DNA of 64,000 nucleotides from NCBI GenBank assembly GCA_022605425.2, contig JAKIMF020000005.1, positions 1 to 64,000 of the forward strand, in the 5' to 3' direction. Positions within the stretch are counted from its first letter, which is position 1; the number at the start of each line of letters is the position of its first letter. Made by a program: the position numbers and the translations under genes. The stretch is from Hamiltosporidium tvaerminnensis FI-OER-3-3 (Eukaryota > Fungi > Microsporidia). Below are positions 1 to 64,000 of the stretch, piece after piece. The notes below the pieces were generated by a model. That model did not search any database. It was not told where the DNA came from and worked only from the letters and a program-made list of their open reading frames with translations.

Positions 1-3000
1 TATTCTTTTGTTCAAACAAAATTCTACAAATAATTCTTAAAATAGTTTAATTTTGTTTAGTTTCGGTGTTAAACTTGTTTATGAAGTCGTACATACAATA
101 CAAAAAATATTTGAATTATTAATATTTTACCTGATATTTTAATTTTATTTTAAAAATAGGTAAATCTTAAATAAATTTGTTTATTTCAAACTAAATTAAA
201 TACTCGTTTTTTACATATGCTTAATTTATATTTTTATTTTTTCTATGTAAAGCTACGAATTAATTTTCAAACTTTTCAGAAATTCATTTGAATAAAGTAA
301 TATACTAGAATCAATGATACATTGATTTCAAAATGTATTTATAAACGAATATTATATTATAATAATTAAAAAATAAAGTATTTTTGTGAAAGTAGACGTC
401 TATTCTAATTCACTAAATAAAATTTTTAATTGGGCTTATTGATTCAAATATCATATTATCAAATTACGATTTGTATACTTAAAATTTAAAAAGAACACAA
501 TTAGACATTCAAAACTTTAATAGGTATGATTAATTTTGGATTTTTTAAGTTTTGGTATCATCTAAGTGTGACTTAAGACTATCTTATTATTGAACTTCTA
601 TTACCTAATGAACTGTAAAAGATTTAATCTAAATCAGAGCAAAATAACTGTTCCACAATACTAAAATTTATTTTTCAAAAAAATCGCAGCAAATTTATAC
701 TTTTTACACTACCTAAGCTGATTAGTATTATGACAAGAGTATAGAAGATTTTTTATGTTTAGCTCTTATGGGGTTCAAGAGCAATGTGTAAAAACTCATG
801 AGATTTTATGCAATTGGATTTAACGAAAAAATTAAAGTCGAGCACTTAATAAAATTTATAAATAATTTTACAAATAACAGACACACCTGTTTCATGAACT
901 CCGGGACCAAAAGTTACCTTCAAATACAGATTTACCCATTCGCAAATTCTCGGAGTAAATAACTATATGAAAATGAAATCCAAAGACAATTTTATTTATG
1001 TTTAAACTTATACCCAATTAAACGCCAATAACTATAGTTTAGCATTAATCATAATACTTTTTTAGTTAAACTATCGCTTTCATTTTTTTTCTATAACTAC
1101 ACAAGCAATAGTTATGATATATAAATGACTCTGGGCTTATGAAAAATTCCGGTCTTTTGAATAAATGGGTAATTTCTACGATTTATTTATTCCGCAGTGA
1201 AATTTGAATTATCTATCTTAAGATATATCAAACCTTATTGAATATATTAATGAATTAAAACTTTACCAACATGTATTATAAAGATCGATTGAATTTCTTT
1301 GGTTGAAATGGAAGACTTTTGTTTTGCTAAACAAAATATTTTTCGTGAGAATATTTCAAAAATAATTCAAGAATCAAGAGATATATTAAGGCGTTTAATC
1401 CAAGGAATTAAGAATGTTAAATTTAATAAAAGAAATCTTCGCTTTTAAAACTTATAAATATAGATTAACCAATTGCGACGGATTGAAATATTTAATTAGA
1501 TACGAACGAATAACAAAGAGAATAATTAAATAAACCAGGGTGTGTAAAGATTAATTTAGAAATTAAATTTTTTATATATGAATCCAGATATTTCAAAGAT
1601 AATATAAGCCAAATTTTAAAATATTTTATTAACTTGTCTCAAAACATAAAGATTCTTTTAATTCATCTTCATTACAAACCCAGCCAATATTTCAGCCTTT
1701 TCTGAAATCAATTCCAAGGGGTTCTAAAGAAATTTTCTTCAATTAAAATCTTCTAGCCTTTAAAATATATTCGATTTGTCTTTTTAATTTCGATTTATTG
1801 AAAATATTCGATTAAGTATTTCGATTTCATCGCTAAAAAATATTTCATAGGAATTAGATTACTTGACATACCAAACTTCCTTTTTTACATCTCAACAACG
1901 ATACATGCTTTTGGTTCTACCACCCCCAAAAATTTCCAAATTGTGTTAGGTTTTAGCCGAGATTGCAGTGTGATCTTGCTAACTGTTGATATACATTTCA
2001 AAATTTTTCAAAATTTCCAAATACTTTTCATAAAACCCTAGCTTTGATTCTAGGCCAATATAAACGGCCGTGTGTATCAAACTGCTTACTCGCCCCTAGC
2101 CATGCCTCTTTCGTCTTTTCCGAGTAAGTGGTACGAGAAATTTTGTCCAAATCAAAAAAAGAACTCTTTTGAATAAATTCAATATTATATAAAACTGCTT
2201 CAAGGTGTAATATAATCAGAGATCAAACTAAATGTTCCAATCATTTGTTACATACAACTTTAACGATGTTGTACTAGATATCTAGCAACATAACAATATA
2301 ATCTAATTATTTTATATCTTAACTACAACTACGAATAATTCGTAACAACTTCATTTTGATCGACAATTCATTAAGAAGCAGAGAATATAATAAACACCTT
2401 GCATACTCACTGATATAGCCATTAACCCGTTTTCCTCCTTTTTGTTCGTATTTCTTGAGTTACCTCTTCATTCCAATTTCTTCAATAAAAAATATTTTGA
2501 TATCAGAAATATAAGGTTATAACTTGTTAAAATATATAAAGAAGTTTAATTGTTTTGAACTCATTCTTTTTTTGCTTTAAACCCAAGGAAAAACACAAAA
2601 GATTAAAACATAATCGCAGACCATGTGAATATCTCATATTTTTGTTCTCCTGTTTCTAAAATTGAAAAACGTATCATTTAAAATTTCATTTCAGTAGATT
2701 TAGTTTTAATATATGATTATTAAAACATTTTAAAAAATTTTTATTCTAAATTTTATACATATATTTTTCCTCAATGATTTTTCTGTTAAAACGTTTTATT
2801 TTTCAATATTATATGGTTACATTATTCTAATACTTCGATTTATTTCTAATTCATCAAAAAACCAGTAGCTAAATTTATAAAAACCTTTCATGTACTTTTA
2901 CTATGCTGGAATCATAAATATTCAAATGTTTTTATTTGTAGCGTAAATAATGAATTTAAATTGTATTTTTAGTAGCGTGAGGATAGTCACAAAAAAACAT

Positions 3001-3660
3001 TCTTCTTGGCAATGAGTAGGTTAAACTGGTGTGAAGACAATATTTTGGATTTTTGGTGTGATAAAAACCACACTACGTCTACGTTTGTTACATGTGTGTT
3101 TGTATGAAGAGGAGAAGTTCATAAAATCACGAAAATTTTATATTAATATATTTTTTCTTTTTTCTTGTGCTCAATTGTAGACTGCACTTGAACTTATAGA
3201 TAATATCCATAGAAATTTAAAAATCTAGTCTTAAACACTACTTTAGAAGACTCTGCGAATTGGAAATAGAAAGATAAACCTTTCTAAAACTGAAAAGGGA
3301 TTGCGTGGGTTATTTATGTTGGTATGGCATTGCATCTTCGCAGGTTTTTTAGTGTAATTCGCCGAAATATATCTTAGCTAGCTGTTAGTTTATTCGGCAC
3401 GTGTATATTAAGTTAAAATGCTACAGGGTATGCAAAGGTACAATTCGAGTCGGGTTCTATATACAATCACACCTCCGCAACAGATATTAACAAACTCGAA
3501 GCAACTAAATTGCTTATTAAATGGGTTCTTAAGCTATTATATATGAAATGCTTTGGGATTTAGGTATTCTAAAGGTAACGATGGAGTGTTAGGTCCAGTC
3601 ACTGATGTCAAACCTAGAACTAAGCAATTTTATGAAAGAGTACAACACTTACTCCTTTAT
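1..3660 (-). pseudogene. Family Y copy A: decayed large gene of unknown function; its 3' part runs off the window start
   Basis: Colinear with ~13190-16875 (e.g. ttatgaagtcgtacata near 78, 13250 and 44243; tttcttgagttac near 2451 and 15669). Differences between copies are synonymous in minus-strand frames such as YIVMLLDI, SLGS.K.INLLR and LLRCK. Many stops and frameshifts. Confidence 0.65.
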
Positions 3661-5123
3661 TAAAAATATTGTATAGTTTTAATTCATTTAATGTGTTTTG
3701 GTTTTTGTAATTATTATATATTTTTCGTTAACGCTGATATTCAGTTACTTTAAACTTATGTAATATTATTTTTCATTTTACGGTTTATATCATTTAAATT
3801 ATTATTCTATTTATTTTCAAAATTTAAGTTATTTCACTAAAAAATATGTATTCTAATAAAGAAAGTTCTAGTCGTACTATTTATTTATCGAGCATTATTT
3901 CGCAAATAAAATAAATCCTATCGAACTACACTGTCGTTCTTAATTTGAATATCTCATAGATTCTTTTAGCTTATGGATCTAATTTTATGTCTATTAGCAT
4001 TCTATTTTTTTTATCTAATCTAACTTTTTATGTTTAAAATATATACTTTTCTTACATATTGTTTGTATTAATTTTGTTTTTATACTATTTTTCTTGATAA
4101 CCCAATTTTAAAGGCGTGTAAGATGTGATATAAATCTTTAAGCTAAATATTGCTTATGTGTTTGCTTTGATTAATTCACAATAATTTTTTTGAACTTTAA
4201 AATTTTGATTTTAAATTCTTTCATATTATGTAGAATACTATGGAGATTTGCTAAATGCATATTTTTTAGATATAATACTTTAGTAGGGTTTTTTACTCCT
4301 TATTTAATTACCTTTTCTATAATTTGTATTAAGTCATGTATATTTTTGTATTTTTATGTTTATTGTATATTAGTTTTGGAATTGTAATGTGCCTTACATA
4401 CTTAAAAAATGTACTTAATTTTATTATATATTTGTTTCTAACTATTTTCATGTGCTTTTAATTAAATTCAAATATTTTCGTTCAATCGTTCTATTGAAAT
4501 TCTAGTCCTAGTTTATCCTTTACTTGTTTTGAGTAAATTTATGTTATATAAAATTTATAAAGTCGTTACTTTAATGTAAATTGGTATATAGTTCGTTATT
4601 TATGTTTAAATAAATACTTTTGTTTATAGATGTTAAAATATAATATTTTTCTTGCATAAAAAGAGATTATATGTTAGATTACAGTTACCGATATTTCTTT
4701 CGTACATTTTTTTAGTTTATTATTCATTTTGGCTGTGTTTTCTTAATTTAAAAATTTACTTATATCAAATTTTTTTTGCTAAAACTCATTTTAGTTATAG
4801 CTGTATATACATTTTTTAGTTTTTTGGTTGTTTTTTTTTCGAAATGACTTTTTTTAATTCTGTTACATTTATTTTACTTCATTCTTTTCTTATTCATTTA
4901 CAAATTCAAGTCGTTACTTAATCAATCACTTGTTTGGGTCATGTAAAATAATTCAGGTCATTTCAATGAGTAATTTATGTTTCAAAGTAATATTTATGGC
5001 TAAATAATGTATAAAATTTCTGTTATTTATTCATTTTATATTCATTTAACTTCAAATTCATTATTTAATATCAATATGTAATATTCGTAAATATAAGTAA
5101 GTATTTTCTCTTCTGATATTATA

Positions 5124-7750
5124 TTAATATGTTAACCCTAATAAACTTATAAAATTTACCATAATTGGAAGTTTTTGTGTATAAGGTATTGGATGTTTTT
5201 TTATGGTTGTTTGGAACATTCGTACTATTAAAACCTTCACTCACTATTTAAAAACAAGGTTTTATAATCTTGGTCATAATAAGTTGTGTTCAGCCTAAAC
5301 ATGGCTGGATTAAATTTGGTTAACTCGTTTTAAAAAGCCCGCAGTATATTGTTGGAAGCATTAATCATATAAGGGATTCATACGTAACTATAGATTTTAA
5401 AATAACGTTTTACTATTTACCTTTCCTTAAATTAATCAAACAGTTATAGCGCATATTATATATGCATTGTTACAACTTCTTAAACACAATATAAACCTAA
5501 TTAAAAAAAGATATAAATGTGAAAAGTATTCAAATATCATGTATAATACTTTCGAGTAATTAATGAGAAATGTAATACTATCGCTTTCGTTGAAATATAT
5601 ATGATATTCTTTGGATTTTTAATGGCTTTGATTTACTAATATGTAATACAACTTATAGTATAATGAACTCTGATATTTGATTCATTTAAGTATATCCATA
5701 TAAATAAATATTTCATTTTAAAATATGTAGTGAGATTTCAATAACTTAAATCATTATAATTATACATATATTAATTCGATTTAAATATGTTAAGTATATT
5801 TTTGAATTATATATTATTTTACATTAAATCAGACTTTTAAATAATATATATAGTACAATAAAATGTCTGAAGTGATACAGAAAACTTTTTATCATGCTAC
5901 TTCTATATTCAAACAAATTCTAATAAATACTTTGCATCCAATTCTTGTAAAATTAAGTACTCTTAAGTTATTTGCCTAATTGAAAGACAATTGTTACAAT
6001 ACTTTTTAAAATAGTTCGTTTTATATATTCTTTTTAGTCTTTAGATTGTAACTTTTTTTATTAAGTATATATTTTAACAAAAAATAAAGCCAAAATAAAA
6101 AATGTAAATAATATTTTGATATGATTATAAGAAAGTTACACTTTAATTAGATTTAGTTCGGCTCAAACCTAATTAATATAACTAATTTTTAATATACTTT
6201 CTCGTAATTCTATATTAATCTAGAATCAAATCTTCAAAAATTAATGAGCTATCTATACTAGTCCGAAATATGCAAGGGTTATATCATTTTAATATCTAAA
6301 TATATTTATAAGTGAATATTAATTTAGAAAGATAAGTATAAATAATAGATACTGATTTGAAAGATAGGTATAAATTGTCTTATAATTAAAAGAAGCAAGT
6401 ATTTATAATACTACAAATAAAATTTCGATGAGTTTCTTTGTCGATTTATAGCTAATTATATCGAATTACGGTTTGTCTGCTTAAAATGTAAAAATAGAGA
6501 CAATTAGGTATTAAAAATCACTTAAACTATAAATGGGGCTGAGTTCTAAATGTTGTGGCATCTTTTACAAATAAATTAGTACTTTTCATTTTTAAACTTC
6601 TGATTCTTCCTTATATGAATAAAGATTAAACTAATTTAAAGGAATAGAACTTATGCCACAACCAGCTGATATATTTTTACTATAATATTTGCACCTGTAA
6701 TATATTATCTCAAACTATCCAAGCTGATTCGAATTATGGAATGGCATATCTAAGGTTATTTACACATTTTACCTTTGTTTAAAGGGTATTCTCAAAGAAC
6801 TCATCTGATCTTGTTTGAAGTCAAAATTAACTAAATAATTTAATGAATTCACTCATAATATATTGGTAGATAAATACCCAATATCATTAACTGGAATTTT
6901 CATAACGCGAAGGCAAATAACGCAATTATGAGGCGCATTTGCCTATTTCAAAAAATTCGAGGTAAAGTTGTATATTATAAAGAAAAAGATAAAATAATAT
7001 AATTTAATTTATAAGTTATAATTTTAAAAATTAATAGATTTTATTTACTTTACATCAAAAAACATTACTTTTGTATATTTGCTCGACTATTTCTTTTAAA
7101 CTTTAAGAAAATTTATTTGTTCCTCATGATATATGAGTGAATTGTTCTCTATGATTGAATTTTTTTCTTCTTGATAAAATGTGTTCTTCTTATTATAGAA
7201 ATCTTCGTAAATGGTTTGAGCTATTAACGCTTAAATAAGCCGTTTGGACTCAATACAAAGTTTGTATTATATATTATCTTCTATCATTTTTTGGTTTGTG
7301 TTAGAAGATTAAACATATTTTATATTTTCTAAAAATTTAAAGGTAATGCTGTTTTGAAGAAATATTTTTAAATGTATATTTTTTTAGTACTTTTTGCGTT
7401 AAAAAAATTCCAAACTCATAGGTCTATATGCTTCTTTTTGTTTGAATACTATTTTATTTATATTGATTTTATAGAAAACAGAGAATAAATAATGTGCCTT
7501 TTCTCATACTGACAATATTACAATAAACAATAAAAAATTAGAATTTTAGTGAATGTATATTCGCTCATCCAAAGCTTTCCTGGTTTTAGTACTTTTGATA
7601 AAAATAAAACTTTAGTTAAATGATATGCATCTTAACAAATAAATATTTTAATTTTTTTAAATTATTATTACTAATTTAGAAGATTCCATGTAGCAATTAT
7701 TTTAAATATATCTCTATACGTATTAAACAATAAATTTTTTTAGATAATAC
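5124..7750 (-). pseudogene. Family Y copy B (5'-truncated, divergent subfamily)
   Basis: Minus-strand C-terminus reads ...IPYMINASNNILRAF...LNTTYYDQD...KHPIPYTQKLPIMVNFISLLGLTY* with the stop at 5124-5126. Homology to copy C continues at least to aagaactcatctgatcttg (~6796 vs ~13960). Confidence 0.6.
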
Positions 7751-7849
7751 ATGGTTTGAAATTAATTCATTTTACAGCTATTTTTATAATTTCTTTCTTT
7801 TTTATTTAAATTTATGCAATGTAAAAATTCGGACATGAAATAGAATCTG

Positions 7850-9447
7850 AAGAAAATTATATATGTAGGGATATACTAATAAAAATATCTTAGTATGATT
7901 TAAAAGAAGCCAAGAACATTATTTAAATAAGTATTGTTATACATTAAAATAGTTTCGAAGGGTAAGTTGTAAATGATGTAATTATCAATTGTGACTTTAG
8001 ATAAATCAAATTATGATTGGATAGGAATCGTTTAGGAATGGTTTTTCCAGATGTTGAACTAATTAAATTTAAATACCTGTTTAAATGAGATTAGTTGTAG
8101 CGAAGTGTAAAAGTATAAATATACAAAGTTTTCTCATTTTGTGGCAGCTTCTAAGGCTCACCTTAAAGAATACTTTTGAAATATCGGATGCTCTATAGGA
8201 AAAGCTCTTCATCCTTTAAACTACAAGAGCTATGACTGTACTGAAGTGGAAGCCAAATATACCAAATGTCACCGTTCACAGATATCCATTCTCTGTAATA
8301 TTTGCAGCTAAATTTGCTGCATCTGTATATCCTAATTGCTGGATTATAGAAAGACTTATGCAAATTTATTTACGTAATTCTATACTTGCTTCAATATAGA
8401 TGTCCTGAACAACAATCGATTTTGTTAAAAAATCAAAGAATTCGAAATGCATGGTTTTAATCACTTTAATATGCTAAGATACACTTACGAACAACATCAA
8501 TTGTATTTAATTAACTTTAAGGCAATGAGCCAAATACTAGGACAACACTACCTATTTAGTTAGAAAAGTCGTTTGGAAATATTTACCCACTACAATGAAA
8601 TTATATCAAAATACTGTTCAAAAAAATCTTTAATCATTTTACGAACAACCGTAATTTATTGTTTACAATATCTACAATTTTGATTGTATGATTTTAAGTG
8701 CTTAATTCAATCACAATCTAAAACAATAGGTCTTTTATAATATTTTGCATATGTGTGATTCTTATATATTTACATTTCTATTTAAATAAATGTGTTCGTT
8801 TCATCTTTCTAAAGGTATTACATACTTTGTTGCTAGCTATGTTACAGAACTTATATAAAGACATTGAAAAGTTAATCGAAACGTATATTTCTTTAATGTT
8901 TTTCTAAACCAACTTTCTCAAGTATTTCACTGCTACAGATTAGGTAAATATTATTTTCTTTACTATATTTCTCAAGTATTTCGCTCACCCAGGTCAGTAG
9001 AAGCAAAAATTTTAAATTAGAATGGTATTAAGTGCTTTATGCACTTTCTAATAAATTAACTCTTAATTTTGCTTTTCTGAGCTAGCTATTGTGATTTGCA
9101 TGAAATATTTCAATTCTTTTCAAATTAAATTAAAATGGCTTTTTTTTGGCTCGAGCATAGAAAATTTTAGTTTCTCTTTTAGTAAGAATATACAATAAGT
9201 AGAAATAGAACGAATATATGCCTAAATCTCTATTGAAATCGCTTTTTTTAAAGTTTTTTATGATTTTCGTACTTTTATCCAAGTAAGTAAAATATCCAGA
9301 CATTGTTTTTACATTAAAAACCCTTATGAATAAAATAGCGACATTTCTTTTGAATATAAAAATAAAAGAGCTTCGAAATGCAAGGCTTTTAGCATTTTTT
9401 ATTAAAATAAATTTAACAATAAAGAAACAAGTATTGAGTTTATTCAT
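7850..9447 (-). pseudogene. Family X copy 1: probable secreted/type-I membrane protein, decayed
   Basis: ORF 9130..9447 has a hydrophobic N-terminus. Blocks shared with 56130-56580 read YL.R..CP.I.LIAL, LHKSF..P, AANI, a hydrophobic TM-like stretch, RAS and (in copies 2 and 3) VEDA, with synonymous substitutions in these frames. Confidence 0.5.
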
Positions 9448-9449
9448 TT

Positions 9450-11670
9450 ATAATTTAAAAAAAGTAAACTCCTAATATTAAATAATTTTTTACGTGTAAT
9501 AATTTGAATTTAGCAGAATTCTTAATTTTTTCCTGATAAAACTACTCTTGGACTTTGGCACCAATAATATTTACGTTTTAAAAAAGAATTTTCCAAATGA
9601 AAATTAAAAAAAATTAAAAAGCAGCTGAATATTAATAAAAGAAAGAATTTAATTGTAATTAGACCAAAATAGTTCCCCTAACCAAAATCTTTAAACTGTT
9701 GCTCTGCTCTACAATATTTTAGGAGCATAAGCAGAATCAAATATTTCTAAAAACCAAACACGCTTTAAAAAATAGCAAAAATTTTTTTCACTCAACTAAT
9801 TAATTTCATACACTCCAAAAAAGTTTTCCCTACCCTAATTTTTAGTCCCCCACCCCAATCCAAACATTTTTCTCCAACATTATTATTATTGCCCTACCTC
9901 GATTCTTTTTACCCTTGCGCCTGTTCTACATAACAGAATATTTTTTCCCCTAAATTTCTTTATTTTAAATATATTCTCGAAAAGCTCCATCATTTCCACG
10001 ACATAATCATTTTATCTTTAAATATATTTTTTCGTCAACTAATTTATTTCCGCCCTAATTTACTTTTTGCCATAAACTTGCTCTTCCTCTCAGACAATTA
10101 TTTTTTTCTCAAGTTTTTTTAATTATTCTGTTCAAATTATTTCTTTTTTGAAATTTTGTATCTTTAAAACAAATATTCTATTAATTATCCGACTCCATTG
10201 ATTTCAACTAGATATTTTATTTCTGCCGGTTCTTTTTCTTAAAAACGGATTCTTTTCTAAAGATTTTAACTTTCCTTGGTCTTTTTTACATTTTAAAAAC
10301 CAATACTTTATTTCTTTAGCAAACCTTTTCACTTTAACTAAACACCATTCCCCAACCTGTTTTTATAACCAATTCTCCTTTCCCATACGTAATTTTCTTC
10401 CTTTATAACCCTTTTTTTCGCTATCTTAAATCTTTTTCCGAATCAGAATCTTTTCCCTAACTACTGTCTTTTTTCCCAAACTATTTTTTTTTACTTGCTG
10501 GCCCCGATCTACTCATCAAAAACAGATTTATTCTCCTGACTTAATTCCTAATCTTTTTTCGTCGAACAGATCTTTCTTCGCTAACTACAATCTTTTTTTC
10601 CTTGGCTAATTTTCTTTCCCTCTAATTTTTTTATTCTTGTTGAATAAAATTTGGGGTAAAAAAAATAGAAATTAATTGAGAAAAATAATTCTCTTATGTA
10701 AAAGTTGATTTTATTTTTTCCTACCCTATCGTAAGAAACCATGTTTGTTTTTCCTTATAAAATTGGTTTCGTCAATAATTCACGAGTAATAATGTGATTG
10801 TAATGTTTGCCACCAATCCTTTTCTACTTAAAATTTTTATAAATAAAAATTATTTTGCTTTTAAATTTATTTTGCTTGAAAATTTACTTTTTCTTAGATT
10901 CTATAACTATGAAAAGACACAAATTTAGATTTAAAAATGATTTGTGGAATACTATTATTTATCTAATAATATATTCAGATTTCTTTTTGTAATAATATAA
11001 CTCTGGTGAAGTTAGATAATTCTAAACTCCAAAAATTTGAAAAATTAAGGTAAATTCAATTATAGTAGATATAATAATCAAAAACAGTTTCGTAAGAATT
11101 TCTTCTAAAGTTGTTCAGCAAATAAATTTGTATAAAAATAAGAATAAAATAAAAAAAAATGTTTTACTAAAAAAAATTTAATGTGTAAATTCGAATCGGT
11201 TGTCACGGAGAAAATAAAACTTGCCTTTCCATGTAATCCTAAAACCTAAAACGAAAAAATTAATGAAAACTCTAACTTATATAGTTATGTAGATGTTTTT
11301 AGTATGTTTCGTAATCTTTCTTTTAATGTAAATTATGTATTCAAATTCTGTATTTAAGAGTAATGTTTATAAAACACTTGGTCTGAAATAATTTATTTGC
11401 GTTGAATGGGACAGATTGCAGTAGTGGTATGGTATATAGAGATACATTTTTAAGGTTAAAGTGGAAGAAAGGAACCTAGGGGGAAGTAAAATGTAGATTA
11501 GGGTAAAAAACGTGTAGCAAAAAGGTTGATCGGAGAATAAATCTGAATCAAAACAGCTATTAATTTTGTTTCGCTTTCAGTTTTCAGTTTTTTTTTAATT
11601 TGATTTCATTCGTATTATCTCTTAGAGTGATCACCCCAACCCTGAAGGGTTTTGGGTGAATTACACATTT
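9450..11670. repeat. R element copy 1: ~2.2-kb non-coding, strand-asymmetric repeat
   Basis: Close to 40480-42670 and more distantly related to 44749-46800. The left part is C/T-rich and the right part G-rich, with a hairpin at ~11630-11660. Confidence 0.7.
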
Positions 11671-12330
11671 GAGTTTAAAAATATCTCTATTCTATCTGTG
11701 GATGTTTAAATATTTAAATCAAAGTTACTTAGAAATTGTCTTTTTTTGAAAATTTGATCCTATAAAAGTTCCGAATGTTTACATTTTTTTATTTTGTGTA
11801 TATTTTACATTTTAAAGAAATGTTTTTTCTTTGTTATACATTCAAAAAAAAACGTTTTTAAAAACATTATATGGTTTTTTCGAATCTCTGAAATTTTTTA
11901 TGCTTTAGTATTTTACAACTTTTATTATTAGTTACTATTTTTTCAAGCCAGTTCTATTTTTTTCTGTATGTTTTGTATAGATTTAAGCGTATTATTTATA
12001 TTTTCAAACCTATGTATAAATTATTATGTTTTCTACATTTTTTCATTTAATTTTGGAATTGTGTACTATTTTTATGGATTCATTTTATATTTATTTAGGT
12101 ATCAAGTTTTTTAAAAATCTATAATTTAGCAATTTTTTCACATCCCATATAATTTTTAAAAAGTTTAGCTTTTTTTTCTTCAAAAAATAATTTTTTTTTA
12201 AAATTTTACAACTTTTTTGAATAATTATGAAATGCTATTTATTTTTAGTAATTTTTCAAAAAATTCTTTATTTATTTTTAAATCGTTAAAAATACGCATA
12301 TGCTTTAATGGTATTTCTTCTTATAGCATT

Positions 12331-15300
12331 TTAAATGACCAACCTTAATAAACTTATAAAATTTACCATAATTGGAAGTTTTTGCTGGTAAGGTATTAGG
12401 TCTTTTTTTTGTTTATTTATTACATTGGAACTATTAAAAACTATAATCACCATCCTATAAATATAATTTCTTATCTTGGTCATAATACGTCGTATTCGAT
12501 CTAAATATAGCCTTATTAAAATTTCCGAAATTGTTATTAAAAGCCTTCAATATATTGATTGAGACATTTATCATATAGGGTATTCAGAAGTAACTTTTGA
12601 TTTCTCAATAACCTCATATTAGTACTTTCCGAAAATTGAGCAAAATGCCACCTATTATATATGGATTGCTTCTTTGGCTTTAAAAGAATATAAAGCTAAG
12701 GAAGAGAAAGTACTTGATCTGAAAAAGTATTTAAAATATCTTGTATGCTATTTTGAAGCGAAAAGAAGAGAAATGTAAAAATATTGCTTTTAATCTAATA
12801 TATTAAATATTGCCTATATTTATATAGACATGCATTTATTATTCATATACATATATCTATATTAGCTGTGTTAATATTTAAATCACCTTAATATATCCAT
12901 ATAAAAAAATGGTTTTTATTTTAATATTTGCCCTATTTGACTGACTTAAATTGTTTTTATTATAAGTATATTGATTCTTTTAGATAATGCTAAGTTTTTT
13001 TAAAAAAATTATATATTATATGGTAGAGATTTACGGAATTGAAGTTTAATAAAATTGATACTAAATAAAATATCTTGAGTCATAAATGTGTTTATATACT
13101 AATAGAATAATAAAACCAAATTTAAATAGATGTTTTTACGCTAAGTATATCAATTTTAATTTTCTTAACCCATTTCTGTTTTTTAAAAAAAATTATACAA
13201 CTTATTCTTAAAATAGTTTAATTTTGTATGCTTTTAAATGTTACAATGGTTATGAAGTCGTACATAAAAGATAATATTTGAATTATAGAATATTTTACGA
13301 GATACTTTATTTTATTTTATTTTAGCGATAGGTAAACCTTAAATAAATTTGGTTTATTTTAAACTAAATAAAATACTCGTTTTTTACATATGACTAATAT
13401 ATATTTCTCTTAGTTGTATGTAAAGCTAGAAATTAATTTCAAACTTTTCAGAAATTCATTTAAATGAATGAAATAATAAAATCAAGGATACATTGATAAC
13501 AAAATGTATTTATAGATGAGTCTTATATTATAATTAATTAAGTTTGTTTGTGAAAATAGGCGTCTATTCTATTTCACTAAATAAAATTTCTATTTATTAA
13601 GTTCGTGGATTTATATTATACCATTAGTTATGGGTTATATACTTTAAATATAAAAAAAAGAAGATGGTTTAAAATGTAAAAAAATAATATGATTATGCTT
13701 GGATTTTTTATATTCGGTATTCTCTACACGTAACTTAGCACTATCTTGTTCTTAAACCTCTATTAGCCGATCCACTCTATAAAGATTTAACTTAATGTAG
13801 AACGAAAGACACTAGTTCCACAATCAACTACTGTATATTTTCCGAAAAATTCGCAGCAAATTAATACATTTTAAACTACCCAGGCTTGTTTTTATCATGG
13901 AAATAGTATGTAAGGCTATTTGCCTGTGTAAATTATTTAGGATTCAAATGGGGTGTCTAAGAACTCATTCGATCTTGTTCAAAATCGGATTTACGAACAA
14001 AGTAAATTCGTTTACTTAAAATTTATTTAAAAATAACTCTACCAATATCAGAAACGCCTTTTATATACTAAATGGTTAAGAATTACATTCATAGACGGAT
14101 TTGCATATTCGCAAAGTTTCAGAGTGGATAACTATACCATAAACAATCTATAAAATATTATTTTGTGTTTAAATTAAAACCTTTTAAAAAACCAACAACC
14201 ACACTTAAGCTGTATCATAATACTTGTTTCATTTAAATCATCTATTCGTCTTTTTATCTACAACTACAATCGTGATCTTTATGATATATAATGTGATTTA
14301 GGCTCTTTAAAGTGTTGTATTCTTGTTGGAAGATGTTTATGCTTAAGCTATATATATTCTAATATGAATATGTATTATCTATCTTTAGATATACCTTAGC
14401 GGAAAGTCATTAAATATATTAATGAATTACTTTGTCCCCACTTGTTTTATAAGGATCGATTTTATTCTTTGCATAATAAAAGACTATTGTTGTAAATAAA
14501 TAAAATATCTCAAATGTAATTTAAGACACCATGAGATATAGTAACTCTCTTAAATTGTATTATATTTAGAAAGTAAATTTTATAAAATAAAACCGGATTA
14601 TTAAACTAAGAAATATAGATTAACTAATTGCAAAAGATTTAAATGTTTATAATTTGATTTGAAGGAATAACAAAGAAATGTATTTAATAAACCAGGAGGT
14701 ATAGAAATTGATTTAAATAAATTATAATGTTTTTTTTACATAAATATAGACATTTAATAGATAATATAAACCAATTTTACAACATTTTATTTTTTTATAC
14801 CTTAAAATCATTAAATTCCTACAAATTCGTATTTCTTAGAAAACAAACGAACATTTCTATCTGTTCTCAAGTTATTACAAGGAATTCATCCAAAGTAATT
14901 TTATAGATATAAACAATTCTGATATTCAAAATATATCAAATAGCTATTTTTAATTTCACTTTAAGATAAATATTTGAATTTAATATTTAGATTTCATCAC
15001 TTAAAATACATATCTGATTCAATCAAAACCACTTAGGTTTTTTTCCTCCTCATAGGCCAATAAAAAAATATTTTTTCGGAATTAGATTAGGTAACACATA
15101 AAATTACCAGAATTTGCATCTTAACAACGTTCCATGCTTTCTAGTTCTACAAGGAAAAGAATTTCTAAATTGTGCTCAGTTGTAACTAAGATTGCAAATG
15201 TAGAAGTCTACTGTTAGATACAATCCAAAATGGCTCAATGTCTTCCAAAAACTCTCCATAAAACCTCAGCATCGAATATAACCTACTTAACAATGCTTTA

Positions 15301-16875
15301 GGTATTAAACATCCCCTATGCTTCTTTCTTCTTCTCCAAGGGTAATAGGAAAAACTTTGTTCATATTAAATAAAAAGAACTTTTTGGATAAAATTTTCTT
15401 ATAAAAAAATGCTTTAGGTAAAAATATAATACGGAAATAAACTGAATAATCGAATCATTTGCTTCAGAAAACTTTCACGGTGTTGTGGCCTGATATCCAA
15501 CAGCATCACAATATAATTTAACAATCATATATCTGAACTGTAACTGAAAACTATTTTTAAGATAATTCAATTTGCTGGGGAATACATTGAGATGCAAATA
15601 AAAATAATTAACATCATACGTCATCACTTTTATAGCCATCACACACTTTTTCATCCTTCCTGTTCACATTTCTTGAGTTACTTCTTCATTCCAACTTCAT
15701 CAATGAAAAATAATCTTTTGATATCAGAAACATAAGGATAGAAATTTTTAAAATATGTAAAGAAATTAAATTGTTTTAACCACAATCTTTTATTTGATTT
15801 AACACCAAAAGAAAAAATTAATAATTAAAACATGTGAACATCTCTAATATTTGTTTTTCCTGTTTTCAAAATTAGTAAAAGTTCAGTTAAAATTTCATTT
15901 CATTAGATTTTGTTTCAAAATATGATTTTTAAAACATTTCTGCAATTTTTTATTCTAAATTTTAAAAATATGTTTTTAAATAGTGATTTTACAGTTAAAA
16001 CGATTTATTCGTCAATATCATATGGTTACATTATTCAAATATCTCGATTTATTTCTAATTCATTCGAAAAACGTCTTACTAAATTTATAAAAAAATTTAA
16101 CCCTACTTGTACTATGCTAAAATCATAAATATTTAATTTTTTCTATTTTGAGCGTAAACAATAAATTTAAATTGTATTTGTAATTTTTGGTGAAGGGAGG
16201 ATTGCCACAAAAAAAATTTCTGGTGGGCATTGAGTATGTGAAACTGGTATGAAGATCATTGTTTGGATTTAGGATGGGAATTAAAGCACACTATATTTTC
16301 TGTTTTCCCGTAAAGGTTTGTATGAGGAAGTCTACGCAATAGTAAGACTTTTCTAAAAATTTATTTGTAGTTTTTTGTGTGGCAGAATGGAACCTCAGAC
16401 GAACTTGTAAGCCATTGTCATAAAGAAGAAGCATTGAGCCTTGGCCTTGCTTACTCGTGTTATAAGATTAGCGCCTGTGATATTAAAATAAAAATTATTT
16501 AAAGCCATAAAAGCTAACTAGCAGGTTGTATCTGTTGGTATGACACCGCACTGTCTAGATAGATTAGATGTAAGTCTCTAAGATATAACTTAGCCAGACG
16601 TGAATTAGATTCGGTAGGCGCTGCGTTAGTGGAAACGCCGCATAGTCTTGGGAGAACTAAAGATGGGCTTGGCTCGTGAGTACACATAATGAAATCGACA
16701 TTAACGCACACCGAGAAACCGCCTCGTCTATTAATTAGGTCTTCACATTTTTTAGATGAAGGGCTTGGGAACGTGGGTATCGTAAAAATACTGAAGGTGT
16801 GTCGGGTAGCATTTATTTATTTATGTTAAACCTTAACTACGTTGAAGTCACAAATACAAATTGAAAACTTACCAT
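12331..16875 (-). pseudogene. Family Y copy C: apparently full-length (~4.5 kb, ~1500 codons) but disrupted
   Basis: Stop at 12331-12333 after KLPIMVNFISLLRLVI. Candidate ATG at 16875-16873. Includes residual ORF 16514..16711 (LAKLYLRDLH vs LAKIYFGELH in copy A). Confidence 0.65.
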
Positions 16876-19329
16876 TCTTAGTAAAAAAAAATGTAATGTT
16901 TTGAATAAGATTATTGTTTTAGTCATCTCCCTCTAAAAGTAAATATGCCTTGGTATTAAAACTATATCATTTTTAGAATAATTAAGAAGATGTAAAATTA
17001 TATTTGTTATCAATAGCACTTCTAAACATTTCAAAAGATGTTGATATATGTATTCATTATAAGTATAACATGCCCTATATATGCGAATGTTAATAAATGA
17101 AAAAAATATAGATGTTCCTTCGGTTTTCAGAATAATCGATCTTTCGTTTTCTTAAAGAGCAATTTCAATATGATTTCTTAATTCGGGCATCATAAGGCTA
17201 ATACTATATGTCTTAAATAGTAATATAATCAACGAAAAATTATTTTCAATTTAAAAATTGTAATTTAATAGAAGGATAGTATTGTGCCTCTTTTCGTTTT
17301 AAATATTTCTGTATGTTTTTAGCACATAGTTAAAATTTGAAGAGAGTAAATTTAAGAAATTCATCGCAAATTGCATTTTTATTCTTCGTATATTTCTAAG
17401 TACGATATATATTGATCGTGTTCTCATATCGTTTATACATTATTTCACGAAAAATTAATAAAATACCTTAAAAATAGATAGATGATGTATAAACCGTATT
17501 CAGTTATCTAAAATTATATTTACTGCTGTAGCTTACGGTGTGTCAAAAAAAAATTTATAATCTATGTGAATTGTTTGAAGCCAGTCAGAAATTTATATTA
17601 TCAGGAAACTAAGAAATTCTTCTCTTTATTTTGCAACAAACAAATTTAATTTAAACTTTTACACAAAAGAGAGTCGGAAGGTAAAGTTTTTTGATAAATT
17701 ATATCTATTTAAGCATTTAAAATAATCAATCGTCAATCATTTTTACACATTTAACTATTTAAACCATATGTTTTTAAATGAATAAGCAGTTCAAAGATCA
17801 GGTTTCCCATGCGATCTCATATTACACACATTTATATAAATCTTAAGTTATTATCTTGGCATTTATATTCTAATAATATATGCAATTTAGAACAGAGATG
17901 TTTATCCAATTGGTTGGAATGTCGAAAATACATCCAGTAAGACGTATGTTTTTGTGTTTTTCGTAAAAGATAATAAAGAGTATCTATATTTGATGTCTAT
18001 TTGGTAAGCGTACGCTTCTATAAGAGCATAAATATATGAATTTTTTTTTCTCTAAATCTAAAAACCAGGTATGACACAAATACGGACAATAATGCATCTA
18101 AACATATAATGAAGCGAAAAAACATAATAAAGAATGAAAATATGAATTGATAATAGAATATTTTCAAATAAAGATAAAGTACTAAAAAATCAATATATAT
18201 TTTATACTATACTTGATTAACATTATTTCAGTATGATTTAGAAATCCATTGTTTTGTGAGTGTGATCCCAAAGTTTGATTCTACATTTTTAAGGAATCTT
18301 CTAAAAAATTTCTAAAGATTGCCAATCTATTTCCGATTCACTCTAATTTAATACCTCTTTTTCTAGGCTTATTAAGATTTAATAATTTAGAAAAAACATA
18401 AATATATTTTCTTTATTCATCTATCTTTAGAAAAATTATGTTTCAGATTAAATCTAAAAATTGAATTGATAAAGTCACAGAAAGTAAAAGAAGTAATACC
18501 CGCTAACTTAGTCAAAAATTTTATACAAAAATAAAAAATTTAAAACCCTATTTGCATCATGAACTAGTTCTATATTAATTTCCTTAAGAGAACAATTGTA
18601 AAAAATATTAACGATAATTGCAATTTAAATAAAAAAAATTGCTATTTATGCTGAGCACAAACGCTACTTGGTAAAGATTCTTTTTCTGTTTCATTTACTT
18701 ATACTTTTTTCGCTAGTTTTCAAATAGTACTACTTTTTTCCTGTATATAATGATAATCTAGAAACAACGCATATAATAAAAATTCAGTTTAAAAATCTAA
18801 TTTATCTCTAAAATAAAATATTCATAAACAGATATAAAGGATTCCTATTAGAGGACTTCGAATAAAAAAATTAGTTAAATCAAATAAAAATACTGGTCAA
18901 TAACCTCTATTATAAGATATATTATTTCGGGTTTTCACTTAATTTTATACTCAATTCTTATAAAAAACGCTAAATATATTCCTTGTAAATCTGTCTTTTT
19001 TTAGTAACTTCATCGTTATACATCATACTATTATATAGTCGATTAAAGTATTGAGTAGAATTTTTATTGCTTTTATCTTTTTTTAAAAAATCCCATCTGA
19101 ACTATAATAGATTGTTATAAAAAGAAAAGGAATATATATACTTGTAAGATTTTATTAAGCCATAATAACTATTCAGAATATTTAGTTAAGATACGAACGT
19201 TCTACCTGTCTTATTTCACCATATTGCGCCGTGCTTTATCGAGTAAAGTTCGGAATATAATATGTCTTCCTTTATTATGAACCTCTCATTGTTCTTTTTT
19301 TATTAGAAAACTCAATTGTAAACCTTTAA

Positions 19330-19700
19330 AAATATCCCGAATAAGAACAACTTGGCGCCTATGCTAACAATTTATTTTGAGAACAAGTTACAGCGAATAT
19401 AATAACCAAATATATTTTAATGATCAATATTTGGTTGCTATAACATTTTTCTCTAGTATTATTACAAATAACCTTATCTCTATTATCTTTCTTATCAGAA
19501 CCTTTATAATTTCCATATATATAATAAAATCCCTCTCTTAATCATTTATCAACCATGCACTAGTTTCTATTATACATATAATTAAATATACCTGCCTATA
19601 ATCTATATAAAAATAATACCTCTCTTTATTTCTTAACCTTTATCCTCTATTCATTTTATATTTAACGTTTTTTGATTGTCTAAACCTGAAATAGTCTCTG
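19330..19700 (-). pseudogene. Possible relic of a LINE APE endonuclease N-terminus
   Basis: Minus strand at ~19550-19590 reads LIICIIETSAWL, resembling the APE motif DIICITETWL, and is preceded by LRNK. Heavily decayed. Confidence 0.3.
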
Positions 19701-20999
19701 AGCAATACATTATCTTTATTTCTTTATCAATATAAAAAGAGTTACTATTTAGAATTCATAAATATTAAAATAAAAAAGTTTTTTATCTTCTCCAATATTA
19801 CTTTGTCCTATAATTTATTTCTGATTGGTATTTTTATTTCTTTTGTTCATTGATTATCCTTCTTGTTACGTTAAAAATTTATTTTAAACGGTTGCTAAGC
19901 TAACAAGCACCAAGTTTACCAAAGCCCTATATATGGTGAAAAGACTCAAAATATAAATGAGATGTTAAAGTAAAGAAAAGAAAATATTAAAACTATAAAG
20001 CCAACAAAATCAGTGCAAATATATCCGATAATAATAACATATATTAAATTGTATTTTGATACATTAAATAAACTTTCTTATATTCATTATTTCTTATTAC
20101 TTTGTTAGATGGTAATAACATTCTTAGAATTCGGATATTTCATTTTACGTCTTAAATTCATTATAATTTTACGTTTTATCTTTAAACTGTTTTCTTATTT
20201 CTATTTCATGCTTTTGTGTAAGTCGTACTTTTTATCTCTTTTTCATTTTTTGACTATATTTCCAAAATTATTTTTAAATTTCTTAATTTTTTGCAATTAA
20301 ATTTCATATCACCATAATAATCAATTTCCGCGTATTGTACACATTCTTGTTTAATTAATGTTAAATTATAGAATTTATTTTCATGCTATATCTATTTAAT
20401 ATGACTTAAATAAGATTTGTGTAAATTTCATACTTTAATAGAAAATCTAAAAATAAGGTAGGTTATCTTAGAAATATTTAATTAAGTTCACAGAATATAC
20501 ACTGTGAAAGTAAGTTAGATCTAGTGTGAAGTATGTTATGTCTTTTCTATATTCTTATTTTTTGATTGATTATATCTTTGAAAATTATCATTTAAAAATA
20601 AAATAAGTTTTTTTAAGAATATTACATTTTAATATAAGCAGAAAGGTAGCGAGAATGTCTCTTTATAGGAAAAATATTGTGTCTATGAAGATTTACTAGG
20701 TTTTATAATCTTTTATGACTTCTAATTGAAAAAAACGAGTTAAAAGAACATATAATTTGTGCTAAGAATACTGTATATTCATAGGTATTTTATATAGTTT
20801 AAAAATCTTCGTTTAAAACAAAAATTATTCTATTTTAATGTGATATGTATTTTTTATTTTTTAGTTCTGTTGACAATATCTTAAAGTGTATGGGAACGCT
20901 TCTAAAATTACTAAATATTGAGTTAAAAAACATACATACTAATTAGAGTTTTAAAATTAAAACTTGCAGTATTTATTGTAAATTTTTGCGTGTATTTTT

Positions 21000-23900
21000 T
21001 TTGATTTTTTTAAGTATAGTCTCGGACTAGTTTTCGTATTAACATTTAAAAAATTGTAAAAAAAAATAAATTCTAAAAATATATAATAGCTAATGTCTTA
21101 AAAATTTCTGCAAATACAAAGCTAAATTTATAATAACCTATTAAGTTACTTAGGCCTAAACTATATTATTTGTTCTTACTAAGATTTATTAATAATCTTT
21201 TTTCATTAGTTTCAAGTTTTTCGGTCTATAATGCATGAAGCAATCAAGTTTTATAAATAAAAGATTAGATATATAAATTTACTAAAATTGCAACAAATTC
21301 TCGGATAAAAACATAATGAGTCTATATATTTTTAAATTAAGTCATGTTTTCTATTAAATTTTTTTATTATTTTTTATTCAAATTTATTTAATTCATTTTA
21401 CTATAGTGGTATTTACAATTCCAAAACTATGAAAAATACTGCAACCGAAATATATTTTATTTTTTTAAAAAATTTCTGCAAACACTACTAATAGGTGTGC
21501 AATAATATTTTTTGTCTCCTTTAGTTTTATATTTGGAATTTTTTTCAATATTTTTTATTACCTAAATTTTTCAATTTTTTCATTACATTTTTCTATAGTA
21601 AATTAACGATTCAAAAATATTAAAAAAAAACGATTTTAAAAATATTTGTTTAATTAGAAGTATATTTTCTTAAAATATATCAAATGCTTGGTTTTAAATA
21701 TTATTTTATAGTTTGAAATAAAATTTGATCCTTTTTTCTATTAAATTTTGTTACCTAATTTAGTCTGATTTTGTTCGGTATATTTTCTATATAATATATG
21801 AAACGATCTAAAAATTTGTAAAACTGTGGTTAAAAAAAATATTGGCTCAGTACTTTAAAAATAATTTTAATATTACGAATGATATTTTGTTGAGTCGATA
21901 GTTCTATTTGTATAAAATTTGATTATGTTTTTTGTAATCTTTAAATACCTATGTTTTTAAATTCGTGCAATTCATTTTACTATAGTAGTATTGACAATTC
22001 CAAATCTATGAAAACTAAGACAAGAAAATATTATGTTCTAATACTTTAAACCCACTAAAGATATAACAATTTATCTTATAATAACTATATAAATGTATTT
22101 GAAATAAAATTTTATGCAGTTTTCTTTCGAATATTGGAACTTTATTTTTTTCGATTGAGCTCGATATATTTTCTATATAGTATATGAAACGATCGAAAAT
22201 TAGAACAAAAAAAAATAAAAGAAATTAAAAGAAATGTTGGTTTTAATCCTTAAAGATACTTTTAGCACTAGCAATTATATTTTAATGAGTTAATGGATTT
22301 GTTTCATATAAAATTTGTAAATGTTTTAGTTTATTTTTAAATACCTACTTTTTTAGATTTTAGTTGATCTAGTTTCCATATAATCGTATGTAAGATTCTA
22401 AAGTATTACAAAAAAATTATACTGAAAAAATATATTATTAAAATATTAGAAAAAGCAGGAAAAGTTTCAGATATTTATTATATAATTTTATGTTTTGATT
22501 TATAATAAAATTGGCTTATTTTTTGTGTGAATTTATACTACCAATTTTTTTTCTTTTGTTAAAATAGTTTCCGTATATAGTATGTACAATTCTAAAATAA
22601 ACGGAAATTTAATTTTTACAAAAAAATATGTTTCATTGTTTGAAAAACATTAAAATATATTAAATAGTTCGTAAATACTATAATTTTATGATGTTTAATG
22701 TAAACTTTATTACTTTTATTTTTCTATCTTGCTAGACATCTTTTCTTGTAACTTTATAAAATAATTCCAAAATACGTAAAAAAATAAATTCAAAAAAATA
22801 GTTTTTAATTTTAAACTACTTACAAATACTAAATATGACTTTAAAATAAAACATTAACATTGTTCAATATAAAATTCGTTTATTGTTTCTTATAAATTTT
22901 TAATACATATTTTTTCAAAATTATTCAATATAGTTTACTATAGTGGTATGAAAGATCCTGAAATCTGTAAAAAAAAGTCAAAAAGAAATATGATTAAATG
23001 TTTAAAATTTATTTTATAGTACAAATGAGTTTATAAATTTAAGTGGATTATCTAATATAAAATTTAGGCTAGTAAAAGTAAATTTTTCTAAATCTATTTT
23101 TTTAAATTTTATTCAATACATTTTACCATAGTAGTTTGAACGAATTGAAAATTGTACGAAAATGGATTAAATATATATATGTTTTTAAAAGATTAAAAGC
23201 AATGAAAATATATCAAATCTTCATAATAGAATCTATTAAAATGTTTACAACAATCTTTCTTGATTCGCTTGTGGTTTTTCTAAATCTATTTTTTTTTACT
23301 TTTATTTGATTTGGTCTATATAGTCGTATAGACGTTTATAAAATTTTGAGAAAATAGATTTAGAAAAATATATGTTTTATTAAATAAGAAATGCTAAAAG
23401 CATTGGATTTGAGGCAACTAATTTTATTTTATGCTTGACAATAAAATCTGTTCATATTTTGTATTAATTTTATTTTATTTTTACTTTGTTCAATATATTT
23501 TGCATATAATACATGAAACACTTTGAAAATGATTAAAAAATTCAACTCAAAAGATATATAATCTAATGTTTCAAAATTTCTGTAGTGCTTCAGATTAGTT
23601 TATGATAATATAACATATTCTGTTTATAATTGTATCTGTTTATATTTTGCCAAAGTAGCATTACCTAATTTTTTTCTATTTTCTTCAATATATTTTCTAT
23701 ATATTGTATTAAGCAATCAAAAAACTTTAGCAAGATGATCTAAAAAAATATTCGAATTGTACTTAAAAAATTCTTAAATACTAACAGAAAGTTTATAATA
23801 AAACCAATACGTTTCTTTATTTTACAATTAGGTGATGTTTTCGTCAATCTTATTACCTAATTTTTTCGATTTTGTTAGATATATTTTCTATTATATCAGT

Positions 23901-24470
23901 ATAAGATATTCAATAAAAATGAAATTCATAAGAAATAAGATTAACTTATTAAAAATATTATAATATACTACGAATAGTTTATAATGAATCTATAAGATTG
24001 TTTAATATTTAATTAAGTCATTTTTAGTGTGAAATTCTGTTTCTTTATTTTTTTAGATTTTTTCAATTCGGATTACTATAGTGCAATGAAAGATCCAAGA
24101 ATAATGAAAAAAATTAAATCTGAAAAAATGCATTAGGTTTGATATTAAGGAATGATATACATATAAAAATATCGGGTTGATATTTTTTTTAATTGATTTG
24201 CCTTTGAATTTAATTATTTTTATTGTAATTTAACACCAATTTTTTCTTTAAATTATTTTAATATATTTTGTATATACTGTATAAAACGATATGACAAGTA
24301 TGAAAAAATTCTTTTAAAATATATAAGATTTTATATAAAAAAACTTCTTGAATACTAAGAGTAATTTAACAATAGTTAATTATGTTTCAGAAATAAAAAG
24401 TACTTATATTTCTTTTAAAATTTTTCCTAGATTTTGTTTGGTATAGCTTCATTATATATATCAGTAACAA
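21000..24470 (+). repeat. Diverged ~190-bp tandem repeat, array 1 (~18 units)
   Basis: Motif (c/t)tatatagt.gtatgaaacgat recurs near 21400, 21595, 21785, 21978, 22172, 22375, 22572, 22937, 23125, 23315, 23505, 23700, 23890, 24076 and 24270. Confidence 0.85.
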
Positions 24471-24489
24471 TCCAATTTTTTTAAGTATC

Positions 24490-26480
24490 CATATAATTAA
24501 CACCCTTTATTTAGTAAAATATATCCGTATAATTAACACCCTTATTTTGTTTATTATTGTCTTATTACTAACACACTTTTAAATTTTAAATATTTTTTCT
24601 TATCAATAACACCTTGTTATTTATTCGTATAAATATCTATTATACTTAGACCCTTTTGTATAGATTTAACCCTATTTATATGGTAAGGCCTTTCTATATA
24701 TATCCTTTGAAATTCTATTTTCAATAAAACCCTGCTATCTCATCAACCAATCACTTTATTTACAAACTCCCTGTTATTTATATTGAAGTATTTCTTGTTT
24801 ACTAACATTTTGTTATTTATTCCTATAAATTCTAAGATCCAGTAAAACACCCTTCTAGCGCAAATTATAAGTCTCTATTATTAACACCCTGTTATTTATT
24901 GTATAAATGCCTAGATTTGTAACAGCCTTTTATATACTGCTTTAAATATTATTATTAACACCCTGTTATTTATTCTATAAATGCTTAGATTATTAACACC
25001 CTTTTATATACTGTTTTAAATATGTATTATTAACACCCTGTTATTCTTCATTATGAACATCTCTATAAATAACACCTAATTTATTTATTTTTTACTAACA
25101 CCCTTTTATTTTTCATTTCGTTTTTTATTTTCTTAAATCCCTATTATCCTTTCCTATAAATTTTATAATTATTAACACCCTCTTATATATCTGGAGATAT
25201 TTCATAAATTAACACCCCGTTATCTATTTTCTGAAGCTTATTTACTAACACCCTGTTATATTTAAATAGGAATATTATATAAATTAACACCCCTTTATTT
25301 ATGTATATAAATAGCTTTATATTAACACCCTAATTATATATCTATCTTTATAATAACACCCCTTTGTTTATCTATATAAAATGCTTTATTATTAACACCC
25401 TAATTTTATATCTATCTTTATAATAACACCCCTTTGTTTATGTATATAAATAGCTATACTACTAAGACTCTTTAAAGTATAACCTTAATATAAATAACAC
25501 CCTTATAATTTCATCTTAATCACTAACACCGTAATAACACTTTATAACATTAACACCCCGTTATTGATACAGCCTATATTAACACTCTTTATCCACTACA
25601 ATTTGTCTAACACCCTTTATCTACTACCATGTATATTAAAACCCTTTTATACATCTGTCATAGAAATACTACCCTTTATCTAATATAAATAGTATTAAAA
25701 CCCTGTTATTGTTATGTTTTTCAATAAAAAACTTTATTAGTTACTTCGTGATTAACACCTTTTTATACATATGTCTTGAAAATAACACCCTTTATTTAAT
25801 ACAAATGTTGATTATCACCCTTTCTTTATCACAATTGTGATTAACACCCTTTTATACATATGTCTTGAAAATAACACCCTTTTTTAGTTGCAATTGTGAT
25901 TATCACCCTTTATTTATTACAATTGTGATTAACACCCTTTTATACATATGTCTCGAAAATAACACCCGTTATTGGCTATAATGTGATTATCACCCTTTAT
26001 TAGTTACTTCGTGATTAACACCCTTTTATACATATGTCTTGAAAAAAACACCCTTTATTAAATACAATTGTGATTATCACCCTTTATTTATTACAATTGT
26101 GATTAACACCCTTTTATACATATGTCTTGAAAAAAACACCCTTTATTAAATACAATTGTGATTATCACCCTTTATTTATTACAATTGTGATTAACACCCT
26201 TTTATACATATGTCTTGAAAAAAACACCCTTTATTAAATACAATTGTGATTATCACCCTTTATTTATTACAATTGTGATTAACACCCTTTTATACATATG
26301 TCTTGAAAATAACACCCTTTATTAGTTACAATTGTCATTATCACCCTTTATTTATTACAATTGTGATTAACACCATTTTATACACCCATATTAATATTAA
26401 AACCCTTATAATTTCTTGCTTTACCACTAACACCTTGTTGTTTACACCCCCAATCAATACTACCCTTATAAGTTACACCC
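24490..26480 (+). repeat. TAACACCC-core minisatellite with an 88-bp higher-order repeat at 25750-26380
   Basis: Dozens of same-orientation TAACACCC/TATCACCC cores about 29-42 bp apart. gattaacacc starts at 25750, 25839, 25927, 26013, 26101, 26189, 26277 and 26365. Confidence 0.95.
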
Positions 26481-29400
26481 TTTAATTGTTTTCCTAAATT
26501 TATTTCCTTTAAATCCCTTCTTGTCTTATTATCTCTAAAATCAATGATAAGCAGATACTTTTTTTAAATAAATAGATTAGAAAGTATGGTTGCTTAAAAA
26601 CATTAAGTCTTCATTTGAAATACTTTGTTACAATTAATTTTAAATACAATTCATTTTTGATATTTAAAATATATATAAAATCATTGTTCATATATATGCT
26701 TTATTGAATAGTAATTACTTATATCTTAATTTTAAAATAATAAATTCTAGTATATTATTTACAGATTTGCTAATATTTATTGAATTAGAAAAAGTATTTT
26801 TCTAATAATAATAAAATGTTTGTAAGAGAAGTGGAATTCTCAGTACTTTTGTTTAGTACATTATAATTATTAAAATAAATTCAATTGCGTTAATTATATC
26901 TATTTCTTTATTTTATTTTTTCTATTATATTTTCATTTTATTTTAAATCACTTATATGTAATTTTAATTTTATTCGGTTTTTAAAGCTAAGAATTTATTA
27001 TAAACAACCATTTAAAGATTTGTTAATCTCAATCAAGAATAAATAAAAAGAAAAGTGAATATTTTATATTTCAAGTTCTTAAATTTTATTTTTTATTTGT
27101 AAAACAGAAAAAAATAAAAATTTGAAAAAAATTAATTAAAAGCTTTTTTATGTTAATATGACGTTATTCTTTATTTAATAAGTTGTAATAATTGTTTAAG
27201 TTCATATAAGTAAGTATTATCTAAATATTAAGCATTTTAACAAATTGAAAGATTATTCAGGATAGTGTATATTAAAAAATTATATAAATCAGATCTCTAA
27301 ATCAAATAAAGAGATTAAGTCCAATACTAACGATCAATAATAATTTTTAAAATGAAATTTGTTAAAGGTGGAATGACATATAAAAAATTATTTCTTCAAT
27401 TTTCTTTAGTATATATTAGGCATAAGGCTTTATTAACAATGAAAAATTTAAATTCATTAAAAAGCAACTCATTGTTAATTTAAATAAATAAATTGTCGAT
27501 TGAAAAATTTAAACAAAAAATAACGATTTAAACATATATTCGAAATATCAAGGTTGAGGCATAAATAAAACCAAATTGATTAATAAATTAATATATTTTA
27601 AAAAAACTTTTAAGTATTTTCACTCAGTTTTTTTCTTTAGTATGAAAATGCTGTTTAATTATCCTAAAATTATTTGAATTATTTGAATATTTTATGAGCA
27701 ATTTTTATTCTTAAATATAATTTCTAAATATTTTTTTTGACATTTCACAAGAAAGAAAAGTAGTTTTATATATTTTAAAATACTTTTTTTTTACTTTTAG
27801 ATGTTTTACATTCTATTTATATTTATATATTCATTACTAGGTTGAAATTCCTGTAAAAGGTTATAATAATACATTCTTCTTCATATAGATCGTTATATAT
27901 TACCTTGTTTGGTTTAAAAATAGAATTAATTGTGATATTTATTCATGAATTCAAATCATAAATAAAAAACTAATTTAAATATAAAATTTTATGAAATAAA
28001 AGAAGTTTATTAGAATTTATCTTTTTCTCGGGTGATTTAATAATTTAAAATTTTTCTATAAGATTCGTGATAACTACTTCTATATTTGCGAGCTTTTTTA
28101 GTATTGAATTGTAATTCTTTAGTTAAGAAACTGATTTAATTTTTTAAAGCTTTATTATTCGTTATATCTTTTTCATATAAAATATCTAATATATATCTAA
28201 ACTTTTTCATTTGGCTGAAGAAACTTGTATTTGTTAACTATCAAATAAATTCTTTACGATACTAAAATTTGTATAACATAGTTTAAAGCATTATTTTTAA
28301 TTTATTTGAAATGAACTATATGTTTTTCATAATTTGGTTATACTAGCAAAATTCAATAATATAAAAAATAAACTGAAACTATTTTTTTTAAATATAGACT
28401 AAAAAGCTATGCTTTTATAAGTTATGAAAATTAGTAAACCCACCATAAAAATGAATAGTAACTGTAAAAAATAATTTTATTAACAATATTTCTTGTATCT
28501 AATCTAGTTCGATATACAGAAATTTGTATTTCAAATCATTTTAGTTAAATTTTTTAAACTAGAATTGCATACAATTTATAATGTAAAAACTGTTTTTTAT
28601 TTTAAATTTATGTATCTCAGGATGATATACCGATCTTATATAGAAATAAGTGTAAGATTTTCTGTTTTTTATAGATTAATTCATATAATAATTGATTATT
28701 GGATAACTGAATGATTTATTGTATCACTAAAATATTTTTAATAATTCTTGAATTTAAAGATATAATTTATCCGTTTATTTAAAACTTAGAATTATGAGGC
28801 AACAAATCTGTTTATTTTGCACAAAAAAATATTCTAAATATATATTGTTGAAAAATTATGTTCAACTTAATTATTTTAGTAAAGAATAGATTGTTTCATA
28901 ATATTTAATTAGTTGCTCAAATTTATTTACAGTAAATTAATTATCATTAAGGAAACGTTATTATCTTGATATATCAAATTTTTAATTTAGAATTTGTTTT
29001 TACCAAAGAAAATGTGCATTCAGTCCTTATATTCTATGAAAAAAGCTTTTTTAAATGAATTCATAATACAATGAAATTTTTAAACCTGTTTTCAAGTATA
29101 ATAAAGTTATTTCAAATTTATTTTCTTTACTACGATAAAATCTTAATTCTTACATAAATCTAGATCAATAAGTTAATTTACTATTTTTGTTTGGTAATTT
29201 CTTTTTTGGGATATTTTTACTGATGTTACAACGAATATTTTTTTTCAGAACCTTGATGCAATTTTTTGATATTTATATGTAAATGTTTGTTCTAATAAGC
29301 TTTAAACGTAAATTTATTCATTTAAACTATAATTTATGTTTTAGATGATTATAACTCTGAATTCTACTAAAAAAAAGTAATTTTTTTTTATGGCTAAATC

Positions 29401-31349
29401 CTCTGATAAAAATTTAAGGATAATTAAATCCTAATTTTGCTGACTAATAGTTATCTCAGAAAAATATAAAACTATGCTAATCGAGATAAAATTGTTTTTA
29501 CACGAAATTTAAATTTATGGAAATTATTTTAAAATAACTCGGATTTTATTGTGTCTGAAAATACTATTTGTAAACTATAATAAAATAAATATTTTTTAGA
29601 ATTAAAAACAATGCTGAATTAAGCTTATATATTAAAGACTGTGTTAATATTCGTTTTAAATACTGTTATATTGAGAAAAAGGTGAATCGCATTGGGTCCT
29701 TGAAATAGTAAGTCAGAAGCTAAAATATTTTTGGTTTTATGCTTAGATTTCCATTTAAAGTGGAATTCGAAAACTTACAATACGAAAAAAAATAAAATAT
29801 TTCTTTTTAAATGGCAAAATAGGATTCCTGTATTTAAAATAAACATCATTGTTCTGATACTGTATCAGAAGACTAAAATATGTTTAAAATCTTTTTCAAA
29901 ATAGTTTAATATTCTAAAATCAATATAAGAATAAGATCTATTATAGTTACATATTTTGGTTGCTTTTAATTTACTCTTATTATATTATTCGAAATAATTT
30001 TGATTTTATTGTCTCTACTAAAGTAAAATATTTAAATTAATTTATATAATTTTATTTACAGTCTAAACCTTTTACGCCGTCATTTTTATAAGATCTCAAG
30101 TATAATAGTTAGAAAAAATTAAATTTAGCATTCGAAAATTATTATACGCAATAGATCGAATTTGTTTTACATTTTAACCTGCTATTATTTGATCAGGTCG
30201 AAATGAAAAATATTATTAAAAATATGACTGAGAACCATATTATAAATTTTCTTGATATGTTTTTAGCATATTTCATTTTAGATCAACATAGTAATTTATT
30301 ATCGTGTTAGAAATAATATATAAAATTGGCTTTCTATCATTTTTTTACTTTAGAAAATGTGTGCTACATTCTATGTTCTGGTTATATAGATTTTTGTATA
30401 ATACATTGATATTAAGTGTTAATTCACTCCTGGTTTTTATGAAATCAATATTGAATATAGGTATTAAATTCACGAGTGAATTGGAGCTTCGTTATGTATA
30501 TATAGGCGTTTTGAGCATTTTTTATTTTAAGGGTCTGCGAGGTAAATGCAACACTAAACCATTGTATTGGAAAGAATATTGAGTTTAACCATTGGGCTTA
30601 TTTCTTTTACTTTTATTATTTATACTTTTTTTAATGTAAAAGACCTATAGATGTTTTTAATAGAGATAATATAAAATAAATGATATCCAAATTAATTATA
30701 TACTTAGTGATTCGGAAAAATTAAACTAATCAATGGTAATAATATTTAACCTCCATAATTTGGAATACACAAACATGAAAGTATACTTCGATTGAAAATA
30801 AGCAGAGAAATAGAATTTAAAATACGGATTTAAGGAAACAGATAGTAATATGAAGAAAACAATAAAAGTTACATTAATTGGCATGGATTATATTTGAAAT
30901 AAATAAATTAAGTCATTTCACGTTGTTTTATTTTTATATAATTATTTTTAGTTCCGTCTACATTTCATACTTTTTTTTTCTTTGTTTTAAATATTGACTT
31001 TTCCTATGTGTTTTTTTCTATTTGCGTTGTTTTATTTTGTTACATTTTAAATAGCTCTTTAATTCAGTACAAAGAGACTTTTATCCTTGGATAGATAGTT
31101 TTCTATTCATATATTTTATTGTTTCATATTATTTCTAATTAACTAGAATCGTTATAACTTAGATATTTTTGCAGTATATTTTCTAATCATTTATTCTTTT
31201 CCTTATTCTTTAAGAAATATTTTAAAGTTTATTAAGAAGAGTAGATAAAATAATCAAGTAATATTAAAAGTACATAAAAGCATTCTAAATGTTCTTTATA
31301 CTATCTATTTCCAAAGTTTAGAATTAAAACATTCATATTTTATGTAAAT

Positions 31350-34300
31350 TTTTTAACTAATTTTTTTTCTTTCATACAATAATATTTTTATATAGTGTAT
31401 TAAGAAATTTAATATTTCGAAAATCGAATTTCAAAAATATATGAATTATTATTTGAAATATATAGAAAGGATATAAAAGATCTTGTATTAGTTTGTGGAT
31501 TTCGTAAATATTAAAATTTATCGCCGTTTTGTGCTAATTTTTGTTACCTATTTTTTTCGATTTGTTTATGTATATTCGTATTGAAGGCTTTAAAACTAAG
31601 AAAAAGTTAAGCTTATAAGAAATAGAATTTAATACTTAAAAAATCACGAGAATAGTACATAAATGTTTATAATAATATAATTGGAGATGTTTAATTTCCC
31701 TTTAGCCATGTTTCCGGTATATTTTTTTTATTTTATGTTTTCAGTTTTTTTATATAGTTTAGTATATAGGTATAGACAATCCAAAATTATTAAAAAAAAT
31801 GATTTTAAAATATATAGTTTTTAGTAGGAAAGAATCAATATAAATCTCTTGGACGGTTAATATAATTTCTTTCTATAGTCTAGATTAAAATTTTCGTATG
31901 TTTTGGATTTTTTTTAACCTATTTTTTTTTAAAATTTGTTTTATATATTATGTATATAGTGTATGAAACGCTTTGGAAAAATGTAAAAAATAATTCAAAC
32001 ATAGTTAGATCCTAAGGTTGTAAATATATTATAATAGAATAGATATGTGTAAATAAATATTATATTTTTTTATATAGTATATCTTTATATTTTATGCAAT
32101 TTTTATTCTATCTAATTTTTTTAGATTTTGGTCGATCATCTATGTATAGTCGAATGGAAATTAAAAAATTATCAAAAAATCGAGCTATAAAAATATAAGA
32201 TTACATATTTAGAAATTACTGTAAATAGAGTGAATAGTCTTATAATAATTAAATAATGATGTTTACTATTTAATTTGGTCATTTTTATAAATTTTGTCAT
32301 TTAATTTTTTCACTGTATTTTTTTGAAATCTTTTGTTCATAGTGTATGAAACGACTGAAAATCGGAAACAAATTGGTTCAAAAATATACAATTTAATAAT
32401 TGAAAATCCCATATCTAAACGCTTTAAATTATCTAAATTGTGAAAATTAATTTCTTTAAAATAAATTTCTTAATGTTTGGTGTTATTTATGTACATTTTT
32501 TTTCGATTTTATTCAAAGCTAGTGTCCGCTTGAGTCGAATTGACAATACAAAAATTTTGAAAAAAATAAATTTAGAAAAATATATGTTTTATTGAATAAA
32601 AATTGCATAAAGCACTTCGGATGTTAAATAAATAATTTAATTTTCTAGTTTTAAATAAAATTATGATTATCTTCGATGTCATTTTTTCCTACCTAATTTT
32701 TTGAATTTTGTTTAATATATTTTTATATAGTATATGAAACACTTTAGAAATCTTGAAGAACTTGGACTCGAAAGATATAAGATCTAATGCTTTAAAATTG
32801 TTATAAATACATCAGATAGGTTTTTAACAATATTTCATGCCTTTTTTATAATTAAATATAGCTATGTTTTATCAAGTTTTTATTACCTAATTTTTTACGA
32901 TTTTATTCGATATATTTGCTGTATACAGTTATGAAGCAATAAAAAAATTTTAAAAAATACATTCGATTAATTACTTAAGAATTTATTAAAATACTTCGAA
33001 TCTGTTATTAATAATGAAATAAGATTGTTTATAATCAATTTATTCATGATTACACGGATTTTTATTACCTAATTTTTTTTAAAATTTTTCGTTTTTTTTC
33101 TATAGCAGTATTAAACACTCGGAAAATTAATAAAAAAATAAATGAAATATATAATATTAAATGGTTAATAATCACCCAAAATGGCTTAAAAGTTCTTAAA
33201 ATAATTTAAAAAGATCGTTTAATATGAAATTATTTGTTTTTAATGTAAGTTTTTTTAACTAATTTTTAGTAATTTTTTTCAATATAATTTGTATATAGTC
33301 GTATTGACGATTCGAGATGATGAAAATATCAGTAAAAAAAAGAAAATCTCGAATGATTAAAATTCTCTGAAAATTATACAAAACTTCTTATAATAATCCA
33401 ATATAATTAAATTTTACGAAAGATTTAGGAATGTTTCTGAGTAATTCCATTTTCCAAATTTTCATATTTTTTTTCTATAATATTTTCTATATACTGTAGG
33501 AAACGATTTTAAATTAGAAAAAAAAATTCAGAAAAAAACATTAGTTATAATCTCAAAGAACACATATAATAAATGTTCTTAGGATATCATTAATGTTATG
33601 TTTATGTTAAATTTTCTGAGATTCTAAGCAATTTTTTTTACTAAATTTTTAAAGTCATTTGTTATATTTATATATACTATATTCAATTATTCGAAAGTTA
33701 TCACAAATTCAAAATATAAAAAAAATTATGTTTATTTAAATAAGAATTATTCGAAATACTACCGGGTAGATTCTTAACCTAATATATTTATTCTTAAATT
33801 TGTATTTGATTTACCTATATTTTTTATATTTTTTAATTTTGTTAGATTAGTTTCAATATAGTTGTATAAATCATTGCAAGATTCTAAAAATAAACTAAAA
33901 AAAAAATATATGATTTATTATCTAAAGAATGTAAAAACATTCCATATAGATTTATAAAGTTCCGAATGAGATAATAAAAAATTTGGTCAATTTATTAATT
34001 TTTTTGATTTACTTAGTCAGTTTTCGTACAGTCGTATATGCGATTTAAAAAATATAAAAAAGCTGTTCTTAAAAAATAAACGCTTCAATGAATAGGAATC
34101 TATAAAAATACATCAGGTGTGATTTTAATAATTTTATTTTTATGTTTACTATAAAATATAGCAGTTTTTCTATTAAATCTTTATTACTTATTCTTGCAAT
34201 GTTGCTTAGCATATCTTTTATATGTGTATGAAGAAATTTAAGAATTATGAAAAATTCAAGTTGCCCAAATAAACCTTAAAATAATTATAACGCTCTAAAT

Positions 34301-35700
34301 AGTATAAAAAAAGTCGTCTATATACTTAGATTATGCTTTATGATAATATTAAGTCATTTTGTGTGTTTGTTTCAATTTTCAATTTTTTTGAATTTTTTAG
34401 GCATATATACCTATAAATATGTCGCGTTTGAAAATTGAAAAAACATCAACGAAAAAATATATATTCAATGCACAAATTTTAATTAATCTATAGAGGAGTC
34501 TTACAATACTCTAAAAGGTTGCTTCTGAATAAGCTCTGATGTTCTGAAAGTAAATTTCTAAATTAATTTTTTCGAATTTGTCAAACTACATAGTATATTG
34601 TGAATGAAGAAATTTAAAAAAAGGTGAAAATCTTCTTAAAAAAAATTTAAGAATTATATTACGAAAATATCGCAACTATCAAATTCTGTATAGTGTAACA
34701 GAATATTTTTCTTTAATTATAATTTATAGTATATCTTTCTATTAAATTCGAATGAATTGATTTATTCGATTTGTTTTATGTATAGTCGTTAGAATGATAT
34801 GAAAAATGGAAAAAAATATAATTAAAAAAATAGATGTTTCGTGGAATAAAAATTGGTATAGATACATCAGATGTTTAGTAAAAAAAATTTATTTATAGTT
34901 AAGAATAAATTTAGTCTTTTTCTTAGCTTTTTTTATTGCTTGATTTTTTCTATTTTGTTTAATAGAGTTACATGTATCAGAATTGAAGATTTTCAAATTT
35001 TTAAAATACTGTGTAAGAAAGAAATACTATTTAATGCTCAGAAATTGATACAAATTCTACTAATATGCTTATAAAATATGACTGTTTATTTTATATAAAA
35101 TTTGGGTATGCAATCTTCATTACAATTTTTTTTTTTGATTTTTTTCGTGATATATTTGTACATGTAATGAAACAAATCGAGAATTATCGAAAAATATCGA
35201 TGACAAAATAAAATTTTTAAATAGTCAAAAAACAGCAAAAATACAAGAAATTAGCTAATAAGGAAACAATATTGAGGTTGTTAATAAAATTTTCCCGTTT
35301 TTAAGAACATTATTTCATAAATATTTTTTTTTTTCATTTCGATCAACCTATCTCGTATATAGTGTGTAGGTTATTCCAAAATTTTTGAAAATATTTTACA
35401 AGATATATGTTTTAATACCGAAAATTACTTTTAATATAATGAATAATTGTTTAATAATTAGATATTGTATGTATAATAAAATTTCTAGGTGCTTTTTGTA
35501 AATTTCTGTACTCCAAAATTATCGAATTTAGTCGATATAGGTACTTATAGTCGTATTGAAGATTCTAAAATATGAAAAGCAAATATAAAAACAAATAAGA
35601 TTATATACATGAAAAATAACCAGAAAAAGGACCAGAAATCTTTTAATTATCAAATATGGTTTCTAAAAATTAAATCAGCTATTTTTTCTTTAAATTTTAA
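31350..35700 (+). repeat. Diverged ~190-bp tandem repeat, array 2 (~23 units), same family and orientation as array 1
   Basis: Same motif near 31390, 31765, 31955, 32145, 32340, 32727, 32925, 33105, 33295, 33492, 33860, 34030, 34222, 34783, 35360 and 35548. Confidence 0.85.
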
Positions 35701-36164
35701 TACTTGTTTATTTTTTAAATTTTATTTAGCTTCGTTTCCTTTTTAAGTTTTTTTAACTGAAATATTTTATGTTTTTGTAATTATTTTTCTTCTTTTTACT
35801 ACATTAAAAATTTCTTGTTGTATATACTTGTTTTACTTAAATTCATTTTGCTTAACCTTAATCGACTTTTTAAATGTGGTTACATTTTTTTAGATCATTC
35901 TTTTGTTATTCATTTTCTAAGTTAAATGCTCCCTTATGTAAGCGTTTTTCTACAAATAAACTATTCTAGCTCTTATAATGTTGAATTTTTTCAAAAAGTA
36001 CTATTTTTTCTTTAATAATGTATTATGTTATTATATTTTTATGGAATTTTTATAAATTTAATGTCAATTTTATCTTCATTTAGCTAAAAATTGAGTTTAA
36101 TAACATCAATATGTTACATTTGAATATATACTTAAGTTTTTTCTCTTTTTATATGATTTATAAG

Positions 36165-38780
36165 TCTTAACCCTAATAAGCTTATAAAATTTACCATAAT
36201 TGGAAGTTTTTAAGTGTAAGGTATTGGATGTTTTTTTATCCTTATTGGATATAGTTGGACTATTAAAACCTTTACTCAATATCTCAAAATAAGACTATTT
36301 TATCTTGGTCATAATACGCTGTGTTTAACTTTATTATGGCCTTATTAAATTTTATGAAATCGTTTGGAAAAGCTCTCAGTATATTGTTAGAAACATATAT
36401 CATATATGGGATTTATAGATAACTTTCGTTTTCATATAACCTCATATCATTTACCTTTTATAAAATTGATTGAAATGCCAGGTATCTATTACAAATGTAT
36501 TGTTTAGGTTTCTTAAAAAAAATATAAATCTATTTGAAAGAAAGATGTATATGTGAAAGATATTTTAATATCATGTATAAAACTTTTAATCGAATTAATG
36601 AGAAAATTAATATTATTACCTTTTGTGAAATGGATTGAATTTTATAGATTTATAAAGAGATTAATTTATTATGTGTAATACAATCTATGGGCAGTAGATC
36701 TTAATATTTCATTCATCTCAATATATCATATAAATAAATATTTCGTTTTATAATATATAGCCAGAGTAAACCAACTTAAATTGTTATATTCATAAATGTA
36801 TTAAATTTTTTTATAATTTGTAAACTCTTTTTATTAGACTTATATACTATCTTACTGCAAAGTACTAAAGAATTAACTTTAACTAAATAGGATAGAATAC
36901 TAAAATGTCTTGAACTATTAACTTTATTTTATTTATATTACTTTTATACTAAAACCACATTATAATGAATGATTTTACATTAACTATTCGTACATTTGAA
37001 TGCTTTTGAATTATCTACCTAGTTTAAAGGCGATTTCTATAACTATGTTTTAAATGCTTAGGATATCTGCTATTTGGGTTTTTTTGATCTTTAACTTTCA
37101 CTGTAGCAATACGGATTCACTCAAAAAAACAATTCAACTAAAAAATAATTTTGATAATATTTTATTTTGTAAAAGATAGATTGAATGATCAATATATAGT
37201 TTAGTATAAACTTAATTTTACACCACATTTTTTTAATATATATTTTTTATAGCTTTACAGCTACGAACAACTCTTTACATAATAAAGAAATACTTATATT
37301 AATGAAATCATAAGATATTGATAACATTTTTATATCTAGATATATTTATAAGAGGACATTAAATGAAAAGATTGAAAAAACATATTTTTTTTACTCAATA
37401 AGTCGTGTATTATAATTTAACAAATAAAATTTCGATGATCTTGTTTGTCGATTTATAGCTAATTATATCGAAAGTATTATTTTTCCAATTAAAACGTAAA
37501 AATAAAGATACTTGGGTATTAAAAATCACTAAAACTATAAATGAGCTTCAGTTCTAAATGTTGTGGCATCTTTTACAAGTAAATTACTACTTTTTAATTT
37601 TGAAACTTTCGATTCTTCCTTATATGAATCAAGATTAAAACTAATTTAGAAGCAATAGAACTTAGCTACAACCAACTAAAATATTTTTACTAGAATATTA
37701 GCACCTTTAATATAATATTTCAAACTATCCAAGCTGATTCGGATTATGGAATGGCATATCTAAGGTTATTTACATATGTTACCATTGTTTAAAGGGTAAT
37801 CTCAAAGAACTCATCTGATCTTGTTTAAGGTCAAAATTAACTAAATAATTTAATGAATTCACTCATAATATATTGGTACATAAATACACAATATCATTAA
37901 CTGGAATTACAATAACGCGAAGGCAAAGAGCTCAATTATGGGACGCATTTGCCTATTTGAAAAGATTCGAGGTAAAGTTGTATATAATAAAGAAAAAGAT
38001 AAATTAATATAATGGAGTTTATAAGTTATGATTTTAAAAATTAATAGATTTTAATTACTCTACACCACAAAACTTTACTTTTGTATATTTAATCGACTAT
38101 TTCTTTTAAACGTTAAGATAATTCTTTTTTCCTTCATGATATATGAGTGAAGTGTATGCTCTATGATTGAATTGTTTTCTTCTTGATAAAATGTGTTCTT
38201 CCTATTACAAAATCCTAAATCAATGTTTTGAGCTATTAAAACTTAAGTAAGCCGTTTGGACTCAATACAAATTTTGTACTATATATTATCTTATATTATT
38301 GTTTGGTTTGTGTTAGAAGATTAAACATATTTTACATTTTGTAAAAATTAAAAGGTAATGCTGTTTTGAAGAAATATTTTTTAATGTATATTTTTTTAGT
38401 ACTTTTTGCGTTAAAAAAATTCCAAACTCATAAGTCTATATACTTCTTTTTGTTAAAATAGAATACATATTAATTTTAATTGAAAGGTATCTAAAAACTA
38501 ATGTGCCTTTTCTCATAATGACAATGTTACAATAAAGAATAAAAAAATATAATTTTACTGAATGTATATTCGCTTATACAAAGCTTTGCTGGTTTTAGTA
38601 CTTTTGTTAAAAATAAAACTTTAGTTAAATGATATACACCTTAGCAAATAAAGATTTTAATTTTTTTTAAATTAGTAAATAATAATATATAAGATTCCAT
38701 GTAGCAATTATTTTAACTATATCTCTATACGTATTAAACAATAAATTTTTTTTAAAAGACATGGTTTAATATTAATTCAT
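36165..38780 (-). pseudogene. Family Y copy D (5'-truncated, counterpart of B)
   Basis: Minus strand reads VSNNILRAFPNDFIKFNKAIIKLNTAYYDQDKIV and KHPIPYT*KLPIMVNFISLLG. Confidence 0.6.
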
Positions 38781-38849
38781 TTTACAGCTAGTTTTATAAT
38801 TTCTTTTTTTTTATTTAAATTTATGCAAGTTATAAATAAATTCAGATAT

Positions 38850-40470
38850 GAAATAGAATATGAAGAAAATTATATATGTAGGGATATACTAATAAAAATA
38901 TCTTAGTATGATTTAAAAGAAGCCAAGAACATTATTTAAATAAGTATTGTTATACTTTAAAATGGTTTAGAAGGGTAAACAGTGGATTTTATAATTAATC
39001 ATTGTGGCTTGAGTTAATTTATATTGTAATTAGATAGATTGCTTTGGAAGAATATCTATCAAGCTACTGAACGAATTAAATGAAATTTGATTCTAAGTGA
39101 CATTGATTGTAAAAAATTTAAAAGTATAAAAAGGCGAAGATTTTTCATTTTTTAGCATCTTCTACGGATTAGCTTCAAGAATATGTTTGAAATATCGGAT
39201 GCACTATAGGAAAAGTTCTTCATCTTTAAAACTACAAGAGCTATGACTGTAATGAAGTGGAGGCCAAATATAACAAATGCCACCCCTCACATATATCAAT
39301 TCTCTGTAATATTTGCAGCTAAATTTGCTGCATCTGTATATATCCTAATTGCTGGATTATAGAAAGACTTATGCAAATTTATTTACATAATTCTATAATG
39401 CTTAAATATTGATGCCCTGAACAACAATCGATTTTGTTTAAAAAATCGAAGAATTCGAAATTAATGATTTCAATCACTTTGTAATGCTTTTAGATAATCT
39501 TAACTGCAACATCAATTGTATTTACAAGAACTTTAAGGCAATGAGCCAAATACTAGGACAACACTGCCTATTTAGATAGAAAAGTTGTTTGAAAATATAT
39601 ACCCTATACAATAAAATTATATCAAAATACCGTTCAAAAAAATCTTTAATCATCTTACGAACAACCCTAATTCATTATTTACAATATCTACAATTTTGCT
39701 TGTATGCTTTTAAGTGCTTAATTCAATCACAATCTAAAACAATGGTTTTTTTATAAAATTTCGCATATGTGTAGATTCTTATATACTTACATTTCTATTT
39801 AAATAAATGTGTTCGTTTTATTTTTCTAAAGATTTTACATACTTTGTTGCTAGCTAGGTTACAGAACTTATATAAGGACATTGAAATGTTAATCAAATCC
39901 TATATTTCTTTAATGTTATTCTAAACTTACTTTCTCAAGTATTTCACTGCTACAGGTTTGGTAAATAATATTTTCTCTACTATATTTCACAAGTATTTCC
40001 CTAACTTAGGTTAGTGAAAGCAAAACTTTTTAATTGGAATGGTATTATGTGCTTTATACACTTTCTAAATAAATTAACTTTTTTTATTTGCTTTTCTAAG
40101 CTAGTTTGTGTGATTTGCATGAAATCTTTCAATTCTTATCAGATTATATTAAAATGGCTTTTTTTTGGCTCGACCATAGAAAGTTTTAGTTTCCCTTTTA
40201 TAACGAATTCACAATAAATAGAAATAAAACGAAGATATCCTTAAATGCCTTTTGAAATCGCACTTTTTAAAAGTTTTTTATGATTTTCTTGCTTTTAAAC
40301 AAGTAAGTAAAAAATGCAGACATTGATTTTTACATTGAAAACCCTTATGGATAAAATAGCGGCATACTTTTGAATATAAAAATAAAAGAGCTCCGAAATA
40401 CAAAGCTTTATGCATTTTTAATTAAAATGTATTTTCAACTATAAAAAAGTAAGTATTGAATTTGTTCACC
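38850..40470 (-). pseudogene. Family X copy 2
   Basis: Near-identical to 7850-9447. Contains LFYLNRQCCPSIWLIAL and the TM-like stretch VAFVIFGLHFITVIALVVLKMK. Confidence 0.5.
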
Positions 40471-40479
40471 TAAAATTTT

Positions 40480-42670
40480 AAAAAGGTAAACTCTTAATAT
40501 TAAATGATTTTTTACGTTTAATAATTTGAATTTAGCAGATTTCATAATTTTTTCCAAATAAAACTATCTTGAAACCTTGGAACCAAAAATATAATGTTTT
40601 AAAAAAAAATCCCCAAACGAAAATTAAAAAGCAGCTGAATATTAATATAAGAAAATTTTTATTTGTAATTAGCAGAAATATTTCCCCTAATCAAAATCGT
40701 TTAACTGTTGTTCAACAATATTTTAATAAGTATAAGCAGTATAAATACCTCTAATAACCAAACTCACTTTAAAAAAGGCAAAAACTTTTTTCACTCATCT
40801 AACTAATTTCATATCACTCCAAAAAAGTTTTCCCTATCCTAATTTTTAGCACCCAAACCAAACGTTTTTCTTCAACCCTAAGATGATTATTTCCCTACCC
40901 CGATTATTTTTACCCTAATTTCTTTTTTAAATAGCAGAAAACCCCCCTCCCCTAAATTTCTTTATATTTTAAATATATTTTCTAATATATTCATCATTTT
41001 CCTGACCAAATCATTTTATCTTTAAATTTATTTCTTCGTCAACTAATTCTTTTCGCCTTAACTTTCTTTTTGCCATAAACTTGCTTTTCTCACAGAGAAT
41101 TATTTTTCTCAAAGATATTTTAAAATTCTGTCCAAATTATTTTCTTTTTTGAAAATTTGTATCTTTAAATAAATTATTCAATTACCTACCCAACTCCATT
41201 GATTTCAACTAGATATTTTCTTTCTGCCGGTTCTTTTTCTTAAAAACAGATTCTCTTCTACAGATTTCAACTTTCCTTAGTATTTTTTTTTAATTTTTGC
41301 AACCAATATTTTATTTCTTTGACATACCTTTTCATTGAACCTAAACCCTAGTTTCCAACCCTGTTTTTATAGTAATTCTCTTTTCCCATCCGCAATTTTC
41401 TTCCTTTATAATCCTGTTCTTCTCTTTCTAAATCTTTTTCAGAATCAGAATCTTTTCCCTAACTACTATCTTTTTTCGCAAACTAATTTTTTTTTACTTG
41501 CTGGCCCCGATCTACTCAACAGATAATATTTACTCTTCTGACTTAATTCCTAACTTTTTTCGTAGAACCATTCTTGCTTCGCTAACTACAATCTTTTTCC
41601 TTGACTAATTTTCTTTCTCTCTAATGTTTTTATTCTTGTTGAATAAAATTTTGGGTAAAAAAAATAGAAATTAATTCAGAAAAATAATTCTCTTAACCAA
41701 ATGTTGGTTTCTATTTTTTTCTACCCTATGGTGTGAAAAAATCTTTGTTCTTACCTGTAAAAAGTGGTTTTTCTAATTATTCACTAGTAATAATGGGATT
41801 TTATTCTTTTAACCAATCCTTTTCTACTTAAAATCTTTATAAATAAAAATTTATTTTGGTTGTAAATTTACTTTTTAAAAAATATATTTTTTTCTTAGAT
41901 TCTATAACTATGAAAAGACACACATTTAGATTTAAAAATGCATCTTAAAATACTTTTAATCTAAGAATATATTTAGATTTCTTATTGTAATAATATACCT
42001 TTTGTGAAATTAGGGAATCGTAAACCCCAGAAAGTTTAAAAAAATAAGGTGAATTCAACTATAGTAGATAAAATAAACGAAAAACTGTTTTATAAGAATA
42101 TCCTCTAAAGTTGTTAAAAGAAAATTAAATTGTTTAAAAATAAGGAAAATAATAAAAAAACTGTTTTACTAACAAAAATTTAATTTGTAAATTCGAATCG
42201 GTTGTCACGGAGAAAGTAAAACTTGCCTTTCCACGTAATCTCAAACCAAAAAAATAATAAAGAAAACTCTAACTTATATAGTTTAGTAGATTTTTTTAGT
42301 ATGTTTTGTAATCTTTCTTTTAATGGGAATTATGATATTGAGATTCCGTAGTCTGGGTAATGTATATAAAATAGTTGGTCTGAAATAATGCAGGGCGAGG
42401 GATATGACAGATTGCAGTAGTGGTATGGTATATTGAGATACATTTTCAAGCTGCAATTGTTAGAAAAGAACTTAGAAGGAAGTAAAATGTAGAGTAAGGT
42501 GAAAAATGGGCAGCAAAAAGGTTGATCGGAGAGTAAATCAGAATTAAAACAGCTTTTAATTTTATTTTACTTTCGGTTTTTAGTTTTTCTCTTTTAATTT
42601 GATTTTATCGTATTATCTCTTAGAGTGATATCCCAATCCCAAGGGTTTTGGATGAATTACACATTTGAGT
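40480..42670. repeat. R element copy 2
   Basis: Colinear with 9450-11670 (e.g. ttacttgctggccccgatctactca near 10491 and 41494). Confidence 0.7.
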
Positions 42671-43324
42671 TCGAAAATATCTTTATTCTATCTGTGAATA
42701 TTTAGATATTAAAAACAAATGTGAATTTGAAAGTGTCTTTTTGAAAATTTGATTTTACAAAATTTCTACACGTTTACTTTTTTTTAATTTTGTGTATATT
42801 TTACATTTTAAAGAAATGTTTTTTCTTTTTTATACATTTTTCAAAAAAAAAATGTTTTTAAAAACTTTATAAGGTTTTTTTGAAATCTCTGGAATTTTTT
42901 ATGCTTCAGTATTCTTACAACTTTTGTTATTCGTCACTATTTTTTCGAGCCTTTATGTTTTTTTTATGTTTTATATGGATTTAAGCGTATTTTTTATATT
43001 TTAAAAATCTTGTATAAATTTTTATATTTTCTACATTTTTTCATTTAATTTTGGAATAGAGTAGTATTTTTACGGATTCATTTTATATTTATATATCTAT
43101 TAGGGTTTTAAATATCTATAATCTAGCAAATTTTTTCACATCCTATATACTTTTGACAACTTTTAGCGTTTTGTCAAAAAATGAAAATTTTTAAAATTAT
43201 ACAAATTTTTTGCGGAATTATAAAATACAATTTATTTTTTAGTAATTTTTCTAATAATTTTCTAGTTATTTTCAAATCTTCAAGAATACGCATATGATTT
43301 AATTGTGTTTCTTCTTATAGCATT

Positions 43325-44748
43325 TTAAGAGGCTAACCTTAATAAACTTATAAAATTTACTATAATTAAATTTTTTGGGTGTAAGGTATCGTGTGCTTTT
43401 TTTGGTTATTTATTACATTTTGACTATTTAAAACCAACTCATTATCTAAAAATAAGATTTTTCAATCTTGGTCATAAAATTTCGTGGTTGACCTAAATGT
43501 GGCCGTATTAAATTTAGTGAAATCGTTTTGAAAAGCATAAATATATCTATTTAAACATTAATCATATAGAGTATTGAAAAGTACCTTTGGATTTCTATAT
43601 AACCTCATATTAGTTACTTTTTCGAAAATTGAGCAAACTGCCGGGTAGTATATATGCATTGCTCCTTTAGCTTAAAAAGAATACAAAGATAACAAAAATA
43701 AAGAAATACATCTGAAAAAGTATTTAAAATTTCTTGTATACTATTTTAAAAAAGAAGATGAAAAATGTTAATTGTATCTTTATTGAAATATATTTCATAG
43801 TCTCTATATTTATACAGACATGCATTTATTATGCATTACTATAATCTATATTAGTTGATCCAAATTTAAATCCCCTTTATATATCTATACAAAAAAATTA
43901 TTTGTTTTTCTACTGTGTAGTCTTATTGTATTGACTTAAATTATTTTTATTATAAGTATATTTATTGTTTTTAAATAATGTTATTAAGTCTTTTTTAGAC
44001 TTATATATTATACAGTAAAGATTTATAGAATTGAATTTAAATAAAATCGATAGTACAATAAAATATCTTTAGTGATAAATGTGTTTCTATACAAATTATA
44101 AATTAAAACCAAATTTAAATAAATGTTTATACGTTAAGTATATGTCAATTTTAGTTTTCTTAATCTATTTCTCTTGTTTATTCAAAATTCTACCACTAAT
44201 TCAAAAAATAGTTTAATTTTGTATTTTTTCGAGTTAAACTTGTTTATGAAGTCGTACATATTAAACAAAGAAAAAATCGAATTATAGAATATTTCATAGA
44301 ATATTTTAATTTAGTTTAACAATAGGTAATCCTTAAATAAATTTGGTTTTATATTAAACTAAATATTTTCTTATTTTTTAACTATTTATACATATTTTTT
44401 TCTTGTTTGTATGTAAAGCTACAAATAAATTTTTAAACTTTTTTGAAATTAATTTAAATGGAGTACTATAAGAGAATGAATGATACTTTGATATCTAAAT
44501 ATATTCATAGATGAATATTATATTATAATAACTATAAAATAAAGTATGTTTATGAAACGAGGCGGGCATTCTATTTCGCTAAATAAAATTTCTATGTATT
44601 GGGTATGTTGATTTATATTATATCATTCAATTATGATTTATTTACACAAAATATAAAAAGAAAGATAATTAATCATTAAATTTAAAAAACTTGGATTGAG
44701 CCTTAATCTATATGTTGAAGTATTCTCCACATGTGAACTAGAACTATT
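43325..44748 (-). pseudogene. Family Y copy E (3' part only, cut at ~44748)
   Basis: Colinear with 12331-13745. Similarity stops abruptly where the CCCTAAC-rich sequence begins. Confidence 0.6.
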
Positions 44749-46800
44749 AGCCCTATAATTTCCCTAACCCCGGTAGGGAAATACAATTTAATGCTTTAAA
44801 ACATTTATATAAATAATTTAAAATCTTTCTAGTTGGATTTCCCTACTTTACTAACCGATTTAAATATAGTATTATTACCGACGCATGCAAAGTAAAAAAC
44901 CCTAATAATACAAGAGATTTCCCTAACCTAAAATTAAAAAAATAAAGCATTATAAGTAATTATAAAAGAAAAAATTTATTAAATTATGCCTAAAGAATTT
45001 AGGGAGTAAAAAACGTCCCAACGAATAAAGCTATATATTTAATGTAAAGACAGTTTACATTCTTCAATTATAGAGAGCCCTTATCAAAATTGTAATTGCA
45101 AAAATCAAAATTTTTTCCCTATACAATTCCGCTTCCCCCTAACCCTATCTTTTTATACTCTAATACTTCTCTTGAATTACACAATTTAACTATTGTCAAC
45201 CAAATATGTTACCTACCTTTTTTTAGGAAAAAAATTATTTTTAATTTTCCTAACCCTTCTCCCTAACCTGTCCTTTTTTTCCACTAAAAAATTATTTATA
45301 GTTCCTATGCTGTTTTTACTCCTTATTTTTTTTACCAAAAAAGTTTCTGAAAATTCCCTACCAATTGATTACTTCTTTTACCCTAACCCTTCCCTAACCC
45401 TTTTCCTTTCCCTAAACTCAGTAGCTCTTTTCCCTACCAAATGATTTATATTCTACTCTTTCTCTCCAAAAAAAAACTTATTTACCCCTAACTAACTTTT
45501 TCCTATACATATTTTGTTTTTCCTAACTTCCCTAACTTTCTAAACCTTCTTAAATACTTATTTTTTCCTTAACTTTTACTCGTAATAACCTATTGTTTTT
45601 TCTTAACTAGATGTTTTTCTCAATCCTACTAATTTTTCCTTAACCCCACTTGAAGTTTCCCTAACCTAATTATTGTATCAAACATTTTTCTATTTAACAA
45701 ATATTATTTCTAAAACTGATTCTATCTTCTATTTAAAATCATTTCTTTTCGTATAAACAAATTTTCAACCTAACACAATTCTGTTTTCCCAAACCAGGAT
45801 TCTGCTTGCCCTAACTTTATGTTATAACAGACTTTCTTTTTTCCTAACTTTTTTCTTGTTTCCCTACTTTTTTCTGTTTCCCTTAACTTTCCATTAATTT
45901 TTTTTACCAACTGTCCTTTCCCCAACCGATCTTGCAAAAATAGCTGGGGTAAAAAATATAAAAATTTATAATGAATAATTTCCCTACTGAAAAAATAAAA
46001 AAGTGTTTTACCCTAACCTATTGTTATTAAGCGAAGTATTTTCCCTAACCCAAGTACTATCCTAAAGTATGGCACTTCTTTCCTAATTTGTGGCTTATAA
46101 ACATAGTAATTTTTTTTACAAAAAATTTCTTTCATTTTCCCTAACTTATTATAAGAAATTTAAAAAATTTACGTTAAAAACTTCGTTTTTAAAAATAAAA
46201 AGACCCTACGGACACGAAAAAAAAATATAATTAACCTAACTTGCTTTATTAAAAACATTGGGCGAAAGTAGGGAAATATATACCCTAACAAATTTTTAAA
46301 CAGTGAATTATATGAGTAAAGATAAAAAAGGAAATAAAAGAATAATAATGAATTTTTAATTTTCTTCAAAAAAATTCGAGAAAGTTAATAAAGAATTAGA
46401 GAAAATGATTTACCGAATAGAAATATTTAAGAAAACTAGAGATGTCCGTACTGGGAAAATAAAACAATCTCCTATTTAGACAATACCAAAACTTGACCCT
46501 AACCCTAACTGAATTGGTTAGGGGATTTTCTTTATCTTTCACAGGTTCTGAGTTAGGGTAAGGGCCAAACTGATTATTATTGACTTGCTTCTGTAATAAG
46601 TCAAGTGTAAAAGTGAAATTTTTGAATTTTTGGTAGTTATGAGGTTGGGGTCTTCAGATTGTGTTGGGTGAAAAGGTTGGCCTGATAATAAAATAAATTC
46701 AGAATAATGAAAAGATGTTATTGGGTCAGGGTAAAGGGTTGGTAGTTATAATTAAACCGTTCTTATGAATTCTATCATTTTTAGGTTTTTTTTGTTGATA
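44749..46800. repeat. R element copy 3 (divergent), rich in dispersed telomere-like CCCTAAC/GTTAGGG motifs
   Basis: More than 15 CC(C)TAAC motifs from 44763 to 46510, then GTTAGGG near 46517 and 46553. Anchors to copy 1 include tggggtaaaaaa (~45945 vs ~10653). Confidence 0.6.
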
Positions 46801-48455
46801 TTTATTTTTTCTTGTCTATATAGCTACAACATATAATGTTACAAATTGTTACAGACTTTTAACGGTAGTAAGTCAAAAGAGTATCTGAGAAATTTAATTT
46901 ACCGGTATAAAATGTATTGTTTAAATAATTTTGATATCTGTTAGGATTCAAAATCTAAATATAGAATTATTATTTTTTAAAAAAGTTAAAGTTTAAAAAT
47001 CCCAAGGTTTAAATGTCTTTCGTTTCTAAAAACAATTCTAACTTTTTTATTTTAACTATTTTTCAAAATAAAGCCACCATTGGTAAATTAATTCAAAAAA
47101 AATGATTTAATATTATTTATTGGTAAAAACTTTTTATGCCATATCGTAAATCATACAAAAAATTGTAAAACATTGTCTAAGCTATATTTAAAAAATGTGT
47201 TAGTCTAATTACACATATTTACTATTTCTACTATTAAAATAAAAGTATAATATTACTTTAAAAATTCTTTAGTAGAAGATATTGCTACTATACGTTATCA
47301 CCGTATATTTGAATCTAAGCAGATTACACACAATTTCTGAGAAAGCAATAAATTTATGTAAATAAGTCAAAGCTGCTAGAAACAGAAAAAAAATTTTTAA
47401 GACTTCTTTATGAGATATGTTTTAATTAACGGAATAAAAACACGCACTAAAAAATCTAAAGATCTTTTCTTTGTTTCCCTAAACCATAAACCTAAAAATT
47501 AAAAAAAGCAAGAAGCATATATAAACTAGATAGGAGCACATATAAAAGACTTTTTATGATCCCTGTACCTTTACAGGACTTGTTTATTTGTTAAAGGTGA
47601 ATTTGTACCATTTCTTTTACACCCCATTTACGTTGCTCCTGAATTTCTTTCGCGAAATAAACTATATTTGGTGACTTAGAATAATCTTAAATAGAAATTT
47701 TATGGCTTATATAAAACAGAGCCTTTAGACTCTAAATTCCTGCCTGTGCCCCGTTTGTTTTGTTTTAAAAAATAATACTTGTCGGTTAATCTTTGGCAAA
47801 AACCGCTAATCTCAAACTAGGTCAGGGAATAGAAAGAAAAATATGGGAGATACATTGCGTAATACTTTCTTTATATAACAAATCCTATGTAATAGCATTC
47901 AAATTAATTAATTGAAGGAATTTAATGCTTTTCTTGCAAGATAAAATGTAAAAAAAGAAAAATGTTTTTTAAATGGAAATTTAATTAATTTTTTTGGAAA
48001 AGTATATTCAGATAACGAAAAACAATTTCAATGAAAATGTTTTATTTAATCATTTTGTTTTTTTTTGATTAAATTCCCTGTTTTTACAAAATTCTATTTT
48101 TACAAGTTTAGCTTTCTATTCTGAAGTCCGTTTGAATACAGGTATATATCTATTGGATAAGATAAGGTATCTTGGTTCTGCTGAATCTTTTTTTAGTATT
48201 CGGAAAACAAAAAATAATTTGCTATGATTGTAAAGTTTTTAATTAAATAATATTCCTGCGATATTATTTCTGTAACCGTTTGATTTATATTTCTTCAATT
48301 AATATATTACGATATAATGTATTCTTCTTGTTCGTTGTATCTAATTAAATTTATTCGGCTTTGGATTTGTATGTTTCGCTTTTCAAAACTTAGATTACTA
48401 CTGTCGAATCAAAAAAATTCATTAAACTATAAATACGTAGCGAATTTCAGTATTT

Positions 48456-49362
48456 ATGAAAAAAACCGAGAGCTCGGAGTCAGACAATGATCCCACTATT
48501 CCAAGAATCAAATATGTGATTGGGAATCAGGCACCGAAGCTTCCCCATACGCCTAGAAAAAAGAGGGATCCGAATAAACCAAAACTACCCTGTCCGTATT
48601 GTTTCTCGTTAAATACATCGAATAAGGGTACGGGGAAGAACCTTAATGATCCCCGTACCTATTGCAACAGCTGTAAGCGATCTTATAGCACACAAATCGC
48701 TGAGAATTTTGCTTATGCGTTTCAAAATAAAAAGGGTGAAATAAACGAATCGGATAAGTCAAATATCAGTGTAACGAAAAAGACTAGCGATCCGGCTATT
48801 ACTAAGCTTGTGAATTCCCCGCCGGAGGAAGAGTTTACTAATCTAAACCAGTCGAAATTGACCAAAGAACAGATTGCGTTGGTAATTTCAGGTGAATCTC
48901 CGTTTCCTATTACAAAATATATATTTGTTTATTTTACAGGAATCAAACGTAATAGGACAAGGCTGCAAACTTTCCCTGCAATCAATTAATCAAGAAGTTT
49001 CGAGATATATAATAAATTTAGACTTCATAGGGGAAAGTACGCTGGAAGTGATTTGTATAGATAAATACAAATCAAAAATTGTTACATTAATTGAAGGTTT
49101 GCCAGCGACCTACCTAAAAAACAGTCCTGAAATTAATGAGCAGAAACATCTAAATGTTTCTGCTCTGAAAGAACGAATGAAAAAAATCTACCAAAGAAAA
49201 GAAAACAAAAATTTAAGATTAAAAAGATTTGCAGTTCGCTTAAACAAATTAGATGGGGAAGAACTGCTTGAGTTTCTCATGAGCGCCAATATAATGGCCA
49301 AAAGTATTGGCTCGGAAGAGAAACTCAACCCCAATAAAATAAAAAAAAATAATGTTGTATAG
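48456..49362 (+). CDS. LINE ORF1-like protein with a C4 zinc ribbon; predicted join(48456..48881,48940..49362), 282 aa
   Basis: CPYCFSLNTSNKG...RTYCNSCKRSY lies in ORF 48456..48989. ORF 48892..49362 is in another frame. Removing GTAATT...TTTTACAG (48882-48939) fuses them as QIAL|ESNVIG. Confidence 0.6.
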
Positions 49363-50560
49363 TATTGGCTTTTTGAACGTAGGAGGACTTTCGGTTAAAA
49401 AAATAGAAATTATAAATTGTGTTTTATTGGATAATAAATTAGATATATTGGCTCTGGCAGAAACCTGGCGTGATGATATTGATAACTTAAATACAAACTA
49501 TAGGATAGTTGCCAGATTGCTTTCTAAAAAGGTCAAGAAAAGATACTCAAATTCTGAAGGGATACTTATTTTGGCGAGGAAATCTATTTACCCCCAAATA
49601 ATTCCTTCAATCACAGACTTTGGTATCTGTATAAAGATGAATGATACATTACTGATATTCATATATAAGTCACCAGCGGTTTCTGCCTATAAAATTATCA
49701 ATAAAATACCAAGTAAATATGAGGGCTTTGATGTCTTAGCATTGGGTGATTATAATTTGGAAAACTCTGTTGCTTACGAACAAATTGTTCTCGAACAGCA
49801 CGCGGAATTGGGCTTATATGAAACAAAACTGGCACCATTCACATATAAGCACGGCTCCAAAACCTCAACCCCCGATAAGTGCTTTTCCAATTTTAATGTT
49901 TCACCTGTTGTCATTGAAATTGAAAGAATGAATCATAAGCTAATAAAAGTGCAAGTTGGGCGGGTTGGAACGCAATTGGAAACAAATTATAATATAAATT
50001 TTTTGAAAAACGCCGACACACTAAGCGAAGTAAGGAAAAGGATTGAAACACTGACAACTAAGAACGAATTCTTTTTAAATACTCTGCCAATTGACGAAAA
50101 ATTGAATTTGCTGCATAAGATTTTGCTAAAAGCGGCAAGAAAATTGCAAATCAGAAAACAGGTACAGAGGGTATCACATAACCCTATTTTGTCACACTTG
50201 AAAAGATTGAAAAGAAACAAGTCAGCAAATAAGGATGCACATTCGGTGCAATTGTTGAGAAAGGAAATTAGAAGGTTAAGTAGGAAACTTAAACGATTGG
50301 GTGTGGAAGAAGGTAAGGTCAAACATAGTAACTTACAACCTTCCGAGCTGCATAAATTAGTTTGTGGTAGCAGTACAAAAAGAAAAATTTCTGAGAGACA
50401 AATAAAGTTTGCGGAATTGCAATTTAACAAAGAAGACTTGGTCCCTGTGTCTGAAACGAAAAAGAAAATTGAGAAATTCTATTTTAGTATTAACAAAAAA
50501 CAAGACACAAAATGTGACAAATTGACAGGGATTACAATGTGGAGCTATTGGATGAAATAA
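49352..50560 (+). CDS. LINE ORF2 N-terminal part: APE-type endonuclease plus basic linker
   Basis: Motifs FLNVGGL, DILALAETW, GILIL, IYKSP, LGDYN, TY, PDKCF and NH (SDH position) occur in APE order. Confidence 0.9.
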   Translation: MLYSIGFLNVGGLSVKKIEIINCVLLDNKLDILALAETWRDDIDNLNTNYRIVARLLSKKVKKRYSNSEGILILARKSIYPQIIPSITDFGICIKMNDTLLIFIYKSPAVSAYKIINKIPSKYEGFDVLALGDYNLENSVAYEQIVLEQHAELGLYETKLAPFTYKHGSKTSTPDKCFSNFNVSPVVIEIERMNHKLIKVQVGRVGTQLETNYNINFLKNADTLSEVRKRIETLTTKNEFFLNTLPIDEKLNLLHKILLKAARKLQIRKQVQRVSHNPILSHLKRLKRNKSANKDAHSVQLLRKEIRRLSRKLKRLGVEEGKVKHSNLQPSELHKLVCGSSTKRKISERQIKFAELQFNKEDLVPVSETKKKIEKFYFSINKKQDTKCDKLTGITMWSYWMK

Positions 50561-52089
50561 GAAATCTAAAATTGGGTAAGTCGGGGGGTTTGTCGGGCAT
50601 ACGAAATGAACTAATTAAAGCTTGCCCGATGAATTTTATTGGACATTTGAGTGTACTTTTTAACCAAATTATATTGGAGAAGAAAGTACCTATGGCATGG
50701 AAATGCCATAGAATAAGACTTATCAGAAAAGAAAAGAAAAGTTATAGGCTTATTGCGTTGATTGAAGAGACGCGAAAATTGTTTGAAAAGTGTATTCAAA
50801 GAAAGCTTTCATTTAGGCTTTCTACTCGACAGACTGGTTTTAGAGAAAGACATTCTCCAATAGATAATGCTTTGGGTGTTGATCATCTGTTAAGAAAGGG
50901 AGCTGGTAAGTTAATTTGTGTTTCATTAGATATAAAGTCGGCGTTTGATACAGTGTATAGGTGGAATCTTTATAAGAAACTAATTGTTTACCAATGTCTA
51001 TCACTAAATGATACCCTTCTGATAGCGGAGCTTATTGAAAACAATTCGTACGTCTTGGAACATGGAAACAGAAAAATCGATTGTTTTACGGCTTCAAGGG
51101 GTATACCACAGGGAAGTGTGCTTTCACCTAATTTGTATAATGTTTTCATTGATGACCTATTGTTGTATATTCCGCAGAATCTAAGAAAAAATCTGTTTAT
51201 CTACGCTGATGATATTTTTCTATTTGGTGCCACACTAAAACAGATAAGGAAAATTATCAGATGTATACAATTGCATGCATCTGATAACAAGTATGAGCTT
51301 AACCAACAGAAGTGTTTCTACAACGCGAATAAGAGATGCCGTATAGTTGTAAATGGTTCCCCTATAGAAAAACAAAGCCCTATGCATTATTTGGGGTATT
51401 ACTTTAATTTGATGGGAACGGATACCAATTCATCAATAAAAGAAACAAGAAAAAAAAGTTTGAAGGCGGCTATTGTTATGAAGAATGAACTTATTAAAAA
51501 AGTCGGCATAGGTAATAGTGGATATTATAGGCTTCTTTTGAAAGGATATGTGACGTTTATTAGACCACATTTGGATTATACAATGTTTTTATTGGCTGCT
51601 AATAAAACCTATGTTTCAGCAAGTGATAGAATCCAGAAGTCAGTCGTAAAGTATTTGTTTGGTTTGAATCAGAAAATTCCGAGTGCTTTCTTATATGCCT
51701 TGTTACCAATCGAAACGATGATACAAAGATCCAATAGACTTACACTTTCACTTGGTTTGAGACTAATTACGAATATTGATACTGGCTTGTATACTGATTT
51801 GATGCAAAACAATACAAAGAATTTTAAGCATATAAAGAATACCTATGAAAAATATATATATGATACAAGAATAATCCCTATGAAACTGTTGAAAGATTTA
51901 AAAAATAGTTTTCTTAAAGATAATAGAACACTACTGGAACAAATAACTCCCCTTAGATTTTATGATTTCAAAAATATTAGATACAATGATTTTACGAGAT
52001 TATTGAATATTTTAAAGGAAGAAAAATTTATCGAATTACAAGATATTGTTGCGTTTTTTATTGAACAAAGCCGAAACCCTCCTATGTAA
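50539..52089 (+). CDS. LINE ORF2 C-terminal part: non-LTR reverse transcriptase, frameshifted from the APE part
   Basis: Motifs GKSGGLSGI, YRLIAL, QTGFR, LDIKSAFDTV, GIPQGSVLSP, YADD, YLG and YVTFIRPHLDY. Confidence 0.95.
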   Translation: MELLDEIRNLKLGKSGGLSGIRNELIKACPMNFIGHLSVLFNQIILEKKVPMAWKCHRIRLIRKEKKSYRLIALIEETRKLFEKCIQRKLSFRLSTRQTGFRERHSPIDNALGVDHLLRKGAGKLICVSLDIKSAFDTVYRWNLYKKLIVYQCLSLNDTLLIAELIENNSYVLEHGNRKIDCFTASRGIPQGSVLSPNLYNVFIDDLLLYIPQNLRKNLFIYADDIFLFGATLKQIRKIIRCIQLHASDNKYELNQQKCFYNANKRCRIVVNGSPIEKQSPMHYLGYYFNLMGTDTNSSIKETRKKSLKAAIVMKNELIKKVGIGNSGYYRLLLKGYVTFIRPHLDYTMFLLAANKTYVSASDRIQKSVVKYLFGLNQKIPSAFLYALLPIETMIQRSNRLTLSLGLRLITNIDTGLYTDLMQNNTKNFKHIKNTYEKYIYDTRIIPMKLLKDLKNSFLKDNRTLLEQITPLRFYDFKNIRYNDFTRLLNILKEEKFIELQDIVAFFIEQSRNPPM

Positions 52090-52113
52090 TGTTAGTACTT
52101 GGCCATACTAACA
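52090..52113 (+). other. Stem-loop directly after the RT stop codon
   Basis: TGTTAGTA-cttggcca-TACTAACA: a perfect 8-bp stem with an 8-nt loop. Confidence 0.55.
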
Positions 52114-52799
52114 AGAATACTATATAACATTCTTTGGATAAAGTGAATTACATGTTATTAAATAAAGTTTTTTTATTTTATATGCTTTTAGTTTTATTAT
52201 AAATTTATTTTTTATTTAATTATAAAGTTTTTTTAATCTTATTTTATTGTTATATTATAATTTCAAATTTTTTATATCTTAATGTTAAATTAAAATTGTT
52301 TCCTATCTAAAACATTTTTTAATATGTCTTGCAACAATACGTACCTCTTTTTTATTTTTTTTAAACGAAAATTTGAATTTTTTTACTAAGAACTTAATTT
52401 GAATTTTCATTAAAAGTTTTTACCTGATTTTTATATTATCTATTTTGCTTGTTATGGAAATATTGAACTTTTGCTGGTCCAAGGGTTATACCTAAGCTTT
52501 TTTTTCTATTTAAGATAAATAGTGTTATACTCAAATTTCGTTTTTTTTTATTTACTTGAAACAATTTTTTATATTTAGGTATATGATCCATTATTTACAT
52601 GTCTAAAAAGCATTTTTGTTTGTTACCTAAGTCCTTAATTCGGAAAACTTTGGTTTTACTTTTTTTTGGAGAGCATTCTTGATGTTTTTCTTGGATTAAG
52701 TTTAATTGTATTGAAATTAAAATTTTTTATCTGAAAGCAATAAAATAAAATATTTTAAAGGCTTTTATAATAAACTACCTAATTTTTTAGTCAGAAAAT

Positions 52800-53900
52800 A
52801 TTACATTAAACTTTAAATTTTACAAAAAATAAAAGTAAAAACCATATTTTATTTAATTACATTCTCTTCGTCTGGTTTCAGTTATGGAATCTTCTTAATT
52901 CGACATATAAATCTTTAAATTTGTAATATGTAAGATCGAAGGCTATTTACTCTCTAAACTACTATTTTTCTTGTTATATGAACCTTCTAACATTTACGTA
53001 ACTAATAATCTCTTTTGGCATATTTTTATATTTTAGTGTCTTTGGTTTGTTGTTAAATTTAGAATGTCAATAGATTTTTTGTCTTTCTTAGATTTTCTAT
53101 ATAATATATACATTTTTAAAAATAAGTTCTAAAAGTGTTTGCTAAACGGAAGGTTTTGAACAATCTTTATAACGTTACTATAGTCTAAATTGGTGCCTCG
53201 TAATTCAGTTTGTGTCTTTTTGCAATATCTTGGATTTATATTCTTTTCTTTCTTAATCAGCCGGTATTTCTTTCTTAGAACTTGTAAGTATTTTTATTTA
53301 GTTATTAGCTTATCTAATACATGGTTTACATTATTTTTCAAAATTTTATTTTTTTAAACTCAAGACTGGTTTTTTATAACAATTTTATATTTTATAAGAC
53401 GGTTCGAATTTGGTTTTTAAATTTGTTGTCAAAGAAGTTTTAAAGAATGCCTAAACTTTCGTTGGTTTTAGGTGTTTGTAATTTTTTTAAAAGAATTTAC
53501 TTTTCTTAGAAGGTTTTATATGTTTTTTTTAATTTTTAAACTATTTTCTAAATTTATTAGAATGATTTTTACTTATTTACTGGAATTTTTTAGTCGTTAA
53601 GTTTTTTATATCTTTTTACCTGTACTTACAATTTTTTAAAATTTTTTATATGTTTTTACATGTTGCTTTTGTAGTTTTTTACGTTTTCTCTTAAATTTAG
53701 CTGTTTTTTCGTGTTTTTTTACAGCTTTTGGAATTTCCTAAATTTTTTATTTTTTTTTTAAAACTTTTTAAATTTTCAATTTTATAATATTTAGAATTTT
53801 AGACTTGCTTTATGTTTTATCAACTTATTTATTGATAGGTATATCTTCCGAGTGTCTTTTAACGTATTAATAAGATTTTTTTTGTAAAACTGTATACTAA
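52800..53900 (-). pseudogene. Possible decayed Lys-rich ORF
   Basis: The T-rich plus strand gives minus-strand fragments such as PKAVKKHEKTAKFKRKRKKLQKQHVK (~53655-53730). No long open frame. Confidence 0.2.
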
Positions 53901-55384
53901 ATGAACAATTATTTGTTTTTGACAAAAATCTGAAGATTTTTTTAAAAAAATTATCATTTTTGAATTATAGCTCGGTAAATTTAAAATAATTACGCCCGTA
54001 AAATTATCAAAGCCTAAACCTTGTTCAAATTACTTTTAAAAGTGGGTACTTTCACTTTTATAATAAATTATATAAGTTATATATTAGTTTTTTTTTATTA
54101 TATATTTTTTTTATCTTTTTAATAGAGCTAGAATTTTATTCTCGCTACGAAATTCGAAGAATTTCTATAAAAAAATATTTTTTCCAAAAATATTTTATGT
54201 TACCATTCTTAATTACTATTTTCTGTTTTTAGTAAGTAAAAATTTTGGAAAAATTTTTTCAATAGAGTAAATAAAAATATAGATTTGGAAGATTTATGTT
54301 TGGTTTAATAAATTTCGAATAACTTCCATCTTTCAACAAAAATTACTGTAAACTCTTAATTAAGATTGAATTATCCTTTTTTATAACTTAAATTTTAAGT
54401 TCTTTACTCAAAAATAGAAAAGTTAAAGCAAATATTTGCAACTAAAGGTGATATCTCTTTAAATTTAAAATATTGTAAGATTTTAACTTGATTCTGTATG
54501 TAATAGTAGTTATTTTTTGCTGGTTTAAATTTAATTTTTTTTTTATAAAAAATTACTTTTTATTTTTATATCCTATTAAATATGTATTAAACTAACTGAC
54601 AGCATTCATCTTTAAGGAAATTGAATAAAATATAAATCGTAATTCAAATAATGGTAAAAAACATATGTTTTTTGACTATAGTAAAAATAGAAACTTATAT
54701 TTTTATAAGTATTATTAATTTACCTAAAAAGGAAATACATTTGTAAATCTGTAAATATCTTATAAATCTTACTTATATCTAGTTTTTCCAACTTAATAAC
54801 CCTATAGAGAATCAGTAATAAATTGTACTTATAAAATTTTGATTCAAATTTAGGTTTGTTTACACAACGAAAGAAATTTTGGTTTTCTAAAAAAGTAAAT
54901 TTGGTTTTGCATGTTTTGAGTTAAAAAGTTACTTTTTTTTTGAAAGTTATTTTTCTTTAAAAAATTCGAAGAATGTTTTTTGTAGTATCAAATTTTTGTT
55001 GAAAAACTTTTAATGTACGTCAATTTTGAAATAAATCAACAAACCTCTAGATTCTTATGTTTCTTTTCGAAGAAAAGAAAGAGAAGACAAGTAATATAGA
55101 CCCTTTTTGTATTAATTTTCTAAACATTCCTTATTAAATTATTATTTATCATTTAAGCTAAAGAAAATAAGTTTAACATATGAAGAATAAATAAATTTTT
55201 TATTTTTTCACTTGTTAGATACGGATTATAAACGTATTTTGGATATCTACGGTTAAAGCATTTCTTGATATACCTTGGAATTTTATTTTTATATAAAATA
55301 CAATTTATTGACTTTACTTTTCGAAACCATATACTTATTTTTTCTTTCATACTTTTACTTTTTCTATTTATTATATTTTGAATA

Positions 55385-55777
55385 GATATTCTCGAAGAGA
55401 ATATCAAAAGTGTGGTTTTTGTAAGGCTTTTATAATGGATATTCTCAAAGAGAATATCAGAAGTGTCTCTTTAATTATTTTTCTAAAATAGATATTCTCG
55501 AAGAGAATATCAGAATCGAATTTCATGTAATAGGCCTAAGATAAATACGTTCAAAGAGAATATCATATATGTCTCTTTAATTATTTTGGTAAAATAGATA
55601 TTCTCGAAGAGAATATCAAAAGTGTCTCTCTAATAAAGTTAAAGTAGAATTTGGATTTTCGAAGAGAATATCAGAATTGAAGTTCATTTAAAAGACATGG
55701 AGGGATATTCTCGAAGAGAATATTAGAATTGTATTATATTTATTGTATTATTAATGTATATTTATGAAGAGAATATC
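55385..55777. repeat. Array of eight 21-bp palindromes (GATATTCTC-gaa-GAGAATATC) with ~32-bp variable spacers, period ~53 bp
   Basis: Units start at 55385, 55438, 55491, 55544, 55597, 55652, 55704 and 55757. Confidence 0.95.
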
Positions 55778-55949
55778 GGAAATGCAAAACTTTTATAATT
55801 TTTCAAAATTTAAAATGATTTTACACTATTATTTTTTTTGATTAAGCAATGACATATGTAAAAGAAATTTAAAGAAATATAGCAAAAAATTTATTTGTCT
55901 ATGCGAATTCATGAAATGATATTTTTGAAGATAGTCCTATATTTGTATA

Positions 55950-57382
55950 GGCGAAAGTTGTTTTAAATAGGTAAAAGATGATTTGTAGGGTATTTATTTT
56001 TTTACAATATATTTTAGCTTCTCTCTTAGAGTTTATTAGATATCTTATCAAGCTTTAGGAACGTATCATTATTATCTAAAAATTTGCAATTGGTTCAAAA
56101 AAAATATAAAAATATAAATATAGGTGAATTTTTAATATCGTGGCATCTTCTACTGTGGTAATCTTACTTTGTCTATGGGTATGGGATTATCTATCTCTTA
56201 GTAGTAATCCTCAGATGCCCTGATATATTTCTTTTTCACCATACTAATGTAGAAGCAATGAAACACATGCCACAAATACTGAACGATTTCGTTCTTACTT
56301 TGATATTCGCAGCGGAATGTACTTTTACTCTTACTATCTACGCTGATATGGTTTGTTAAAGGACTTATGTAAGATTATTTGCATAAGTCTGGACATAAAT
56401 CCATAGGGTAGTAAACAACTAACTCGTTCGATCTCGTAAAACAGTCGAATATACTTAAATAAGTGAATTTATTCACTTATGAAAATGTTGATATATAATC
56501 GTATTAACATCAATACCTGTTTTACAGTATCTCTAAGGCAATGAGCTCGATAACGGGACAATATTGCCTATTTAGATAGAATATTTTTTAAAGAATGTAA
56601 ATACAGCAAGTATTTTTAGATTTAAAAACTTATAACACATTAGGGCCTCTTCTATATGAAACTAAATAGAAAATTCGAATTATCTATTTCTCTCTATCTT
56701 ACCCCTAACTTGCTCTTTATGTATCTAACCCTCTCCTCATAAACTTTAAATCAAAATCAAATATAGTATATGTCTTTGGAAAAACTAATTTCTGTTTAAA
56801 TAAATGTGTTCGCCCTAACCCTTAGAACATAATGTAGATAGATCGTTTATTATTGGTTGAGAGCATGTAGTTTCTGTGGTAAATTGTTTATTTACTACGT
56901 CTCGTTTCATGGATTCCTCTTCAAAATGTTCCGAAATTCGTTCTTTTCCTGCCTTTTCGGAAAACGCAATATGGAATGCTGGTATTGGAGTAGGTGAATA
57001 GATTGAACTTACAGTTTTATTAGCATCGCTGCATGTTATATGTAGTGATGCATTGTCAAAAGAACTTATTTCTATGTTTTCTTCTGGTATGTAATTTTCA
57101 TGTAAATAAGATGTCTGAGGATTCGCTTGGAAAGATTCTTGTTTATTTTGAAGAAATTCGGTCGTTGATGTTTCTATTTCTTGAGGTTGAATTGGATCAC
57201 TTTGTATCAAAAAAACCTTTGCAAAACTTAAATAGTAAAAATCAATCAATTCTGGGATAATAATCGTTATTTTCAGCTATAGAATTTGGTTCCCAAACTC
57301 TTTTGTTGTTTCTTTGGTTAGTTGTAGCAAAAAGTTTTAATAAGAAAGTAAAAGTTGCGGGAAAACTAAATGAAATTTTCAT
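55950..57382 (-). pseudogene. Family X copy 3 (distant paralogue); includes ORF 56815..57249
   Basis: ATG at 57382 starts the signal-like MKISFSFPATFTFLLKLFAT, followed by a S/T/E/Q-rich region. YLNRQYCPVIELIAL, LHKSFNKP, AANI, RAS and VEDA match copies 1/2. tttaaataaatgtgttcg is shared at ~56795, ~8781 and ~39798. Confidence 0.55.
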
Positions 57383-57899
57383 GGTTAACTTTTTTTGTAC
57401 GTATATAATTTTTCATTGTTCTATCGATTCTTTTAGAATTTAAAAATTTTCATTTTTTTAGATTCTGGGTCATGTAATACAAGAACCATAAAAATTTTAG
57501 AAATTTGCATTTTCTGGTAGAATATTTTTAACTAAAAGAAATTTGATTCAAGCAACCCGAAACTTTAAGACATACAGATTAAAAAATGACAGTTTTAGAA
57601 AATTACTTTACAAGATGAAAGTTTTATATTTCTGGTTATTTACGGTTCGTACTTTTTATCATCTAAGAATATTAATTTCCGATCTTTTGTATTATTGAAT
57701 TAGAACCATTATATTTGAATTTAATAAAAAATACAACCATTTATTATAATATCAAGATACATTTTAGTTTTAGTGATAATTTTTTATAACTCTTAAATTT
57801 TTGTTTAGTTGACCAAAGAAATGTTCTAGAAAATTCAAATATCATAAAATTTAAAAATATTTCCAGCGATTTGATTTCGAATTTTCAAAGCTAGCAAGT

Positions 57900-60800
57900 A
57901 CCGTATAAATCCTCTTTTTTTCGGTTTCATATTTGTTCAATTTTGCCATCATGTTTTTTTGGGTTACACCTAATACATTATACTTTCTCTTTGAAAGTAA
58001 ACTCGGATTTTCATGACCACTGGGCCATCGGCATCAACACTTTTTGATGAATTATAATTAGAAAATAATTATATAAAAGAACAATATGGCAAAATTTACG
58101 CCTTTTCCTTAAATTAACATACATATTTTAATGAAAATTTAAGTTCAAATGTTCCCAGAATGCAGGTTTTTACATTTTTTCATATTTTCATTATAGTTCT
58201 TCGCTGCTCAATATGTTTTGAAAAAATAAATCACATCAAATTATTAGATACAAAACCAACACTATATAATAAAACTCTGCATCTTTTTTCTTATTTAAAT
58301 AATGAAATATATATGTTGACAACCAAATTATTTGTTTATAAATAAATCACAATCAATTGAAAAACGGTTGTAATTATGAATACAATTCGATGATTTTGAC
58401 TAAGAAATTTTTTATATATATAATTTTTAATATTGTAATTATTTAATAGGTTAACATATGGTAGATGGATAAGTTCTATTTTGAGAATTATTTGAATTTT
58501 TGTAATTTTATGTATATCAACAAGTTTAATCAGTTTTTAAGAAATATTTTTTTCTATTTTTAAGCAATTCATTTTTATAGTTAAAATTTTTCGAATTTAT
58601 ATCTCTACTAGAGATTTTTTTCTTTAAGAAACTTTTGTTTCAGTAATTTTTTTAAATTTTAATTTATATCATTGGAATTTAGTTAAATTGTACTTTTTCA
58701 AGAAAAGGCTTTAATTGTTTTTATTGGTTTTCAGTAATTGATGCGTTTATTTGGTTTATATTTTAAGATTTTATCACCTAAATTATCATAAATTTCGTGT
58801 CTATCTACGTATTTACTGATAACTAAATCTTCTATTATATAATATATATTAGTATTTGCAATTAATTGGGCAAGTTTATAAATAGTTTCCATAAATATTT
58901 ACTACTATTCATTTTTACAGGTAGGGATGATATTTTTTGCCTAATTATTATATCAAACTCTCAATCAATAACCGTTGATTTCCAAAATATATCATTAGTA
59001 AAGATTTAAAAAATACCGCGTATTAGAATTCTTACTCAATTTATATACATCTGATCGTAATGATGTTCTATCGGTTTATAAACATAATTTATTGCATATA
59101 AATTTTAATGTAAAAATATTTCCTAATTTTCCAAATTAGTTGTGGAATCGATTCTTTTTTTAGGATAAAAAATACTTCTTTAGTTTTACTTGCTTTATAT
59201 TGGTGCAAGAGAAACCATGAAAAATTTATATGTATTTTATTATTCGAATTTATTTATTTAGGAAAAATTCTCTTTTACCTGTCCCTTGTATTCTTGTTCA
59301 GAAAGAAAGTCACCAAACCCTAAAAAATTCAAACTTCACACCGGGTATAGAAATATATGTTAAAATCATAATAAAAATATTTTGACTATCTAAATTAAAT
59401 ATAGTTAAGCCCAAAAAAATGTATAGAGCAACTATATCTTAATATAATAGAAAATTAAATAACTTCTTTTTAACACAAATAGTATTTGTTTTGTCATATC
59501 AAGCGGTTTACATTAGAGATATAACCATAGCTTATCATCATGTGAAGAACTAACTATACAAAGAATACAGCGCATGAATCTTTACATTTTATTTCTTTAG
59601 GTTGATTTACCCTAAAAATTTTTTTTTGTACAATTAATTAACCTTGACCGATTTTCAGACGGCTAAAAATTTATTTTTGATCCGAATAGGCTATGATTAC
59701 ATACCGTTTCGAGGTTTTATACAAAGTTTTTAGTTCATTTATTTTACCAGCGACAAATAAAAAAATAAATATATTGTGCTAAGTTGTATAAACTAGAATG
59801 CATATGGGATATACATAAAAATTCTTCTTTTTAAACCTCTTATACTTATGCTTAATACAACATTTTTGACAAGTTATTGTTTAAGTATTAATTTTTTTAA
59901 AACATTAATTTGAGTTATTTATTCGCGTAATATAATTTCAATTCATTTCTGATTTTTTTTGAAACTTCTAAAGCAATCATAGGTTCTAAAAAAATATAGT
60001 CTAAGTGAATTAAAGCTGTGTATAATTATATTTTAAAATTTTCAAAAAGTTATTTCCTAACTAAATTTTTTATAAATTAAAACATTGAACTGTTTGGACT
60101 ATTTTTTTGAGAAAATATTGATCACTTGGATTTTATAAATTGTTAAACATTCGAAGGAAGATCATTCGGTTATAATATTATACATAATTGATGTTTTTAG
60201 GGTATATCCGAATAATAGAAAATCTTTAATTAACTACATATTTTCTTATAAACTATAAAGCAATTTAACAATATATTAATCTTTTTTTCTTTTTTTCTGA
60301 AATAAAATTTGAGAATATTTTCTTTCATTCTTTATTTCTATTTTGATTGTCTAATTTAAATGTATTTTGGAATTGTCTATTTATCTTCTATTAAGAGGCA
60401 ATCAATACAAATAAATGGTAATAATATCATTATACTATTTAGTATTCAGAATAATTTCATAGCCAATTCATTGGTATCTAAAATCTTGCAAAAAATCTAT
60501 TTTCATTCGATTTTTCAAGTTTATTATTGGAGTTTACGTAGGAAGACTGTTTAAATTTATTGGTGTTTTAATTGCTAAAATATAAATTTATATAGTGAGA
60601 AAATATTTTCGTTTTTTTTGCTGATTTGAAATTGAAACTTTAAAATATAAGCTCTGATTCAAAAGTATAACCAAATTTTCAAAAAAAAAATATTTCTTAT
60701 TATATTGGTTTCTAATTTAACTAAAATACTGCTTAAACCACAAATTCACAAGAAATATTTTTTAAGTGTTAATTTCTAGATTTCTTACAAGTAAAAAGAT

Positions 60801-63300
60801 ATTTTTTAATTTTTAAGCCTATATGATAGCTAAGAAAGTGAATAAATTTAAATTAAAAATAGTCTATTATCTAATAAATCGTTGCTTAAAACTGCTAATT
60901 TGTTATTTACTATTAAATATTGTTTATAATTTCAAATGTTAATCAACTAATATTTTCTTTGAGAGATAGTAAGGTTAAACAATCTAATTCACTATATTTG
61001 CATATAATATTAATAATTCTGGTAATATCTATGTATATATGATACAAAATATTATAATAATACGGTAAAAGTTCAGTTTTGATTTACATGACTACATTTT
61101 GAGAGTCTGGTGTGTAAAAACAATTCGTTTAGCTGATACTAGCGTGAATATATATAAAATAAAAATTATTCCTCATTAATCAGTGTAACTCTAGACCTCT
61201 TATGTTTTATGCTTTTATTAAAGGTTCGATATTAAAGAAGGGATTATAACGGCTTTTGTAATATTTGGGTATCTGTGTACACTCTTTTCGTTGAAATAAT
61301 CGGGTTCTCAGATTAATCCGGATTTGGCTCTTTAGATTTTGTTTATTAGCCACATTTTGGGTTGAAGCTTACAGTTAGAGGAAAAATATAAAATCTAACT
61401 CCCTATAATAATTAATATTAATTTCTCAAAAAGATATTTCAAAATCTTTTTATGAACTATGTTCTAGATATATTTAAATAATCTACTACAACTTTGAATC
61501 AAATCATAGAAAAAAAACCGAATGGTTCAAAATTTTATCTCTATTTTTGTTTATTTAGAAATATATTTAAATACTGGCTTGTTCATTGAATTAACTTTTT
61601 TTGTCAGGAAAAAGCCAAAACAAAAAATTTATTTCTAAACCAAGAACCATAAATTTTAAATTTCTATTTTTTTCTATTTGTTCCAAAAAAATTATATAAG
61701 TCCCTGAGCATCTGGTAATATTAAAAGGAATCATTTACATAGTTTAAAAACTTTAATGTACGGTTTTACACTCATATAATTTTTATTTTGCAAAAAGTAA
61801 GATTAAGATTTTTAGAATTCAACGGATATTTCGGATTATCTACCATAGAAAAGGAGAATAACCTCTAGAAAGCAAAAATAATAAGAAAGATAAGAAAAAA
61901 GTAGTGTATCATTTGCGCCATATAAAATCAAAAAAATATTTTAAGAAATAAGCGTATATGTTAATCATTTTTCCTTGCTGAAATTAAATATACGCATTGT
62001 AATAAAATCTATCTTTAAAAATTTATAATACCTAAATAAAATGTTTTTATCTTTGTCTCTAGTAAATAATACAAACACACATAGAGGAATCTAATACAAA
62101 GAAGTAATAATCTATTAATTCGACTTTATATATTTCATTTGCAAAATCCAAATTTATAGGATTCTTCAAAACATTCAAATGCTTATAAAGTCTGTAAATT
62201 TTTTTAGTTTTCTTAAATACTGCGAGGTACAAAAGGCCGTAATATATAAGCTTTTTTGGTTTCTGAACAAAAATTTGGTCTTATAAATAATAGGATTCGT
62301 TTCTCATCGATGTTTATTTTTACTGAATTCACATTTTTATAAATAATAGAATGTTTTTGATTTGCTTCATTTAAACTCCTAGAAGCCTTAGCATACTTCC
62401 TATTCTAATGAATCACTAAAAATTCAATTGGTATTATTCGAACTTTCATTTAAGAAAACTTTCAAGAGAATGTACATAACGAAAAAGATTCGGGTTGGGC
62501 TGGTATTAACTATCATTTCCTTGATCTAGATTTTCGATCATTTTTAATTGATTCGTCTTGGAATTTTACTTTGTTTATATGCTTATTAAATTTTAATATT
62601 TCTTATTTTTTTTAAATTCGAGATTTTGGAATTTCTGTATCTGTTTGATAAGTATATTCTTTTTAGATTATCCATTTTTTAGATTTATGGCCCTCTAAAT
62701 TCAAATTTTCGTCTGCATTGATCAAATATTTTTTTAATATTTTCTCAGATAGAAATTAAATAAGAAGGCTTGTTTTAATGTATAAAACTGAAATATTTAA
62801 GCCTAGAAATTACTTAAGAATTAATCAAATATGTTTAAATATGTAGTATATAACGCATTTTTAAGCACCAAAAAAATTGTTGTACAGATCTATTGAATAG
62901 TGAAATTTAAAAGTTTATTCGAACTGGAGCATAATGTTCTGTTTTATAATTTTTAAAAAATAAAACAGTTGAATCGACAATTGCTTTACGAAAAGAGCAC
63001 TTTCTGAAACTCCAGCAAATAATATCAAATCCATCAACTATTATTAATCTCTTTCCTAACTAAGGAACAAGCAAAACGGATATAGCTAGATATTATATGA
63101 AATATTTTATTGCAAGAAAACTTCTGAATTAAAAATCAAGTGTTTTTTTGACATTCTGCAGTATGACACATGAAACTGTTACATACAATCAAACTAATAA
63201 ATTTCATAACCCTTTGTTTAATATAAACGAAATCTGCGTCAAAAGATTCTGAAGAAGTCAAAAAAAATTCTGATTACATTAAAATAGAAAGTATTATTTA
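57900..63300 (-). other. Coding-like but heavily disrupted sequence, unassigned
   Basis: Patches of higher GC and short protein-like minus-strand translations (e.g. LSEKILKKYLINADENLNLEGHK at ~62685-62750). No recognisable family. Confidence 0.2.
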
Positions 63301-64000
63301 CTCTACAATATATGTTATACTATGGAAAGTTTCTTGTGAAAAATATTAAAAAAATAGCGTAAAAACATTGAATATACAGGAAGAATATTCGACCAATATA
63401 TAAATGAGAAAATAATAGAATTTTATATTTTTAGATTAAATTAACTTATTTTTAATAAACTTATCATAAATATGTTGGTTAACTTTCGAATATTTATGTT
63501 CTTTTTGATTTTTTAATTGCATTCTAATACTTCTTACGTAAATATGCAAAATAATTCAATCTCTAGATATATAACGCATATTATGTACGATTGAGACTTG
63601 TTTGTTGCTATTGTAGCTTAATACTCACATTTTGGACCAAATCAAACAAAAATAAAAATATCGTTTTAGTTTTATATTTTAAAATTATTTTAATACCAAA
63701 TATAACAAGAAATTATTAAAAAAATGTTTCATATTTTGTTATTTTATGGTAAAATAATTTATTACAAAAAATATCTTTTTTATTAAAAAAAATGTGTATT
63801 TTCGTGATATATTTTTTTAACAGAATCAAATCGTTTACGTCTTATAATAAGCCATAATGCAAGAAAAAAAATATTGAATAATTTCAATCTTTATTTATAT
63901 ATACATAATATTTATCAAATTCTTGAGAAAATATTCTTCTGCATTTAAGATCCAATAAAAAAAAAGTAAAAATTAACCAAATAAAATATTGATTAACCCC

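What the first reader, a model, noticed from the sequence alone, without database searches (positions are those of the whole stretch)
55385..55777. CRISPR-like array of phased 21-bp palindromes in eukaryote-like DNA
Seen: eight copies of a 9-3-9 inverted repeat, separated by ~32-bp spacers that vary far more than the repeat, at a near-constant 53-bp period. Spacers 2/4/5 and 3/6 are related, so the array arose by tandem duplication. Known: 53 bp is about five helical turns, and C-GAA-G forms a very stable DNA mini-hairpin. Inference: conserving the palindrome and spacing but not the spacers suggests selection. Possible roles are same-face binding sites for a dimeric protein, a replication origin/enhancer like baculovirus hr regions, transposase subterminal sites, or processing hairpins of a small-RNA array. 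It lies ~3.3 kb downstream of the RT gene; any link to it is untested.
Basis: partly seen in the sequence, partly recalled or inferred. Interest (0 to 1): 0.8.

Follow-up and report, generated by a model that had tools for sequence, protein, structure and literature searches.

The report
Phased palindrome repeat near chromosome ends
This is a short tandem repeat with a palindromic core, sitting inside an old non-coding block of DNA that has been copied among the chromosome ends of a Daphnia-infecting microsporidian; it is an ordinary chromosome-end repeat that is now slowly decaying, not a CRISPR-like system.

Summary
The array is real. Eight units lie in phase, 52-55 bp apart. Five are true 9-3-9 palindromes (0.06 expected by chance). 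Three keep only the right arm.

The palindrome is found only inside one low-copy repeat block. I found at least 18 copies of the block, 3-190 kb from contig ends. All point the same way relative to the nearest end. Five diverged lineages of the block (65-80% identical) all carry the array, with 2-9 units. A four-unit array is ancestral.

The block has no credible gene. The "family X" gene next to it is a chimera of an unrecognised 77-codon frame and a fragment of another gene. The LINE upstream is a young insertion, and arrays exist without it.

Among recent copies the arms change at least as fast as the flanks (6.8% vs 4.3% variable columns). The changes are mostly G/C to A/T. So there is no sign of present selection. 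Only the old contrast remains: arms alike between units, spacers not.

Verdict: a subtelomeric minisatellite whose palindromic core may be a former protein-binding site. No RNA evidence could be obtained. Interest is low to moderate.

The parts
55385..55777 (.). 53-bp tandem array of eight units. Intact palindromes are at 55385, 55438, 55491, 55597 and 55704. Units with only the right arm are at 55544, 55652 and 55757.
52264..56822 (+). Core of the chromosome-end repeat block that holds the array. It is non-coding. Homology to lineage D starts at 52264 and to lineages B and C at about 52837. It ends at 56822 in lineage A and at about 56600 against B and C.
44774..46303 (+). Upstream part of the same old block. 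In lineage C (L025) it lies about 530 bp from the core, with no LINE between them.
47269..52263 (+). Young LINE insertion (ORFs 48456-52089, broken here). It is 93-100% identical to the copy on C16, while the flanks are about 70-79% identical. The 5' limit was not resolved.
56120..56359 (+). Small open frame about 340 bp downstream of the array. It has ATA where lineage C has ATG, and one internal stop. It has no relatives outside the block copies and is probably not a gene.
56818..57249 (-). Fragment of an unrelated gene family that abuts the right edge of the block. Copies elsewhere have open frames of 415-673 aa.

Best explanation
The array is a minisatellite (53-bp unit, 2-9 units) inside an old, essentially non-coding, low-copy repeat block found only in the subtelomeres of Hamiltosporidium tvaerminnensis.

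Shown:
- The block occurs at least 18 times, 3-190 kb from contig ends, always in the same orientation relative to the end.
- It falls into five diverged lineages, and a four-unit array predates their split.
- Array length differs between copies by whole units.

Inferred:
- The block spreads by duplication and recombination between chromosome ends, which keeps orientation, and not by transposition.
- Units are gained and lost by unequal exchange. For example, C12 lacks four units (212 bp) and C13 has one extra.
- The palindromic core, about 30 bp including the 21-bp palindrome, was held constant while the rest of each unit diverged. It therefore probably once served as a docking site for a dimeric DNA-binding protein.
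- Today's copies are eroding under the genome's A/T-biased mutation, without detectable purifying selection.
For: The palindrome at up to 1 mismatch occurs 29 times in the genome, against 0 for the reversed control, and every occurrence lies in a copy of the block. Copies near contig starts are on the + strand and copies near contig ends on the - strand: 18 of 18, two-sided p = 8e-6, though the copies are not independent. The lineages align in register with four units; lineage B keeps only units 3-4, and lineage E also shows phased units. No credible coding sequence is present: translations are low-complexity, the small frame shows no codon periodicity, and it has no homologues, no Pfam family and a low Atlas recognition score. 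No flanking terminal inverted repeats were found. On recent branches, variable columns are 16/234 for arms, 12/322 for spacers and 244/5637 for flanks. Of 56 differences in the arms, 34 lie at the 6 G/C positions and 33 of those go to A/T (p = 4.5e-5). For an older constraint: arms are 0.84 identical between units against 0.49 for spacers. Three of five lineages keep a perfect palindrome, where neutral decay gives p of about 0.006-0.06.
Against: The arms are much more alike between units than the spacers, and the 51-55 bp phase is kept in all lineages. This could equally mean that some copies are still under selection. The recent-branch test pools mostly redundant copies and has few events (16 variable arm columns). 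The right arm is nearly invariant in lineage A (0.97), which neutral decay does not predict. No expression, chromatin or binding data could be obtained.
Confidence: 0.6

Rival explanations
1. The array is a working set of same-face docking sites for a dimeric DNA-binding protein that acts only at chromosome ends. It would mark subtelomeres, nucleate silencing or form a boundary, in the manner of Plasmodium falciparum SPE2 arrays bound by PfSIP2.
For: The form matches. It is a two-part symmetric motif in tandem arrays, found only in subtelomeres, at a fixed position and orientation in a repeated block. SPE2 sites are 94% subtelomeric, keep position and orientation, and are spaced 120 bp apart in TARE2/3 (PMC2829057). 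The loop is free to vary while the arms are kept. The 51-55 bp spacing, about five helical turns, is kept in all lineages. Arms are 0.84 identical against 0.49 for spacers between units.
Against: The arms are not slower than the flanks among recent copies. Changes hit the G/C positions that a protein would most likely read. Three of the eight units in this window have lost one arm. The motif occurs nowhere else in the genome. Only about 12 of 34 contig ends carry the block.
Confidence: 0.22
2. The array promotes recombination. The palindromes would extrude as hairpins or cruciforms, attract breaks and so drive exchange and copying of the block among chromosome ends, in the manner of the repeats upstream of silent surface-antigen genes in trypanosomes (from my own knowledge).
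For: The hairpin is stable as single-stranded DNA. Whole-unit gains and losses occur within arrays. The arms may mutate faster than the flanks, as expected for a fragile site (1.6-fold, p = 0.07). The blocks are exchanged among ends.
Against: Homology between copies runs through the array on both sides, so the array is not a preferred boundary of exchange. A 9-bp A/T-rich stem is short for cruciform extrusion. No functional gene sits downstream to be moved.
Confidence: 0.08
3. The array belongs to a mobile element. It could be the subterminal binding sites of a DNA transposon, or flanking sequence carried along by the neighbouring LINE (3' transduction).
For: 39.6% of the genome is interspersed repeats, most of them unclassified (PMC10542269). 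This LINE family has only five copies, and all of them lie directly upstream of the block.
Against: No terminal inverted repeats flank the block, and the array is about 3 kb inside it, not at an end. All copies are co-oriented and lie in subtelomeres. Lineages B, C and E have the array without the LINE, and lineage C shows an empty site. The LINE is far younger than the block.
Confidence: 0.06
4. The array is a source of small RNAs, a CRISPR-like memory array, or a replication origin or enhancer of viral type (baculovirus hr-like).
For: Only the look supports this: phased palindromes separated by differing spacers.
Against: The spacers are duplicates of each other and are conserved between copies. 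The host is a eukaryote with telomeres. The only ORFs of 150 aa or more in the 64-kb window are those of the LINE. No Rfam family matches. Viral contigs hold only 4 single chance matches, and metagenome contigs hold no phased pair. The 9-bp stems are too short for Dicer-type processing (from my own knowledge).
Confidence: 0.03

Closest known systems
Telomere-associated repeat elements (TAREs) of Plasmodium falciparum and of Encephalitozoon
   Same: Both are non-coding repeat blocks confined to chromosome ends. They contain internal tandem repeats, share position and orientation between ends, and vary in copy number (PMC2829057; PMC12449221).
   Different: Here the block is low-copy, at least 18 copies on about 12 of 34 contig ends. 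It lies up to 190 kb from the end and often several times per end. It is not a fixed ordered series next to every telomere. There is no sequence similarity.
SPE2 motif arrays bound by PfSIP2 (P. falciparum)
   Same: Both are two-part motifs in tandem arrays that are almost exclusive to subtelomeres, with conserved position and orientation.
   Different: SPE2 is a direct repeat of two 6-bp halves with a 4-bp gap, and it has a known binding protein and ChIP evidence. This motif is a 9-3-9 inverted repeat with no known binder and no sign of present constraint.
Minisatellites with a conserved core
   Same: The unit is tens of bp long and arranged head to tail. Length changes by whole units. A conserved core sits beside variable unit remainders, and the location is subtelomeric.
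   Different: The core here is a palindrome, and the four ancestral units have kept distinct, recognisable spacers across block lineages.
Baculovirus homologous regions (hr)
   Different: This is cellular subtelomeric DNA. No viral relatives were found, and no enhancer or origin activity is known.
CRISPR arrays
   Same: Both have short partly palindromic repeats at a regular period.
   Different: This is a eukaryotic chromosome. The spacers are related to one another and are inherited with the block. No cas genes are present, and the repeats decay unit by unit.

Membership tests
Minisatellite / tandem repeat | Head-to-tail units of 10-100 bp | tested here: met
   Tandem Repeats Finder gives period 53. 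Eight units are spaced 52-55 bp apart.
Minisatellite / tandem repeat | Unit number varies between copies by whole units | tested here: met
   There are 9 units on C13, 8 on C14 and C2, and 4 on C12 and C9. Lineages C and D have 4 and lineage B has 2.
Subtelomeric (telomere-associated) repeat element | Confined to chromosome-end regions | tested here: met
   All 18 copies lie 3-190 kb from a contig end. The lengths of C3 and C14 are inferred from the contig order.
Subtelomeric (telomere-associated) repeat element | Same orientation relative to the telomere at different ends | tested here: met
   18 of 18 copies are co-oriented: + near contig starts and - near contig ends.
Subtelomeric (telomere-associated) repeat element | Present at all or most chromosome ends | tested here: not met
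   The block was found at about 12 of 34 contig ends. This is a lower bound, because several contig ends are unresolved.
SPE2-type protein-docking array | Two-part motif in tandem arrays at a conserved subtelomeric position | tested here: met
SPE2-type protein-docking array | Motif under purifying selection relative to its surroundings | tested here: inconclusive
   For an old constraint: arms are more alike than spacers between units and between lineages. Against a present constraint: among recent copies 6.8% of arm columns vary against 4.3% of flank columns, and the decay is A/T-biased.
SPE2-type protein-docking array | A sequence-specific binding protein | not testable with these tools
   This needs EMSA, pull-down or ChIP.
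CRISPR array | Unique spacers of foreign origin between identical repeats, with cas genes, in a prokaryote | tested here: not met
   The spacers are related (up to 0.84 identity) and are conserved between copies. The genome is a telomere-bearing microsporidian. The only ORFs of 150 aa or more in the 64-kb window are LINE ORFs.
DNA-transposon subterminal repeats | Array close to an element end, mirrored at the other end, with terminal inverted repeats | tested here: not met
   Homology continues for at least 1 kb on both sides of the array. No terminal inverted repeats were found.
LINE 3' untranslated region | Array present only where the LINE is present | tested here: not met
   Lineages B, C and E have arrays without the LINE. 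The C12 copy follows the telomere tract directly.
Structured RNA family | Match to a curated covariance model | tested here: not met
   No Rfam match at E up to 0.1 in window 52000-58000.

The most novel reading that the evidence does not exclude
The best-kept palindromes may still be bound by a dimeric protein specific to chromosome ends. The array would then be a microsporidian counterpart of the Plasmodium SPE2/PfSIP2 landmark, organising subtelomeric chromatin or promoting exchange between ends in a parasite group where subtelomere biology is almost unknown.
Probability: 0.2. Interest if true: 0.6.

Novelty: new member of a known kind. Interest (0 to 1): 0.27.

Why it matters
The two genome papers on this species that I read do not describe its subtelomeric repeats. 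"Subtelomer" does not occur in the assembly paper, and the 2025 comparison covers only rRNA operons and methylation. This block and its array give a simple landmark for the large subtelomeres of H. tvaerminnensis, which reach 190 kb. It can be used to trace how chromosome ends exchange sequence and to check the unresolved contig ends. The array's variable unit number could serve as a strain marker. If a binding protein were found, this would be the first sequence-defined chromosome-end landmark in microsporidia. On present evidence, however, it is an ordinary decaying repeat.

Tried and rejected
No reads were laid, so there is no evidence on transcription or small RNAs.
Lineage E and the C3 copy were judged only from match tables and pattern hits.
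- tblastx between block copies matched in all six frames and said nothing about coding.
- Promoter of a "family X" gene: rejected. The downstream frame has no codon periodicity, no homologues, no Pfam family and a low Atlas recognition score. The 144-aa frame on the other strand belongs to a different family.
- Heat-shock-element and GATA-pair readings of the motif: considered from memory only. The central GAA is not conserved between lineages, and the outer GATA/TATC letters include the G/C positions that decay most. Neither was pursued.
- Population or sister-species copies, sought through the look-up of encoding contigs: nothing on record.
- The phased right-arm pattern search was swamped by unrelated microsatellites (controls 32 and 43 against 78 and 59). 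It was used only for the lineage E loci.
- Telomere repeats, which are of the same type as in people, were seen at the starts of L018-L020.

Full report
**Observation**

Window 55385-55777 holds eight units in phase. They start at 55385, 55438, 55491, 55544, 55597, 55652, 55704 and 55757, with spacings of 53, 53, 53, 53, 55, 52 and 53 bp. Tandem Repeats Finder calls a 53-bp period.

The motif GATATTCTC-NNN-GAGAATATC occurs five times in the window at up to 3 mismatches. Four are perfect and one has a single mismatch. Chance gives 0.06, and none of 100 shuffles reaches five.

The other three units keep a perfect right arm but have lost the left arm, with 5 of 9 positions pairing. Among the eight units the right arm is 0.97 identical, the left arm 0.71 and the spacers 0.49.

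**Organism**

G000 has 21,638,905 bases in 17 contigs. Several contigs start with CCCTAA repeats.

The contig order implies that C14 is scaffold_5 (1,464,916 bp, no telomere assembled) and C3 is scaffold_6. This mapping is an inference. Introns are rare in this genome (98 predicted), so a real gene should read as one open frame.

**Where else the motif occurs**

At up to one mismatch the palindrome occurs 29 times in the genome, against 0 for the reversed control. Every occurrence lies in a copy of one larger homologous block. The block corresponds to window about 52264/52837 to 56600/56822 and is 65-97% identical between copies.

In lineage C the block also includes window 44774-46303, which there lies about 530 bp from the core.

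I count at least 18 copies, on C2, C3, C5 (three), C6 (two), C7 (two), C9, C12, C13 (two), C14 (two) and C16 (three). They lie 3-190 kb from a contig end. Copies near contig starts are on the + strand and copies near contig ends on the - strand, 18 of 18. That fits spread by exchange between chromosome ends and not by transposition. No terminal inverted repeats flank the block.

**History of the array**

The copies fall into lineages:
- A: C14, C2, C13, C12, C9
- B: C5, C6 and C7 copies near the ends, plus C5:128k
- C: C5:107k, C6:902k, C16:113k
- D: C16:189k, C3
- E: four copies seen only in match tables

Lineages A, C and D align in register with four units. Their spacers are distinct from each other but recognisable across lineages. 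Lineage B keeps only units 3-4, and lineage E also shows phased units.

So a four-unit array predates the split of the lineages. The C14/C2/C13 branch has 8-9 units, and C12/C9 lack four units. These are whole-unit changes of the kind made by unequal exchange. Unit spacing stays at 51-55 bp everywhere.

**Is the palindrome under selection?**

Evidence for an older constraint:
- Arms are much more alike between units than spacers are (0.84 against 0.49).
- Between lineages, arms are 0.75-0.85 identical. Loops are 0.17-0.67, spacers 0.47-0.77, the 1.5 kb upstream 0.64-0.80 and the small frame 0.70-0.77.
- Three of five lineages keep a perfect unit. A simple neutral model gives p of about 0.006-0.06 for this.

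These comparisons are biased. Most loci were found through the motif, and any arm aligns with any arm.

Evidence against a present constraint:
- 21-column windows over the palindromes are not among the conservation peaks of the block.
- Among closely related copies, where alignment is unambiguous, variable columns are 16/234 (6.8%) in arms, 12/322 (3.7%) in spacers and 244/5637 (4.3%) in flanks. Pairwise counts agree.
- Of 56 departures from the reference unit in 25 distinct units, 34 fall on the six G/C positions and 33 of those go to A/T (p = 4.5e-5). The left arm carries 39 and the right arm 17.

This is the pattern of A/T-biased erosion, not of a protein-read motif being kept. My reading is that the core was constrained when the four units diverged, and that most or all present copies are decaying.

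**Surroundings**

The block has no credible gene. Its translations are low-complexity.

A 65-109-codon frame about 340 bp downstream of the array is open in about eight copies. In the window it has ATA at the start position and an internal stop. It shows no codon periodicity and no more amino-acid conservation than its DNA identity predicts. It has no homologues, no Pfam family and a low Atlas recognition score.

The 144-aa frame at 56818-57249 on the minus strand is a fragment of another family. Copies of that family elsewhere have open frames of 415-673 aa. The fragment abuts the edge of the block at 56822.

**The LINE**

The element at about 47269-52263 is 93-100% identical to the copy on C16, while the adjoining block is about 56-79% identical. 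Its 3' part has only five copies in the genome, all directly upstream of lineage A or D blocks.

Lineages B, C and E have arrays without the LINE, and on C12 the block follows the telomere tract directly. The array does not belong to the LINE.

**Elsewhere**

No Rfam family matches. Viral contigs hold four single matches of the motif, and JGI metagenome contigs hold no phased pair. The two genome papers on this species that I read do not describe subtelomeric repeats. An older draft-genome paper notes only unrepeated A/T-rich stem-loops.

**Comparison and verdict**

The closest known things are telomere-associated repeat elements and conserved-core minisatellites. The closest functional analogue is the SPE2 array bound by PfSIP2 in Plasmodium falciparum.

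I file the array as a new member of a known kind: a subtelomeric repeat with an internal minisatellite. I give a 0.2 chance that the best-kept palindromes still dock a protein.

**Limits**

Further genome stretches could not be fetched. Telomere letters were not sent to any search tool, and no contig was taken for human.

Noticed in passing
window 47269-52263; L026:1-4960; L016: This LINE family (ORF1 302 aa and ORF2 817 aa, both intact on C13 and C16) has only five copies. All five sit at the same place directly upstream of the chromosome-end block. The copies are 93-100% identical while the flanks are about 70-79% identical. Either the LINE inserts at one specific site, or its copies are kept alike by conversion. 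Lineage E blocks share homology with the last 200 bp or so of the LINE (from about 52060).
   Followed up: partly
L018:1188-3932 and 4687-7428 (C9 start): Two tandem LINE ORFs of 913-914 aa (endonuclease plus reverse transcriptase) follow the telomere tract directly. Both have their 5' end towards the telomere. This is a different LINE family from the one in the window and could be a telomere-associated retrotransposon array.
   Followed up: partly
L022:4664-6328 (C5:125664-127328): An intact 554-aa ORF with a DUF5906 domain (E = 2.6e-10) lies in the subtelomere between two copies of the block.
   Followed up: no
window 56818-57249 (-): This is a fragment of a gene family whose other copies have open frames of 415-673 aa (C12:2650902, C7:832330, C14:1377213, C13:1487048), all in chromosome-end regions. 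It has no Pfam family.
   Followed up: partly
L019:1-1700 (C12 start); L020:1-300 (C5 start): On C12 the block starts about 1.7 kb from the contig start, straight after the telomere tract, as if the end had been cut back and healed. The C5 telomere tract shows degenerate variant repeats.
   Followed up: no
window 1-64000 compared with C13:1-64000 and the C2 end: C14 and C13 carry the array at almost the same offset (55385 against 55541). Neither contig starts with a telomere. These contig ends share a duplication of at least 10 kb that is about 93-97% identical, which may explain why the ends were not resolved in the assembly.
   Followed up: partly
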